A stretch of 63,419 nt of DNA from positions 1 to 63,419 of the forward strand of contig CALXPY010000002.1 of assembly GCA_944390395.1 (NCBI GenBank), in the 5' to 3' direction. Shown here piece after piece: positions 1 through 63,419 of this stretch. The position numbers and the translations under genes are program-made. Below the pieces are notes generated by a model, which ran no database searches, had not been told where the DNA came from, and saw nothing but the letters and a program-made list of their open reading frames with translations. Source of the stretch: an uncultured Clostridia bacterium. Its GTDB lineage: Bacteria; Bacillota; Clostridia; TANB77; CAG-508. How positions within the stretch are numbered: the stretch's first letter is position 1; the number at the start of each line of letters is the position of its first letter.

Positions 1-104
1 GTAAAAACAAAAATATAAAACGAGATGTAAACAACACTTTTTAGAAAAAAGTTGTTGCATTGGCAACGAAAATTTTGCATAACAGCCAATTTGCATAAAA
101 TGAT

Positions 105-143
105 AAGAAACTAGTTGACAACTAGTTTCTTTTAGTATATAAT
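105..143 (+). promoter_or_regulatory. Consensus sigma-A-type promoter of the S10 operon; the -35 sits in the loop region of a perfect 11-bp inverted repeat
   Basis: TTGACA 115-120, 17-nt spacer, TATAAT 138-143. Arms AAGAAACTAGT 105-115 and ACTAGTTTCTT 121-131 followed by TT could also be the terminator hairpin of the upstream gene. Confidence 0.6.
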
Positions 144-372
144 TATATAGCATGTATTTGGCGATGAAGTAAGATGTGGCTACAATTATATTTTTATGTA
201 ATTGGAGGGAACTCTTATGGAGTATGTCGTGGCATAGACCAGGCGGTAAGTTTTTAATAAGCACTTATCCAAGATTTTCATGCGACTTGGATTTTTATAT
301 GGATAAAAAAGAAACACCAGGGTGCGTTATAACTTCCGACCATTTATTTAAATATAAGAGGAGGGAAATTTA

Positions 373-705
373 ATGGCAACAAAGAAAGGAAATGCGGTAG
401 CAAGCGAAAAAATTAGAATAAGACTAAAAGCTTACGATCATGTGGTTTTAGAACAGTCTGCTGAAATTATAGTAGATACTGCTAAAAAAACAGGAGCAAA
501 GGTTTCAGGTCCTATTCCACTACCAACAGAAAAGGAAATTATAACAATTTTACGTTCTCCACATAAACATAAAGATTCTAGAGAACAATTTGAAATGAGA
601 ACACATAAAAGAGTTATAGACATTCTTTACCCAACACAAAAAACAGTTGATAGTCTTATGAAAATAGATTTACCAGCTGGTGTTGATATAGAAATCAAAT
701 TATAA
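373..705 (+). CDS. rpsJ: 30S ribosomal protein S10
   Basis: [11 protein letters not shown]...GPIPLPT...[19 protein letters not shown]; AGGAGG SD upstream; first gene of S10 operon. Confidence 0.97.
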
Positions 706-808
706 TTAAAATACAAAAACGAGTGTTGCAAAAGCAAGACGAAGTTTTTCATTAATTTAATAAACCAAGCTGATAAAAATATCAGCCAATAGTTAGGAGG
801 AAATAATA

Positions 809-1441
809 ATGAAAAAAGGTTTAGTGGGAAAAAAAGTTGGAATGACACAAGTTTTTAATGAAGAAGGAAAAGTTATTCCAGTAACAGTTATAGAAGTAGG
901 TTCTAATGTAGTAGTACAATTAAAAACTACAGAAACAGACGGATATAATGCAGTGCAATTAGGTTTTGGAGAAGTTAAAGAAAAAAGAGTAAATAAACCA
1001 GAAAAAGGACATTTCGCAAAAGCTAATGTAGCACCAAAAAAACATTTAAGAGAATTTAGATTAGATTCTTTAGAAAATATCAATGTTGGAGATGAACTTA
1101 AAGCAGATGTTTTTGAAGCAGGAGAAAAAATAGATGTTCAAGGCACAACAAAAGGAAAAGGATTCCAAGGTGTTATTAAACGTCATGGACAACATAGAGG
1201 ACCAATGGGACATGGATCTATGTATCATAGAAGACCAGGTTCAATGGGACCAACATCTACACCAGGTAGAGTTTTCAAAGGTAAAAAATTACCAGGTCAT
1301 ACAGGACATGAAACAGTAACAATTCAAGGACTAGAAATTGTTAAGGTGGATTTAGATAAAAACGTAATATTAGTAAAAGGTAGTGTACCAGGACCAAAAG
1401 GTGCAATACTAAAATTAAAATCAAGTGTTAAACAAAAATAA
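809..1441 (+). CDS. rplC: 50S ribosomal protein L3
   Basis: [10 protein letters not shown]...[14 protein letters not shown]; SD AGGAGG; operon order. Confidence 0.97.
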
Positions 1442-1457
1442 TAAGGAGGGGAAATAA

Positions 1458-2081
1458 ATGCCTAAAATAGACGTATATGATATAGAAGGTAAAAAAGTTA
1501 AAACTTTAGAGCTTAATGAAGAAATATTTGGTATTGAACCAAATGAAGCAGTAGTACATAGTGTTTTAGTTAACTACCTTGCTAATCAAAGACAAGGAAC
1601 ACAAAGTACAAAAACAAGAAGCGAAGTTTCTGGTGGTGGAAAGAAACCATGGAGACAAAAAGGTACAGGTAGAGCAAGACAAGGAAGTATAAGAGCACCA
1701 CAATGGGTGGGCGGAGGTATCGCATTAGGACCAAAACCACGTTCTTATAAATATACTGTTAATAAAAAAGAAAGAAGATTAGCTATTAAATCAATGCTAA
1801 GTTCAAAAGTATTAGAAAATGAATTAGTAGTTGTAGATAGCTTACCATTAAAAGAAATAAAGACAAAAGAAATGGTTAAAGCATTAAACAACTTAAAAGT
1901 AGAAGGAAAAACTTTAATACTTTTACCAGAAAAGAATGAGATAGTACAAAAATCAGCAAGAAATATTGAAGGAGTTAAAACATTATTAGTAAACACAATT
2001 AATGTTTATGACTTATTAAAATACAAAAATCTTGTTGTAACTGTAGATACAGTTAAGAAATTAGAGGAGGTGTACGCTTAA
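1458..2081 (+). CDS. rplD: 50S ribosomal protein L4
   Basis: [26 protein letters not shown] motif; SD AGGAGG. Confidence 0.97.
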
Positions 2082-2428
2082 TGAGACCAGAAGATATAAT
2101 ATTAGCACCAATTATTACTGAAAAAAGTAATGATTTATTACAAGAAGGAAAGTATACCTTTAAAGTAAATAAAAAAGCAACAAAAATAGATATTAGAAAT
2201 GCAGTAGAAAAACTTTTTGAAGTAAAAGTTTTAGATGTAACTACAATATCTGTTAAAGGAAAAGAAAAAAGAGTAGGAAGAAATGTTGGAAAAACTTCAG
2301 ATTGGAAAAAAGCTATAGTAACTATAGATACAAATCCAGCAGAAAAGAAATATATGGCAAAAGGCGGAAAAGAAGTAAAAGTTTCTAAGAAATATAAAGA
2401 CAGTATTGAACACTTTATGGGTGCATAG
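2081..2428 (+). CDS. rplW: 50S ribosomal protein L23 (with a roughly 18-aa insertion before the C-terminal SIEHF)
   Basis: [10 protein letters not shown]...[24 protein letters not shown]; start overlaps the rplD stop (ATGA). Confidence 0.95.
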
Positions 2429-2639
2429 ACTGAGAAATAACTCAGATAACAAATTTTATCTGCATACGGAGCAGGAAAAAATCCGTAAATATAAACAAAG
2501 AAAGAGAGGGAGAAATTTTCAAAAACGAGTATTACTAGGCAAACGAAAAAATATTGATGAGACTATACTATTGTATGTCGAAAAAATATTTTTGAGTTTA
2601 ACGACGTAGGACGAAGTTTTTCAAAATTTCGTAATAACA

Positions 2640-3467
2640 ATGGGAATGAAACATTTTAAAGCATATACACCATCAAGAAGAAATATGACTGTTTCTACAT
2701 TTGAAGAAATTACAAAAAAGACACCTGAAAAATCTTTACTTACAACAAAAAAGAAAAAATCAGGAAGAAATTCTTATGGTAGAATTACAGTAAGACATCA
2801 TGGTGGAGGAAACAGACAAAAATATAGAATAATTGATTTTAAAAGAAATAAAGATAATGTATATGCAACAGTAATAGGAATTGAATATGATCCAAATAGA
2901 AGTGCAAATATAGCTTTAATTGAATACGAAGATGGAGAAAAAGCTTATATATTAGCACCACAAGGATTAAAAGATGGAGATAAAGTAATATCTGGAGATT
3001 CAGCAGATATTAAACCAGGAAATTGTATGAAAATTGAAAATATACCAGTAGGTACTATGATTCATAATATAGAATTAAATCCTGGTCAAGGTGGTAAATT
3101 AGTAAGAGCAGCTGGTCAAGAAGCTCAATTAATGGCTAAAGAAGGTAAGTATGCTCACGTAAGATTACCATCAGGAGAAATGAGATTAGTTATGTCTGTA
3201 TGTAGAGCTACAATAGGAACAATAGGAAATTCAGATCATGAAAATGTTAATCTTGGTAAAGCAGGAAGAACAAGACATAAAGGTATAAGACCAACAGTTA
3301 GAGGTTCTGCAATGAACCCAGTAGATCACCCACATGGTGGTGGTGAAGGAAAAGCACCAGTAGGACACGCAGGTCCATTAACACCATGGGGCAAACCAGC
3401 ATTAGGATATAAGACAAGAAAGAAAAATCATAGAACAGATAAATTTATAGTTAAGAGAAGAAAATAA
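2640..3467 (+). CDS. rplB: 50S ribosomal protein L2
   Basis: [16 protein letters not shown]...[13 protein letters not shown]; in-frame stop at 2634 prevents upstream extension; no obvious SD. Confidence 0.96.
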
Positions 3468-3509
3468 TAATCAAGTCTAAAATTGACTTTGAGAGGAGGA
3501 AAGAAAATA

Positions 3510-3788
3510 ATGTCTAGATCAAGCAAAAAAGCTCCATTTGTTGCTCCTGAATTAATGAAAAGAATAGAAGCAATGAATGAAAGTGGAAAAAAGGACGTAT
3601 TAAAAACATGGTCAAGAGCTTCTACTATTTATCCACAAATGGTTGGACACACAATAGCTGTTCATGATGGTAGAAAACATGTACCAATTTATATAACAGA
3701 AGAAATGATAGGACATAAATTAGGTGAATTTGCACCAACTAGAACTTTTAAAGGACATTCTGGAGATAAAACAACAACAAATAAATAA
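3510..3788 (+). CDS. rpsS: 30S ribosomal protein S19
   Basis: [33 protein letters not shown]; ATG 3510 behind GAGGAGGA (the track ORF starts at an upstream TTG). Confidence 0.96.
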
Positions 3789-3804
3789 AAAGGAGGATTT
3801 TAAC

Positions 3805-4176
3805 GTGGAAGGAAAGCAAGAAGTTCGTGAAGAAATTATTCCAAAAGCAGAAGCAACTCTAAAATTTGCTAGAATATCAAGTAGAAAAGTAAAAATTGTA
3901 GCAGATCTAATTAGAGGAAAAGATGTTGATGAAGCTTTAGCAATAGTAAAATTTGCACCAAAAGCTTCAGCAGAAATTTTGGAAAAATTATTAAAATCTG
4001 CAATTGCGAATGCAGAAAACAACCATAACATGAAACATGAAAAACTATATGTTGACCAAATATATGCAAATCAAGGTCCAACATTAAAGAGAATTAGACC
4101 AGCTGCAAAAGGTTCAGCTGTTAGAATTAGAAAAAGAACAAGTCATATAACAATAGTATTAAAAGAGAGAGAATAG
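3805..4176 (+). CDS. rplV: 50S ribosomal protein L22
   Basis: [24 protein letters not shown]; GTG 3805 behind AAGGAGGA; the longer ORF from 3724 overlaps rpsS and is not used. Confidence 0.93.
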
Positions 4177-4195
4177 GAAAGGAGGAGTTTACAAA

Positions 4196-4858
4196 ATGGG
4201 ACAAAAAATGAATCCAAATGGATTAAGAGTAGGTGTAATTAACGACTGGAGCTCTAAATGGTATGCAGATTCTAAGCATTTTGGAGATTATCTAGTAGAA
4301 GATCATAAAATTCGTGTATATGTTAAGAAAAAATTATATGCTGCTGGAATTTCTAAAATAGAAATTGAAAGAACACCTAAATTTGTTAAAATTAATGTTC
4401 ACGCAGCAAAGCCAGGTTTAGTAATAGGAAAAGGTGGTAATTTAGCAGAAACTTTAAAAGCTGAACTTGAAAAAATGATAAATAAATCTGTAAATTTAAA
4501 TATTATTGAGGTTAAAAATAGAAATTTAAATGCACAATTAGTTGCTGAAAATATAGCAGGACAATTGGAAAGAAGAATTTCTTTTAGAAGAGCAATGAAA
4601 CAATGTATGCAAGATACTATGAAATCAGGTGCATTAGGAATAAAAACTTCTGTATCTGGAAGATTAGGTGGTGCAGACATGGCAAGAACTGAATTTTATA
4701 AAGAGGGAACAATACCACTACAAACTTTAAGAGCAGATATAGATTACGGATTTGCAGAAGCAGATACAACTTATGGAAAAATAGGTGTTAAAGTTTGGAT
4801 ATATAAAGGAGAAGTTCTTCCAGCTAAAAAGAAAGTAGTGGAAGGAGGAGACAAATAA
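4196..4858 (+). CDS. rpsC: 30S ribosomal protein S3
   Basis: [12 protein letters not shown]..., KH-domain [15 protein letters not shown]. Confidence 0.97.
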
Positions 4859-5301
4859 TGCCATTAATGCCAAAAAGAACAAAATATAGAAAACAACAAA
4901 AAGGTAGAATTAGAGGAAAAGCAACAAGAGGAAATAGAGTAACAGATGGACAATATGGATTACAAGCTTTAGAATTAGGAATGATAACATCTAATCAAAT
5001 AGAAGCAGCCCGTGTTGCTATGACTCGTTATATAAAAAGAGGTGGAAAGGTTTGGATAAAAATCTTCCCTGATAAACCAATAACAAAGAAACCAGCTGAA
5101 ACTCGTATGGGTAAAGGTAAAGGTGCCGTAGAATACTGGGTAGCAGCTGTAAAACCAGGTAGAATAATGTTTGAACTTGCAGATGTAAGTGAAGAAACAG
5201 CAAGAGAAGCTTTAAGATTAGCTGCAAATAAACTATCTGTTAAGTGTAAATTTGTTAAAAAGGAAACTGAAATAGGTGGTGATAGTGATGAAGATAAATA
5301 A
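4858..5301 (+). CDS. rplP: 50S ribosomal protein L16
   Basis: [14 protein letters not shown]...ETRMGKGKG. Confidence 0.97.
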
Positions 5302-5488
5302 AATAAGAGAAATGTCTTCACCAGAACTAGAGAAAGAATTAGGAGAATTAAAATCAGAATTGTTTAAATTAAGATTTAGTTTAGCAACACATGGTTTAGA
5401 TAATCCTATGAAAATCAAAGAAGTTAAGAAAGACATTGCTAAAATAAAAACAATATTAAGAGAAAGAGAATTAAAAAAAGCAGAATAA
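5288..5488 (+). CDS. rpmC: 50S ribosomal protein L29
   Basis: [36 protein letters not shown]; ATG 5288 preferred over GTG 5276; overlaps rplP end. Confidence 0.93.
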
Positions 5489-5510
5489 TTAAGAAAGGAG
5501 ATTAATCATA

Positions 5511-5774
5511 ATGGAAGAAAGAAATCTTCGTAAAGTCATGATTGGTACAGTAGTTTCTGATAAAATGGACAAAACAGTTGTAGTAGCAGTAGAAACTAGC
5601 GAAATGAATAAAATGTATGGCAAAATTCAAAAGAAAACATACAAACTAAAAGCTCATGATGAGAAAAATGAATGCCATACTGGAGACAAAGTAAAAGTAA
5701 TGGAAACAAGACCTCTATCTAAAGATAAAAGATGGAGAGTAGTTGAAGTTTTAGAAAAGGCAATAGTAAAATAA
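5511..5774 (+). CDS. rpsQ: 30S ribosomal protein S17
   Basis: [19 protein letters not shown]...[13 protein letters not shown]. Confidence 0.97.
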
Positions 5775-5818
5775 GAAAATCACGATTTTTTAAAAAATGG
5801 TGAAGGGAGGAATTTAAA

Positions 5819-6187
5819 GTGGTACAACAACAAACAATATTAAAAGTAGCTGATAACACAGGTGCTAAAGAGATTATGTGCATTAGATGTTTAGGCGGAT
5901 CATATAGAAAGTACGCAAGAATAGGAGATGTAATAATCGCTTCTGTTAAAACAGCTACACCAGGTGGCGTTGTAAAAAAAGGTGATGTTGTAAAAGCTGT
6001 TGTAGTTAGAACAAAAAAACCTATAAGAAGAGCTGATGGTTCTTACTTAAGATTTGATGAAAATGCAGCTGTTATAATAAGAGATGATAAAACACCAAGA
6101 GGAACTCGTATATTTGGACCTGTAGCAAGAGAATTAAGAGAAAGAGATTATATGAAAATTCTTTCACTTGCTCCAGAAGTTTTATAG
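5819..6187 (+). CDS. rplN: 50S ribosomal protein L14
   Basis: [21 protein letters not shown]; GTG start behind GGGAGG. Confidence 0.97.
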
Positions 6188-6235
6188 AATGGTTAAATCT
6201 TAAAAGAATACAAAATAAAGAGGTGAAATTTGTAA

Positions 6236-6544
6236 ATGAAAATAAAAAAAGGTGATACAGTTAAAGTTTTGTCTGGAAATGATAAAGGTAAAACTGGAGA
6301 AGTTTTAGAAGTAATTCCTAAGACAGAAAAAGTAATTGTAAAAGGTGTTAATGTTAGAAAAAAACATGTTAAACCAAGAAAACAAGGTGAAGAGGGCGGA
6401 ATTATACCTGTAGAATGTGCAATACATAGCAGTAAAGTAAATGTAGTTTGCCCTAAATGCAACAAAGCAACAAGAGTTGGTTATTTAATAGAAAACGATA
6501 CTAAAGTACGTGTTTGCAAAAAATGTGGTGCAAAATTAAAATAA
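6236..6544 (+). CDS. rplX: 50S ribosomal protein L24 (Cys4 C-terminal form)
   Basis: KIKKGDTVKVLSGNDKGKTGEV; CPKC...CKKC in the C-terminus. Confidence 0.96.
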   Translation: MKIKKGDTVKVLSGNDKGKTGEVLEVIPKTEKVIVKGVNVRKKHVKPRKQGEEGGIIPVECAIHSSKVNVVCPKCNKATRVGYLIENDTKVRVCKKCGAKLK

Positions 6545-6575
6545 AGATGAGTAGGAAGGAGGTCTATGAAGACTA

Positions 6576-7115
6576 ATGGAAGTATTAAGAGAGCAATATG
6601 AAAAAGAAGTAATACCAGCATTAATGAAAAAATTCAATTATAAATCAGTTATGGAAGTTCCAAGACTAGAAAAAATAGTTATAAATATAGGTTTAGGTGA
6701 TACTAAGGAAAATCCTAAATCACTAGAAAATGCTGTGAATGATTTATCTATAATAACTGGTCAAAGACCAATTATTACTAAAGCTAAAAAAGCTATAGCA
6801 GCATTCAAAATAAGAGAAGGAATAAACATGGGATGCAAAGTTACATTAAGAAAAGGTAAAATGTATGATTTCGCATACAAACTATTTAATGTAGCTTTAC
6901 CAAGAGTTAGAGATTTTAGAGGTGTTTCAGCAAATTCTTTTGATGGAAGAGGAAACTATTCAATGGGTGTAAAAGAACAGTTGATATTCCCTGAAATAGA
7001 ATATGATAAAATCGATAAAATAAGAGGTATGGATATCATATTTGTAACAACTGCAAAGACAGACGAAGAAGCAAAAGAATTATTATCAGCTTTAGGAATG
7101 CCATTTAAAAATTAA
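6576..7115 (+). CDS. rplE: 50S ribosomal protein L5
   Basis: [13 protein letters not shown]...[20 protein letters not shown]. Confidence 0.97.
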
Positions 7116-7155
7116 AACTTTAGGTTAGAAAATATGCCAAAAGAAAGGAGAAATT

Positions 7156-7341
7156 ATGGCTAAGAAATCTTTAAAAGTAAAACAACAAAGAGCGCAAAAA
7201 TATAAAACAAGAGAATATAATAGATGCAAAATATGTGGAAGACCACATGCGTATATTAGAAAATTTGGAATTTGCCGTGTTTGCTTTAGAGAATTAGCTC
7301 ATAAAGGAGAAATCCCAGGAGTTAAGAAAGCAAGCTGGTAG
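7156..7341 (+). CDS. rpsN: 30S ribosomal protein S14 type Z (zinc form)
   Basis: 61 aa, [25 protein letters not shown]. Confidence 0.96.
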
Positions 7342-7361
7342 AAAAAAGGAGGGAAATTAAA

Positions 7362-7760
7362 TTGAATATAACAGATCCAATAGCAGATATGTTAACAAGA
7401 ATAAGAAATGCAAATAGTTCAAAACATAAAACTGTAGATATTCCATCTTCAAAAATGAAATTATCAATAGCTAATATATTATTTAAAGAGGGATATATTG
7501 CAGCTTTTGAAGAAATAGAAGACAATAGCCAAGGAATTATAAGAATTACATTAAAATATGATGAAAAAGGTGCTAGAGTAATTGATGGTTTAAGAAGAAT
7601 AAGCAAACCAGGATTAAGAGTATATGCATCTAAAGACGAATTACCACAAGTTCTAAATGGATTAGGAATAGCTCTTATTTCTACTTCTAAAGGTATAAAA
7701 ACTGATAGAGAAGCTAGAAAAGAAGGACTTGGTGGAGAAGTATTAGCTTACGTTTGGTAA
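7362..7760 (+). CDS. rpsH: 30S ribosomal protein S8
   Basis: [13 protein letters not shown]...; TTG start behind GGAGGG. Confidence 0.96.
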
Positions 7761-7790
7761 TTATAAATTAACTAAAAAGGAGGGAAAAAA

Positions 7791-8327
7791 ATGTCAAGAA
7801 TAGGCAATAAAGCAATTACAGTTCCAGAAGGTGTTGAAGTTAAAATAGATGGACATCATATAACAGTAAAAGGACCAAAAGGAACATTAGAAAGAGATCT
7901 AAATAAAAACATGGAAATTTCTTTAGAAAATAATGTTATTACTGTAAAAAGACCAAATGATGATCCAGCAAACAGAAGCCTACATGGATTAACAAGAACA
8001 TTAATAAACAACATGATTATAGGTGTTGTTAATGAATATAAAAGAGAATTAGAAATAAATGGTGTTGGATACAGAGCACAGAAAAAAGGAAATAAACTAG
8101 TAATGAATTTAGGTTATTCTCATACAGTAGAAATGGATCCTCCAGCAGGAATTACTTTTGATTTGCCAGATGCTAACCATATTACAGTTAGAGGAATAGA
8201 CAAAGAATTAGTTGGTCAAACAGCTGCAGTTATTAGAACAAAAAGACCACCAGAAGTATATAGAGGCAAGGGTATTAAGTATGCTGAAGAACATATTAGA
8301 CGTAAAGAAGGAAAAACAGGTAAATAG
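7791..8327 (+). CDS. rplF: 50S ribosomal protein L6
   Basis: SRIGNKAITVPEGVEVKIDG...PEVYRGKGIKY. Confidence 0.97.
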   Translation: MSRIGNKAITVPEGVEVKIDGHHITVKGPKGTLERDLNKNMEISLENNVITVKRPNDDPANRSLHGLTRTLINNMIIGVVNEYKRELEINGVGYRAQKKGNKLVMNLGYSHTVEMDPPAGITFDLPDANHITVRGIDKELVGQTAAVIRTKRPPEVYRGKGIKYAEEHIRRKEGKTGK

Positions 8328-8353
8328 AATTTGTAGATAGAAAGGAGTAAGAC

Positions 8354-8713
8354 ATGATTACTAAGATAAACAGAAAAGAGCAAAGAGAAAGAAGACATTT
8401 AAGAGTTCGTAGAAAAATATCTGGTACAGCAGAACGTCCAAGATTATGTGTATATAGAAGTAATAGCAACTTATATGTACAAATAATAGATGATGTTGCT
8501 GGAAATACTTTAGTTCAAGCTTCTACATTAGATAAAGAAGTAAAAACAAAGCATGCAAATAAAGAAGCTGCTAAAGAAGTTGGAAAATTAGTAGCTAAGA
8601 GAGCAATTGAAAAAAATATTAAATCTGTAGTTTTCGACAGAGGCGGATATATATATCATGGAGTTGTTAAAGAATTAGCTGAATCAGCAAGAGAAGGCGG
8701 ATTAGAGTTTTAG
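8354..8713 (+). CDS. rplR: 50S ribosomal protein L18
   Basis: [20 protein letters not shown]...[26 protein letters not shown]. Confidence 0.97.
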
Positions 8714-8740
8714 AAAAACTAAAAAGGAGGGAAAAATAAA

Positions 8741-9235
8741 GTGCAAGCAGAAAAAACATCAGAATTAAAAGAAAAAGTTGTAGCAATTAACAGAGTTGCT
8801 AAAGTTGTAAAAGGTGGTAGAACTTTTAGATTTAGTGCTGTTGTGGTTGTTGGTGATGAAAATGGACACATTGGTGTAGGTAATGGTAAAGCAGCAGAAG
8901 TGCCAGATGCTATAAAGAAGGCAATTCAAGAAGCTAAAAAGAATTTAATAGAAGTTCCTGTAGTAGGAACTACAATACCTCACGAATATGTTGGAAAATT
9001 TGGAAGTGCTAATGTAATATTAAAACCAGCTGAAGAAGGTACTGGAGTTATCGCTGGTGGTAGTGTTAGACCTGTTTTAGAGTTAGCAGGATATAAAGAC
9101 ATTAGAACAAAAGTTATTGGAACAAATAACCCAAGAAACGTTGTATATGCTACAATTGAAGGTTTAAAGAAAATGAAAACAGCAGAGCAAATAGCTAAAA
9201 AAAGAGGTAAAACTGTAGCAGAAATATTAGGATAG
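8741..9235 (+). CDS. rpsE: 30S ribosomal protein S5
   Basis: [27 protein letters not shown]; GTG start behind GGAGGG. Confidence 0.97.
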
Positions 9236-9251
9236 GAGGTGTAATTGCAAA

Positions 9252-9686
9252 ATGAATTTAGACGAATTAAAACCAGCACAAAAAGCACAAGTAAGAAGAA
9301 GAGTGGGTCGTGGAGTAGGTTCAGGTCTTGGAAAAACTTCTGGAAAAGGTCACAAAGGTCAAAAAGCTAGATCAGGTGGCGGAGTAAGAAGAGGTTTTGA
9401 AGGAGGTCAAACTCCATTATATAGAAGATTACCAAAAAGAGGATTTACAAATATACATGCAAATAATTACACAGAGGTAACTTTAACAATGTTAAATAAA
9501 TCTAGCAAAGAAGAAGTTACAGCTGAAACTTTATTAGAAGATGGTATAATCAGTAAAATAAATGATGGTATAGTTATACTTGCTACTGGTAATTTAGAAA
9601 AAAAATTAACAGTAAAAGCAAAAAGATTTACTAAAGCAGCAAAAGAAAAAATTGAAGCTTTAGGAGGAAAGGCTGAGGTGATTTAA
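9252..9686 (+). CDS. rplO: 50S ribosomal protein L15
   Basis: [25 protein letters not shown]; follows rpsE after only 16 nt, so there is no room for rpmD. Confidence 0.97.
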
Positions 9687-11011
9687 TGTTTAAAACATTA
9701 AAAAATGCATTAAAAACACCAGACGTTAGAAAAAAGATATTATATACTTTATTATTAATAGTTATATTTAGATTAGGCTGTTTTATTACTATTCCTGGAG
9801 TAGATACATTTGCATTAAATGAAACAATGAATTCTGCAACTAATGGAATGGCTGGACTTATAGATATGATATCTGGAGGTGCATTCTCTAGATTATCAAT
9901 TTTTGCAATGTCAATAAGTCCTTACATAACAGCATCAATAGTAATACAATTACTAGCCTTAGTTATACCTGCTTTAGAAAGATTAACTAAAGAAGGTGGA
10001 GAAGAAGGCAGAGCTAAACTTAATAGATATACTAAGTTATTAACAGTACTTTTAGCATTGATAGAGGGTATTGGAATCTATCTATCTTACAGAAGTACAG
10101 GTATATTTATAGGTGATGGATTTGTAACAGGATTTACTGTTGTAATTTCATTAATGGCAGGTACTGCACTTTTAATGTGGCTTGGAGAGCAAATAACAAC
10201 AAAAGGAATAGGAAATGGTATTTCTATGATTATATTTGTTGGTATTATCTCTGGTTTACCAGGTGCAGTAACAATGATATGGGATTTAATAATGGGAACA
10301 GGAGCATTTAGCACAACTGGATTATTAACATCATTAGGAATTATAATTGGAGCAATACTTTTAATAGCAGGAGTTGTATTTGTACAACAAGCAGAAAGAA
10401 GAATTCCTGTACAATATGCTAAAAAAGTGGTTGGAAGAAAAATGGTAGGAGCACAAAATACACATATACCATTAAAACTTGCAATGGCAGGCGTTATGCC
10501 AATAATTTTTGCTTCATCATTTATGACTTTCCCTGCAATGATAATTCAAATGTTTATACCAGATATAGCAACTCAAACAGGATTTTGGGCAACTATATAT
10601 AATTTTTCTATAGCTACATCATCATCAAATGTGGCTGTAGGATATACAATCGCTAATGCTATTGTTTACTTACTATTAATATTAGGATTTACATTTTTCT
10701 ATACTTATGCAACATTTAATCCAGCAGAAGTATCTAATAACATTAAGAGAAATGGTGGATTTATTCCAGGTATTAGAGCTGGAAAACCAACAACAGAGTA
10801 TTTATCAAGTGTTATGTCTAAATTACTTTGGTTTGGAGGTTTATTCTTAGCAATCATAGCTATATTACCTATGCTTGTTAGATTTATTCCAAATGTAAAT
10901 TTAGCTTTTGGTGGTACTTCAATATTAATCGTAGTTGGTGTTGCAATAGAAACAATGCAACAATTAGAATCACAATTAGTAATGAGACACTACAAAGGAT
11001 TCTTAGAATAA
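9686..11011 (+). CDS. secY: Preprotein translocase subunit SecY
   Basis: 441 aa, about 10 hydrophobic segments, ...GEQITTKGIGNGISMIIF...; canonical spc-operon position. Confidence 0.96.
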   Translation: MFKTLKNALKTPDVRKKILYTLLLIVIFRLGCFITIPGVDTFALNETMNSATNGMAGLIDMISGGAFSRLSIFAMSISPYITASIVIQLLALVIPALERLTKEGGEEGRAKLNRYTKLLTVLLALIEGIGIYLSYRSTGIFIGDGFVTGFTVVISLMAGTALLMWLGEQITTKGIGNGISMIIFVGIISGLPGAVTMIWDLIMGTGAFSTTGLLTSLGIIIGAILLIAGVVFVQQAERRIPVQYAKKVVGRKMVGAQNTHIPLKLAMAGVMPIIFASSFMTFPAMIIQMFIPDIATQTGFWATIYNFSIATSSSNVAVGYTIANAIVYLLLILGFTFFYTYATFNPAEVSNNIKRNGGFIPGIRAGKPTTEYLSSVMSKLLWFGGLFLAIIAILPMLVRFIPNVNLAFGGTSILIVVGVAIETMQQLESQLVMRHYKGFLE

Positions 11012-11074
11012 AAATTTTAGGACGGTTATTTAATGTATACACCGTCCCAAATTTTCGTTAAATGGGAGGAAATA

Positions 11075-11743
11075 ATGTACATAGTAATGATAGGAGCACC
11101 AGGTAGTGGTAAAGGTACAGCAGCTAAAATTTTAGCTAAAGAATTAAATTTACCTCATATTTCTACAGGTGACATTTTTAGGGAACAAATAAAAGAAAAT
11201 ACTAACTTAGGAATTGAAGCAAGCAAATATATATCAAAGGGAATTTTAGTGCCAGATGATATTACAATAGAAATATTTAAGAATAGATTAGCAAAAGATG
11301 ATGTGAAAAATGGAGGAATATTCGATGGATTTCCTAGAACAATGGCACAAGTTAAAGCATTGGATGAAATGCTAGTAAAAGTAAATAAAAAAGTTGATTT
11401 AGTTATTGAGCTAAAAATTCCAGATGATGTTATTGTACAAAGAATATTAAATAGAGAAGTTTGTTCTAATAAAGAATGTGGAGCAATATATAATTCTAAA
11501 TTTAAACCTTCTAAAGTACCAGGAATATGTGATATATGTGGTTCTAAGTTGGTAGCAAGAGTAGATGATACAGAAGAATCTATAAAGAAAAGAATAAAAA
11601 TATATTATGAAAATTTAGGTGGAATGATAGAATATTATAGAGAAAAAAATATTTTATATTCTATAGTTCCAGAAGATCCTACATCAGATAAGGCATCAGA
11701 ACAAGCAGTAAATAGTGTATTACAAAAAATAAATAATAGATAG
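11075..11743 (+). CDS. adk: Adenylate kinase (Cys4 zinc lid)
   Basis: MIGAPGSGKGT P-loop; CSNKEC...CDIC lid; ATG 11075 behind GGGAGGA preferred over 11033. Confidence 0.95.
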   Translation: MYIVMIGAPGSGKGTAAKILAKELNLPHISTGDIFREQIKENTNLGIEASKYISKGILVPDDITIEIFKNRLAKDDVKNGGIFDGFPRTMAQVKALDEMLVKVNKKVDLVIELKIPDDVIVQRILNREVCSNKECGAIYNSKFKPSKVPGICDICGSKLVARVDDTEESIKKRIKIYYENLGGMIEYYREKNILYSIVPEDPTSDKASEQAVNSVLQKINNR

Positions 11744-11758
11744 AAGGAAGTAATAAAA

Positions 11759-12532
11759 TTGGTAACTATTAAATCAAAAAAAGAAATTGAAAAAATGAGA
11801 GAAGCTTGTAAGTTAACTGGTTTAGTGTATAAAAAATTAGAGGAAGTTATTAAACCAGGAATGACAACTATGGAGCTTAATAATATAGCAGAAAAATTTA
11901 TTTACGACAATGGAGGAATACCAGCACAAAAGGGATATCCAAGTGGAATAAAAGGAGTAAAAGATTTTCCTGCAACCCTTTGTATATCAATTAATGATGA
12001 AATAATACATGGAATCCCTTCTAAGAATACCATGATAAAAGATGGGGATTTAGTTAGCATAGATTTAGTGGTATATAAAAATGGATTTAATGGAGATGCT
12101 GCAAGAACATTTATCGTAGGAAATAATGTTGATAAAGAAGCAAAAAGATTAGTAGATATAACTAAACAAGCATTTTTTGAAGGAATAAAATATGCTGTAA
12201 AGGGAAATAGAGTTGGGGATATTTCTCATGCAATAGGAGAATTTGTTAAACAAAATGGATTTAGTGTCGTAAGAGAATTTCAAGGTCATGGCATTGGAAA
12301 AGAAATGCATGAAGATCCAGGAATACCTAACTATGGAAAAGCAGGAAAGGGAATTAGATTAGAACCAGGTATGACACTTGCAATAGAACCAATGGTTATT
12401 ATGGGCAAACCAGATATTTTAGTATTAGATGATGGTTGGACTATAGTAACAGAAGACGGATCTTTATCTGCACACTATGAAAATACAATTTTAGTTACAG
12501 AAAAAGAGCCAGAAATATTGACATTAGTATAA
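11759..12532 (+). CDS. map: Methionine aminopeptidase type I
   Basis: HGIPS...D..V.YKNGFNGDAARTF...GHGIGKEMHEDP...AIEPM...HYENT; TTG start. Confidence 0.94.
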   Translation: MVTIKSKKEIEKMREACKLTGLVYKKLEEVIKPGMTTMELNNIAEKFIYDNGGIPAQKGYPSGIKGVKDFPATLCISINDEIIHGIPSKNTMIKDGDLVSIDLVVYKNGFNGDAARTFIVGNNVDKEAKRLVDITKQAFFEGIKYAVKGNRVGDISHAIGEFVKQNGFSVVREFQGHGIGKEMHEDPGIPNYGKAGKGIRLEPGMTLAIEPMVIMGKPDILVLDDGWTIVTEDGSLSAHYENTILVTEKEPEILTLV

Positions 12533-12643
12533 TTTTGTTATATACTATATAGGATATTATTCATTAATAGGAGTAAAATTTATCCTATTAATGAAAAAAA
12601 TACCTTAACATAATATAAGGGTATATATTTTATGGAGGCAAGT

Positions 12644-12862
12644 ATGTCAAAAGAAGATGTTATTGAAGTTGAAGGAGTAGTTGTTGAAGCTCTTCCAAAT
12701 ACTAATTTTAAAGTTGAATTGGAAAATGGACATCAGATATTGGCTCATATTTCTGGAAAATTAAGAATGAATTACATAAAAATTCTTCCAGGAGATAAAG
12801 TAAAAGTAGAATTGTCACCTTATGATTTATCAAAGGGACGTATTACATGGAGAGCAAAATAA
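12644..12862 (+). CDS. infA: Translation initiation factor IF-1
   Basis: [51 protein letters not shown]; ATG 12644 behind GGAGG. Confidence 0.96.
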
Positions 12863-13024
12863 TTAACAAAGGTTATTAAAGTATTAGGAAAGAAGAATTG
12901 TATGAGGTGCGATGTGAGATGTATAAATTTCATTTAGCCTGTAATCTTATACATCTGACCTCACAAATCATAATTTACTAATACTAGAAAAAGAGGAAGG
13001 AATATTTTACAGGAGGTGTAGTAA

Positions 13025-13138
13025 ATGAAGGTAAGACCATCAGTAAAACCAATATGCGAAAAATGCAAGGTTATAAAAAGAAAAGGTGTTATTAGAGTAA
13101 TTTGTGAAAATCCTAAACACAAACAAAGACAAGGGTAA
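13025..13138 (+). CDS. rpmJ: 50S ribosomal protein L36 (zinc form); absent from the supplied ORF track
   Basis: Hand translation gives [37 protein letters not shown]; SD AGGAGG 13012-13017. Confidence 0.95.
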
Positions 13139-13334
13139 TTTAATTTTAGATATTAACACAAATATAGATTGGCGGCTGTAAACTTATATAGTTTATATAT
13201 CTTGTTTGTGTTTATATATATGTCTTTTTATATTATTGATTGGGTTTTCCAATGCATTTCACCTTTAATAGAAAAAGACAAAATAAAAACAAAAAATAAA
13301 ATAGAAAAATAAACTTTGGAGGTGCTAATAAAAT

Positions 13335-13700
13335 ATGGCTCGTATAGCAGGGATTGATTTACCTAAGGAAAAAAGAGTTGAAATAGGCTTAACATACATT
13401 TATGGTATAGGATTACCAAGTGCACAAAAAATATTAAAAGATGCAAAGGTAAGTCCAGATGTAAGAGTAAAAGATTTAACAGATGATCAAGTACAAGCAA
13501 TAAGAAAAGCTATGGAAGGTTATAAAGTTGAGGGTGACTTACGTAGAGAAGTTGCACTTAATATTAAAAGATTAACTGAAATAGGATGTTATAGAGGATT
13601 AAGACATAGAAAAGGTCTTCCAGTTAGAGGACAAAGAACAAAAACTAATGCTCGTACAAGAAAAGGTCCTAGAAAATTAGTAAGTAAGAGTAAAAAATAG
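13335..13700 (+). CDS. rpsM: 30S ribosomal protein S13
   Basis: [25 protein letters not shown]. Confidence 0.97.
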
Positions 13701-13716
13701 GAGGGAAAAATAAAAA

Positions 13717-14118
13717 ATGGCTACTAAAAATGTAACAAAGAAAACAGTGACAAGAAGAAGAGATAGAAAAAACATAGAAAGAGGTATGGCACATATCCAT
13801 TCTAGTTTTAACAATACTATAGTTACAATTACAGATGTTCAAGGTAATAGTATAGCTTGGGCAAGTGCTGGTGAACTTGGATTCAAAGGTTCTAGAAAAA
13901 GTACACCATTTGCGGCAGGAGAAGCAGCTGAAACAGCAGCTAAAGCAGCAATGGAACACGGATTAAAAACAGTAGAAGTTTTTGTAAAAGGACCAGGTTC
14001 AGGTCGTGAAGCAGCAATTAGGTCATTACAAACAGCTGGATTGGAAATAAGCAGTATAAAAGATGTTACTCCAATACCACATAATGGTTGTAGACCACCA
14101 AAAAGAAGAAGAGTATAA
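13717..14118 (+). CDS. rpsK: 30S ribosomal protein S11
   Basis: [16 protein letters not shown]...[13 protein letters not shown]. Confidence 0.97.
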
Positions 14119-14186
14119 AAAATAAATGGGTGTGAGAAGTATGAAATAAACACCCCAACAATAATATAGGGAAGGTGAAAAATAAA

Positions 14187-14813
14187 ATGGCAAGATACAA
14201 AGATGAACAATGCCGTATTTGTCGTAGAGAAGGACAAAAATTGTTCTTAAAAGGTTCAAGATGTTATACAGATAAATGTAGTATTTCAAGAAGAAACTAT
14301 GCGCCAGGTCAAAATGGTCAAAAGAAAAAGAAACTTTCTGAATATGGAACTCAATTAAGAGAAAAACAAAAAACAAAAGCTTTTTATGGTGTAAGTGAAA
14401 AGCAATTCAGAAAATATTTTGATATGGCATCAAGTGCAAAAGGAAAAACAGGTGAAGTTTTACTTCAAATATTAGAAAGCAGATTAGACAATGTTGTATA
14501 TAGATTAGGATATGCAAGTTCAAGAGCTCAAGCAAGAATGTTAGTAACACATGGAGCTTTTGAAGTAAATGGTCAAAAAGTTGATATACCATCTTATTTA
14601 ATAAAAGCAGGAGATATAATTTCTGTAAGAGAAATAAGAAAAGATAATGGAGCAATAAAACTTAATGTTGAAGAAAATTCAGCAAGACCAGTTCCAGAAT
14701 GGCTTGAAAAAGATGTTAAAAATTTAAGTGGTAAAGTAGTAAGATTAGCATCAAGAGAAGATGTGGACATTCCAGTTGAAGAACATTTAATAGTAGAGCT
14801 TTACTCTAAATAA
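14187..14813 (+). CDS. rpsD: 30S ribosomal protein S4
   Basis: [30 protein letters not shown]; ATG 14187 behind GGAAGGTGA. Confidence 0.95.
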
Positions 14814-14872
14814 TTTTTTGTAATTATATATAAGATTGTTAGTAATTTCTATATAATTATTAGGAGGTAGAA

Positions 14873-15820
14873 ATGATAGAATTTGAAAAGCCAAATATTA
14901 AATGTGTAGACTTAGATGATAGTACTAATTATGCAAGGTTTGTATGTGAACCATTAGAAAGAGGTTATGGCATAACTATAGGAAATTCATTAAGAAGAAT
15001 ATTACTTTCTTCACTTCCTGGAAGTGCTATAACAAGTGTAAAAATAGATGGAGTACTTCATGAATTTTCAACTATTCAAAACGTAGTAGAAGATGTTCCA
15101 GAATTAATAATAAATCTTAAATCTGTAAGATTAAAATTAGATAAAAATGAGGAAAAAATCTTAAGAGTAGATTTTAAAGGACCTGGAGAAGTTAAGGCTG
15201 GAGATATAATTACAGATGGAACTGTAGAAGTATTAAATCCAGACTTACATATTGCAACTGTAGCAGAGGGTGGTCATTTAGTAATGGAAATGACAGCTGA
15301 TATGGGAAGAGGTTACAATACAGCTGAAAAAAATAAAAAACCAGATCAACCTTTAGGAGTACTTCCTATAGATTCTATATTTACACCAGTAAAAAAAGTA
15401 AATTACTCTGTAGAAAATACTAGAGTTGGGCAAATGGTAGATTATGATAAATTAACAATAGATATTTGGACAGATGGAAGTTTAAAGCCTTATGAAGCTC
15501 TTAGTTATGTTGCAAAGGTTATGACAGAACATTTAACATTATTTATTGATTTATCAGAAACTACAAAAAATACTCAAATAATGATTGAAAAAGAAGAATC
15601 AAAGAAAGAAAGAGTATTAGAAATGTCTATAGAAGATTTAGAGCTTTCTGTAAGATCATTTAATTGTCTAAAAAGAGCAGGAATCTCTACAGTAGAAGAT
15701 TTGGCAAATAAATCAATATCAGATATGATGAAAGTAAGAAATCTAGGTAAAAAATCATTAGAAGAAGTAACAAATAAGTTACATTCTTTAGGATTAGATT
15801 TTGCTAGAGATGAAGAATAA
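14873..15820 (+). CDS. rpoA: DNA-directed RNA polymerase alpha subunit
   Basis: [14 protein letters not shown]...; C-terminal domain [16 protein letters not shown]. Confidence 0.97.
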
Positions 15821-15834
15821 GGAGGGAAAATAAA

Positions 15835-16359
15835 GTGGCTACAAATAGAAAACTAGGTAGAAAAACAGATATTAGATTAGCAATGCTTAAGACTTTAACA
15901 ACTGATTTAATATTACACGGAGAAATAAAAACTACTGAAGCTAGAGCAAAAGAAGTAAAGTCTATTGCAGATAGTTTAATAGCTCTAGCAGTAAAAGAAA
16001 AAGATAATTTTGAAAATGTTAAAGTAAAAGTTTCTAAAGCAAAATTAGATAGCAAAGGAAATAAAGTTACTGAATTAGCAAAAAGTAAAAATGGTAAAGA
16101 ATACTTAAAAGTTGTTAAAGAAGTAGTTGAAGAAGAAAGACAAAAAGATATGCCATCTAGATTAAATGCTAGAAGAAAAATGATGAAAACTATTAACAAA
16201 GTTAAAGATAGCAATGGAAATAATATTGATTTAACAGCAAAATTATTTAACGAAATAGCTCCTAAGTATGAAGGTAGAGTTGGAGGATACACAAGAATCC
16301 TTAAAACTATGCCAAGAAGAGGAGACAATGCAGAAACAGTTATTTTACAATTAGTGTAA
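15835..16359 (+). CDS. rplQ: 50S ribosomal protein L17, expanded form (174 aa)
   Basis: [35 protein letters not shown]...GGYTRILK...RRGDNAE; about 50-aa K/E-rich internal insertion; GTG start. Confidence 0.93.
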
Positions 16360-16401
16360 TGTATTTTGTCTACTCGTAGATAAAATATAGGAGAGTGAAA
16401 A

Positions 16402-16650
16402 ATGGAAATAGTAAAATATATAGTATTAATATTATATGCTATTGTTTGCGTTGCATTAATTATACTTGCAACTATGCAAACAAAAGAAAGTTCTGGTGCT
16501 TCTGGAACAATTACAGGTTCTTCAACAAATAATTTTTATGAACAAAATAAAGGAAGAACTAAGGAAGGAAAGCTAAAGAGATGGACAATAATATTTGGAA
16601 TATTATTTGTAGTTTTAGCTGTAGTACTAGGAATATTATATGTTATGTAG
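16402..16650 (+). CDS. secG: Preprotein translocase subunit SecG
   Basis: 82 aa, two TM segments, loop LATMQTKESSGASGTITGSS typical of SecG. Confidence 0.8.
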   Translation: MEIVKYIVLILYAIVCVALIILATMQTKESSGASGTITGSSTNNFYEQNKGRTKEGKLKRWTIIFGILFVVLAVVLGILYVM

Positions 16651-16654
16651 ATAA

Positions 16655-16685
16655 ATGGCATCCTTTTTATAGGGTGCTATTTTTT
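16655..16685 (+). terminator. Rho-independent terminator after secG
   Basis: ATGGCATCC / GGGTGCTAT stem (two G-U pairs), 8-nt loop, T5. Confidence 0.55.
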
Positions 16686-16697
16686 AAAGGAGAGTAT

Positions 16698-18629
16698 ATG
16701 AATTTAGAAGAATATCAAGGTATATTTAGAGGAAATGAGAAAGGTTTTGGATTCGTAAAAATAGAAGGACAAGAAAACGAAATATATGTATCTAGAGCTA
16801 ATACAAAAGATGCAATAGATGGAGACGAAGTAATTGTAAAAATATTAAAAAAAGAAGGTAAAGAAAAACACAGAGAAGGGAAGGTTACAAAAGTTACAAA
16901 ACATAATTTAGATACAATAGTTGGAACTTTTAAAAAGAGCAAAAAATTTGGGTTTGTAATACCAGATAATAAAAAAATGAATACAGATATATATATTTCA
17001 AAAAAGAACATGAAAAAAGCAAAAAATAATCAAAAAGTAGTTGTAAAAATTATAAAGTTCCCTTCAGGAAACAAAAGCGCAGAAGGAAAAATAATAGAAA
17101 TTATAGGGCATATTGATGAAGCTGGTGTAGATATATTATCTTTAGTTAAGGAATATAATTTACCTTATGAATTTCCAAAACTTGTTATAGAAGAAGCAAG
17201 ATCAATAAACAAATTAATTGATAAAAAAGATATTCCTCATAGATTAGATTTAAGAGAAAAAGAAATTTTTACTATAGATGGAGAAGATGCAAAAGACTTA
17301 GATGATGCAGTATATGTAGAAAAAACAAAGCAAGGAACTTATATATTAGGTGTACACATTGCTGATGTAAGCTATTATGTAAAAGAAGGTTCAATGTTGG
17401 ATAAAGAAGCAATAATTAGAGGAACAAGTATTTATATGATGGATAGAGTAATACCAATGCTTCCAAAAGAGTTATCTAATGGTATTTGTAGCTTAAATCA
17501 AGGAGAAGAAAGATTTGCAATTTCATGTATAATGGAAATAGATAATGAAGGAAAAGTGATTTCATCCGATATAAAAAAGAGTATAATAAAAGTTACAAAA
17601 AGAATGAGTTATACAGATATATACAAAATTCTAGAAGAAAAAGATGAAAAGATAATAAAAGAAAATAAAAAGTATGTTGAACATTTTAAAAGAATGGACG
17701 AGCTGGCTAGAATATTAAAGAAAAGAAGAGAAAAAGCCGGAAGTTTAAATTTAGACATACCAGAAAGTAAGATTATATTAGACCATAGTGGAGTTGCTAT
17801 TGATGTAAAGAAATATGAGCTTACATTTGCAAATGAAATAATAGAACAATTTATGCTAACAGCAAATGAGACTATAGCAGAAAAATTTTATTGGCTAAAT
17901 GCACCATTTATATATAGAGTTCATGAAAATCCAGATATGGAGAAAATAACAGAGCTAAATAAATTCTTATTTAACTTAGGCTATAAAATAAAAGTAAGTA
18001 AAGACAATGTTTATCCAAAATCTTTTGCAGAAGTACTAGAAAAATCAAAAGGAACTCCAGAAGAAAGAGTAGTATCAAATTTAATATTAAGAACATTAAA
18101 AGTAGCAAGATATGAAAGTGAAAATAAAGGTCACTTTGGAATAGCAAGTAAATATTATTGCCATTTTACATCTCCAATAAGAAGGTATCCAGATTTATTC
18201 ATTCATAGAATAATATCTGAATATTTGAAAAAAGGATATAATTTAAAAGAAAAAGAAATAGAAGACTATAGAGAAAAGGCAAAGAAATATGCAGAAACAT
18301 CATCAGAAAGAGAAAAGGTAGCACAAAAAGTAGAAAGAGAAGCAGAAGACATTAAAAAAGCAGAATATATGCAAGATAAAGTCGGAGAAATGTATGAAGG
18401 AATAATTTCTAGCATAACTTCTTTTGGAGTATATGTTGAATTGGAAAATACTGTAGAAGGACTAATTAGATTTGACGATCTAGGAAACGAATACTTTATA
18501 TATGACGAAAACAGAAAAACACTTATGGGAGAACGAAGTAAAAAACTTTATAAAATAGGAGATAAAATAAATATCAAAGTAAAATATGCAAGTAAAGAAA
18601 CCAGAAGAATAGACTTTGAAAAAGTATAA
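16698..18629 (+). CDS. rnr: Ribonuclease R
   Basis: N-terminal cold-shock-like GFGFV, RNB core (DGEDAKDLDDAV, HFTSPIRRYPD), C-terminal S1 domain; ATG 16698 behind AAGGAGAG. The track start 16581 overlaps secG. Confidence 0.93.
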   Translation: MNLEEYQGIFRGNEKGFGFVKIEGQENEIYVSRANTKDAIDGDEVIVKILKKEGKEKHREGKVTKVTKHNLDTIVGTFKKSKKFGFVIPDNKKMNTDIYISKKNMKKAKNNQKVVVKIIKFPSGNKSAEGKIIEIIGHIDEAGVDILSLVKEYNLPYEFPKLVIEEARSINKLIDKKDIPHRLDLREKEIFTIDGEDAKDLDDAVYVEKTKQGTYILGVHIADVSYYVKEGSMLDKEAIIRGTSIYMMDRVIPMLPKELSNGICSLNQGEERFAISCIMEIDNEGKVISSDIKKSIIKVTKRMSYTDIYKILEEKDEKIIKENKKYVEHFKRMDELARILKKRREKAGSLNLDIPESKIILDHSGVAIDVKKYELTFANEIIEQFMLTANETIAEKFYWLNAPFIYRVHENPDMEKITELNKFLFNLGYKIKVSKDNVYPKSFAEVLEKSKGTPEERVVSNLILRTLKVARYESENKGHFGIASKYYCHFTSPIRRYPDLFIHRIISEYLKKGYNLKEKEIEDYREKAKKYAETSSEREKVAQKVEREAEDIKKAEYMQDKVGEMYEGIISSITSFGVYVELENTVEGLIRFDDLGNEYFIYDENRKTLMGERSKKLYKIGDKINIKVKYASKETRRIDFEKV

Positions 18630-18633
18630 TATA

Positions 18634-18682
18634 AAAAATTACACTTTAAACATTCAGAAATATGTTTAAAGTGTAATTTTTT
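18634..18682 (+). terminator. Strong rho-independent terminator after rnr
   Basis: AATTACACTTTAAACAT / ATGTTTAAAGTGTAATT stem followed by T6, A-run on the 5' side. Confidence 0.85.
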
Positions 18683-18774
18683 ATATTTATTTAGAGTTTA
18701 TATTATAAATAAAAGCAAGATGCAACAAAATTGTGTTAAAATATTATCTAATATATAGAAAGAAGGGGAGAAAA

Positions 18775-19305
18775 ATGTCTAACCATGATAAAGAATCTAT
18801 TAATGATCAAATAGAATTTTTTACTCAAATTTATGATAAATATATACCAGATTTATATAGAATAGCAAAATCAAGATTATTAATAGAAGATGATATATAT
18901 GATGCTATTCAAGAAACAGGATATAAATTATATATTAATGCTAATAAAATAAAAGATAAGAATAAGATAAAAATATGGTTAATTAAAGTACTAATTAATG
19001 AATGTAATAAGATTTATAAAAACAAGAAAAAAGAACAAAAGTTACAAGAAAAAATAATAGTTAATCAAAATAAAGAAATGAAGTTAGATAGAGATGATAA
19101 TTTAGATTTTGAGATTTTAATTAATAAATTAAAATTAGAAGATCGAACTATTTTAGCGTTATATTATGCAAGCAATTTAACAACAAAAGAAATAGCAAAA
19201 ATTTTAAAGAAAAACGAAAATACAATTAGAAGTAAGATAAAGAGAGCAAAAGACTTTATTAGAGCAAATTTAAAAGAAAGTGAGGTGAAGGTAAATGGAA
19301 AATGA
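18775..19305 (+). CDS. Sigma-70 family (ECF-like) RNA polymerase sigma factor
   Basis: Region-2-like YIPDLYRIAKSRL...DAIQET and region-4 HTH EDRTILALYYASNLTTKEIAKILKKNENTIRSKIKRAK; ATG 18775 behind GGGGAG. Confidence 0.8.
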   Translation: MSNHDKESINDQIEFFTQIYDKYIPDLYRIAKSRLLIEDDIYDAIQETGYKLYINANKIKDKNKIKIWLIKVLINECNKIYKNKKKEQKLQEKIIVNQNKEMKLDRDDNLDFEILINKLKLEDRTILALYYASNLTTKEIAKILKKNENTIRSKIKRAKDFIRANLKESEVKVNGK

Positions 19306-20377
19306 TAAAATTGATAAAATGTTATCAGACTATTATAGTAATATAGAAGTTCCAATGAAATTTAATAATATAAAAGATAAAATTTCACAACCCAATAAAA
19401 ACAATAGAAAAAGCAAATATATATGGCAATTAGCAACAATATGTGTTATTTTATTAACTATTAGTACTGTAGCATTTGGACAAAATATCTACTATTTTAT
19501 TATAGGTTCTATGGTTGATATACATGAGGGCCTTGCAACAGCAGTAAAAAATAATTATTATGCAGAAGTAAATATGGCTTATATAAAATCTGGCGATACC
19601 AGTCTAAAAGTGGATTATGTATTAATGGATGATTTTAATTTATTTTTATGTTTTGATATTAGAACATTTATTAATTTAACAGATTGTCGTGTTTTGCTTA
19701 AAGATATGATTATAACTGATGAAAATAAAAATTTGATTTTTTGTGATGATAAAAATACTTATGAAAAATTTTGTAAAAAGAATGGATTAGAGATTGTTGG
19801 TATACCAAGAGCTACACATACAGATGATGGTTATGGAATAGAAACTTTAGAACAAGACGAAAATGGAATCAAAGTATTATATAAATTATATTCAGAAGGG
19901 TATCCACATTGTAAAGAACTAAATATAGAAATTAATACTATTATATTAAAAGGAAGAGAAGATGTAATTGAAAAAAATGGGGAATGGAAGATAAAGCTTA
20001 AATTACCAGAAGAATTTTATAGTAGAGAGAATATTTATTATAAAGTGAAAGATGGAAGCGACGAAAAGAATAATATAAAAATAGATGAAGTGATTGTATC
20101 TAATACGCAAACAGTAGTAAAATATACTGGAAAGAATGAAGATAATTTGAACGAAAATGATTGTAATATGAGGATAGAAAATGAGAACGGAGAAAATTTT
20201 GAATATTCAGCAATTAATGATGGATATGGAATAATATATTCTTCAGATGGAACATATAAAAATTCGGTTCCTTTTAGTTTAACTAAGTATAAAGCAACGG
20301 ATAAGATATATTTATTTATTACTCAAAATGGCAAAGAATATAAAATTAATTTGGAGAGAGAATATGAAAAGAAATAA
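19295..20377 (+). CDS. Putative anti-sigma factor, single-pass membrane protein (DUF4179-like architecture)
   Basis: Overlaps the sigma gene by 11 nt; short cytoplasmic N-terminus, TM IWQLATICVILLTISTVAF, large extracytoplasmic domain. Confidence 0.55.
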   Translation: MENDKIDKMLSDYYSNIEVPMKFNNIKDKISQPNKNNRKSKYIWQLATICVILLTISTVAFGQNIYYFIIGSMVDIHEGLATAVKNNYYAEVNMAYIKSGDTSLKVDYVLMDDFNLFLCFDIRTFINLTDCRVLLKDMIITDENKNLIFCDDKNTYEKFCKKNGLEIVGIPRATHTDDGYGIETLEQDENGIKVLYKLYSEGYPHCKELNIEINTIILKGREDVIEKNGEWKIKLKLPEEFYSRENIYYKVKDGSDEKNNIKIDEVIVSNTQTVVKYTGKNEDNLNENDCNMRIENENGENFEYSAINDGYGIIYSSDGTYKNSVPFSLTKYKATDKIYLFITQNGKEYKINLEREYEKK

Positions 20378-20795
20378 ATTAGTAATTATAGAAACATTTT
20401 TGATAGTAGCAATTATCATATTGGCATGTTGTGAAATATATCTGGGGTGGAATTTATTAAAACCAGAAATATATGAATTAGAGATAAATGATAGTAATAG
20501 AGACTTTATATCAACTTATATTGAAGATATTGATGAAATAAAAAATATAAAATATCAAATTCCATTACATGATGATGTATATGAAATTACGTATTCAAAT
20601 GGATTAAAAAAAGAAATAGTAAATAATGATTGGTCAGATTTAAAAGAATATATTAAAATAAATGGAGAAAATAAATCAGCCATATATTATCTATTATTTC
20701 CAGCTGTTATGATAGTAATTATTATATTAATAATTTTGAAAGTTATTATTGGTAATAAGCTTAATAAATCGCAAAAAATATACGCCCCACAATAA
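20364..20795 (+). CDS. Small two-TM membrane protein co-transcribed with the sigma/anti-sigma pair
   Basis: MKRNKLVIIETFLIVAIIILACC..., second TM near the C-terminus; ATG 20364 behind GGAGAGAG, overlaps the upstream gene by 14 nt. Confidence 0.55.
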   Translation: MKRNKLVIIETFLIVAIIILACCEIYLGWNLLKPEIYELEINDSNRDFISTYIEDIDEIKNIKYQIPLHDDVYEITYSNGLKKEIVNNDWSDLKEYIKINGENKSAIYYLLFPAVMIVIIILIILKVIIGNKLNKSQKIYAPQ

Positions 20796-20807
20796 CGTGG
20801 GGCGTAA
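20781..20807. terminator. Bidirectional terminator between convergent genes
   Basis: TACGCCCCAC / GTGGGGCGTA perfect GC-rich stem, A-run before and T-run after. Confidence 0.8.
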
Positions 20808-20811
20808 AATT

Positions 20812-21552
20812 TTAATCTATATTAGAATACATTCCAGATTTTTTACTAACTATAAATTCAGCAGCTTTTATTGAGCCTTCTGCGAATATTTCTCTTGAAT
20901 ATGAGGTGTGTTTAATTTCTAATACTTCATTACCTTTAAAGAAAAACACACTATGTTCTCCTACAACATTTCCACCTCTTATACTAGAAAATCCAATTTC
21001 ATTAGAATTCCTTTTTTCTTTTTTACTTTGTCTATCAAAATTATATGTGTACTTATTATTGTTTGCTTTGTTTATGGCATTAGCTAACATTAATGCAGTA
21101 CCACTTGGACTATCTATTTTTTGATTATGATGTGTTTCAACTATTTCTATATCAGCATCATCTAACTTTTTAGATACTTCTGAAACTATATTTGCCATTA
21201 AATTAATTTCAAAAGACATATTAGAAGATTTAAATATTGGAATATATTTAGAATAGTCATTTATAATATTTTCCTCATCCTTTGTAAAACCAGTAGTAGC
21301 AATAACCATTGGTATATTATTTTCTTTTGCATAATCAAGAATAAATAATGTTGCTTTAGGAACAGAAAAATCAATTATTACATCAGGCTTTTCAAAAAGT
21401 TGATTTAAGTCAGAAAATACTTTATAAAATGTATTATGAGTTATTTTTCTATCATAACCACCTAATAGATGCATATTTTCTTTTTGTTTAACTAAGTTTG
21501 CAACTTCCTTTCCCATTTTTCCATTAATTCCATTAATAAAAATCTTTAACAT
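20812..21552 (-). CDS. dapB: 4-hydroxy-tetrahydrodipicolinate reductase
   Basis: INGINGKMGKEV NAD-binding N-terminus, ...HHNQKIDSPSGTAL... motif; ATG at 21552 behind GGAGG. Confidence 0.9.
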   Translation of the reverse strand: MLKIFINGINGKMGKEVANLVKQKENMHLLGGYDRKITHNTFYKVFSDLNQLFEKPDVIIDFSVPKATLFILDYAKENNIPMVIATTGFTKDEENIINDYSKYIPIFKSSNMSFEINLMANIVSEVSKKLDDADIEIVETHHNQKIDSPSGTALMLANAINKANNNKYTYNFDRQSKKEKRNSNEIGFSSIRGGNVVGEHSVFFFKGNEVLEIKHTSYSREIFAEGSIKAAEFIVSKKSGMYSNID

Positions 21553-21647
21553 AAAAACCTCCATATATGAACAATAGTGGATATTTTAAACAGTTTAGAT
21601 AAAAAACAAAGATAGAAATAATCTATCTTTATAAATTCTTATTAGTG

Positions 21648-22208
21648 CTAAATGATTCTAAATACAATTAGACTTAAAAATACATAAGCATATTTATATG
21701 ATTTCTTTTTATGTAAGTTATTTGTAAAGTATGTAAAAGATTCATTTAGAGCACTAAATTTATCTGCAAAAGTTATTATAAAACCTTCTTTTGTTTTTGG
21801 TAATTTTGGAGTAACTGGCCACATGTGATTTAGAATAACATCTTTTTCTGTTTCATTTAAATTAAAAAGTTTTAAAGAATTGTGTAGAGCAGTTCTTGGA
21901 TGAGAAAAAGCATGTAGATCTTTAAATCGTTTGCACTTTTTTGAAGTATGTCTCCAATCATATAAAAATAAATCGTGAAGCATTGCACCTCTAGTAGCAG
22001 ATTTATAGTCTAATTTTAATTTTTTACTTATAGTATAAGTATAGTATGCTACATTAAAACAATGCTCAAAACAAGTAGTATCACAATGATGTTTATAATC
22101 ATTCATCTTTTGAACAGTTTTATTAGAAATAATATCATCAATTATGTTTAAAAATTCAGAATAATCTGTATCTTTAAAAAGCGTTTTATCAGTAGTTAAT
22201 ACATTCAT
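21648..22208 (-). CDS. HD-domain phosphohydrolase
   Basis: H...HD pattern: FEHCFNVAYY...GAMLHDLFLYDW. Confidence 0.7.
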   Translation of the reverse strand: MNVLTTDKTLFKDTDYSEFLNIIDDIISNKTVQKMNDYKHHCDTTCFEHCFNVAYYTYTISKKLKLDYKSATRGAMLHDLFLYDWRHTSKKCKRFKDLHAFSHPRTALHNSLKLFNLNETEKDVILNHMWPVTPKLPKTKEGFIITFADKFSALNESFTYFTNNLHKKKSYKYAYVFLSLIVFRII

Positions 22209-22288
22209 ATAAAAACCCTTTCATTTTCAAATGTGTATAATACCATTATATCATTTTGTGAACGGAATGTGAATTAATTAATAAAAAA

Positions 22289-23183
22289 TTAATAATAATT
22301 TTGTCTAAAAAAGTCTTCCATTGCAGATTTTAGCTTTATTTTATTAGCTTCTGATAAAGGAGTTAAAGGAAGTCGTGGCTTACCAAAATCGAAATTGACT
22401 ATATTTAGTGCTTCTTTTATAGGGATAGGATTAACTTCGCAAAATAGAGTATTTGTTAAGTTAAGACTTTCTAATTGTGCATTAGTAGCCGTTTTAGTAT
22501 CACCATTTAAGTAACTTATAACCATGTTATGTACAAATTTAGGTGCAATATTAGAAAGAACAGATATAACACCTATTCCTCCAAGTGATAATATTGGAAG
22601 AACTTGATCGTCATTTCCAGAATATATATGTAAATTATCTTTACACAATGCGGCAGTTTTTGCAATTTGAGAAATATTACCATTAGCTTCTTTTGTAGCA
22701 ACGATATTATCTATTTTAGAAAGTTCTAAATAAGTTTCAGGTTCTATATTTAATCCGGTTCTACTTGGAACATTGTATAAGATAATAGGCAGAGACACTT
22801 CGTTAGTAATAGCCTTATAATGTTCAATTAAACCGTTTTTGTGTTGCTTTGTTATAATAAGGAGTAACAATTAATAAGCCATCACAACCTACACTTTCTG
22901 CAAATTTAGATAAAGAAATAACCTCTTTTGTATTATTACCTCCAGTTCCAGCTATTACAGGAATTCTTTTATCCACCTTATTAACAGTGAACTCAATAAC
23001 TTGTTTTTTTTCGTCTAAACTCATAGTAGAAGATTCTCCAGTAGTACCACAAACAATAATAGCATCAACACTTTCTGAAATTTGAAACTCAATTAATTTT
23101 TCTAGAGCCTCAAAATTAATACCAGTATCTGTAAAAGGAGTAGCAATAGCAGTACCGCAGCCTTTAAATAAAATTTTTTTCAT
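22289..23183 (-). pseudogene. dapA: 4-hydroxy-tetrahydrodipicolinate synthase, interrupted by a +1 frameshift in an A5 run
   Basis: N-terminal ORF 22824-23183 ends ...[14 protein letters not shown]. Removing one A from ACACAAAAACGG (T5 at 22836-22840 on +) restores ...[20 protein letters not shown]...PIILYNVPSRTG, which continues into ORF 22289-22870. Confidence 0.85.
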
Positions 23184-23246
23184 ATATAGCCTCCAATACT
23201 TTTTCTTAAATTATATGCAGTAAAGAAAAAATATGTATACATTAAA

Positions 23247-23327
23247 TTAAAAAATTTATACTATATTTTTTAAAAAATGCATATTAAATTTGTTAAAAAA
23301 TGCACATCAAAATCCTTAAAAAATGTA
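23247..23327 (+). repeat. Four direct repeats TTAAAAAAT(G/T)(C/T)A with exact 23-bp phasing
   Basis: Copies start at 23247, 23270, 23293 and 23316; the last overlaps an extended -10 TGTATAAT (23324-23331). Confidence 0.8.
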
Positions 23328-23384
23328 TAATGAGTATTGAAAATGGATAAAATATATAGTAAAATATAATAAGGAGGAGATGAA

Positions 23385-24662
23385 ATGCCTTTAAGAAAAG
23401 AAGAATATATAGATAGATTGGTAGATAAAAAAATAGATGAATATTTAACTATTTTTGGAGCAGTTAGTATAGAAGGACCAAAGTGGTGCGGAAAAACTTG
23501 GGCATCTTTAAACCATGCAAATAGTGTAGTATTTTTAGATGAAGAAGAAAGTAAAGAAAAAGCAAAATTAAGTTTAGATTTAATTCTAAATGAAGAAAAG
23601 CCAGAGCTAATTGACGAATGGAACTTAATTCCAGAAGTCTGGGATGCAGTTAGAAGAGAATGTGACGAAACAACTAAGAAAGGAAATTATATATTAACTT
23701 GTTCTACAAAATTAACAGATGAAGAACAAAAAGAAAAAATACACCATTCTGGAGCAGGAAGAATAGGAAAAATACAGATGCACACAATGAGTTTATATGA
23801 ATCTGGAGATTCAACAGGAAAAGTGAGCATACAGGATATGTTAAATAATAATTTAAAAAATGAATTAAATAATAAAATTACTTTGGATGCATTGGCTAAT
23901 TTAATAATTAGAGGGGGATGGCCTTCAAATATTAAAACTCCAGAAGATAAAATTGGAATAATACCTAAAAGTTATATTGAAGCAATATTAGAAAAAGATA
24001 TTCATGATGATAAAAAAAGAGATAAAAATAAAATGCTTATGTTACTTAAAAGTTTAGCAAGGAATGAAGCTACAATTGCTAGTAAAAGAACTTTGCTAAA
24101 TGATATAGAACAGTATGAAAACGAAGACGAACTTATTGAGAGTAGAAGTACAATTGACGATTATTTGAATGTATTAAATAGGTTGCATATAATTCAAGAC
24201 CAAATTGCTTATAGCGAAAATTATAGATCACCAGCAAGAATGGGAAAATCTGTAAAAAGACATTTTACAGATCCATCACTTGCTTGCGCATGTTTAGATT
24301 TAACAAAAGATAAATTAATTAATGATTTAAGAACTTTTGGATTTATGTTTGAAGCTTTGGTTGAGAGAGATTTAAGAATATATATGGATTATTTAAACGG
24401 AAAACTATACCATTTTAGAGATAATGTCACTGGATTAGAAGCAGATTCAATAATTGAATTCAATGATGGGGAATATGCAATAATAGAAATAAAATTAGGA
24501 TACAATGAAGTAGAAAATGCTAAAAAAAATCTGAAAAATATATATACTAATATGGTAAAAAAACCAAAATTTATGTGTATTATAGTAGGTTTTACAGATA
24601 TTATTGCAAAAGATCCTGAAACGGGTATTTACATTGTACCAATTACAGCATTAAAACCATAA
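23385..24662 (+). CDS. AAA+ ATPase with C-terminal PD-(D/E)xK-like module (COG1373 / AAA_14 + DUF4143-like)
   Basis: Walker A GPKWCGKT, Walker B-like ELIDEW, C-terminal ...EADSIIEF...AIIEIKLG (D...ExK). Confidence 0.7.
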   Translation: MPLRKEEYIDRLVDKKIDEYLTIFGAVSIEGPKWCGKTWASLNHANSVVFLDEEESKEKAKLSLDLILNEEKPELIDEWNLIPEVWDAVRRECDETTKKGNYILTCSTKLTDEEQKEKIHHSGAGRIGKIQMHTMSLYESGDSTGKVSIQDMLNNNLKNELNNKITLDALANLIIRGGWPSNIKTPEDKIGIIPKSYIEAILEKDIHDDKKRDKNKMLMLLKSLARNEATIASKRTLLNDIEQYENEDELIESRSTIDDYLNVLNRLHIIQDQIAYSENYRSPARMGKSVKRHFTDPSLACACLDLTKDKLINDLRTFGFMFEALVERDLRIYMDYLNGKLYHFRDNVTGLEADSIIEFNDGEYAIIEIKLGYNEVENAKKNLKNIYTNMVKKPKFMCIIVGFTDIIAKDPETGIYIVPITALKP

Positions 24663-24677
24663 AATATATTAAAACTA

Positions 24678-24706
24678 TTGAAAATTACATAAAAAAGTGA
24701 TAATAT
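24678..24706 (+). promoter_or_regulatory. Promoter of the ileS leader
   Basis: TTGAAA 24678-24683, 17-nt spacer, TAATAT 24701-24706. Confidence 0.5.
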
Positions 24707-24712
24707 ATTATA

Positions 24713-24985
24713 GTATAACAAAAACGGTAATAAAGGACACGGTAATTATAATTTAATCTTTAGAGAGCCAAAAATACTGGTGAAATTTTGGTAGATAAAA
24801 TATAGTTATTATCACCTTTAGAGTTGCTTATTTGAAATAAAATGTAAGGTAAGCCGTAATTCTTGCGTTAAAAGAATAAGAGTGGAAAGATAATTATATA
24901 AGATTATCTTTTAAGTTAGGTGGTACCGCGGAAATATATAAGAGCCATTTCGTCCTAAATATAAGGAGAATTGGCTCTTTTTGTT
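24713..24985 (+). promoter_or_regulatory. T-box leader (tRNA-sensing riboswitch) controlling ileS
   Basis: AGAGAG and GGTGAAA stem I elements; T-box sequence AAGTTAGGTGGTACCGCGG 24913-24931; terminator AAGAGCCA...TGGCTCTT+T 24940-24983. Candidate specifier ATC at 24811-24813 (low confidence). Confidence 0.88.
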
Positions 24986-25004
24986 GAAAAGGAGAGATGT
25001 TAGA

Positions 25005-27776
25005 ATGTCAGAAGAAAAAAAAGATTATGGTAAGACATTAAATTTACCAAAAACAGATTTTCCAATGAGAGGAAATTTGCCTGAAAATGAACCTAAGGTT
25101 CAACAAGAAGTTTTTGAAAATGATTTATATGAAAAAATGCTAAAAAAGAATGAGGGACATAAATCTTATGTATTACATGATGGACCTCCTTATGCAAATG
25201 GAGAGATTCATATAGGTCACGCATTAAATAAAGTATTAAAAGATACAATAGTAAGATTTAAAAATTTACAAGGATATTATACACCTTATGTACCTGGATA
25301 TGATACACATGGACTTCCAACAGAGAAAAGAGCTATTCAAGTATTGGGAATAAATAGAAACGAAATAAGTGTAAGTAAATTTAGAGATACTTGTCGTGAT
25401 TTCGCATTACAATTTGTTGATAAGCAAACAGAAGGCTTTAAAAGATTAGGGGTACTAGGGGATTGGAAAAATCCTTATATTACATTGAAACCAGAATTCG
25501 AAGCAAGACAAATAGGCGTATTTGGTGAAATGTATAAAAAAGGTTATATATATAAAGGTTTAAAACCTGTATATTGGTGTACTGATTGTGAAACAGCTTT
25601 AGCAGAAGCAGAAATAGAATATAAAGATAGCAAAACAACATCTATATATGTAAAATTTCCTTTAAAAGATGGTAAAGGAAAAATTGATGAAAAAGATACA
25701 TTCTTTGTAATTTGGACAACAACACCATGGACACTTCCTGGAAACATGGGTATAACAGTAGGTGGAGACTATGAGTATAGTGTAGTTGATGTAGGAAGCG
25801 AAAAATACGTAATTGCTACTGAACTAGTTGATAAAGTAATGAGATTAGCAAAAATAGAAAATTATAAAACTGTTCAAACAATAGAAGGTAAAGAATTAGA
25901 AGGTATGCTTTGTAAACATCCATTTTTAGATAGAGATTCTAGAGTTGTATTAGGTAGCGAAGATACAATAGTTGTAGAATTAGATACTGGTACAGGAGCA
26001 GTTCATACAGCACCTGGTTATGGTAAAGAAGACTATTTATGTGGATTAAAAAATGGTTTAGATATAGTTGTAACTGTTGATGGCAAGGGACATCAAACAG
26101 AAGGTGCAGGACCATTTGCAGGTATGTATTATGAAAAATCAAATAAAGCAATAATAGAATGGCTAGAAGAAAAAGGATATCTATTACAAAAAGAAGAATT
26201 GGTTCACTCTTATCCACATTGTTGGAGATGCAAAAATCCAATTATATTTAGAGCTACAGATCAATGGTTTGCATCTGTTGATGGATTTAGAAATGAAACA
26301 TTAGAAGCTATAAAAAAGGTAAACTGGGTTCCAGCATGGGGCGAAGAAAGAATTACAAGTATGGTAAAAGATAGAAATGACTGGTGTATTTCTAGACAAC
26401 GTACTTGGGGTGTTCCAATACCAATTTTTTATTGCGAAGATTGTGGAAAAGAATATATTACAGACGAGAGCATAAAAAAGATACAAAAAATATTTAGAGA
26501 AAAAGGATCAAATGCATGGTTTGATTTAGAAGAAAAAGAACTATTACCAGAAAATGCAAAATGCAGTAATTGTGGCTGTACACACTTTAAGAAAGAAACA
26601 GATATTATGGATGTATGGTTTGACTCAGGATCATCTCATCAAGGAGTACTAGTAGAAAGAGGAATAGATTATCCAGCAGATTTATACTTAGAAGGACAGG
26701 ATCAATACAGAGGATGGTTCCAATCTTCTTTATTAACAGCAATAGCAACTTCTGGAGTTGCACCTTATAAAAATATACTTACACATGGATGGGTTGTTGA
26801 TGGTGAAGGTAAAAAAATGTCAAAGAGTCTTGGTAATGGTATAAGCCCACAAGATATAATAAAAGAATATGGAGCAGATATTTTAAGATTATGGGTTATA
26901 TCTTCAGACTTTAAATCAGATGTAAGTATATCTAAAGATATATTAAAGCAAATAAGCGAAGTATATAGAAAAATAAGAAATACAGCAAGATATATTTTAG
27001 GAAATATAAATGATTTTGATCCAAATGAATTAGTTCCATACAATGATTTATTAGAAATAGATAAATGGGCATTAACAAGAGTAAATAAATTAGTAAAAGA
27101 AGTAACACAAAACTATGAAAACTTTGATTTCCATTTGGTATATCATGATATAAATCAATTCTGCGTTACAGACATGAGTAACTTTTATTTAGATATAATA
27201 AAAGATAGATTATATACATCTAAAAAAGATGCAATGGAAAGAAAAGCAGCACAAACTACAATGTATATAATTTTAGACACTTTGGTAAAATTATTAGCAC
27301 CAATAATTTGTTACACAGTAGAAGAAATATGGAAATATATGCCACATACTAAAGACGAAGAAGTTGAAAGTGTAATGTTAACAAAATGGCCAGAGGTAAA
27401 AGCAGAATATGATAATGAAGAATTATCTAAGAAATGGGAAAAGATATTAGAATTAAAAGAACTAGTTTCTAAAAAATTAGAAGTTGCTAGAAACGAAAAA
27501 ATAATAGGACATTCACTAAACGCAAAAGTAACTCTATTTGCTGAAGAAGATGATTATAAATTTATGAAAGAAAATCAAGAACTATTAATGAGTGTATTTA
27601 TTATATCTGATTTACAAATAGAAAAGAATAATAGACAAGATGAAGAAAAAATAGGAGTAAAAGTAGAAATGGCAGAAGGCGAAAAATGCGAAAGATGCTG
27701 GATGTATTCAAAGACAGTAGGAGAAGACAAAGAAAACCCTACATTATGCCATAGATGTAGTGAAGCTATTAAATAA
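25005..27776 (+). CDS. ileS: Isoleucyl-tRNA synthetase
   Basis: PPYANGEIHIGHALNK (HIGH), KMSKSLGN, C-terminal CERC...CHRC; ATG 25005 behind AAGGAGAG. Confidence 0.96.
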   Translation: MSEEKKDYGKTLNLPKTDFPMRGNLPENEPKVQQEVFENDLYEKMLKKNEGHKSYVLHDGPPYANGEIHIGHALNKVLKDTIVRFKNLQGYYTPYVPGYDTHGLPTEKRAIQVLGINRNEISVSKFRDTCRDFALQFVDKQTEGFKRLGVLGDWKNPYITLKPEFEARQIGVFGEMYKKGYIYKGLKPVYWCTDCETALAEAEIEYKDSKTTSIYVKFPLKDGKGKIDEKDTFFVIWTTTPWTLPGNMGITVGGDYEYSVVDVGSEKYVIATELVDKVMRLAKIENYKTVQTIEGKELEGMLCKHPFLDRDSRVVLGSEDTIVVELDTGTGAVHTAPGYGKEDYLCGLKNGLDIVVTVDGKGHQTEGAGPFAGMYYEKSNKAIIEWLEEKGYLLQKEELVHSYPHCWRCKNPIIFRATDQWFASVDGFRNETLEAIKKVNWVPAWGEERITSMVKDRNDWCISRQRTWGVPIPIFYCEDCGKEYITDESIKKIQKIFREKGSNAWFDLEEKELLPENAKCSNCGCTHFKKETDIMDVWFDSGSSHQGVLVERGIDYPADLYLEGQDQYRGWFQSSLLTAIATSGVAPYKNILTHGWVVDGEGKKMSKSLGNGISPQDIIKEYGADILRLWVISSDFKSDVSISKDILKQISEVYRKIRNTARYILGNINDFDPNELVPYNDLLEIDKWALTRVNKLVKEVTQNYENFDFHLVYHDINQFCVTDMSNFYLDIIKDRLYTSKKDAMERKAAQTTMYIILDTLVKLLAPIICYTVEEIWKYMPHTKDEEVESVMLTKWPEVKAEYDNEELSKKWEKILELKELVSKKLEVARNEKIIGHSLNAKVTLFAEEDDYKFMKENQELLMSVFIISDLQIEKNNRQDEEKIGVKVEMAEGEKCERCWMYSKTVGEDKENPTLCHRCSEAIK

Positions 27777-27781
27777 AATGT

Positions 27782-29131
27782 ATGGAGGAAAAAGTGAGAA
27801 TAGGTAGAATATTAAAAAATATTTTTGTACTATTGTTATTAATATTTGGCATAATTATATTTTGTTATATATATTCAAATTATAATTATGGAAATTATAT
27901 TAAAAGTGTAAGTGAAAGAGAAAAGACCTCTTTTACAAGAGATAGTGATATCAAATATTCTTCTTATAGTAGCTATAAATTAGAAAACAAAGATTTTAAT
28001 GATGCAATGTTCTTCCAAACTATACAAGTTACTCCCAATACTCCGTATAGAGTAACTTGTATGGTAAAAACAGAAGATGTACAAAATATAGAAGGAACTA
28101 CAGGAGGAGCACATATAAGTATAGCAGATACTACAGAAAGATCTATTTGCTTAGATGGAGATAATGATTGGACAAAATTAGAATTTCTATTTAATTCTAA
28201 AAATAGAACTAGTGTAAATATTGCATTTAGATTGGGAGGATATAAAGAAAAAGTAACTGGTACTGCGTGGTTTTCTGATTTTAAAATAGAAATGGGAGTA
28301 GCAGATACTAGTAACGAATGGAACTTTGGATGCTTTATATTTGAAAATATAGATGTAAATGTAGATGTAAATGGAAAAGTGGAAAATGTAAATCTTTCAA
28401 TGGACTCATCAGAGATACAAGAAATGAAGGAAAACATGGAAAGATTTGCAAACTCTTTTGAACAGATGTCAAAAGGAAAAATGAATGTAAAATATGATAC
28501 AATTGTTATAGAAGAGCCAATTACTACAATATCTATAGATGAAGATAATGGATATTATGTGGATCCAAATGATGTATATGATCAGATTAATGATATAGTA
28601 CAAAAAAATGAATATGATCATATATATGTAGCATTAAAAATGGGAGATAAAGAAAAAGGTAATGAAATATTAATACAAGATTGGATTGGATTAGGAGGTA
28701 TGGAATATTGGGGAACTGGATTTTCTAATATTCGACTTCCAAGTGACAAAAATAATTATATATATGTATATGATCCAAGAATAAATTTATTTCCAGAAGA
28801 AGTTTTTATACATGAATTTTTACATACATTAGAAAGAAATTCAAAAGATTATGGATATGATGTAATAGCATTACATGATAATTCTGTTTATGGATACGAA
28901 GATCAGAGATTAACAGGATTAAGAAATTGGTATGAAGATTATATGAATTGTAATGTAGAAGGGGCAAATGGAGAAAAATTAGGAATACCAGCAGAAATGT
29001 TTACTCATAAGCCACCACACAATAGTAATTTTAATTATAGTTATGAATTGAATGAATTTAAAGAGCCAGAAAATATAATAGAGGAAATACGAAGTCTATT
29101 TAGTAGGGCAACAAGTATTTTTGCATTATAA
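27782..29131 (+). CDS. Membrane-anchored protein with CBM-like beta-sandwich region and an HExxH motif (putative metallopeptidase)
   Basis: N-terminal TM IFVLLLLIFGIIIFCYI; FFQTIQVTPNTPYRVTCMVK...WTKLEFLF...AWFSDFKIE; FIHEFLHTLE. The start could be GTG 27794. Confidence 0.5.
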   Translation: MEEKVRIGRILKNIFVLLLLIFGIIIFCYIYSNYNYGNYIKSVSEREKTSFTRDSDIKYSSYSSYKLENKDFNDAMFFQTIQVTPNTPYRVTCMVKTEDVQNIEGTTGGAHISIADTTERSICLDGDNDWTKLEFLFNSKNRTSVNIAFRLGGYKEKVTGTAWFSDFKIEMGVADTSNEWNFGCFIFENIDVNVDVNGKVENVNLSMDSSEIQEMKENMERFANSFEQMSKGKMNVKYDTIVIEEPITTISIDEDNGYYVDPNDVYDQINDIVQKNEYDHIYVALKMGDKEKGNEILIQDWIGLGGMEYWGTGFSNIRLPSDKNNYIYVYDPRINLFPEEVFIHEFLHTLERNSKDYGYDVIALHDNSVYGYEDQRLTGLRNWYEDYMNCNVEGANGEKLGIPAEMFTHKPPHNSNFNYSYELNEFKEPENIIEEIRSLFSRATSIFAL

Positions 29132-29175
29132 GGTCGATTGGTTCTAAGTGAAGCATGGATAGGAGAATAATAAAA

Positions 29176-30201
29176 ATGAAAGTTTCAGATTTTAATTATG
29201 ATTTACCACAAGAGCTTATAGCTCAAGTGCCTATAAAAAATAGAGATGAATCAAGATTAATGGTATTAAATAGAGAAAAACAAACTATAGAGCATAAGAT
29301 ATTTAAAGATATTATAGATTATTTAGAGCCAGGAGATTGCTTAGTAAGGAATAATACAAAGGTTATTCCAGCAAGATTGTATGGAATAAAAGAAGAGACT
29401 AATGCAAATGTTGAATTTCTATTGTTAAATAGAATAGATGGAGATATTTGGGAAGTAATGGTAAGACCAGGGAAAAAGCTAAAAGCAGGTGCAAAAGTAA
29501 CTTTTGGAGATGGGATTCTAAAAGCAGAGATATTAGAACAGTTAGATAATGGAAATAGAAAAGTAAAATTCGAATATTCAGGAATTTTTAACGAAATATT
29601 GGATCAAATTGGTTTAATGCCATTACCACCATATATTCATGAAAAATTAAAAGAAAAAGATAGATATCAAACTGTATATGCAAAATATGAAGGATCAGCA
29701 GCAGCACCAACAGCAGGCTTACATTTTACAGAAGAATTGTTAGAAAAGCTAAAAGAAAAAGGGGTAGAAATAGCTAATGTTACACTCCATGTTGGTATAG
29801 GAACATTTAGACCAGTAAAGGTAGAAAATGTAGAAGAGCACGATATGCATTCAGAACATTTTTATATAAAAGCTGAAGATGCAGAAAAAATAAATAAAGC
29901 CAAAAAAGAAGGACATAGAGTTATTGCTGTTGGAACAACATCATGTAGAGTTTTAGAATCAATAGCAGATGAAAATGGAATGGTACATGAAACAGAAGGA
30001 GATACACAAATATTTATTTATCCAGGATATAAATTTAAATGTTTGGATGCTTTAATTACTAATTTTCATTTACCAGAATCAACATTAATAATGCTAGTTT
30101 CAGCACTAGCAGGTAGAGATTATATTATGAAAGCTTATAACGAAGCGGTAAAAGAAAAGTATAGATTTTTTAGCTTTGGAGATGCTATGTTTATTAAATA
30201 A
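29176..30201 (+). CDS. queA: S-adenosylmethionine:tRNA ribosyltransferase-isomerase
   Basis: [17 protein letters not shown]...RDESRLMV...[10 protein letters not shown]...VGTTS.R; ATG 29176 behind AGGAGA. Confidence 0.94.
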
Positions 30202-30207
30202 ATGCTA

Positions 30208-30236
30208 TTGAAAAAACAATAAAGATATGGCATAAT
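30208..30236 (+). promoter_or_regulatory. Promoter of the mntA-hepT pair
   Basis: TTGAAA 30208-30213, 17-nt spacer with TG, CATAAT 30231-30236; followed by 13-bp hairpin AAAGTAGACCATT/AATGGTCCACTTT. Confidence 0.45.
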
Positions 30237-30312
30237 AAAGTTAAAGTAGACCATTGAGAATGGTCCACTTTAATTAAATATAGAAACAATCTAATTTAAA
30301 GAAGGAAGAAAA

Positions 30313-30708
30313 ATGAATTTTGAAGAAGTAATTAAATTATTAAAAGAAAGACTTGATTGTGAGGTAATTATTTTATTTGGAAGTTATGCAAGAGGAGAAC
30401 AAAGACCAGATAGTGATGTTGATCTTGCTATAAAATCCCCAAAAGAAATTTCTAAAAAAGAAATTTTTGAATTGACTCAGGAATTAGAACAATTGTTAAA
30501 GAAAGATATAGATTTAATTGATTTAAATGCAATTTCTGATAGCTTTCGTTATGAAATATTAATGAATGGACAAGTGATATATTGTGAAGATAGTTATAAA
30601 TTTGATTTATATAAATTAGATATGTTTCGCGAGTATTTAGAACTTAATGAAAGTAGAAAAGATATTATAAACAATATTAAAAAGGGAGGGACAATTTATG
30701 GAAAATGA
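30313..30708 (+). CDS. mntA: Minimal nucleotidyltransferase (MNT) antitoxin
   Basis: LFGSYARGEQRPDSDVDLAI (GSxxRG...DxD pol-beta NTase motif). Confidence 0.85.
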   Translation: MNFEEVIKLLKERLDCEVIILFGSYARGEQRPDSDVDLAIKSPKEISKKEIFELTQELEQLLKKDIDLIDLNAISDSFRYEILMNGQVIYCEDSYKFDLYKLDMFREYLELNESRKDIINNIKKGGTIYGK

Positions 30709-31114
30709 AGCTGTTATTATAAATAAATTCGAAAGTATAGAAAGATGTATTCATAGAATTGAAGAAGAATATGAAAATAATCCTGAAAACTTAGAAGATT
30801 ATAGAAGATTAGATAGTATTGTATTAAATTTGCAAAGAAGTTGTGAATTAGTAACAGATATTGCTATGTATATTGTTTCTTCCAGAAAATTAGGAATTCC
30901 ACAAGAAAAAAGAGAAGCATTTGAATTATTAGAGAAAAATGGATTAATTTCTAAATCTATGGCAGAGAATATGAAAAAAATGATAGGTTTTAGAAATATT
31001 GCAGTTCATGATTATAAAAAAATAGATGAAACAATATTGAAAGATGTAATTGAAAATCATTTAAATGATTTATTAGATTTTGCACGCACTATTTTAAATT
31101 TAAAGAGAATTTAA
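30698..31114 (+). CDS. hepT: HEPN (DUF86) toxin
   Basis: FRNIAVHDYKKID (R-x4-H HEPN motif); overlaps mntA by 11 nt. Confidence 0.85.
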   Translation: MENEAVIINKFESIERCIHRIEEEYENNPENLEDYRRLDSIVLNLQRSCELVTDIAMYIVSSRKLGIPQEKREAFELLEKNGLISKSMAENMKKMIGFRNIAVHDYKKIDETILKDVIENHLNDLLDFARTILNLKRI

Positions 31115-31197
31115 AGAAGTAAAAAAATAAAATACAAAGTTTTATGGGTATAACCTTTAAAAAAACCTAAATATATTATGTAAGGAACGATGAATGA

Positions 31198-32328
<1,131 letters not shown>

Positions 32329-32354
32329 TTCAAAGGAAAAAGGGAGGTTTTTGT

Positions 32355-33923
32355 ATGAATCTAATTGGAGATGAAATGCAAACAGAAAAACAAAGAAAAA
32401 CGAAAAGAACTATGATGATTATAATAATAGCATTAGTAATATTACTTGTTATTGCAATAATATTAGTAGTAGCAATTTATAATTACCAAACTAAGGTGTT
32501 AAAATTAAGGGTAGATAACCAAAATCAAAATATATCCAATGGATTATTTATTTTTGAAGGTGAAGATGTTTATGTGCCAATAAGAGATTTCGCAAGCTAT
32601 GTAGGGTATTCATCTTATAATGGTGATTATAAACAATATGTAGAAGACACAACAAAATGTTATGTACAATCTACAAATGAAGTTGCATCTTTTTCATTAA
32701 ATTCAAATAAAATTTATAAAACAATTTTAGATGGACAAAATGATTATGAATATTTTACAATTGATAAACCTGTAAAAATGATAAATGGAAAATTATGTAC
32801 AACTTTAGAAGGACTAAGAGTAGCATTTAACTTGTCAATATCTTATGATAGAGATAGAAATACTATTCAAGTATCTACATTACCATATTTAGTTCAATAT
32901 TATACTACAAGATTCCAAGATCCATCAATTTCTGATTCTAATGCAGCATTTAGTAATAAAAAAGCTTTATTATATGGAATGGTAGTATTAAGAAATGAAA
33001 GTAATAAATATGGAGTTTATACATTAGATGGAAACGAAATTATAGGTGCAAAATATGATAATATAAAATTTATAGAAAGTTCAATGGAATTTATTGTAAC
33101 AACAGAAGAACGTAAAATGGGTATATTATCTTATGATTCAACTACAAAAATTCAACCACAATATGATGAAATAAAACAATTGGACAAAGATTCAAATTTA
33201 TACTTAGTAAAAAATGATGGAAAACAAGGAATTGTAAATAATAGAGGAGAAATTGTATTATACTTAGAATATGATCAAATAGGAGTAGATGCAAATAGAT
33301 TTGCAGGTAATGATATAAAGAATCAATATCTATTATACAATAACTGTATACCAGTAAAAAAAGATCAAAAATGGGGAATATATGATATTCATGGAAGAGT
33401 ACTTGTAAAAATACAATATGATGATTTAGGATGTAGCAGATCTTCTGGAAGTAATGGATCTACTAATAGTATATTACTAATACCAGAATATGAAGGAATT
33501 GTATTAAAACAAAATGAAATGTATGGTATAGTAAGTTCTAATGGAAAAGAAATATTACCAGCAGTATTGGAATCTGTATATTCTGTTACTTCAGCAGGAC
33601 AACAAGTATACTATATGATATATAATAATCAAGTAATTAATTTGTTAGATTATTTAGATAAATATGTAAAGAAAGAAGAACTATTTAGTGATGAATCTAC
33701 TACAGATACATCAAACAACAATAATACAATAGAAGAACCTCAAACAAATGAGCAAACACAAAATCAAGTAAGCAATGAAGTTGTAGAAAATCAAATTACA
33801 AACGAAATAGTAAATGAAACAAACAATCAGATAGCAAATCAAAACGGAAACACAAGTAGTAATACTACAAATAATACTACTGCAGGTAATTCAAATACAA
33901 TAGCACAAAATGCTACAAATTAA
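32355..33923 (+). CDS. Membrane-anchored WG-repeat protein with N/T/Q-rich tail
   Basis: TM MMIIIIALVILLVIAIILVVAIY; repeated ..YG(V/I)...G.EI....YD.I.. units incl. KWGIYDIHGRVLVKIQYDDL; low-complexity C-terminus. Confidence 0.6.
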   Translation: MNLIGDEMQTEKQRKTKRTMMIIIIALVILLVIAIILVVAIYNYQTKVLKLRVDNQNQNISNGLFIFEGEDVYVPIRDFASYVGYSSYNGDYKQYVEDTTKCYVQSTNEVASFSLNSNKIYKTILDGQNDYEYFTIDKPVKMINGKLCTTLEGLRVAFNLSISYDRDRNTIQVSTLPYLVQYYTTRFQDPSISDSNAAFSNKKALLYGMVVLRNESNKYGVYTLDGNEIIGAKYDNIKFIESSMEFIVTTEERKMGILSYDSTTKIQPQYDEIKQLDKDSNLYLVKNDGKQGIVNNRGEIVLYLEYDQIGVDANRFAGNDIKNQYLLYNNCIPVKKDQKWGIYDIHGRVLVKIQYDDLGCSRSSGSNGSTNSILLIPEYEGIVLKQNEMYGIVSSNGKEILPAVLESVYSVTSAGQQVYYMIYNNQVINLLDYLDKYVKKEELFSDESTTDTSNNNNTIEEPQTNEQTQNQVSNEVVENQITNEIVNETNNQIANQNGNTSSNTTNNTTAGNSNTIAQNATN

Positions 33924-33929
33924 GCAAAG

Positions 33930-33960
33930 AAACCTAGTGAATAAATAACACTAGGTTTTT
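33930..33960 (+). terminator. Rho-independent terminator
   Basis: AAACCTAGTG / CACTAGGTTT stem, then TT. Confidence 0.75.
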
Positions 33961-34003
33961 GCTATATAACAAGGTTAAATTTCATTGTACGGTGCGTATT
34001 AAC

Positions 34004-34128
34004 GAAGCAAAATACAATAGAAATCATAAACAATATTGCGAAAATGTGATAAAAATCATAAATAAACTTGCAAAAACGTGATAAAAATCACAAAAATAAT
34101 TGCAAAAGTGTGAATTTTACGGTATAAT
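34004..34128 (+). repeat. About four tandem 32-bp units TTGC(G/A)AAAA(T/C)GTGATAAAAATCA(T/C)AAA...; the last unit is a consensus-like promoter
   Basis: Units start at 34036, 34068 and 34100, plus a degenerate unit at about 34004. Last unit: TTGCAA 34100-34105, 17-nt spacer, TATAAT 34123-34128. Confidence 0.8.
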
Positions 34129-34170
34129 TAATATAAAAATATCATATAATAGTTATAGGAGATGATATAA

Positions 34171-35475
34171 GTGAAAAGGTTTATATTAGATGAATTATTA
34201 AAATGGAAAGAAAGTAAATATAGAAAACCATTAATTTTAAAAGGTGCAAGGCAAATTGGAAAAACATATATTTTGCAACAATTTGGAAAAGAAAATTATG
34301 AAGGAGTAGCATACTTTAATTTTGATCATGATGAAGATTTATACAATTTATTTACTAATACTAAAGATCCAAAAAGACTTCTAGAGCAATTAGCATTTAT
34401 ATACGGAAAAGCTATAATTCCAGGGAAAACATTAATCATTTTTGATGAGATTCAAGAATGTCCTAATGCGTTAAATAGTTTAAAATATTTTCAAGAAGAA
34501 GCAAATGAATATCATATAGTATGTGCAGGAAGTTTGTTAGGAATACGATTATCACATACATCATTCCCTGTTGGAAAAGTCGATTTTTTAAATATGTATC
34601 CAATGACATTTAGAGAATTTTTACTTGCAGATAATTGTGAAAATTTAGTAGGCTATATGGAAAGTATAAGAAGTATAGAAAAAATTCCAGATATATTTTT
34701 TAATCAATTACAAGAAAAATTAAAAGCGTATTTTATAATTGGAGGAATGCCTGAAGCAGTTAAAATTTGGGTAAATGAAAAAAATATAGAATTAGTAAAT
34801 AATGTACAAGCAAATATTTTAAAAGCTTATGAAAGTGATTTTTCAAAGCATACTACTAATAATGAAGCAAATAAAATCTCTTTAATATGGAATAACATAC
34901 CATCACAACTGGCAAAAGAAAATAAAAAATTTCTTTATCAAACAGTTAAAGAAGGAGCGAGAGCTAGAGAATATGAAGGTGCATTAAACTGGTTAAATGA
35001 TGCAAATTTAATTTATAAAGTTCATAATATTACAAAACCAGATTTTCCTTTAAAAGCTTATAATGATTTAAGTGCATTTAAAATTTATATAAATGATGTT
35101 GGCTTACTAAGAAGAATGGCTAATTTAGATAGTAGAATTGTAGTGGAGAAAAATAAATTATTCGAAGAGTTTAAAGGAGCGCTTACAGAGAATTATGTGT
35201 TAAACATGCTTACCGCTATTATGGATAATGTACCTAATTATTATACATTTGATAGGCACGAAATAGATTTTATTATACAATATAGAAATGAGATAATACC
35301 TATTGAGGTGAAATCAAATTCAGCAATAAATAATGTAAGTCTTACTAGATTTGTTGAAAAAAATGATAAAAAACTAGCAATAAGATTTTCTATGAATAAC
35401 TTAGCCAAAAGTGGCAAAATTTTAAATATTCCATTATTTCTAATAGAATATATGAATAAATTTATAGAAGTTTAG
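34171..35475 (+). CDS. AAA+ ATPase with C-terminal PD-(D/E)xK-like module (second COG1373 / DUF4143-like paralog)
   Basis: Walker A GARQIGKTY, Walker B LIIFDEIQ, C-terminal HEIDFII...IIPIEVKSN; GTG start behind AGGAGA. Confidence 0.75.
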   Translation: MKRFILDELLKWKESKYRKPLILKGARQIGKTYILQQFGKENYEGVAYFNFDHDEDLYNLFTNTKDPKRLLEQLAFIYGKAIIPGKTLIIFDEIQECPNALNSLKYFQEEANEYHIVCAGSLLGIRLSHTSFPVGKVDFLNMYPMTFREFLLADNCENLVGYMESIRSIEKIPDIFFNQLQEKLKAYFIIGGMPEAVKIWVNEKNIELVNNVQANILKAYESDFSKHTTNNEANKISLIWNNIPSQLAKENKKFLYQTVKEGARAREYEGALNWLNDANLIYKVHNITKPDFPLKAYNDLSAFKIYINDVGLLRRMANLDSRIVVEKNKLFEEFKGALTENYVLNMLTAIMDNVPNYYTFDRHEIDFIIQYRNEIIPIEVKSNSAINNVSLTRFVEKNDKKLAIRFSMNNLAKSGKILNIPLFLIEYMNKFIEV

Positions 35476-35579
35476 TAGTTTTAGTAATAATAAAACTTAA
35501 AAAGCTCCTTCTACAGTTCTAAAACATTATTAAGTGAATAGATATTAATAAGTTAAAACATTAAGGGAGCTGATTAAAA

Positions 35580-35993
35580 GTGGAGAATATTTTAAACAAA
35601 ATAAGAAAAAACAATGATACTTCAAAAGAAGAAAAAAATATAATTCGATTAATAAAAGGGAGTATATCTAGTATAATAATATCTGTAATATTTTTATTTG
35701 TATATGCAATAGTATTAACATATACAACGGTTCCAGAAAGTACAATGCCATTAGTTATAACTGTTATTATAGGAGTAAGCATATTAATAGGAAGTTCAAT
35801 AAGTAGCATGAAAATAAAGAAAAATGGATTTATAAACGGAGGAGTTGTTGGATTAATATATATGTTGTTTTTATATATATCATCAAGTATGGCATTATCA
35901 GGATTTAGTATAAATTTAAATACATTAATTTTAATAATATCAGGAATAGTGGTAGGAATGATAGGAGGAATAATAGGGGTAAATATAAAGTAA
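35580..35993 (+). CDS. Small multi-pass membrane protein (resembles the TIGR04086 family)
   Basis: Four hydrophobic segments, ends GGIIGVNIK; GTG start behind GGGAG. Confidence 0.5.
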   Translation: MENILNKIRKNNDTSKEEKNIIRLIKGSISSIIISVIFLFVYAIVLTYTTVPESTMPLVITVIIGVSILIGSSISSMKIKKNGFINGGVVGLIYMLFLYISSSMALSGFSINLNTLILIISGIVVGMIGGIIGVNIK

Positions 35994-36018
35994 AAAAGCT
36001 CCGATTTAGGAGCTTTTA
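35993..36018. terminator. Bidirectional terminator between convergent genes
   Basis: AAAAGCTCC GATTT AGGAGCTTTT. Confidence 0.8.
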
Positions 36019-36021
36019 AAT

Positions 36022-36612
36022 TTATAAATCTTCATCAGTTACAGTATCAAAACTAAATATATAGTCAGTAACTAAATTTGTTACTGTTCCATCATGATTT
36101 GCTATACCAGCAATTTCTCTAACAGGTAGTTTTCTTTCTTTCTCTACCCATATTTTTTGTCCATTAAGTTTATTTTCTATTAAATAGCAGTCTTTACCAT
36201 TGCATTTTTCAGTAGAAATATCAACTACAAATGAATTTGCAAGATTGTCCCAAAAATCAAGTCCAACTATAATAGAAACTTTAGGTGTAAGATTAGGTTC
36301 TTCTACACTATCATCAGTTATAGATTTACCATTAACTAAAAGTTTAGAATCATTATTAGTAAAGTCATTATAAAATACCATTTCACTATCACTAGTATTT
36401 GTAACTTTTATCATTTGTCTACCATCTTTATAATATTTTTCTAGTGATGAAATTCCAGAACCATAGTACACTATAGACTTTGCATAATAATTATTAGAAT
36501 CAGTACCATCTTTACAACTTTGTAATATTGCTGCTTTTCTTACGATATCAAGTAAGAATATAAGTAAAAAAATTATTAATAAAACAACTACTATTTTTAT
36601 AACTTTTTTCAT
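36022..36612 (-). CDS. Membrane-anchored hypothetical protein
   Basis: MKKVIKIVVVLLIIFLLIFLL signal anchor; ATG 36612 behind AAGGAGA. Confidence 0.5.
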   Translation of the reverse strand: MKKVIKIVVVLLIIFLLIFLLDIVRKAAILQSCKDGTDSNNYYAKSIVYYGSGISSLEKYYKDGRQMIKVTNTSDSEMVFYNDFTNNDSKLLVNGKSITDDSVEEPNLTPKVSIIVGLDFWDNLANSFVVDISTEKCNGKDCYLIENKLNGQKIWVEKERKLPVREIAGIANHDGTVTNLVTDYIFSFDTVTDEDL

Positions 36613-36787
36613 TAGATCATCTCCTTTTAAATTTATCTTTATTATAATATAAAGAATTTTTTTTGGCAATTAAATTTTATAAATTAATAAAAATATATTT
36701 TGTTTAAATTTAATTTAAGGTTGCTTGAAATTATTTGATTTATCTGATAGAATATACAAAACAGAAATTTGTATTAAAGGAGAGTTT

Positions 36788-38833
36788 ATGTTAGATTTAA
36801 AACAAAGTGTACAATATATAAAAGGTGTTGGACCTAATAGAGCAGCTTTATTAAATAAGCTTGGAATTTTTACTTTGGAAGATTTAATAACATATTTTCC
36901 TAGAACTTATGAAGATAGAGATAAACCAAAGAAAATAATAGATGTAGTAGACGGAGAAGATAATTTAATAGAAGCTGTAGCAATTTCCAATGTTACTGAA
37001 AGTAGAATTAGGAAAAATATGACTATATATAAACTTACTGTTGGAGATGAAACAGGAAGATGTGTAATTACATGGTTTAATCAAAGTTATGTAAAAAGAT
37101 TATTTAAGCAGGGAGAAAAATATAAATTTTATGGAAAAGCAACTAATAAATTAGGAAGAGTCGAAATGAAGTCACCTGTATTTGATGAAGAAGGAAAGAA
37201 TAAAAATACAGGAAAAATAATTCCAATTTATCCTCTTACATATAATTTATCTCAAAATGCTATTAGACAAGCTATTGAAAATGCATTACAGATAGTAAAT
37301 GGAAAATTAGAAGAGACAATGCCAGATTATTTAATTAAAGCATATAATTTACTTGATAGAAATACTGCAATAGAACAAATACATTTTCCAAAAGATTTTG
37401 AAAACTATGAAAATGCTAGAAAAAGGTTGGTATTTGAAGAACTTTTAACTGTTCAAATAGCTTTATTAGGATTAAAGGAACAAACTGAAAATCAAGCTGG
37501 TATAGAATTTAATAAATCTATTAAAATTTCTGAAATGATTAATTCTTTGCCATTTAAATTAACCAAAGCACAACTTAATGTATTGGAAGAAATAGATAAT
37601 GATATGGAAAGCAAAACTCCAATGAATAGATTATTACAAGGAGATGTTGGCTCTGGAAAAACAGTAGTATCCATAGTTGCTGCTTATAAAGCGGTAAAAA
37701 GCGGATATCAAGTCGCAGTAATGGTACCAACAGCAATTTTAGCAACACAACATTTGGAAGAATTTGAAAAGATGTTATCAAAATTTAATATAAAATGTGA
37801 ATTACTATTAGGTGGAACTAGACCAAAAAGAAGACAAGAAATATTAGAAGGGTTAAAAAATGGTGAAATCGATGTACTAATAGGAACACATTCATTATTA
37901 GTAGAAGATGTTGAGTTTAAAAATTTAGGATTGGTTGTAACAGATGAACAGCATAGATTTGGTGTAAGGCAAAGAGGAAACATTGTAGCAAAAGGCTTAA
38001 ATCCAGATGTTCTAGTAATGACAGCAACACCAATACCACGAACTCTTGCACTTATTCTTTATGGAGATTTAGATATTTCAATAATAGATGAATTACCACC
38101 AAATAGAAAGAAGATAGATACTTTTGCAGTTAATAAAAGTATGGAAGAAAGAGTAAACAATTTTATAAAAAAGAATATAGACGAAGGCAGGCAAGTATAT
38201 GTTGTATGTCCATTAGTTGAAGAAAACGAAGAATTAAATATGAAATCTGTAACAGAATGGACACAAAACTATAAAGAGAAAGTGTTTAGTAATTACAGAG
38301 TAGAATATTTACACGGAAAAATGAAACAAAAAGATAAAGACGAAATAATGCAAGAATTTAAAGATGGAAAAATAGATATTCTAGTATCAACTACTGTAAT
38401 AGAAGTTGGAGTAAATGTTCCAAATGCAAGTTTAATGATAGTAGAAAATGCCGAACATTTTGGATTAGCGCAATTACATCAATTAAGAGGAAGAGTAGGT
38501 AGAGGAGAATATAAATCATATTGTATTTTAAAATATAATTCTTTGAATCCAGTATCAAGAGAAAGATTAAAAATAATGGAAGAAACAAATGATGGATTTG
38601 TAATAGCTCAAAAAGATTTGGAACTAAGAGGAACAGGTGAATTTTTTGGAACAAAACAACATGGTTTACCAGATTTTAAAATAGCAAATTTATTCGAAGA
38701 TATGCCTATTTTAAAATTAGTACAAGGAGTAGCTGTGAAAATAAAAAATGAAGATCCAGGATTAAAAAAAGAGGAAAACAAAAGATTATTAAAGTTAATA
38801 GACGAAAAATTTAGTGGAAGAGTAGAGATATAG
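36788..38833 (+). CDS. recG: ATP-dependent DNA helicase RecG
   Basis: Wedge domain, [27 protein letters not shown]; ATG 36788 behind AAGGAGAG. Confidence 0.95.
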
Positions 38834-38845
38834 TATAATATATCA

Positions 38846-38874
38846 TTGACAAATTGTAAAAATGGTAATATGAT
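38846..38874 (+). promoter_or_regulatory. Promoter of the GH13 gene
   Basis: TTGACA 38846-38851, 17-nt spacer, TATGAT 38869-38874. Confidence 0.5.
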
Positions 38875-38927
38875 GAAGACATAAATATATAAACTTATAC
38901 AATCTTTCTTAAATAAGGAGGAATACT

Positions 38928-40799
38928 ATGAATTGGCAAGTTGTATATTTAACTGTAAATCCAAAAGGAGCAATAAGAAATGGAGAGGAGGTAAAAGTAG
39001 AACTTCGGATATCAAACAAAGTAGGGTTTGTAGATAATGTATTAATGCTTTTTAATGTGCAAAATAGTACTATCTATAAAAAAGTGTCATTACATTATAC
39101 AAAAACTGTAGATGAATATAGTTTCTTTGAAGCAACATATTCATTAGAGAGAATAGGTCTACATTATTATAACTTTTCTTTAACAATCAATGGAAAAAAC
39201 AAATTCATAAGGAGGAATCCAACAACTAAAGAACCGTGTATTACGGAAAACAATATGGAGTATTGGGAGCAAACAGTATACCATAATAGTTTTAATACAC
39301 CAGATTGGTCAAAAGGAGTAATGTATCATATTTTTGTTGATAGATTTAGAAGAGATAAAAGTGTGGTACTTCCAGAAATGAAAAATAGAACAATCCATTC
39401 TAATTGGTATGAAATGCCAGATTGGAAGCCAAATGAGAAAGGAGAAATAACCAACACAGATTTTTTTGCAGGTAATCTAAGAGGAATTACTAATTCTCTG
39501 AAATACATAAAAAAATTAGGAGTAAGTATTCTGTACCTTAGCCCTGTAATGCAAAGTCAATCGAATCACAGATATGATACAGCAGACTACGAGAAAGTTG
39601 ATCCTTATTTAGGAAGCAACGAAGATTTAAAAAGATTATGTGACAAAGCACATAGCTTAGGAATGAAAGTTATTTTAGATGCTGTATTTAATCACACTGG
39701 AAATGATAGTAAGTATTTTAATCAATTCCACAATTTTGATACTGCTGGTGCATTCGAAAGTCAGCAGTCACCATATTATAGTTGGTATAAGAGAAATGGT
39801 AATTCATTTGACTATTGGTGGAATTTTAAAAATTTACCAGTATGTAATGGAGATAATCCAGATTATCAAAACTATATTTATGGTGAAGGTGGAATAATAG
39901 ACCAATGGTTTCAATTAGGGATTGATGGAGTACGCTTAGATGTGGCAGATGAATTAACAGAAAATTTTATATTCAATATAAGAAAAGCTGTTAAAAGAAA
40001 TAATCCAGAAGGCTTTGTTTTAGGAGAAGTCTGGGAGAATGCCATAACTAAGGAAAAGTATGGAATACAACGGACGTATCTATTAGGAGAGGAATTAGAT
40101 ACTGTAATGGATTATCCACTTACAGATGCAATTTTAAAATATGTAAGATTTGGAGATTACCAATATTTTAAAGAAACGGTGGAAAAAATCTTACAGTTGT
40201 ATCCAAAACCTGCTATTAATTCTATGACCAACTCTTTATCGACACATGATATAACAAGAGCCATAACTACATTAGTAGGAGATGGAATATATCATAATAG
40301 ATATCAATGGACCTGGGATATAGGTGGGCTTAGTAGACAGTGGCAGTTTGAACATGATGAGTTATCAAAAGAAAAATACAAAGTTGGTAAGCTTATGTTT
40401 AAATTAGCCACAATAATGCAATACACTATGCCAGGAATTCCATGCATATTCTATGGTGATGAAGTTGGAGTCTGTGGTTATAAAGATCCTTTTAACAGGA
40501 AACCATATCCTCATGCCAAAAGAGACAAAGAATTGCTAAAATTCTTTAGAAGAATAGGAAAAGTAAGAAATAAGTTAGAATTCTTAAAAGAAGCGGAGTA
40601 TGAACTTTTACAACAAAATGAAAACTTTATTATATATAAAAGATATAATAAAGAACAAGAAATAGTAGTGATAGTAAAAAGAACAGATGGGTTATTTGTT
40701 ATTCCTAAGGAATATTCAGAATATAATCCAATATTTTCTTTAAACTATCAGAATTACATTATTAAAGGAAAAGGAGCGGTTATTTTGCACAAACCATAA
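38928..40799 (+). CDS. Glycoside hydrolase family 13 (alpha-amylase superfamily)
   Basis: DAVFNHTG, GIDGVRLDVADEL, GEVWE, STHDITR conserved regions I-IV. Confidence 0.88.
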   Translation: MNWQVVYLTVNPKGAIRNGEEVKVELRISNKVGFVDNVLMLFNVQNSTIYKKVSLHYTKTVDEYSFFEATYSLERIGLHYYNFSLTINGKNKFIRRNPTTKEPCITENNMEYWEQTVYHNSFNTPDWSKGVMYHIFVDRFRRDKSVVLPEMKNRTIHSNWYEMPDWKPNEKGEITNTDFFAGNLRGITNSLKYIKKLGVSILYLSPVMQSQSNHRYDTADYEKVDPYLGSNEDLKRLCDKAHSLGMKVILDAVFNHTGNDSKYFNQFHNFDTAGAFESQQSPYYSWYKRNGNSFDYWWNFKNLPVCNGDNPDYQNYIYGEGGIIDQWFQLGIDGVRLDVADELTENFIFNIRKAVKRNNPEGFVLGEVWENAITKEKYGIQRTYLLGEELDTVMDYPLTDAILKYVRFGDYQYFKETVEKILQLYPKPAINSMTNSLSTHDITRAITTLVGDGIYHNRYQWTWDIGGLSRQWQFEHDELSKEKYKVGKLMFKLATIMQYTMPGIPCIFYGDEVGVCGYKDPFNRKPYPHAKRDKELLKFFRRIGKVRNKLEFLKEAEYELLQQNENFIIYKRYNKEQEIVVIVKRTDGLFVIPKEYSEYNPIFSLNYQNYIIKGKGAVILHKP

Positions 40800-40823
40800 A
40801 CTAAAAATACAATGTGTTTTTAG

Positions 40824-40857
40824 TCCCCTAATGGCCTAAGCTGTTAGGGGAATTTTA
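40824..40857 (+). terminator. Rho-independent terminator after the GH13 gene
   Basis: TCCCCTAA / TTAGGGGA stem, then ATTTTATT. Confidence 0.7.
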
Positions 40858-40872
40858 TTATGCACTTTTTCC

Positions 40873-40901
40873 TTGACAATTGAAAATAGTTAATATAAAA
40901 T
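40873..40901 (+). promoter_or_regulatory. Promoter driving the SSR-containing mini-ORF
   Basis: TTGACA 40873-40878, 17-nt spacer, TAAAAT 40896-40901. Confidence 0.5.
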
Positions 40902-40970
40902 TTAACCATAATTGAAAAATAATTAATTTAAATCTTTTCCAATTAAAAAAGTAAGAGGAGAATGAAAAGT

Positions 40971-41036
40971 ATGAAGGCTAAAACCGTTGCCGTTGTAGAG
41001 AGAGAGAGAGAGAGAGAGCTATGTTTTAGAGAATAA
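40971..41036 (+). CDS. Mini-ORF MKAKTVAVVERERERELCFRE containing an (AG)11 tract
   Basis: SD AAGAGGAG 40953-40960, ATG 40971 (alternative ATG 40962), stop 41034-41036; expression not demonstrable from sequence. Confidence 0.3.
   Translation: MKAKTVAVVERERERELCFRE
40997..41018. repeat. Perfect dinucleotide microsatellite (AG)11
   Basis: 22 nt of uninterrupted AG read directly in the sequence. Confidence 0.98.
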
Positions 41037-41085
41037 AACAGGTTTAGTTTTTGTACCTAAATTTAGAATATATTATGTAAAATAT

Positions 41086-41119
41086 AGAACGTATCGAATT
41101 TTTTGGATGCGTTCTTTTT
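41086..41119 (+). terminator. Rho-independent terminator after the mini-ORF
   Basis: AGAACGTATC / GATGCGTTCT stem (one G-U), then TTTT. Confidence 0.7.
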
Positions 41120-41184
41120 GTGTGCTTTTTTCGGATTTTACTAGTGGATATATATGAAATATAAGAATTAAATTATTCTTTAAT

Positions 41185-41359
41185 CGTGATAGTAATAATA
41201 TGTTTTTTCTTGCTCGTCCCAACTCTTAAGAACCTGTAGAAAATTTTGTTTAATCTAATGTTTACAAAGGTTAAAACTAGAGAAACAAAATTTTAACAGT
41301 TTCTAAATAGTCGGTCCCCACACGCAGCTCGCTACGAAAAAAATATTATTACTATCACG
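41185..41359. mobile_element. Inverted-repeat-bracketed 126-bp segment: candidate invertible DNA switch (alternatives are a MITE or a long RNA hairpin)
   Basis: Left arm CGTGATAGTAATAATATGTTTTTTC 41185-41209. Right arm GAAAAAAATATTATTACTATCACG 41336-41359. 17-bp perfect core (41185-41201 / 41343-41359), 24/25 overall with one indel. Confidence 0.45.
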
Positions 41360-41452
41360 TAAAGAGTGAAATTTTATATAAATAGCAAAAATATATTAGC
41401 ACTATTGGAAGAATAAAGTTAAAGATAAAAAAGAAGAGGAGAATTGAAATTT

Positions 41453-42503
41453 ATGAAAATTGTAAAAGAGAAAAGAGGAATAACATTAATAGCATTGGCA
41501 GTAACAATAATTGTTATTTTGATATTAGCGGGAGTGACAATAGATGCAGTATTTAGTGAAAATGGAATAATAAATAAAGCAAAAGAAGCGGCAAATGCAA
41601 TGAATAATGCAGTAGCAAATGATCAAGCCGAGCTAAATGATTTGTTTGAAGAATTAAATGAAATAATGAATTCGGAATGGAATAATAATATAGAAATACC
41701 AGATCCAGGACCAGATTTACCAACAAAAATAGAAGATGTAACAGACATACAAGATGAAACCATACAAGTAGAAGACGAATATGGGAATAAAGTAACAATC
41801 CCAAAAGGTTTTGAAGTAGTGGAAGAAGAAGGAACAACAGTACCAGAAGGAATAGTAATACAAGATAAAGATGAAAATCAATTTGTGTGGATACCAGTAG
41901 GAAGAGTGTATAAAGACGCAAGTAAAACAAATTATAGTGATATACAATTAGGAAGATATACGTTTAATACAAGTAATGGTACACCTACACCAGTACAATT
42001 AGCTTATACAGAAGAAAGTTCAGAAAATTATAAACAATTAGTATCATTAAATTTTAACGGGAATAATTATCAGGAATATGCAACTAGAGCAAATCCAGAT
42101 GGAATAGTATCAAGTGGAACTAATGGACTTAATGCAATAGCAAAAGACTTAGAAGGATTTGTAAATAGTGTAAGAGATAATGGTGGATATTATTTAGGAA
42201 GAATAGTATTTATACAAGAGATGGGGCATACAAATTATGCAAATAAGAATAGTGTAAATAAAGAAATTAAAAATACGGGAACCATTGGAGATGAAGTATG
42301 CAATATACATGATATGTCTTCTAATATAGAAGAATGGACTACAGAATACTGTACTTATTCAGATAGTAATATGGCACGACCATGTACGGAAAGACGGAGG
42401 ATATTATTCATGGGATAGTTATACCACATGTACAAGATCTTACTATGTTTCTGAATTTTCTACTCTTATAAAAGGATTTCGTATATTGTTATATATAAAA
42501 TAA
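41453..42503 (+). pseudogene. Prepilin-type N-terminus + FGE/SUMF1-like domain surface protein, frameshifted near 42385-42396
   Basis: MKIVKEKRGITLIALAVTIIVILILAGV pilin-like leader; QFVWIPVG and NIHDMSSNIEEWTTEYC FGE-like motifs. ORF stops at 42418, but the next frame continues GGYYSWDSYTTCTRSYYVSEFSTLIKGFRILLYIK* to 42503. Confidence 0.7.
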
Positions 42504-42570
42504 ATTTTAATAAGCAATAAAATTATACCACATTTCATGCTATAAACTAAAGTGACGTATATTAAAATTT

Positions 42571-42604
42571 AGAACATATCAAAATAAAGATATGTTCTTT
42601 TTTA
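42571..42604 (+). terminator. Rho-independent terminator
   Basis: AGAACATATC / GATATGTTCT perfect stem, then T6. Confidence 0.85.
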
Positions 42605-42670
42605 TTAATTTTTTTATGTTTGCAATTTGTCGAAAAGCAGGATAAAATACAACTTTATTGTGGATAACTC

Positions 42671-42699
42671 TTGACATTTACATAAAAAAAAATTATTAT
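42671..42699 (+). promoter_or_regulatory. Promoter of the aldose epimerase-family gene
   Basis: TTGACA 42671-42676, 17-nt spacer, TATTAT 42694-42699; a perfect DnaA box TGTGGATAA lies at 42659-42667. Confidence 0.5.
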
Positions 42700-42738
42700 A
42701 TATATGTGCATTTTGGCAGTAGAGGAGGGGAGAAAATT

Positions 42739-43608
42739 ATGCATACTCAAATGCTTACTTCTAAACATGGAGGAGAATTAATTAGTTTTAAACTAGATGG
42801 AGAAGAAAGAATACACCAAGGAGAAAATTGCAAAGATGAAAATGGAAAAGTTTATTGGAAAAGGCATTCACCTATATTGTTTCCAATTGTAGGAAAATTA
42901 AAAATGAATAGAACAATAATTGGTGGAAGAGTATATGAAATGTATCAACATGGATTTGCAAGAGATATGGATTTTGAACCTATCACTAAATTAGATAATT
43001 TTCATTCTTATGTGCTAAAAAGCAATAAAAACACAAATAGTAAATACCCTTACGATTTTGAATTATATACAACATATAGATTAGACGAGAATAAGTTAAC
43101 AACTATTTATAGAGTAATAAATACAAGCCTTGTTAATATGCCGTTTGGTATAGGCGGACATCCAGCATTTAAAATTGATCTGGATGAATTACAAAAAGGA
43201 AATTATTATTTAGAATTTGAAGAAAATGAAGATAAAATTCACTTTTTGTATTTAGTTGATGGATTAATTGGAATTGATTATGCAAAAAATATTATAAAAG
43301 ACAAAAAAATAATTGAATTAGATTCAAAAACATTTAATAATGATGCTATAATAATGAAAGGATTAACATCACATAAAATTAGTTTGAAAAACAAAGCAAG
43401 TGGAAAAACATTACTTACAATGGATTTTACAGATTTTCCATATTTGGCTTTATGGTCAAAACCAAATGCTCCATTTTTATGTATTGAGCCATGGTATTCA
43501 ACAGCAGATAATGTAAAAAGTACAGGTGTATTTACACAAAAACAGGATATAATTTTATTAAAACCAAAAGAAACTTTTGAATGTAAATATACTGTGGAAT
43601 TCTTTTAA
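42739..43608 (+). CDS. Aldose 1-epimerase family protein
   Basis: ...WKRHSPILFPIVGKL...QHGFARD...GGHPAF...; ATG 42739 behind GAGGAGGGGAG. Confidence 0.75.
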   Translation: MHTQMLTSKHGGELISFKLDGEERIHQGENCKDENGKVYWKRHSPILFPIVGKLKMNRTIIGGRVYEMYQHGFARDMDFEPITKLDNFHSYVLKSNKNTNSKYPYDFELYTTYRLDENKLTTIYRVINTSLVNMPFGIGGHPAFKIDLDELQKGNYYLEFEENEDKIHFLYLVDGLIGIDYAKNIIKDKKIIELDSKTFNNDAIIMKGLTSHKISLKNKASGKTLLTMDFTDFPYLALWSKPNAPFLCIEPWYSTADNVKSTGVFTQKQDIILLKPKETFECKYTVEFF

Positions 43609-43630
43609 AAATAAAAAAGGAGATAATATA

Positions 43631-43822
43631 ATGTTACAAATAATTCTTACTGTTATAGGAATACTGCTAGCAGCAGTAGGAACAGTATTTATATATGATG
43701 CACGTGTCTTAACAAAAAAATGGTTTGGATTTGGAGATCAAAATGAAGCTAGTTTAGGATTTAAAATTATAGGATTTATAGTAGCAATTACGGGAGCTTT
43801 ATTAGTGTTTTTTAATATTTAA
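43631..43822 (+). CDS. Small two-TM membrane protein
   Basis: MLQIILTVIGILLAAVGTVFIY...IIGFIVAITGALLVFF; SD AAGGAGA. Confidence 0.5.
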   Translation: MLQIILTVIGILLAAVGTVFIYDARVLTKKWFGFGDQNEASLGFKIIGFIVAITGALLVFFNI

Positions 43823-43907
43823 ATAAATTGAAAAATTTTGAATTCCTACTCCTACAATGAATGTAATTAAAAGGAAAAGAAAAAAATAAAAAAAAGTCAA
43901 AAAAACA

Positions 43908-43936
43908 TTGACTATAATATAAAAAAGGTATACAAT
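43908..43936 (+). promoter_or_regulatory. Promoter of the LPXTG protein gene
   Basis: TTGACT 43908-43913, 17-nt spacer, TACAAT 43931-43936. Confidence 0.5.
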
Positions 43937-44036
43937 ATTCATTGTAGAAAATAATATATATTATTTTAGTATAATTTTGGCTAAAAAATGTATAATATTA
44001 ATAAACGTATATCTAAAGAAAAGGAGAATGTTAAAT

Positions 44037-44423
44037 ATGATTAAAAATGTAAAAAATGTAATTTTAGTAAGTGGATTAGTTTTAGCTATTATGTTCTGTT
44101 TAGTTAGTCCAGTATTTGCAACAGATACAAATAACGCTGTTGATTTACCTATAATATCAAATAATGAGGCTACTACAGATAACAATGAACAAGTAAACAA
44201 TCAAGAAGAAAATAATACAGTAGCTAACAATGAGGAAAATAATACTGAACCTGAATTAAACAATGAAAATGTCAATAATTCAAACACAAATACAGCTGCA
44301 AATGGTACTCTACCACAAACTGGAGTAACAGAAGATGCTACTATTATATTTTTTATAGCAATATGTATTATTTCTGCAATCTATGCTTATAAAAAAATTA
44401 GAGATTATAAAAATATTAAATAA
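44037..44423 (+). CDS. Small N/E-rich LPXTG cell-wall-anchored protein
   Basis: Signal peptide ...VSPVFATD, LPQTG + hydrophobic segment + KKIRDYKNIK tail. Confidence 0.85.
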   Translation: MIKNVKNVILVSGLVLAIMFCLVSPVFATDTNNAVDLPIISNNEATTDNNEQVNNQEENNTVANNEENNTEPELNNENVNNSNTNTAANGTLPQTGVTEDATIIFFIAICIISAIYAYKKIRDYKNIK

Positions 44424-44431
44424 AAATATAG

Positions 44432-44459
44432 AGGAACGAATATTAAATCGTTCCTTTTT
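44432..44459. terminator. Terminator shared by the convergent LPXTG and sortase genes
   Basis: AGGAACGA / TCGTTCCT stem, then TTTT; overlaps the sortase stop. Confidence 0.7.
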
Positions 44460-45198
44460 CTTTTGCTTTTACAACAATTCTTGTGCCATTTACATTATTA
44501 CAAGTCAGTAAAGTTATTATTCTTTTGCCTCCTACATCTTGAGAAGTACAAGATAAATCATCTACTTCTACTTCATATTTATCATAAACAACGTAATCTA
44601 ATTTGTTTCCAGTGTAATCATATATTTGTACAATATCATTTTTTTCTAGTTCATTTAATCTACTAAACAATTTATAATCTACATAGTTATGACCTGCTAT
44701 ACAAAGGTTACCCACTTCATTAGGTAAAGGGCCTGCAAACCTACAAAGAGACATTTTTAATAATTCTTTATTACTTTGTGATAAGATAGGATAGTTTAAG
44801 TTTATTTTATCTATTTTTATCATGCCTATTACAAACAAAGATGATTTATCTACAGAATTATTTAACTTTTCGGTTTCATAATTGTTGTCCTCTGAATATA
44901 ATGTGGTCAAATTAAAGGAATTTAATAACTGCTTTGACATTTTTTCTTTTTTGGTATTTAAATAGTTATTAATATAAAAAACAAATATAAAAATGATTGC
45001 TGCAATGGATGAAATAATAAATTGAAATTTGTATTTGAATTTGTTTTTGACTTTAGGAATATTTTTTTTGTCTTGAGGAGACTTATTCTCTTCAAATGGA
45101 ATGGAAGAAATTTCGTTGCTAAATTCTACATTTATTTTTTTCTTAAAGTTATTTTCTTTAGATAAGATTTGATTCATTATTAAACTCATTCCTTTCAA
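44443..45198 (-). CDS. Sortase (cysteine transpeptidase)
   Basis: N-terminal TM, CIAGHNY histidine region, ITLLTCNN catalytic TLxTC, R in VVKAKE region. Start uncertain (TTG 45198, or ATG 45189/45177). Confidence 0.85.
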   Translation of the reverse strand: MKGMSLIMNQILSKENNFKKKINVEFSNEISSIPFEENKSPQDKKNIPKVKNKFKYKFQFIISSIAAIIFIFVFYINNYLNTKKEKMSKQLLNSFNLTTLYSEDNNYETEKLNNSVDKSSLFVIGMIKIDKINLNYPILSQSNKELLKMSLCRFAGPLPNEVGNLCIAGHNYVDYKLFSRLNELEKNDIVQIYDYTGNKLDYVVYDKYEVEVDDLSCTSQDVGGKRIITLLTCNNVNGTRIVVKAKEKGTI

Positions 45199-45375
45199 GA
45201 TTTTACGCCAATATTTACCTGTAATTTATGAAAAAAATCTTTTAATAATATTATTAGCAGTTGCAAAAAAAATATAAATAAAAAACTTAAGAAAATTTTA
45301 AAAAATGATACAAAAAAATACTAATCTATGATAGAATATAGAAGATTAAAAAATAAAGTAAGGAGAGTGTAAAGT

Positions 45376-46086
45376 GTGTCGCAATTAAAATATAAAAGAG
45401 TACTATTAAAATTAAGCGGAGAAGCTTTAGCTGGAGAAAAAAAAGTAGGTATAGATGCACAAACAGTAGGTAAAGTTTGTGATCAAGTAAAACATTTAGT
45501 AGAATTAGGAGTTGAAGTCGCAATAGTAGTTGGAGGAGGAAACTTTTGGAGGGGAAAGTTCGGACACGATATGGAAAGAACAACTTCTGATTATATGGGA
45601 ATGCTCGCAACAACTATGAATGGTTTAGCACTTCAAGATGCTTTAGAAGCAAGAGGAATATATACAAGATTGCAAACTGCTATAGAAATGAGAGAAATTG
45701 CAGAACCATACATAAAAAGAAAAGCATTAAAGCATTTAGAAAAAGGCAGAGTTGTAATTTTTGGTGCAGGAACAGGCAATCCATTTTTTACAACAGATAC
45801 AGCAGCTGCATTAAGAGCTGCAGAAATAGAAGCAGAAGTAATACTAGTTGGAAAAACAATAGATGGTGTATATTCAGAAGATCCAAAAATAAATAAAGAT
45901 GCTATAAAATATGATGAAATTACATATTTGGATATTTTAAATAAAAATCTAAAAGTTATGGATTCAACAGCTATATCTCTTTGCAGAGACAATGATATTG
46001 AATTAGTAGTTTTTGCAATAGAAGAGCCAGAAAATATTATTAAGGCTGTAAAAGGTGAAAAAGTAGGCACATTTATACACGAATAA
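45376..46086 (+). CDS. pyrH: UMP kinase
   Basis: [13 protein letters not shown]...[10 protein letters not shown]...[11 protein letters not shown]; GTG start behind AAGGAGAG. Confidence 0.95.
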
Positions 46087-46119
46087 AAAATTATAAAATA
46101 GAAAGGAAAGAAATTAATT

Positions 46120-46665
46120 ATGGATAATAGATTTGAAGAAAAAATGAACAAAACAATTAGCGTTTTTGAGGAAAATTTGTCAGAGATTAGAGCAGGTAGA
46201 GCTAACCCTGCAATATTAAATAAAATAACAGTAAATTATTATGGAGTACCTACTCCGATAAATCAAGTAGCTGGAATATCAGTTCCAGAGGCTAGATTAA
46301 TATTAATACAACCATGGGATACAAGTATTTTAAAAGAAATAGAAAAAGAAATTTTAAAATCAGATATAGGAATTAATCCAAATAATGATGGAAAAGTAAT
46401 AAGACTAGCTTTTCCTGAATTAAATGAAGAGAGAAGAAAAGAAATAGTAAAAGATATTAAAAAAATGGGAGAGGAAGCAAAAGTAGCTATAAGATCTATA
46501 AGAAGAGATGCAATAGATGAAGCAAAAGCAATGCAAAAAAATTCTGAAATAACAGAAGACGATTTAAAAAATGAGGAAGAAGCTATTCAAAAATTAACAG
46601 ATAAAAAAATAGAAGAAATAGACAAAATTTTAGAAGCTAAAGAAAAGGAAGTTATGAGTATTTAA
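46120..46665 (+). CDS. frr: Ribosome recycling factor
   Basis: ...[23 protein letters not shown]...IRSIRRDA... Confidence 0.95.
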
Positions 46666-46691
46666 ATTTGGAGAAGAGGTTGAAAATAGTT

Positions 46692-47399
46692 ATGGAAGAA
46701 AAAAATATGCCACAGCACATTGCAATTATTATGGATGGAAATAGAAGATGGGCAAGAGAAAAAGGGCTAGAAATAAAATTAGGTCATAAAGCTGGTGCAG
46801 AAAACCTAGAAAAAATAGCTAAGTATGCAAATAAAATAGGCATAAAATATTTAACTGTTTATGCATTTTCTACAGAAAACTGGAAAAGAACTAAAGAAGA
46901 GGTTGGAGCTTTAATGTTCTTATTAAAGAACTATGTAGAGGATTTACTAAAAAGAACAAGTTCCGATAACATAAGAATAAAAGTATTAGGTGACATAGAG
47001 GGATTGGATAAGAGTTTAAAAGATTCAATTCTAAAATTACTAGATAAAACTAAAAATAATACTGGACTAACTTTAAATATTGCTTTTAACTATGGAGGAA
47101 GAGATGAAATAACAAAGGCTGTTAAAAAGATAGCAAATAAAGTAAAAAATAATGAGATAAACATAGAAGATATAGATGAAAACTTAGTTTCTAATAATTT
47201 ATATACTGCTGGAATGCCAGATCCAGACTTATTAATTAGACCAGGAGGAGAACTAAGAATAAGTAACTATTTACCATGGCAATTGGCTTATACAGAATTT
47301 ATGTTTATTCCTAAATATTGGCCAGACTTTTCTGAGAAAGATTTAGAAGAAGCAATAGAAGAATTTAGTAAAAGGAACAGAAAATTTGGAGGAAAATAA
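46692..47399 (+). CDS. uppS: Undecaprenyl pyrophosphate synthase
   Basis: HIAIIMDGNRRWA...LTVYAFSTENWKR...RISNYLPWQLAYTEF; start could be TTG 46668. Confidence 0.93.
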   Translation: MEEKNMPQHIAIIMDGNRRWAREKGLEIKLGHKAGAENLEKIAKYANKIGIKYLTVYAFSTENWKRTKEEVGALMFLLKNYVEDLLKRTSSDNIRIKVLGDIEGLDKSLKDSILKLLDKTKNNTGLTLNIAFNYGGRDEITKAVKKIANKVKNNEINIEDIDENLVSNNLYTAGMPDPDLLIRPGGELRISNYLPWQLAYTEFMFIPKYWPDFSEKDLEEAIEEFSKRNRKFGGK

Positions 47400-47420
47400 A
47401 TTATTGAAAGGACATAAAAA

Positions 47421-48227
47421 ATGAATTTTAAAAGAATTATATCAGGTCTTATATTATTTCCTTTAGTAGCCATATTACTTATTTTTGGAAATACTTATGT
47501 AGTAGATGTAACGATCGCAGTGGTTGCAATATTAAGCTTATATGAATTCTATAAATCTTTTGAAGGAAAAGCTAAACCAGTAACATGGTTGGGATATATT
47601 GCAGCTGCTTCAATATCTTTAATACATCTAGTGCCACAAGGCATGACATTGAAATTAGTTGGTATAATAATACCATTATCAATATTATTACTTTTTGCAA
47701 TAGTTATACATAGAGAAATGAAAATTAATATATTTGATATAGCAATTACCTTTTTTGGAATTTGCTATATTGTAATATTCTTAATGTTTATTTCTATTAT
47801 AAGAGAAAATATTCCACAAGGAAGAATATTATTGTGGTATGTATTTTTTACTTCATGGGGAACAGATATATTTGCGTACTTTGTGGGAAAAAGCATCGGA
47901 AAACACAAATTTACTAAAATTAGTCCAAATAAAACAATAGAAGGATGCATTGGCGGAACTATAGGATCTGTTATTTTGGTTTTAATTTACACACTAATTT
48001 GTAATACAGTATTTAATTTGAATATAAATTATATATATATATTATTAGTTGGAATAATATTAAGTTTAATAGGACAATTGGGGGATTTGGCAGCATCTTC
48101 AATAAAAAGATTTAATGGAATAAAAGATTTTAGCGAACTTATTCCAGGGCACGGAGGAATGTTAGATAGAATAGATAGTATTATATTTATAGCACCTTTT
48201 GCATATCTATTCTTGTCAATACTATAA
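47421..48227 (+). CDS. cdsA: Phosphatidate cytidylyltransferase
   Basis: Multi-TM; ...ISPNKTIEGCIGG...GDLAASSIKR...KDFSELIPGHGGMLDRIDS. Confidence 0.93.
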   Translation: MNFKRIISGLILFPLVAILLIFGNTYVVDVTIAVVAILSLYEFYKSFEGKAKPVTWLGYIAAASISLIHLVPQGMTLKLVGIIIPLSILLLFAIVIHREMKINIFDIAITFFGICYIVIFLMFISIIRENIPQGRILLWYVFFTSWGTDIFAYFVGKSIGKHKFTKISPNKTIEGCIGGTIGSVILVLIYTLICNTVFNLNINYIYILLVGIILSLIGQLGDLAASSIKRFNGIKDFSELIPGHGGMLDRIDSIIFIAPFAYLFLSIL

Positions 48228-48243
48228 ACAGGAGGAATTTTAC

Positions 48244-49503
48244 TTGTTAACCTTTTTAATTACTGTTTTTAAGATAATATTTATATTGGGATTTTTAGTA
48301 CTTATACATGAAGGTGGACATTTCTTAGTAGCAAGATTGTGCAAAATAAGAGTAAATGAATTTGCAATAGGTTTTGGACCAACAATATGGAAAAAACAAG
48401 GAAAAGAGACAAAATATGCAATAAGACTAATACCTTTAGGTGGATTTGTAAATATGGAAGGAGAAGAAGAACGTTCTGAAGAAGAAGGTTCTTTTAGCAT
48501 GGCAAGCATTCCTAAAAGAATTGCTGTTGTAGCAGCAGGAGGATTAGTTAATATTATTTTTGCACTTATTACATATTTTATACTTATGGCATCTTTAGGT
48601 AACAATGTATCTACTGTTGTAGATTCAACAATTCCTAACCAAAGTGCAGAAGCTGCTGGTATAATTTCTGGAGATAAAATAACAAAAATAAATAATAAAA
48701 CTATAAGAAACAAAACTGATTTTGATCAAATTTTAGAAGAATGTAATGGAGAACCTCTAGAGGTAGAAGTGGAAAGAAATGGAGAGAAATTGCAATTTAC
48801 TATTATTCCAACAGCAGAAGAATATAATTATACAGGAATTGCAGTAAAATATACTAGAAGCAATCCAACTACAGAAATAGTAACTTTAGATCCTAATAGT
48901 CCAGCTGAGGTACAAGGATTATTACCTGGAGATGTTATTACAAAAGTTAATGGAGAGGATGTAAAGGATAATCCACAGAAGTTATTAGAATGTATAAATA
49001 AATCAGATAAATTAAATTTTGAAATAGAAAGAGAAAATGAAAATATTGAAATTACTATAGAGCCACAGGTAAGATATGACTATTATTTAGGAGTATACTT
49101 ACAAAGAGCAGAAAATAATTTTGCTAATAATATGTATTATGCTTTTTGGGATACTGGCGATTTTGCTTTTTCGATAAAAGATAATTTAAAATTATTATTC
49201 TCAGGAGAGGTTTCAGTAAATCAATTAATGGGACCAGTAGGTATTGGAGAAGTAGTAGCAGAGACCAATGGAGTTGCAGACTTTGTATATATTTTGGCAC
49301 TTATATCAATATCTTTAGGAGTAACAAATTTATTACCATTTCCACCTCTTGATGGAGGAAAAATTGTTATACTTTTATTAGAAGCAATAAGAAGAAAACC
49401 TTTAAAACAAGAAACAGAAATAAAAATACAAATGGTAGGTTTTATGTTATTAATAGGCTTATCTATATATGTAGCATATAATGATATTTTAAGAATTTTC
49501 TAA
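48244..49503 (+). CDS. rseP: RIP (site-2) zinc metalloprotease RseP/RasP
   Basis: HEGGHFLVAR (HExxH), PDZ regions, NLLPFPPLDGG; TTG 48244 behind AGGAGGA. Confidence 0.9.
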   Translation: MLTFLITVFKIIFILGFLVLIHEGGHFLVARLCKIRVNEFAIGFGPTIWKKQGKETKYAIRLIPLGGFVNMEGEEERSEEEGSFSMASIPKRIAVVAAGGLVNIIFALITYFILMASLGNNVSTVVDSTIPNQSAEAAGIISGDKITKINNKTIRNKTDFDQILEECNGEPLEVEVERNGEKLQFTIIPTAEEYNYTGIAVKYTRSNPTTEIVTLDPNSPAEVQGLLPGDVITKVNGEDVKDNPQKLLECINKSDKLNFEIERENENIEITIEPQVRYDYYLGVYLQRAENNFANNMYYAFWDTGDFAFSIKDNLKLLFSGEVSVNQLMGPVGIGEVVAETNGVADFVYILALISISLGVTNLLPFPPLDGGKIVILLLEAIRRKPLKQETEIKIQMVGFMLLIGLSIYVAYNDILRIF

Positions 49504-49515
49504 AGGAGAGCATTT

Positions 49516-52500
49516 ATGGTACAAACAGATACAAAAATGGTTAAAGAAATTTTTAAAGATTTTAATTTTAACAGTTTTGAACTAAGTGATGCAATTATAT
49601 TAAATGTAAACTTATATAAAAAAACGGCTAAAATGCAACTTGATTTACAGACTAGTAAGATTATTAAACTTAAAGAACTAATAGATTTTGAAAAATATAT
49701 AGAAGATAGATTTTTTATTAAACAAGTAGTAATAACAATAAAATATGATGAAGAAATAGATGTAAATTTTCAAGATGAATGGAAAGATTTATATGAATAT
49801 ATTTCATATAAATATCCATTAATCCATGCACTATTAAAAAATAGTAATTTAATTGCTCAAGATAATAAAATAAGAATTGATTTAGTATGTAAAGGAAAAG
49901 ATGTATTAGAAGCAAGAGGATTTGATAGATTAATAGAAGAAACAATAAAAAATATTTATGGTAAAAAATATAAAGTAGAGTTCAAGGAAGATATCCCTGA
50001 AAACTTTATAGAACAGTGCCAAGAGCAAGCAAAAGAACTAGAAAAGCAAGCTATAAAATTAATGGAACAAGAAGTAAAAGAAACAGTAAAAGAAGAGAAA
50101 AAAGAAATAAAAGAAGTTGTCAAAGAAGAAAAAGTAGAGGAAGTAAAAGAAGAAAAATCACCATTAATATATGGTAGAAGCTTAAAAATAAAAGAACAAT
50201 TAAGCAAAATTTCTGAACTATCAGTAGATAGTGGAAAAGTGTTATTAGATGGAGAAATATTAAATACAGATACAAGAGAACTAAAATCAGGTAAATTCCT
50301 TTTAACATTTGATCTATATGATGGTTCTAGTACAATAACATGTAAGGCATTTTTAGAAGCGGATAAAAAAGACGCTATTATGTCTAAGCTTAAGGGAGTA
50401 AAAGGTGTAAAAGTTGAAGGAACTGCACAATTTGATCCATTTTCTAAAGAATTAGGCGTAATATCAAATACAATAATAGAATCTACAGGAATAAAAAGAG
50501 AAGTTAGAAAAGATGAAGCAAAAATTAAAAGAGTGGAGCTTCACTTACATACACAAATGAGCCAAATGGATGGAATGACAGCTGCAAAAGATTTATTAAA
50601 AAGAGCTGTAAAATGGGGAATGAAGTCTATAGCAATAACAGATCATGGAGTTGTACAAGCCTTTCCAGAAGCACATAAGTATTTAGAAAAAGATCATCCA
50701 GATTTAAAAGTTATTTATGGTGTTGAAGCATATTTGGCCCCAGATAATACTTCTGCAGTTTCTTTCTCTAAAAACCAACCACTTGATGATACAACATTTT
50801 GTGTTTTAGATTTAGAAACTACAGGATTTTCTTTTAGGACAGAGAAAATAACAGAAATAGGAATAATGAAAGTAAAAAATGGAGAAGTTATAGATGAGTT
50901 TTCATGCTTTGTAAATCCAGAAAAGCCTATACCTCCAAGAGTTGTAGAAGTAACTAATATTACAGACGAAATGGTAAAAGATGCAGAAACTATAGATAAA
51001 GTTATGCCTAAACTTTTAGAATTTGTTGGAGATAGTGTATTAGTTGCACATAATGCGGATTTTGATATAGGCTTTTTAAAACATAATTGTGCAGAGCTAG
51101 GATATAAATTAGATAACACTTATGTAGATACTTTAAGATTAGCAAAACAATTATTTCCAACATTTAAAAAATATAAATTGGGAATTATAGCAGAAAATTT
51201 AGGAATAAAAGTAGAAGTAGCACATAGAGCTTTAGATGATGTAGATACGACAGTTAAAGTTTTAAATGTAATGTTTAAAATGCTTAAAGATAAAAATGTA
51301 GTTACATTGGATGATATAGAAAATGCTGTAGGAAAAGCAGATTACAAAAGTTTACCTACATACCATGCAATTATTTTGGCAAAAGATTATGTTGGACTTA
51401 AGAACTTATACAAATTGATATCATACTCACATTTACATTACTTTTATAAGAAACCACGTATTTTAAAATCACTATACAAAAAATATTCAGAAGGATTAAT
51501 GTTGGGAAGTGCATGTGAGCAAGGAGAAATATATAGAGCAATAATAGCTGGTAAGACAGATGAAGAATTAGAAGAAATTGCAGCAGATTATGATTATTTG
51601 GAGATTCAGCCTTTAGGAAATAATATGTTTATGGTTAGAAATGAAACTGTGGCGAGTGTAGAAGAATTAAAGGATATAAACAGAAAAATAGTTGAGTTGG
51701 GAGATAGATTAGGCAAGCCAGTAGTTGCTACTTGTGATGTTCATTTTATGGACCCTGAAGATGAAATATATAGAAGAATATTAATGGCAGGACAGGGATA
51801 TGATGACGCAGATGAACAAGCACCTTTATATTTGAGAACGACAGAAGAAATGCTAAAAGAATTTGAATATTTAGGAGAAGAAAAAGCATACGAGGTAGTT
51901 GTTACAAATACAAATAAAATAGCAGATATGTGTGAAAAAATAAGTCCAATATCTCCAGAAAAATGTCCACCTCATATTGAAGGATGCGAAGAGGATATAA
52001 AAAGAATTGCTTTTGACAAAGCACACGAATTATATGGTGATCCACTTCCAGAAATTGTTCAATCAAGAATAGATAAAGAACTGGATTCAATTATAAAAAA
52101 TGGTTTCTCGGTTATGTATATTATTGCACAAAAACTAGTATGGAAATCAAATGAAGATGGATATATAGTAGGTTCAAGAGGATCAGTTGGATCATCGTTT
52201 GCAGCGTATTTGACTGGAATTACAGAGGTAAACTCACTGCAACCACATTATAGATGCCCAAATTGTAAATATTCAGATTTTACAGATTATGGATATAAAA
52301 ACGGATTTGATTTACCAGATAAAAAATGTCCTAAATGCGGACATGACCTAAAAAAAGATGGTATGGATATACCGTTTGAAACATTTTTGGGATTTGATGG
52401 AGATAAGGAACCGGATATAGATTTAAACTTTTCAGGAGAGTATCAAGCTAAAGCACATAAGTATACAGAAGTTATATTTGGTAAAGGAACTACATTTAAA

Positions 52501-53850
52501 GCAGGAACAGTAGGTACTGTTGCAGATAAAACAGCATTTGGATATGTAAAAAAATATTATGAAGAAAGAGGTATACCAGTAAGTAATGCAGAAGTTGTAA
52601 GACTTTCAGCAGGATGTACAGGTATAAAAAGAACTACAGGACAGCATCCAGGAGGAATTATAGTTGTTCCAAAAGGTAGAGAAATATTTGAATTTACACC
52701 AATTCAACATCCCGCAGATGATCCAAATTCAGATATAATAACAACTCACTTTGATTACCACTCTATAGACCAAAACTTATTAAAACTAGATATATTAGGT
52801 CATGATGATCCTACAATGATAAGAATGTTATATGATTTAACAGGAATTGATCCAACAAAAGTTCCACTTGATGATAAAGAAACAATGTCAATATTTAGTT
52901 CAACAAAAGCATTGGGAGTAACACCAGAACAGATAAGATCAGAAGTAGGTAGCTATGGTATACCAGAGTTTGGAACAAAATTTGTAAGAGGAATGTTAGT
53001 TGATACAAGACCTACAACTTTTGAGGAATTATTAAGAATTTCTGGTCTATCACATGGTACAGATGTGTGGTTAGGAAATGCACAAACACTTATAGAAAAT
53101 GGTACTATAACATTAAGTGAAGCAATTTGTACTAGAGATGACATTATGATTTACTTAATAAAACAAGGCCTACCACCAAAACCAGCATTTAAAATAATGG
53201 AATGTGTTCGTAAAGGAAAAGCTACAAAAGATCCAGAAAAATGGGCAGAATATGAAGCTTTAATGAGAGAACACAATGTACCAGAATGGTATATAGAATC
53301 ATGTAAAAAAATAAAGTACATGTTCCCTAAAGCACATGCTGCAGCGTATGTTACAAATGCATTTAGAATAGCATGGTTTAAAGTTCATAAACCAGAAGCA
53401 TATTATACAGCATTTTTTACAATTAGAGCAGATGAATTTGATAGTGATATAATGTGCCATGGAGTAGAAAAAGTAAAGAATAAAATGAAGGAAATAGAGC
53501 TACAAGGAAATAGTGCTACAACAAAAGATAAAAATATGTATTCAATTTTAGAATTAGTATTAGAAATGTATGAAAGAGGCATAAAATTTTTACCAATAGA
53601 TTTATATGCTTCAGATGCTACTAAATTTAAAATAGAGGAAGGCGGAATTAGACCACCATTGAACAGTATTCCTGGCTTAGGAACTGTAGCAGCAGAAGGT
53701 ATAGAAGCGGCAAAAAAAGATGGAAAATTTATGTCTATAGATGACATGAAAATTAGATCTAAAATAGGAAAGTCAGTTATAGAACTTTTAGATAAAGTAG
53801 GATGCTTAAAAGGAATGAGTCAAAGTAATCAGATGAGCTTATTTGGTTAA
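49516..53850 (+). CDS. polC: DNA polymerase III PolC-type
   Basis: 1444 aa; PHP domain (VELHLHTQMSQMDG), embedded DEDD exonuclease (FCVLDLETTG...AHNADFD...AHRALDD), zinc finger CPNC...CPKC, polymerase core. Confidence 0.97.
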   Translation: MVQTDTKMVKEIFKDFNFNSFELSDAIILNVNLYKKTAKMQLDLQTSKIIKLKELIDFEKYIEDRFFIKQVVITIKYDEEIDVNFQDEWKDLYEYISYKYPLIHALLKNSNLIAQDNKIRIDLVCKGKDVLEARGFDRLIEETIKNIYGKKYKVEFKEDIPENFIEQCQEQAKELEKQAIKLMEQEVKETVKEEKKEIKEVVKEEKVEEVKEEKSPLIYGRSLKIKEQLSKISELSVDSGKVLLDGEILNTDTRELKSGKFLLTFDLYDGSSTITCKAFLEADKKDAIMSKLKGVKGVKVEGTAQFDPFSKELGVISNTIIESTGIKREVRKDEAKIKRVELHLHTQMSQMDGMTAAKDLLKRAVKWGMKSIAITDHGVVQAFPEAHKYLEKDHPDLKVIYGVEAYLAPDNTSAVSFSKNQPLDDTTFCVLDLETTGFSFRTEKITEIGIMKVKNGEVIDEFSCFVNPEKPIPPRVVEVTNITDEMVKDAETIDKVMPKLLEFVGDSVLVAHNADFDIGFLKHNCAELGYKLDNTYVDTLRLAKQLFPTFKKYKLGIIAENLGIKVEVAHRALDDVDTTVKVLNVMFKMLKDKNVVTLDDIENAVGKADYKSLPTYHAIILAKDYVGLKNLYKLISYSHLHYFYKKPRILKSLYKKYSEGLMLGSACEQGEIYRAIIAGKTDEELEEIAADYDYLEIQPLGNNMFMVRNETVASVEELKDINRKIVELGDRLGKPVVATCDVHFMDPEDEIYRRILMAGQGYDDADEQAPLYLRTTEEMLKEFEYLGEEKAYEVVVTNTNKIADMCEKISPISPEKCPPHIEGCEEDIKRIAFDKAHELYGDPLPEIVQSRIDKELDSIIKNGFSVMYIIAQKLVWKSNEDGYIVGSRGSVGSSFAAYLTGITEVNSLQPHYRCPNCKYSDFTDYGYKNGFDLPDKKCPKCGHDLKKDGMDIPFETFLGFDGDKEPDIDLNFSGEYQAKAHKYTEVIFGKGTTFKAGTVGTVADKTAFGYVKKYYEERGIPVSNAEVVRLSAGCTGIKRTTGQHPGGIIVVPKGREIFEFTPIQHPADDPNSDIITTHFDYHSIDQNLLKLDILGHDDPTMIRMLYDLTGIDPTKVPLDDKETMSIFSSTKALGVTPEQIRSEVGSYGIPEFGTKFVRGMLVDTRPTTFEELLRISGLSHGTDVWLGNAQTLIENGTITLSEAICTRDDIMIYLIKQGLPPKPAFKIMECVRKGKATKDPEKWAEYEALMREHNVPEWYIESCKKIKYMFPKAHAAAYVTNAFRIAWFKVHKPEAYYTAFFTIRADEFDSDIMCHGVEKVKNKMKEIELQGNSATTKDKNMYSILELVLEMYERGIKFLPIDLYASDATKFKIEEGGIRPPLNSIPGLGTVAAEGIEAAKKDGKFMSIDDMKIRSKIGKSVIELLDKVGCLKGMSQSNQMSLFG

Positions 53851-53913
53851 TATAAGGTTTGAAAGCAATCTAATTCTTTTTCAAACAGATTTACGTAAGG
53901 GAGTATAAAGAAT

Positions 53914-54216
53914 ATGGAAAATACATTTCAATTAGATTTTTCAAAAATTTTTACAATACAAAATGTAATTATATACATAGTGTTAATAAATATTATTGCA
54001 TTTGGAGCCATGTATTGGGACAAAAAAAGAGCAATTAAAGGAAAATGGAGAATAAAGGAAAATACATTATTGCTTTTAGTTTTATTAGGTGGAGGCATTG
54101 GTGCAATAGCTGGAATGTATACTTTTAGGCATAAAACTAAAAAAATGGCTTTTGTAATAGGCTTTCCATTAATACTAATCTGTCAAATAATACTTATTAT
54201 ATTGTTTTTTATATAA
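53914..54216 (+). CDS. DUF1294-family small membrane protein
   Basis: AMYWDKKRAIKGKWRIKENTLLLLVLLGGGIGAIAGMYTFRHKTKK. Confidence 0.75.
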   Translation: MENTFQLDFSKIFTIQNVIIYIVLINIIAFGAMYWDKKRAIKGKWRIKENTLLLLVLLGGGIGAIAGMYTFRHKTKKMAFVIGFPLILICQIILIILFFI

Positions 54217-54243
54217 TAGGAAATTTTTTCGAAATTCTTATTA
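54214..54243. repeat. Palindromic element copy 1: TAATAGGAAATTTTTTCGAAATTCTTATTA
   Basis: Shares TAGGAAATTT-N5-AAATT(T)CT(A)T with copies at 57021 and 62324. Confidence 0.7.
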
Positions 54244-54302
54244 TATATATAGTTTTGCTAACAAAAGTACATATAATGGAAAAAACAGTAAAATATAAAA
54301 AT

Positions 54303-54341
54303 AAAAAATACAGTATATTTTAAAATATACTGTATTTTTTT
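54303..54341. terminator. Bidirectional-looking terminator
   Basis: AAAAAATACAGTATATT / AATATACTGTATTTTTTT. Confidence 0.8.
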
Positions 54342-54389
54342 GGAAAATAATATGTTACCATAAAACATGTAAAATAAAACTGTTAATAA

Positions 54390-54459
54390 TGTGAATAAAA
54401 AAACACACTATTTATAGTTATTCACAGAGTTATCCACATTATCCACAACCTGTGAATAA
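54390..54459. promoter_or_regulatory. Cluster of five DnaA boxes (two perfect, tandem)
   Basis: TGTGAATAA 54390-54398; TTATTCACA 54418-54426; TTATCCACA 54430-54438; TTATCCACA 54439-54447; TGTGAATAA 54451-54459. Confidence 0.75.
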
Positions 54460-54538
54460 TAATTTTTTGTAAACTACAAAAAATGACAAAACGTGAGTTA
54501 CATAATTTATAATGGAATTATATGGAAAAAGATTAAAA

Positions 54539-54567
54539 TTGATATTTTTATTAAAATATGTTATAAT
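54539..54567 (+). promoter_or_regulatory. Promoter of the helical-repeat gene
   Basis: TTGATA 54539-54544, 17-nt spacer ending TGT, TATAAT 54562-54567. Confidence 0.55.
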
Positions 54568-54635
54568 AAAAAATGGAGTAAGGGTAATATCCCGAGGTCA
54601 GTTACTTAAAAATACATAAAAGGAGTAATAAATTA

Positions 54636-55199
54636 ATGAAAGTAATAATTGATTTAAGAGATTTGGAAAACACCGAAGTACGGGCGTATTTAGCTCGTAA
54701 CCTTAGAGAACAGAAAGCATTAGAAGTGTTGTCGGATGACGAAGCTGACACTGTAAAAATAGCGTTACTGGATAATCCTCATATAAGTAAAGAGATTGTA
54801 CAGTACCTACTAAAAAATAAGTCTGAATGTGTAAGGGCTAAAGCTTTAACACATGAATCAATTGGAAGAGCAGATCTTAGTATAATGACGGCAGATCCAT
54901 CAAATCTTGTTAAAAGGGAACTAGCACAACAAGCTAAAATTGCTAGAAAGGATCTACTTAAATTATTAAGTGAGCCAAATGAGATAATTGTAGCAGCTGC
55001 TGTACAAAATCCTACTATACAGGCAAAAGATTTACTTAAATTGAGTAAACATCCAAGCCTTTTTGTACGTTACAGTGTGCTAAGTATTGCAGTACAAAGA
55101 AAAATGTATGAAGTGGTATTAAATATGTTGGATGATACCGATGATCATTTAAGAGAAGAGGTTGAAAAGGTAATAAAAAGAATCAAATCTCGAAAGTAA
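54636..55199 (+). CDS. Helical-repeat protein (leucine-rich-repeat-variant / HEAT-like)
   Basis: Repeated roughly 24-aa units such as VRAYLARN, VKIALLDNPHISKEIV, VRAKALTH, VKRELAQQ, IVAAAVQNPTIQAKDLLKL, VRYSVLS; visibly more G+C-rich than its neighbours. Confidence 0.5.
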   Translation: MKVIIDLRDLENTEVRAYLARNLREQKALEVLSDDEADTVKIALLDNPHISKEIVQYLLKNKSECVRAKALTHESIGRADLSIMTADPSNLVKRELAQQAKIARKDLLKLLSEPNEIIVAAAVQNPTIQAKDLLKLSKHPSLFVRYSVLSIAVQRKMYEVVLNMLDDTDDHLREEVEKVIKRIKSRK

Positions 55200-55206
55200 C
55201 TTTCAT

Positions 55207-55238
55207 CCCCTGGTTTGTAATAAACCAGGGGAGTTTTA
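55207..55238 (+). terminator. Rho-independent terminator
   Basis: CCCCTGGTTT / AAACCAGGGG perfect stem, then AGTTTTA. Confidence 0.8.
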
Positions 55239-55297
55239 TATATAAGTAAAAATTACTATAAACTTAAAAGGAAATATATGGAAAAACATAAATTGTA

Positions 55298-55326
55298 TTG
55301 ACATTTTACTAAAAACTTGATACACT
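55298..55326 (+). promoter_or_regulatory. Promoter of the glyQS leader
   Basis: TTGACA 55298-55303, 17-nt spacer, TACACT 55321-55326. Confidence 0.55.
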
Positions 55327-55332
55327 ATATAG

Positions 55333-55538
55333 TATGTTGAATATAATGCGCTGAAAAAGAAAAAATATAATTTGCTTATTTAAAGAGAGTTAGTGTATGG
55401 TGAAAACTAATAATAAGTAATATATGGGGAGCTTTGGAGCATATAATAAATAAGGTGGATAAGTAAACTTATCAAATAGGGTGGAACCGCGGAAAAACTT
55501 TCGTCCCTAGCTAAATATAGCTAGAGGACGTTTTTTTT
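55333..55538 (+). promoter_or_regulatory. T-box leader (short glyQS type) controlling glyQS
   Basis: AGAGAG and GGTGAAA stem I elements; T-box AAATAGGGTGGAACCGCGG 55474-55492; terminator CGTCCCTAGC...GCTAGAGGACG 55502-55530 + T8. Confidence 0.88.
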
Positions 55539-55583
55539 AGTTCTTTAGTCTATATCTAAAATAAATTTAAGGAGGTTTTTTAT

Positions 55584-56972
55584 ATGTCAGAAAAAATTAC
55601 AATGGATAAGATTGTGAACTTATGCAAAAGTAGAGGATATATATATCCTGGTTCAGAAATTTATGGAGGATTAGCTAATACATGGGATTATGGACCTTTA
55701 GGAGTAGAATTTAAAAATAATGTAAAAAAAGCATGGTTAAAAAAATTTGTACAAGAGAGTAAATATAATGTGGGGTTGGATGCAGCTATATTAATGAATC
55801 CACAAACATGGGTAGCATCTGGACACGTAGGAGGATTTAGCGATCCATTAATTGATTGTAAAGAATGTAAAACAAGACATAGAGCAGATAAACTTATAGA
55901 AGAATGGATGAAAGAACATGATTGCGTTGAAGTTGTAGATGGATGGCCAGATGAAAAAATGATAGAATATATTGAAAAGAATAATATAGTTTGTCCTAAT
56001 TGTGGAAAACAAAACTTTACTTCTATAAGAAAATTCAATTTAATGTTTAAAACATATCAAGGAGTTACAGAAGATAGTACGAGTGAAATCTATTTAAGAC
56101 CAGAAACAGCACAAGGTATATTTGTTAACTTTAAAAATGTACTTCGTACTACAAGAAGAAAACTTCCTCTTGGTATTGCTCAAGTAGGAAAATCATTCAG
56201 AAATGAGATAACACCAGGAAACTTTACTTTTAGAACTCGTGAATTTGAACAAATGGAATTGGAATTTTTCTGTAAACCTGGAACCGATTTAGAATGGTTT
56301 GAATATTGGAAAGAATTTTGTAAAAACTGGTTATTAAGCCTTGGAATGAAACCAGAAAATATGAGATTAAGAGATCATAGTAAGGAAGAACTTTCTCATT
56401 ACAGTAAAGGAACTACAGATATTGAATTTTTATTCCCATTTGGATGGGGAGAATTATGGGGAATTGCAGACAGAAGTGACTATGATTTATCACAACATGC
56501 AAAATTCTCTAAAGAAGATTTTAATTATCTAGATCCAGATACAGGAGAAAAATATATACCATATTGTGTTGAACCTTCTTTAGGATGTGATAGAGTAGCA
56601 TTAGCATTTTTATGTAATAGTTATGAAGAACAAGAAATTGCAGAAGGAGATACAAGAACAGTTCTACATTTACATCCAACATTAGCACCATATAAAGTAG
56701 CTGTACTACCACTTTCTAAAAAATTAAGTGAAAAAGCAGAAGAAGTATATCAAAAATTATCTAAAAAGTTTATGTGTGATTATGATGAAGCAGGAAGTAT
56801 AGGTAAGAGATATAGAAGAGAAGATGAAATAGGTACACCATATTGTGTAACAATAGATTTTGATACTTTAGAAGATGAAACAGTTACTATAAGAGATAGA
56901 GATACAATGGAGCAAGTAAGAGTAAAAATTGACGACTTAGTAATATGGATTGATAAAAAAATAGAATTTTAA
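55584..56972 (+). CDS. glyQS: Glycyl-tRNA synthetase (class II, homodimeric GlyQS type)
   Basis: [24 protein letters not shown]...[25 protein letters not shown]. Confidence 0.95.
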
Positions 56973-56975
56973 ATA

Positions 56976-57012
56976 ATAAGTGCTTACAGCTGTAAGCACT
57001 TATCTGCTTTTT
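56976..57012 (+). terminator. Rho-independent terminator after glyQS
   Basis: ATAAGTGCTTACAGCTGTAAGCACTTAT palindrome, then CTGCTTTTT. Confidence 0.75.
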
Positions 57013-57020
57013 ATAAATGA

Positions 57021-57049
57021 ATAGATTGGAAATTTCTTGTAAATTCTAT
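57021..57049. repeat. Palindromic element copy 2: ATAGATTGGAAATTTCTTGTAAATTCTAT
   Basis: Same GGAAATTT-N5-AAATTCTAT core as copies 1 and 3. Confidence 0.6.
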
Positions 57050-57121
57050 GTGAATTTAATTGAAAAAAATGGTAAAAAAATATATAATTACTTCCATAAA
57101 ATGTAAAAAATGGGAGGTAAT

Positions 57122-58123
57122 ATGCCAAGTATTGGTTATTTATTAAAAAGAGTAAAAGAAATGGATAAGAATGCTATGTTAGAAAAAGTAAATTCTATTC
57201 ATGAAAAAACAGGTCGATCTAGGCTTAATATTATTATGGATATGCAAAAGTGTGCCAGTAAATATGGAGCAGGATATATGGATTATGATCTATTTGAAAT
57301 GTATAACTTAACAGATGAACAAAGAGATACGTATCTTACAAGAGGAAGAAATAATGATTTAGTAACAAAATATTGTGATTTAAATTATTTACACTATTTT
57401 ACACATAAAGATGAATTTAATGAAAAATTTAATAAATATCTAAAAAGAGATTGGATAAAAGTAAATGGAACAAAAAAAGAGGATATATTAGAATTTATGA
57501 GAAAACATGGTGAATTTATGGCAAAACCTATAGAAGGAGGATGCGGAAAGGGTATTGAAAAAATTAATATAAATAGTTATAATAGTTTAGACGAAATATA
57601 TAATTATTTGACAAAAGAAAATGCAAATTATGAATTAGAAGAGGTAATAAAACAACATAAAGAAGTTTCAAAAATTTATCCTGATGCAATTAATACTGTA
57701 AGAGTAGTTACAGTGTTAAAAGATAATAAACCACATATTATATGTACATATTTTAGAATAGGAAATGGAAAAAAATGTGTAGATAATTTTAACAGTGGTG
57801 GAATGGTAGCACCAGTTGATGAAAAAACAGGAATAGTAAGGTCAGTAGCTATAGATAAAAATAAAAATATATATAGTAAACATCCACAAACTAATGAACC
57901 AATAGAAGGTTTTAAATTTCCATATTGGAATGAAGCAATGGAGATGGCAAAAGAAGCGTCTTTAGTAATTCCACAAATGGGATATGTAGGATGGGATGTA
58001 GCTTTTACACCAGAAGGGCCTGTATTTGTAGAAGGAAATGAATTTCCAGGACATGATATTTATCAATTACCAGTTCATACTCCAGATAAAATTGGAATGA
58101 TGCCTAAATTCAGAAATTTGTAG
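57122..58123 (+). CDS. ATP-grasp enzyme (resembles the sugar-transfer-associated ATP-grasp clade)
   Basis: ...AKPIEGGCGKGIEKI..., VNTVRVVT, FRIGNGKKCVDNFNSGGMVAPVD, GWDVAFTPEGPVFVEGNEFPG; ATG 57122 behind GGGAGG. Confidence 0.65.
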   Translation: MPSIGYLLKRVKEMDKNAMLEKVNSIHEKTGRSRLNIIMDMQKCASKYGAGYMDYDLFEMYNLTDEQRDTYLTRGRNNDLVTKYCDLNYLHYFTHKDEFNEKFNKYLKRDWIKVNGTKKEDILEFMRKHGEFMAKPIEGGCGKGIEKININSYNSLDEIYNYLTKENANYELEEVIKQHKEVSKIYPDAINTVRVVTVLKDNKPHIICTYFRIGNGKKCVDNFNSGGMVAPVDEKTGIVRSVAIDKNKNIYSKHPQTNEPIEGFKFPYWNEAMEMAKEASLVIPQMGYVGWDVAFTPEGPVFVEGNEFPGHDIYQLPVHTPDKIGMMPKFRNL

Positions 58124-58138
58124 TAATAATAATAGTAG

Positions 58139-59800
58139 ATGAGGAAGGTAAAAGAATTGGAAAAAAAGAAAAAAAGTTTTTCATTTATGAAAAACGTATT
58201 AATGCTAATGTTTTCGGAAGTAATAGTAAAATTATTGGGGCTTATATATAGATTAGTAATAACAAATGCAGAAGGCTTTGGAGATGCAGGATTAGGATAT
58301 TATTCATCAGGGTATCAAATTTATGCATTATTGCTTACAATTTGTTCTGTTGGAATTCCAAGTGTAGTTTCTAAATTTGTTTCCGAAAGATTAGCAGTTG
58401 GAGATAAATACGGAGCACAAAGAGTATTTAAAATTGCATTAAAATTCTTTGCAAGTTTAGGATTAATATTATCTTTAGCTTTATTCTTTGGAGCAGATTT
58501 TATAGCAACAAATATATTAAATGTTCCAGATGTAAGTTATGTATTAAAGGTGCTATCACCTGCAATAGTGTTTGTAGCAACTTCTGCAATATTTAGAGGA
58601 TATTTTAATGGACAAAATAATATGAAACCATCTAGTATTGCATATACAGTAGAGCAATTTTTTAATTGTGTTTTAACTATTACCTTTGTATATGCTTTAA
58701 TTGGTCAGGATTCTTATATAATGGCGGCTGGAGCTAATTTATCAACAACATTATCAGTTATAATTACATTTATTTACTTTTCTCTATATTATAGAAAGCA
58801 CAAAATTGAGACTGATAAATCAGAAGCTAAGAATTCAATAGACTATGGAAAATCATCTAAAGAAATATTAAAAAAGATCCTTGCATTTTCAATACCTGTT
58901 ACAATAGGTTCAATTATTTCTGTTGTAACATTTACAATAGATACTGCAACAGTAAGTAATTGTATCCAAATAGCTTATAGTGAAACAGTAGAAAGTAAAG
59001 AAGAACTAGAAGAATTAGCAATGGAGAAATCTGGTATTTTATCAAAAGTGGACACATTAGTTAACTTACCAGTAGCTATTAATTTGGCATTTTCAACAGC
59101 TTTAGTTCCAGCAATATCACAAAGCATTGCTCAAAAAGACAAAAAGACTGCTTCGAAAAGGCTTACATTTTCAGTATTTGCTTCAATTGTAATTGTAGTA
59201 CCTTGTGCTTTAGGATTTATAAGTCTAGCAGAACCAATACTGCAATTAATATACCCTTCGGCATCGGAAGGAGCTAATATTTTAAGAATAGCTTCAGTAA
59301 CAATGATTTTAGTGGCAATAAATCAAACAATGAATGGTGGATTATATGGTTTAGGAAAAGCACGTACACCAGCTATTGCATTGGCAGTAGGAGCAACTGT
59401 TAAATTGATATTAAATATGATATTAATAAGCAACCCAAATATTAATATATATGGAGCTTCAATTGGATCTTTGGTTTGCCAAATAATAAATTTTGTAATA
59501 TGCTTTACTGTATTAAATAATTCTATTAAACTAAAGTTAAAACTATCAAATATTATTAAACCTTTGTTAGCTGGAGTTATAATGGGGGCAAGTGTATTTG
59601 GAATAAATATGCTATTAAATAATTACATAAATAGTTCAATTAGTACATTAATTTCAATTGCTTGTGGAGCACTTATTTATGTAATAGCTATATTATTATT
59701 AAAAGCACTAACTAAAGATGATATATTAATGATACCTTATGGTAATAAATTATATGATGTATTAGTTAAAATGAAGATTTATAAAGAAGAAAGAATATAA
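58139..59800 (+). CDS. MOP-superfamily flippase (MurJ/SpoVB/Wzx-like polysaccharide biosynthesis protein)
   Basis: 553 aa, about 14 hydrophobic segments, N-terminal ...KLLGLIYRLVITN...GYYSSGYQIY... pattern typical of SpoVB/MurJ-like proteins. Confidence 0.7.
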   Translation: MRKVKELEKKKKSFSFMKNVLMLMFSEVIVKLLGLIYRLVITNAEGFGDAGLGYYSSGYQIYALLLTICSVGIPSVVSKFVSERLAVGDKYGAQRVFKIALKFFASLGLILSLALFFGADFIATNILNVPDVSYVLKVLSPAIVFVATSAIFRGYFNGQNNMKPSSIAYTVEQFFNCVLTITFVYALIGQDSYIMAAGANLSTTLSVIITFIYFSLYYRKHKIETDKSEAKNSIDYGKSSKEILKKILAFSIPVTIGSIISVVTFTIDTATVSNCIQIAYSETVESKEELEELAMEKSGILSKVDTLVNLPVAINLAFSTALVPAISQSIAQKDKKTASKRLTFSVFASIVIVVPCALGFISLAEPILQLIYPSASEGANILRIASVTMILVAINQTMNGGLYGLGKARTPAIALAVGATVKLILNMILISNPNINIYGASIGSLVCQIINFVICFTVLNNSIKLKLKLSNIIKPLLAGVIMGASVFGINMLLNNYINSSISTLISIACGALIYVIAILLLKALTKDDILMIPYGNKLYDVLVKMKIYKEERI

Positions 59801-59819
59801 TAAATAGGGGAAAGATAAA

Positions 59820-60821
59820 ATGGGAAAAATAAAGTATTTGTCTAAACGTATATTAAGTTTAGATTATAAGAATATGCTAAATATAGCAAAGGGAGTAGCA
59901 AAAAAAGCAAAAAAGAATTATCTTTTTATTTTATTTGATATGGTTATATGTGGAATTAAATATCAAGCTGGATATTATGATTATCAAGAATTTGAATTTT
60001 ATAATTTAAATAAAAAAGAAAGAAAAACATATTTAACCAGAGGAAAGAATAATGAAATTGTAAAAAGATTTAATGATAAATCTAAGTTTTATATATTTGA
60101 TAACAAAGAAGAAATGTATAAAAAATTTGCTAAATTTTTAAAAAGAGATTGGATGATAATTAATAAAGAAAAACTAGAAGAATTTATTAATTTCTTTAAA
60201 AAATATAATGCAATTATAGTTAAACCAGTTGACGGAGAAGGCGGAAAGGGAGTAGAAAAATTTACATATTCAACTGAAGAAGAAGCAAAAAGAATTTTTT
60301 ATAATTTACTAGATAATAATCAAACTTTAGTAGAAGAATGTGTAAAACAACATCATGATATGGACAAGCTATATGAAAAATCTGTAAATACTTTAAGAAT
60401 GTTTACATTTTATAAAAATGGAAAATCGTATTTTTTGCAAGCAATTTTAAAAATTGGAAATGGTGGAGTAGTAGATAATTTCTCTAGCGGTGGAATGTAC
60501 ACATACGTAAATGAAGCAGGATATGTTTTCGTAGAAGCAATAGACAGAAATGATAATATTTACTATGAACATCCAATAAGTAAGCAAAAAATAGTAGGAT
60601 TTAAAATACCATTATTTAACGAAGCTGTTGAAATGGTAAAAGAAGCTGCTAAAGTAGTACCAGAAGTGGGTTATATAGGATGGGACGTTGCTATAACTGA
60701 AAAAGGTCCATTAATTATAGAGGGAAATTGCTTCCCGGGGGTTTTTCAAGTAAAGCCAAGCTTATCTAAAAATAAAGAAGGTATTATTCCAAAGTATAAT
60801 GAAGTAATGCACATTTTCTAA
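59820..60821 (+). CDS. ATP-grasp enzyme, paralog of 57122-58123
   Basis: Aligns by eye over its full length with the first copy: YLTRGKNNEIV, VKPVDGEGGKGVEKF, KIGNGGVVDNFSSGGMYTYV, GWDVAITEKGPLIIEGNCFPG. Confidence 0.65.
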   Translation: MGKIKYLSKRILSLDYKNMLNIAKGVAKKAKKNYLFILFDMVICGIKYQAGYYDYQEFEFYNLNKKERKTYLTRGKNNEIVKRFNDKSKFYIFDNKEEMYKKFAKFLKRDWMIINKEKLEEFINFFKKYNAIIVKPVDGEGGKGVEKFTYSTEEEAKRIFYNLLDNNQTLVEECVKQHHDMDKLYEKSVNTLRMFTFYKNGKSYFLQAILKIGNGGVVDNFSSGGMYTYVNEAGYVFVEAIDRNDNIYYEHPISKQKIVGFKIPLFNEAVEMVKEAAKVVPEVGYIGWDVAITEKGPLIIEGNCFPGVFQVKPSLSKNKEGIIPKYNEVMHIF

Positions 60822-60888
60822 AAATTGATGAATTATAATTGAATCTGTTAAATCAAGTTTATATTTAAAGAAAGGGATAGAGTAAAAA

Positions 60889-61998
60889 ATGAAGAAATAT
60901 TATTTTACATCAGAAAGTGTAACAGAAGGTCATCCAGATAAATTATGTGACTTAATATCCGATAGCATATTAGATGAATGTTTAAAACAAGATAAAAATT
61001 CAAGAGTGGCAGTTGAAACATTTGCTGCTAATAACAGTATAACAGTGGCAGGACAAATAACTTCTAAAGCAGATTTTAATATAGAAGAGCTAGTAAGAAA
61101 TATAATAAAAGAAATTGGTTATGATAATTCAAACACAGATATAGATTATAGAACTTGCAAAATAGTAACAGATATTACTAAACAAAGTCCTGACATATCT
61201 ATGGGAGTAGATAATGGAGGAGCTGGAGATCAAGGAATTATGTTTGGATATGCATGTAATGAAACAGAAAACTATATGCCTTATGCAATAAATATAGCTC
61301 ATAAATTATCAAGAAGGTTAGCTGATGTTAGAAAAGATGGAACAATTAATTATTTAAGACCAGATGGAAAAACACAAGTAACAGTAGAATATGAAAATAA
61401 TATACCAAAAAGAATTGAAACTATACTTGTATCAACTCAACATTTAGATAACATAGATATGGATATATTAAAAGAAGATATAATAAATAATGTAATAAAA
61501 CCAATTGTGCCAGAGAAAATGATGGATGAACAAACAAAGATATATATTAACCCAACAGGAAGATTTGTAATAGGAGGTCCACTTGGAGATACAGGATTAA
61601 CTGGAAGAAAAATAATTGTAGATACTTATGGAGGGTATGCACGCCATGGAGGAGGAGCATTTTCTGGAAAAGATCCTAGTAAAGTAGATAGATCAGCAGC
61701 ATATATGTTAAGATTTATAGCTAAAAATCTTGTGGCAAATGGTTATGCAAAAAAATGTGAAATTCAAATTTCTTATGGGATAGGAGTAAAAGAACCATTA
61801 TCAATCTTTATAAATACTTTTGGAACATCAAAAATTTCAGAAGAAGAACTAATAGAATTAGTAAAGAAAAATTTTGATTTAACACCAGAAGGAATTATAA
61901 ATTACTTAAATCTACGTGAGCCAATATATACAAAAACAACAAATTACGGACATTTTGGAAAAGAAGGATTAAGTTACGAGAACATTATAAAACTATAG
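60889..61998 (+). CDS. metK: S-adenosylmethionine synthetase (compact, 369 aa)
   Basis: [47 protein letters not shown]. Confidence 0.95.
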
Positions 61999-62001
61999 AA
62001 T

Positions 62002-62030
62002 TTGCGGAAAAACGTAAAAAGTGGTATAAT
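62002..62030 (+). promoter_or_regulatory. Promoter of the small acidic protein gene
   Basis: TTGCGG 62002-62007, 17-nt spacer with TG, TATAAT 62025-62030; palindrome GTTATC-N5-GATAAC just downstream. Confidence 0.5.
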
Positions 62031-62083
62031 ATAAGTGAGTTATCTACGTGATAACAAAATATTATTAAGGAGGTTTTTCTTTT

Positions 62084-62287
62084 ATGGAAAACAAGAATGG
62101 TAGCATCATTAGAATATTTGTAAATGGTAAAGAAAGCGTATGGAGCGAAGAACTTCAGGCACGGTACTTACCAATTATCGATGTGTTAGAGAAGGAAGCA
62201 GAAATGAACTATTTTGAAATTCATGACGAAGAGCTTGAAATAAAGTTCATTGCAAAAAGACTCGGTCCAGAAAAGGAAAACGAATAA
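62084..62287 (+). CDS. Small acidic hypothetical protein (67 aa)
   Basis: SD AAGGAGG; ORF visibly more G+C-rich than its surroundings; followed by a GC-rich terminator. Confidence 0.5.
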   Translation: MENKNGSIIRIFVNGKESVWSEELQARYLPIIDVLEKEAEMNYFEIHDEELEIKFIAKRLGPEKENE

Positions 62288-62290
62288 TCC

Positions 62291-62323
62291 AAAAGAGCTA
62301 GCCTTTATGGCTGGCTCCTTTTT
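62291..62323 (+). terminator. Rho-independent terminator
   Basis: GAGCTAGCC / GGCTGGCTC stem, then CTTTTT. Confidence 0.75.
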
Positions 62324-62359
62324 AGCTAATAGGAAATTTCTCCGAAATTTCTATTAGCT
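62324..62359. repeat. Palindromic element copy 3: AGCTAATAGGAAATTTCTCCGAAATTTCTATTAGCT
   Basis: 13-bp stem with one bulged G; same core as copies 1 and 2. Confidence 0.7.
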
Positions 62360-62521
62360 AAAAAGCTTCGCTAACAGATGTACACAATTTTACTAAAGTA
62401 AAATTGGCACACGAACAATTACGCGGGCTTTAAAATGTTATAAATATATAAGATATCTAAAAAAGCCCGCTATTGTTCTTAAAAAGATTATAAGAGTTTT
62501 TATTAAAAAACCCCATTTCCA

Positions 62522-62551
62522 TTGACAAAAACAAAAAAATAATTATATAAT
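62522..62551 (+). promoter_or_regulatory. Promoter of tRNA-Thr
   Basis: TTGACA 62522-62527, 18-nt spacer, TATAAT 62546-62551. Confidence 0.55.
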
Positions 62552-62579
62552 AACACTTATAAAAAGAAAAAATTAAAAT

Positions 62580-62655
62580 GCTATTGTAGCTCAGTTGGTA
62601 GAGCAACAGATTCGTAACCTGTAGGTCGGGAGTTCGATTCTCCCCAGTAGCTCCA
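62580..62655 (+). tRNA. tRNA-Thr (anticodon CGT), CCA encoded
   Basis: Hand-folded cloverleaf: acceptor GCTATTG/CAGTAGC, D-arm GCTC-AGTTGGTA-GAGC, anticodon loop TTCGTAA, T-arm GGGAG-TTCGATT-CTCCC, 3' TCCA. Confidence 0.9.
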
Positions 62656-62723
62656 AAAACTTTTATAGAATTTTTTAATTCTATGTTAATATATTTAATT
62701 ATGGTACATAATTTTTAATAAAC

Positions 62724-62862
62724 AACATATAATATTAATGTCAAATGTGGTTTGACAAGTTAAATATTATATGTTAAAATATATTTAACTTGACCCTCTA
62801 CTACTTTTGTAGTAAGACGGGAGCCTAAATGATTTTGGAGAGTTCTAGCAACTCTCCTTTTT
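62724..62862 (+). ncRNA. Palindrome-enclosed promoter plus terminated transcript of roughly 75 nt (candidate small RNA), convergent with the MazF-like gene
   Basis: Outer IR AACATATAATATT 62724-62736 / AATATTATATGTT 62763-62775. Inner IR GTCAAA/TTTGAC. TTGACA 62752-62757, 17-nt spacer with TG, TAAAAT 62775-62780. Terminator GGAGAGTT/AACTCTCC + T5 at 62837-62862. Confidence 0.35.
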
Positions 62863-62873
62863 AAGTACTATAA

Positions 62874-63374
62874 CTATTTTGTAAAAAATTTAATAATTTG
62901 TTTATCAATTAAATCAAGTGATTCACTAGATATTTTTACGTTTCTTCGTACAGTATCCTTGAAAATTCTTTGTTTGCTAATTGTCGTTATTTGATTAATT
63001 AAAGCAATACTGTCTTTTTTCATTTTACTGATTTCGCTTTCCATTTTTTCAATATATTTTTGTTCTTTTTCTATTATATTTTGAATGTTAATAGGAATAT
63101 CTTCTATCTTTTCTAATTCACTTAATATTTGTTGCAATTTCTGTTTTTCCTTTTCTATTTTGTCTTGAAAAACAATATAAAGTTCCTTTCCAAGATTTAC
63201 AGAAGAAGAATCATATTTTTTATTATCTTTTCTAGATGTTAATGGAATAACATTTAATGCTCCATTTCTGGTATTATCATATTTATTTAGTACAATACAA
63301 TAATGTAATCCTCCTAATTCATTTCCAATATTAAAACCCAAGTTTACTTTTATTACATCGCCACGAGAGTACAT
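62874..63374 (-). CDS. MazF/PemK-like toxin fold with a coiled-coil insertion of roughly 60 aa; may extend beyond the window
   Basis: RGDVIKVNLGFNIGNELGGLHYCIVL...NVIPLTS and ...DSIALINQITTISKQRI...ISSESLDLIDKQI match the PemK pattern. The frame stays open from 63375 to the window edge. Confidence 0.55.
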   Translation of the reverse strand: MYSRGDVIKVNLGFNIGNELGGLHYCIVLNKYDNTRNGALNVIPLTSRKDNKKYDSSSVNLGKELYIVFQDKIEKEKQKLQQILSELEKIEDIPINIQNIIEKEQKYIEKMESEISKMKKDSIALINQITTISKQRIFKDTVRRNVKISSESLDLIDKQIIKFFTK

Positions 63375-63419
63375 ACCAGATTTTGCAATATTGAAAGTTC
63401 TTTCTTCATCGTGATATTC

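Follow-up and report, generated by a model that had tools for sequence, protein, structure and literature searches.

A perfect run of eleven AG dinucleotides in the DNA of an uncultured Clostridia bacterium is probably the variable element of a phase-variation switch, acting through a short leader open reading frame (ORF) and an intrinsic terminator that precede a gene for a pilin-like protein. We infer this from analysis of sequence and by analogy with a system of known mechanism. The inference is carried by five observations: the anatomy of the cassette that holds the tract, the conservation of this cassette in multiple copies, natural polymorphism of the tract length, conservation of the three possible reading-frame outcomes, and covariation in the terminator hairpin.

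The window, by which we denote the whole 63,419-nucleotide stretch of DNA analysed, has 28% GC and a plus strand of 60% purine (A 42%, G 18%), on which nearly all long ORFs lie. A preliminary description, made from the sequence alone, had noted the AG run as the only one of its kind in the window, and repeat scans bore this out: by Tandem Repeats Finder and a regular-expression scan, the perfect (AG)11 at 40997-41018 is the sole dinucleotide run of seven or more units in 63 kb, and dinucleotide-preserving shuffles yield an expectation of 0.01 occurrences for even a 14-nt AG run. The amylase gene upstream ends at 40799 and has a terminator of its own (40824-40851). Beyond it the following features were identified.

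40873-40901, plus strand: sigma-70-type promoter, TTGACA-17-TAAAAT, matching at 11/12 positions and the best site in the region
40953-40960, plus strand: Shine-Dalgarno (SD) sequence of the leader ORF, AAGAGGAG, read from the sequence
40971-41036, plus strand: leader ORF as it stands at 11 units, 21 codons, MKAKTVAVVERERERELCFRE, with its TAA at 41034-41036; predicted OFF or low frame
40997-41018, plus strand: (AG)11 tract, the proposed hypermutable element, on the basis of repeat scans, shuffles and length variation in relatives
41020-41157, plus strand: extension frame, used only when the number of units is a multiple of three (3n); 45 codons, YVLENKTGLVFVPK...FTSGYI, with TGA at 41155-41157
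41022-41040, plus strand: small hairpin directly 3' of the tract, UGUUUUA-GAGAA-UAAAACA, predicted by RNAalifold
41086-41131, plus strand: intrinsic terminator, with stem 41086-41095/41106-41115, a 10-nt loop, then TTTT (41116-41119) and TTTTTT (41126-41131)
41176-41366, no strand assigned: segment flanked by inverted repeats (IRs), between terminator and gene, with arms at ~41176-41208 and ~41336-41366 and IR cores GTGATAGTAATAATAT (41186-41201) and ATATTATTACTATCAC (41343-41358)
41453-42418, plus strand: proposed controlled gene, a member of the pilin-like family, with SD at 41434-41441

The promoter, SD, 21-codon ORF and terminator that the preliminary description had assembled into a compact unit were thus each recovered; the terminator, which it had placed at 41086-41119, has a predicted folding energy of -14.9 kcal/mol (z = -3.2). 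Both of its predictions about reading frame also held. Gain of one AG unit opens a frame that crosses the hairpin to the TGA at 41155-41157, 23 nt 3' of the terminator T tract, and loss of one unit gives ...ERERERAMF*, with its stop at TAG 41027-41029. At the 11 units present in the window, 49 nt separate the leader TAA from the start of the terminator stem (41086). Both out-of-frame stops, TAG 41027-41029 and TAA 41034-41036, lie inside the small hairpin at 41022-41040, which is followed by a U-rich stretch. A simple terminator scanner missed the window hairpin because its loop measures 10 nt, and flagged the same hairpin as terminator-like in two relatives (L007, L013). A scan of 40700-41600 against Rfam, at gathering thresholds and with E-values up to 10, gave no meaningful match; a match to 'MIR2646' was discarded as merely reflecting the long palindrome of the IR element. 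Elsewhere in the window, two T-box leaders and one tRNA gene (24718-24960, 55342-55511, 62580-62652) all scored above the Rfam gathering scores.

Comparison with DNA of relatives, fetched by way of large flanking proteins or proteins of the downstream family and so irrespective of the state of the tract, showed that these features recur as a unit. As defined here, the cassette consists of the promoter and SD, a start region ATGAA[AG]GC..., the (AG)n tract, 26 nt without variation, the hairpin and T tract, and a TGA common to the copies. It is found ahead of other genes of the pilin-like family at unrelated genomic places, in the settings below.

After the amylase gene: the window, L001, L004, L006 and L027
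Between TraX and rpsO-pnp: L007, L008, L010 and L012
Upstream of dxs: L013 and L014
After mntP: L018 (the family gene found there is also present in L019 and L020)
Before a DUF362/ferredoxin gene: L021-L026

The promoter is retained in the form CTTGAC..N..TTAATATA[AG]AAT in L003, L007, L018, L019 and L021, and in cassettes with a canonical promoter the SD lies 6-10 nt 5' of the conserved ATGAA[AG]GC; the SD is weak in L028 and L029. A further ATG upstream, at 40962, is not kept in other cassettes. Several of the samples hold more than one such locus, from which it follows that one genome carries several cassettes. Contigs often break just 3' of the promoter or within the tract (L002, L003, L006, L020, L026), because cassettes are near-identical between loci. 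The stretch from the region of transcription start to the SD (40905-40960) is near-identical at another locus (L021-L025), with only 2 mismatches in ~55 nt in L021. Such near-identity between loci of the same genomes is the probable reason for the break of L002 and L003, two independently assembled contigs, at ~40918-40922; the notion of a variable boundary at that position was dropped in favour of this simpler explanation. Interrogation of other collections added little: the conserved 24-mer GTTTTAGAGAATAAAACAGGTTTA, 3' of the tract, had no match in viral contigs; JGI metagenome contigs contained no match to the exact tract-flank pattern, nor did an amylase-guided protein scan of them yield one; and a scan of genome contigs retrieved one relative only, whose contig ends just past the promoter. 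Some cassettes (L013:2100-2290, L018:1080-1290, L019, L028, L029) bear an extra palindromic element of ~110 bp between the leader stop and the left IR, with AT-rich 25-nt arms (GTTATATATATTATTTTCAAAAACA / TGTTTTTTCAAATAATATATATAAC) around a GC-rich core; it is absent from the window.

The preliminary description would have been refuted by a tract of invariant length across strains, and this is not what the relatives show. At the orthologous locus of another sample (L027), where amylase gene, cassette and family gene occur together, the tract is (AG)12 rather than (AG)11; the two sequences are 98% identical over 3684 bp, and the tract is the sole gap in the alignment. At the paralogous locus between TraX and rpsO, 13 units occur in L010 vs 11 in L007, L008 and L012, and 12 and 9 units were read directly in the DNA of L028 and L029, respectively. 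A protein search with the hypothetical product of a 12-unit tract retrieved 80 clusters of predicted 61-67-aa proteins that correspond to in-frame cassette alleles, their Glu-Arg runs implying 12 units (53 clusters), 9 (23), 6 (3) and 18 (1). Lengths of 6 and 18 units are accordingly inferred from predicted proteins, and lengths of 9, 11, 12 and 13 were seen in DNA. This census is biased by ascertainment, since only in-frame alleles are long enough for gene calling. Among the complete tracts in loci fetched irrespective of frame, 15/16 measured 22 nt and the remaining one had 13 units, so that none of the 16 was in frame; the 15 tracts of 22 nt stem from at least five loci and many samples, and in L019 the 22-nt length is kept despite a G-to-A interruption. 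The tract is polymorphic, with a strong mode at 11 units that is not fully explained. A freely slipping tract should drift, and therefore the exact length or the 21-aa peptide may be selected; possible contributors to the modality are toggling between 11 and 12 units with a bias to contraction, gene conversion among cassettes, and selection on the short peptide or on exact length. The contigs that begin within the tract (L006, L020, L026) are compatible with heterogeneity of length, and equally with a cassette present in multiple copies. Taken together, the criteria for a simple-sequence-repeat contingency locus are met as regards an over-long repeat, placement that changes reading frame, and a difference of length between strains; for switching within a clone there are no data.

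Frame outcomes and covariation were compared in 11 distinct cassettes, taken irrespective of frame. In all 11, the 11-unit frame ends in LCF[RK]E* (TAA) and the frame of 10 or 13 units in [MV]F* (TAG), both stops falling 2-5 codons 3' of the tract. The 3n frame, in all 11 likewise, remains open for 45-46 codons, over the hairpin, to one common TGA, and across the same 45-46-codon span the other two frames contain 1-7 stops. The sole indel between cassettes is of 3 nt. When the observed number of differences was applied randomly to the window sequence, the 3n frame stayed open by chance in 12-38% of trials per sequence, and the cassettes that keep it represent several lineages that are only partly independent. 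The terminator stem is paired in 110/110 cells across the 11 cassettes and shows compensatory changes at 2 pairs (G-C to A-U and A-U to U-A), giving a covariation score that 0/500 shuffles reached. The seven pairs of the small hairpin at 41022-41040, on the other hand, are all invariant in the 11 cassettes and yield no covariation evidence either way. Variable columns in the extension number 14, 9 and 16 at codon positions 1, 2 and 3; since they are not concentrated at position 3, translation itself, and not the peptide, seems to be selected. The six residues encoded over the hairpin loop vary freely, and the flanking residues vary in step with the pairing of the stem. What these patterns seem to preserve is an open path for the ribosome across a functional hairpin.

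Beyond the small hairpin and the terminator, RNAalifold on the 11 cassettes predicted just one weak 3' helix and no alternative pairing to an arm of the terminator; in the absence of antiterminator pairing and of any Rfam leader match, the criteria for an amino-acid-sensing attenuator of the trp/his type are not met. Pairing of (AG)n with the U tract of the terminator, as an antiterminator, looked weak by eye and was not supported by RNAfold or RNAalifold. A protein-binding array like that of TRAP, considered because GAG triplets recur in the tract, was set aside on grounds of spacing.

The predominance of one length could also be read as fixity. On such a reading a fixed 22-nt tract, with a 21-codon ORF or a promoter-to-terminator RNA of ~220 nt, would constitute a small peptide gene or small RNA, and the length variants would be purposeless slippage mutants. 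The 22-nt length of 15/16 tracts fetched without regard to frame, from at least five loci, and its maintenance across the interruption in L019 are in keeping with this, as are the codon that follows the tract (in the 11-unit frame always Leu, as CTA, TTA or TTG) and the presence of a dedicated promoter and terminator. We nevertheless consider it unlikely, since it leaves unexplained why, in every cassette, the 3n frame is open for 45-46 codons over the terminator, why the one indel is of 3 nt, and why the other frames are filled with stops; in addition, no Rfam family matches the region, and in-frame alleles are many and reside on otherwise intact cassettes. Much the same anatomy makes it very improbable that the tract is a neutral microsatellite in a 5' leader and that control of the family gene rests solely with the invertible segment and larger rearrangements. 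Such a segment and rearranged arrangements do exist (L009, L020, L021), and no expression data link tract to gene; yet a neutral tract would not keep the same place in the translated ORF of every cassette, nor would it adjoin invariant flanks that give stops in exactly two frames and, in the third, an open path over a covarying terminator.

It could be held instead that the real gene is the one encoding the 61-67-aa protein of the 3n alleles, switched by the tract, with the window representing an OFF allele. The 80 predicted clusters, 65 of which end in ...FTSGY[IV], and the conservation of the 3n frame in loci fetched without frame bias lend this some substance. The manner of variation tells against it: substitutions are not biased to third codon positions, and the six residues over the loop vary freely while their flanks follow the pairing of the stem. 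A terminator and T tract inside an ORF, 23 nt before its stop, would be odd for a protein gene, and a Pfam domain is recorded for 0/80 of the clusters. We give this account little credence, and retain the leader-ORF switch as the preferred reading.

The switch would operate as follows. Transcription would start from the promoter at 40873-40901, and ribosomes would load at the SD and the ATG at 40971 and translate through the tract. With 11 (or 10, or 13) units they would stop at TAA 41034 or TAG 41027, ~50 nt before the stem; once they are gone, the hairpin at 41086-41115 would form and few transcripts would extend beyond the T tract, which corresponds to the OFF or low state. Slipped-strand mispairing that brought the number of units to a multiple of three (9, 12, ...) would carry ribosomes 45-46 further codons over the hairpin to the TGA at 41155, and a ribosome close behind the polymerase would block formation of the stem, so that transcripts would extend past the IR-flanked segment and reach the pilin-like gene (from 41453), the ON state. 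No other plus-strand promoter was predicted between 40902 and 41452. Firing of the promoter, termination by the hairpin, its override by translation and the identity of the ON state are inferred, without RNA or protein data. The suggestion of the preliminary description that repeat length toggles the position of the ribosome over the terminator hence draws support from the anatomy of the frames, the covariation of the hairpin and the precedent in Streptococcus gallolyticus described below, in the absence of expression data.

It also weighs against the switch that the terminator is separated from the gene by some 300 nt, part of which is a probably invertible segment whose effect is unknown, and that the window's copy of the controlled gene looks degraded. 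Another consideration concerns coupling. Strong purine bias has been associated with runaway transcription, where the polymerase outpaces the ribosomes, and with avoidance of Rho (PMC13323073). Given the purine-rich plus strand, runaway transcription would weaken ribosome-mediated anti-termination unless the polymerase pauses. A polymerase pause at the small hairpin (41022-41040) could give the ribosome time to catch up; with no variation among the hairpin's pairs, this role is no more than an inference.

The IR-flanked segment at 41176-41366 is a probable invertible DNA switch, so judged from alignments, and would form a second layer of control with unknown effect; no recombinase has been identified. 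Its inner 106 nt occur in both orientations among relatives, L007 (2313-2451) and L013 (2312-2450) being 98% identical when one is taken as the reverse complement and 72% identical when compared directly. It was paralogous loci that differed in orientation; no single locus showed both. Searched in either orientation, the segment yielded neither a sigma-70 promoter nor a terminator. Other forms of the segment are short or collapsed (L020, L028) or retain a single IR (L021-L025). In L009 (984-2500), at the TraX-rpsO locus, a second family gene (425 aa) takes the place of the leader cassette and stands head-to-head with the first across the IR-flanked segment; this arrangement suggests that the shared inverted repeats also recombine on a larger scale, in the manner of a shufflon or an expression-site system. 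Clostridioides difficile has invertible switches upstream of surface and flagellar genes, among them the cwpV and flgB switches, and the recombinase RecV. Such switches of C. difficile are also described in PMC8890394. The element at 41176-41366, as distinct from the AG tract, resembles them as a short IR-flanked leader segment between a fixed promoter and the gene for a surface protein. It differs from them in that no recombinase is identified, orientations differ only between loci, and no orientation-specific terminator or promoter was found.

The gene at 41453-42418 belongs to a large family: a search retrieved 6214 matches, mostly of 420-430 aa. The preliminary description had called its product pilin-like, and this stands as far as a resemblance of the N-terminal helix goes; curated profile thresholds for pilins are not reached. 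The score against PF07963 (N_methyl) was 11.3 bits, vs a cut-off of 21.2, so that the threshold for a type IV pilin or pseudopilin is not met, and that against TIGR01710 was 14.4 bits vs 88.85; a profile search of the PDB with the family protein gave only a weak match, to geopilin (E = 0.12), and an AlphaFold2 model of it had a pLDDT of 36. 'Pilin-like' thus denotes resemblance only. A suspected resemblance of the family C-terminus to FGE-sulfatase domains was unsupported in Pfam, NCBIfam and PDB searches. Relative to the family protein P0004, the window gene lacks 71 residues in frame (at 42205); a frameshift at about residue 250 was ruled out, the change there being this in-frame deletion of 71 aa. 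Nearer the 3' end, at ~42385-42505, the +1 frame encodes ...GGYYSWDSY...GFRILLYIK*, similar to the family C-terminus ...YSFRLTLYVK*; from this similarity a frame shift near the 3' end is suspected, and the copy may be decaying. L001 is 99.9% identical to the window, and all 10 differences fall in ~50 nt (41874-41925) within the family gene, a cluster that marks either a patch of local hypervariability or a short tract of gene conversion. A short distance downstream of the switch locus lies a further surface-display pair: a sortase gene (44443-45198, minus strand) and, next to it, the gene for a small protein rich in Asn and Glu that bears an LPQTG sorting signal (43977-44423).

The nearest mechanistic parallel is the phase variation of the pil1 and pil3 loci of S. 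gallolyticus, which depends on GCAGA repeats in a leader peptide gene and on a premature terminator (Danne et al. 2014, PMC3894217). There, the leader stop of the low state lies 49 bp before the terminator, default-frame stops in that work being 28 nt or more from the stem; expression is high when a frame shift lengthens the peptide as far as the hairpin, and the effect requires translation and the leader start signals (PMC3894217). The AG cassette shares with pil1/pil3 the succession of promoter, SD, repeat-bearing short leader ORF and intrinsic terminator ahead of a structural gene, a default stop ~49 nt 5' of the stem, and a shifted frame that lengthens the peptide into or through the hairpin; its 3n frame, ending at 41157, past the T tract, meets the pil1-type criterion of a frame that ends within or beyond the stem. 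Common to both, too, are a surface appendage protein as product, a presumed one in the case of the AG cassette, and the presence of more than one locus per genome. There is, however, no sequence homology: the repeat is AG rather than GCAGA (2 nt vs 5 nt) and the peptide is unrelated, which makes this a likeness of mechanism and not of descent. Whereas both shifted frames reach the hairpin in S. gallolyticus, only one of three does so in the AG cassette, which is moreover present in multiple copies before a family of thousands of members, has an invertible segment 3' of its terminator, and resides in an uncultured Clostridia bacterium of ~28% GC for which there are no experimental data. On the strength of sequence features and this analogy, the AG cassette looks like a second, independently evolved case of the pil1-type switch.

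Other contingency systems share single elements of the arrangement. Outer-membrane protein genes of Helicobacter pylori carry CT/AG repeats within the structural gene, where a frameshift truncates the protein itself. The AG cassette is like these loci in having a dinucleotide tract of about 10 units, change by slipped-strand mispairing and a frame-dependent outcome for a surface protein, and unlike them in having its tract in an ORF of its own upstream of the gene, with termination of transcription as the step predicted to be affected. In pyrBI attenuation of Escherichia coli, the leader ORF runs through the attenuator hairpin and a translating ribosome suppresses termination; an upstream pause synchronises ribosome and polymerase, and the signal is physiological (UTP-dependent pausing), not a heritable change of repeat length. 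The likeness lies in the ribosome over the terminator, and the hairpin at 41022-41040 could play the part of a synchronising pause of the pyrBI type. In the vlhA genes of Mycoplasma gallisepticum, a GAA repeat lies upstream of the promoter of each gene, untranslated and with no terminator. Shared with vlhA are a large family of surface proteins, a separate upstream repeat for each copy, and the restriction of expression to certain repeat numbers.

It is conceivable, though we hold it only tentatively and think it rather doubtful, that each of the thousands of family members is controlled by three stacked switches (the AG leader ORF with its terminator, the invertible segment, and IR recombination as in L009), with the hairpin as a pause that re-couples ribosome and polymerase against a background of runaway transcription, and that the three together generate combinatorial antigenic variation of a sort not known to have been described in Clostridia.

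S. gallolyticus is to date the one organism in which a repeat in a leader peptide is known to control anti-termination. If the switch proposed here is real, its independent invention with another repeat, in a distant and uncultured gut lineage and ahead of a huge family of surface proteins, would mark the mechanism as a general solution and not a curiosity. Further cases could be sought by their signature, an SD-led mini-ORF bearing a repeat, with two frames stopped and the third open across a terminator. There are consequences for annotation and for the comparison of strains as well: in-frame alleles are the only ones visible to gene callers, which list them as hypothetical proteins of 61-63 aa, and assemblies break at the cassettes. 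Should the stacking with an inverton also prove real, these loci would be a tractable model for studying how gut commensals vary their surface under several layers of stochastic control.

Follow-up and report, generated by a model that had tools for sequence, protein, structure and literature searches.

Does the 175-bp inverted-repeat element found ahead of a pilin-like gene in an uncultured gut Clostridia bacterium act as an invertible DNA switch? The element (positions 41185–41359) lies in a stretch of 63,419 nucleotides, the whole of which was analysed and is referred to here as the window. The window has a G+C content of approximately 28%, and its housekeeping genes include those of a ribosomal protein operon, recG, pyrH, frr and polC-like genes. 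The organism has so far been seen only in assemblies of gut metagenomes, and in the species collection the nearest genomes, also metagenome-assembled, are labelled "uncultured Clostridia bacterium". An original prediction, made from the letters of this sequence, had described the element as a candidate recombinase-driven ON/OFF switch. Based on comparison with paralogous loci, we propose that it is one copy of a family of inverton cassettes located 50–95 nt before dispersed genes for secreted or surface proteins in this low-G+C gut bacterium, a reading to which we assign a probability of about 0.6. The copy in the window is itself a probable inverton.

Structure of the inverted-repeat element

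Direct reading of the sequence bears out the predicted anatomy. Both arms contain a 17-bp perfect core and differ by a sole indel, an extra G at 41202. They are separated by 126 bp, and 93 nt lie between the right arm and the ATG at 41453. The features of the element are as follows.

41185–41209: left arm CGTGATAGTAATAATATGTTTTTTC, consisting of the perfect core CGTGATAGTAATAATAT (41185–41201), then G (41202) and TTTTTTC
41336–41359: right arm, on the gene side, GAAAAAAATATTATTACTATCACG, consisting of GAAAAAA and then the perfect core ATATTATTACTATCACG (41343–41359)
41210–41335: the 126 bp between the arms
41202–41342: segment predicted to invert, between the perfect cores, taking in the T/A run on each side as well as the additional G (41202)
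41210–41223: P box TTGCTCGTCCCAAC, a G+C-rich, nearly invariant segment end that reads GTTGGGACGAGCAA on the minus strand
41313–41335: Q box GGTCCCCACACGCAGCTCGCTAC, the other conserved G+C-rich end, adjacent to the gene in the window
about 41229–41251 and about 41283–41304: stems of an imperfect central palindrome whose loop is variable; 12 bp of these stems are perfectly paired

A repeat search extends the arms, at the weaker level of 70% complementarity, to 60 nt (41148–41207 and 41337–41396), in agreement with the predicted weak complementarity of the flanks, and identifies the predicted internal hairpin as the 12-bp perfect palindrome at 41240–41251 and 41283–41294. The two G+C-rich segment ends that had been pointed out correspond to the P and Q boxes, which are conserved over nine copies of the element (see below). 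The inverted repeat is real, and a chance origin is not expected. The 17-mer core occurs at two sites in the 63-kb window, namely the two arms, and none of 100 first-order Markov simulations of the window produced a perfect inverted 17-mer within 300 bp. The window holds only one other inverted repeat of the 17-mer class, at 18628–18691 after the RNase R gene. This 20-bp perfect inverted repeat has a 23-nt loop with A and T runs at its sides and looks like a bidirectional terminator.

Either strand of the element folds far better than shuffled sequence, with a z-score of about −6.6, as follows automatically from its inverted repeat. The loop of the central palindrome measures ∼31 nt in the window, compared to ∼10 nt in a short subtype described below. 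All pairs of the central stem are kept across copies, with one compensatory change from A-T to C-G. The two possible orientations of the segment can be told apart by the P and Q boxes only, as the central palindrome is near-identical in both directions. An interior that is mostly an imperfect palindrome, within an element that folds equally well on both strands, could also be expected of a fixed palindromic cis-element, for instance a protein-binding site, cruciform or 5′-UTR hairpin, that undergoes no programmed flipping today. The compensatory changes by which the arms and central stem stay paired favor the same explanation. On the other hand, the element has no Rfam match: a search with the window region and one locus carrying the segment in the opposite orientation returned best E-values above 0.4 and scores far below the gathering thresholds, which excludes a curated RNA family. 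A tRNA/tmRNA scan found nothing relevant. We return to the fixed element once the orientations have been described.

The downstream gene

The gene that follows the element occupies 41453–42418 on the plus strand and encodes a protein of 321 aa with a hydrophobic, pilin-like N-terminus. Its relatives form a paralog family of ∼420 aa. Compared to a 97%-identical version of 397 aa (L039 and L040), the window gene carries an in-frame deletion of 228 bp, and the C-termini of both versions depart from that of the ∼420-aa family. Thus, judged from these differences, the window gene is probably a decaying paralog.

The description of the gene as pilin-like is only partly upheld, since the resemblance is confined to the N-terminal helix and all matches are below threshold. 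N_methyl (PF07963) scores 11–13 bits against a cutoff of 21.2 (E-value of 0.1–0.3), and TIGR01710, which covers the GspG N-terminus, scores 14–15 bits against a cutoff of 88.9 (E-value of 0.02). With the N-terminal methylation motif below its curated threshold, identification as a type IV pilin or pseudopilin is not supported. A profile search of PDB sequences with the downstream protein family found nothing significant, and the AlphaFold model of the protein has a pLDDT of 35.6.

A family of cassettes at paralogous loci

We compared the contigs encoding the window protein and eight paralogs, together with loci obtained from pattern and protein scans, 40 loci being fetched in all. The same cassette is present at at least nine paralogous loci, where it precedes paralogs of the downstream gene of the window; further copies of the inverted repeat, a check proposed with the original prediction, are thus found at paralogous loci. 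The sites are dispersed in the genome and have different neighboring genes. The usual order is a leader module, the arm-bounded segment, a 5′ UTR of 50–95 nt and the paralog; at some loci, E2, a further arm-bounded element, and a spacer come between leader and segment. The original prediction, which considered a single locus, had missed the multi-copy cassette with its conserved leader, the co-variation of the arms and the decay of the downstream paralog.

Nine distinct copies were aligned after all had been turned one way. Within the arms, ATAATAT and the T-run are invariant. The P box TTGCTCGTCCCWAC is nearly invariant, its only variation being W at one position and one T/C change, and the Q box, GRTCCCCACAC..AGCTCGCT, is conserved. 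Two subtypes are distinguished by interior lengths of 126 nt and 104 nt, a difference that arises from the variable loop of the palindrome.

Decayed or locked cassettes were also identified. A single arm is joined to the leader at P0038/P0019 (L009–L014 and L042–L043), the cassette interior is deleted in L033, and a Q-box remnant and the right arm remain in L020, the syntenic locus of a related species. The exact Q-box pattern was not found in a collection of one genome per species or in JGI metagenomes. A scan of metagenomes with the P-box pattern yielded two real loci and one chance match (L046), and the same scan of viral contigs had no match. A blastn search against plasmids and phages found no similar sequence.

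These results bear on the possibility that the element is a MITE inserted upstream of the gene. Shortness, terminal inverted repeats and multiple copies are shared with such elements. However, direct target-site duplications are lacking, the flanks TCTTTA and TAAAGA being inverted instead; the copies occur only at a fixed position before one gene family and within a duplicated cassette; the 63-kb window contains one copy; and nothing similar is present in the plasmids, phages and viral contigs. Target-site duplications, which had been named as a sign against a switch, and copies scattered over unrelated sites were looked for and not found. We therefore regard a MITE as highly improbable.

The segment is found in both orientations across paralogous loci

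At three loci the segment has the orientation of the window, with the Q box on the gene side (orientation A), and at six it is reverse-complemented, with the P box on the gene side (orientation B). The loci, with the number of inspected assemblies in which the orientation is constant, are as follows.

Orientation A: window locus, in six assemblies (the window, L001, L002, L029, L039 and L040)
Orientation A: P0022 (L003–L008), in seven assemblies
Orientation A: L044
Orientation B: P0049 (L015–L018), in four assemblies
Orientation B: P0091 (L030–L034), in four assemblies
Orientation B: P0011 (L035–L038), in four assemblies
Orientation B: P0054/g425 (L041 and L005), in two assemblies
Orientation B: P0078 (L047)
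Orientation B: L045

The interiors of L003 and L015 can be aligned with an identity of 0.98 when one is flipped, compared to 0.69 when read directly. The corresponding values are 0.83 and 0.67 for the window and L047, and 0.81 and 0.65 for the window and L035. As the 126-nt and 104-nt subtypes each occur in both orientations, at least two separate flips are required. An unpaired extra base beside ATAT stays with the P-box end, TTGCTCGTCCC, in 8 of the 9 copies, whichever way the segment is turned. Movement of this base with the P box points to crossing-over in the outer cores, where we place the exchange. Stop-free stretches across the junction comprise 22–54 codons and have no start codon.

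A rearrangement breakpoint is located inside an arm. L003 and L005 have the P0022 gene in common and are identical over the 188 nt upstream of it, and their divergence begins exactly inside the left arm. To the left of this gene, a leader and a TraX gene are present in L003. In L005 and L041, which come from two unrelated samples, a single cassette lies between two divergent paralogs, arranged head-to-head:

L005, 1484–4284: head-to-head paralogs with one cassette
L041, 305–3090: head-to-head paralogs with one cassette

The position of the breakpoint suggests recombination between the arms of different loci. Taken as a whole, the orientation pattern is, as far as sequence comparison can tell, a signature of recombination at the arms, and is neither that of a MITE nor that of an RNA motif.

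Covariation among homologs had been named as the mark of a conserved RNA stem. The arms do co-vary, but each change that keeps the pairing replaces both bases of one Watson-Crick pair with those of another, and G-U intermediates are absent; a DNA repeat accounts for this pattern no less well than an RNA stem.

The predicted invertible switch is partly supported by the reverse-complemented segments at paralogous loci, but all six assemblies of the window locus have one orientation. Assemblies show the majority state of a locus. Biased or locked switches are known, as in C. difficile strains with only one detectable orientation (PMC5914908). For these two reasons, the constant orientation does not refute inversion. 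Uninterrupted arm identity is 7–10 bp in B-type copies compared to 17–18 bp in A-type copies, and the less perfect arms of the former could mean that these copies are fixed. Many contigs break just upstream of the paralog genes, which fits heterogeneity and a multi-copy repeat equally well.

The constancy of orientation at each locus in all inspected assemblies and the lack of a recombinase gene in the window and the flanks of the fetched loci (see below) are also expected of the fixed palindromic element introduced above, in which case the two orientations would have been left behind by past rearrangements among the repeated copies, through homologous recombination for instance. However, identity reaches 98% between interiors of opposite orientation, whereas the neighboring 5′ UTRs and leaders have clearly diverged further, which indicates that there was exchange in the recent past or that an asymmetric element is under a common constraint. 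Furthermore, the asymmetric P and Q boxes are the best conserved parts, which an orientation-independent hairpin does not explain, and an RNA motif is not expected to occur on either strand relative to the gene. A fixed element is, in our judgment, a rather doubtful explanation.

A candidate split promoter and the state of the switch

Each arm contains an outward-facing TATTAT. On the P-box side, TTGGGA (126-nt subtype) or TAGGGA (104-nt subtype) is located 15–16 nt upstream of TATTAT, whereas the corresponding hexamer on the Q-box side, as read by eye, matches 1 of 6 consensus positions. In the window, the pair forms the following candidate:

41195–41222, minus strand: candidate split promoter, with TTGGGA (41222–41217), a 16-nt spacer and TATTAT (41200–41195) in the left arm

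It points outward at the left end, with the gene behind it, and matches the consensus at 9 of 12 positions. In the flipped copy L047, a promoter scan finds the TTGGGA/TATTAT pair directed towards the gene. If TATTAT is taken as the −10 element, the 5′ UTR would be ∼45–50 nt for most paralogs. The original prediction had flagged this promoter and expected it to face the gene after inversion. In flipped copies the TTGGGA/TAGGGA end does face the gene and is joined to the gene-side TATTAT, but a match of 9/12 makes for a weak promoter call. Additional support comes from L047, in which the cassette is in orientation B and the leader module is absent, and from the divergent-gene loci, which also have no leader before the gene; at these loci, the cassette or its immediate surroundings should supply a promoter. 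The reading that we favor, on the strength of consensus matches, is a split promoter that would be completed on the P-box side. Since the P box of the window is on the far side, the candidate promoter reads away from the gene, and the window copy is probably in the OFF state.

The leader module

A conserved module precedes the switch at most paralog loci and recurs at at least seven of them. In the window, it has the following parts.

40873–41170, plus strand: leader module
40873–40901: promoter-like site TTGACA-17-TAAAAT, strong and sigma-70-like, matching 11/12 consensus positions
40971–41036: short ORF of 21 codons with a ribosome-binding site
40997–41018: (AG)11 tract within the short ORF
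41086–41120: intrinsic terminator hairpin, with compensatory changes that preserve its stem at other loci

Copies have 10, 11 or 13 AG units, and if the tract changed in length, the short ORF would be thrown into another reading frame. One more AG unit would open a long frame through the terminator, and this frame is uninterrupted in all copies. However, its variable sites are distributed 21/19/21 over the three codon positions, and a coding frame through the terminator was therefore rejected.

The leader raises the possibility of a DNA-inversion switch that acts after transcription start, as in cwpV and flgB of C. difficile. In such a switch, the promoter at 40873–40901 would drive expression, and the orientation of the segment would decide termination, processing or read-through of a long 5′ leader RNA. 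This promoter, with its 11/12 match, is conserved upstream of most paralog loci, the promoter within the cassette is weak, and the switchless P0038/P0019 loci, whose genes are intact, join the leader directly to the gene-side arm. Against these points, an intrinsic terminator belonging to the leader, its stem preserved by compensatory changes, comes ahead of the switch; no orientation-specific terminator is predicted in the segment, the central hairpin being the same both ways; and L047 and the divergent genes of L005/L041 have a cassette and no leader before the gene. We consider post-initiation control unlikely. A switch specifically of the cwpV type found no support: the upstream promoter is present, but a terminator already follows it before the switch, and none is predicted to form in one orientation only.

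Proposed mechanism and the search for a recombinase

We propose that the element is an inverton with a split promoter, which would operate as follows. A site-specific recombinase, encoded elsewhere in the genome, would pair the two arms, and strand exchange would take place inside the perfect cores (41185–41201 and 41343–41359), so that the 141 bp between the cores flip. The asymmetry of the segment would be confined to its G+C-rich ends, the P and Q boxes. As each arm would offer an outward TATTAT and the −35-like hexamer would come from the P-box end only, a promoter would be assembled on whichever side holds the P box. In the window, where the P box is on the far side, the switch is presumed to be OFF, and the gene to be driven would be the decayed paralog.

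No recombinase gene was found in the window when ORFs were inspected by motif and by eye and unclear ORFs were searched against Pfam, which bears out the corresponding statement of the original prediction. The wider search that had been suggested with it was carried out on the window and on the flanks of the 40 fetched loci; gene tables and ORF lists revealed no tyrosine or serine recombinase within 2.5–10 kb of any fetched paralog locus.

Additional elements at the paralog loci

B-type loci contain another arm-bounded element, E2, which follows the leader and precedes the switch. It was looked for in the window and is absent there. Its arms are GTTATATATATTATTT, which enclose a G+C-rich interior of ∼50 nt, and it is found at the following positions.

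L015, about 2610–2720: E2
L030: E2
L047, 2596–2706: E2
L044, 1–105: E2

E2 of L044 is the reverse complement of that in L015, L030, L045 and L047, and E2 may be a second invertible element. Insertions of ∼100 bp with terminal complementarity of their own are present inside or just upstream of some leaders (L042, about 2100–2200; L001, 4300–4400; L009), and may be small mobile or palindromic elements. Genes for PDDEXK_2 proteins (Rpn/YhgA-like recombination-promoting nucleases) adjoin several paralog loci (L043, 1227–2135; L044, 2367–3281; L012, 2–238), and genes for IS30- and IS256-type transposases are located near paralog loci as well.

A broader reading, which we advance very tentatively, is that more than ten secreted-protein genes are subject to layered genome-wide variation, combining the (AG)n leader, up to two invertible elements, recombination between the arms of different loci and the split promoter. 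It is a doubtful but conceivable part of this reading that a mutable (AG)n tract in the short ORF just before the terminator would act together with the invertible elements, E2 and the switch. We are similarly hesitant about the suggestion that inter-locus arm recombination would re-pair genes with cassettes and yield shared switches between divergent genes. Formation of the promoter only on flipping, with the −35 element supplied by the segment and the −10 element by the arm, is likewise a speculative component.

Comparison with known inversion systems

The mpl (P35) lipoprotein genes of Mycoplasma penetrans have gene-adjacent invertible promoters (Horino et al. 2003, via PMC2268961). Both systems involve a dispersed multigene family of surface proteins in which most genes have their own short, arm-bounded invertible element directly upstream, and in neither is the recombinase necessarily adjacent to the switches. 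The differences are that organism and protein family are distinct, that inversion here is deduced from comparison between loci only, that our cassettes add a conserved leader and, at some loci, a second arm-bounded element, and that the promoter proposed here would be split between segment and arm.

The RecV-dependent switches of C. difficile include flgB, with a segment of 154 bp and 21-bp imperfect repeats, and cwpV (PMC5914908). They are also from Clostridia, are similar in size and arm length to the elements described here (126–141 bp with 24–25-bp arms), lie between an upstream promoter and a surface-structure gene, and include locked variants whose arms are imperfect or shorter. Both flgB and cwpV act post-initiation, the latter by terminator formation and the former through Rho (PMC5914908). 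Unlike in cwpV, a terminator belongs to the leader itself here and none is predicted that depends on orientation; and, unlike the C. difficile switches, no RecV-like gene was found in the window or the flanks of the fetched loci. The likeness to cwpV and flgB that had been drawn originally therefore holds for size, arm length and position, but does not extend to a terminator mechanism of the cwpV type, none being predicted in either orientation.

The invertible promoters of Bacteroides capsule and surface genes, and gut invertons in general, are similarly found at dispersed loci with related arms and beside cell-surface genes (PMC11602134, PMC2268961). The Bacteroides recombinase is presumed to act globally (PMC11602134), as would the one proposed here. 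In contrast, the whole promoter lies inside the segment in Bacteroides and both orientations are readily seen in populations, whereas flipping here is deduced from inter-locus comparison only.

In a further class, which comprises vpma of Mycoplasma agalactiae, vsp of M. bovis and vsa of M. pulmonis, inversion connects a single promoter with the genes of a multigene family (PMC2268961). The single cassette between two divergent paralogs in L005/L041 resembles this arrangement, and the existence of alternative flanks on the left of P0022 and P0091 suggests that inter-locus arm recombination could re-pair genes with cassettes in a comparable manner. However, the vpma, vsp and vsa genes are clustered, with one expression site and an adjacent recombinase, whereas the paralogs described here are dispersed and most have their own cassette. 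By our comparison, the closest systems in function and layout appear to be mpl of M. penetrans and the invertons of gut Bacteroides, and the closest in size and class flgB and cwpV of C. difficile.

Implications

Invertons beside the surface genes of gut bacteria are well documented, and the element described here does not represent a new kind of mechanism; it corresponds to a well-known type of ON/OFF switch. The window copy is a good inverton candidate from an uncultured lineage, with support from sequence comparison. Its arms, P box and Q box provide concrete sequences for read-based inverton screens. If the family is active, these uncultured gut Clostridia, which have small genomes and are represented by metagenome assemblies only, would vary a large family of secreted proteins with a pilin-like N-terminus by DNA inversion. 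Such activity would also explain the assembly breaks at these genes and would add an example from Clostridia that resembles the mpl system of Mycoplasma penetrans.
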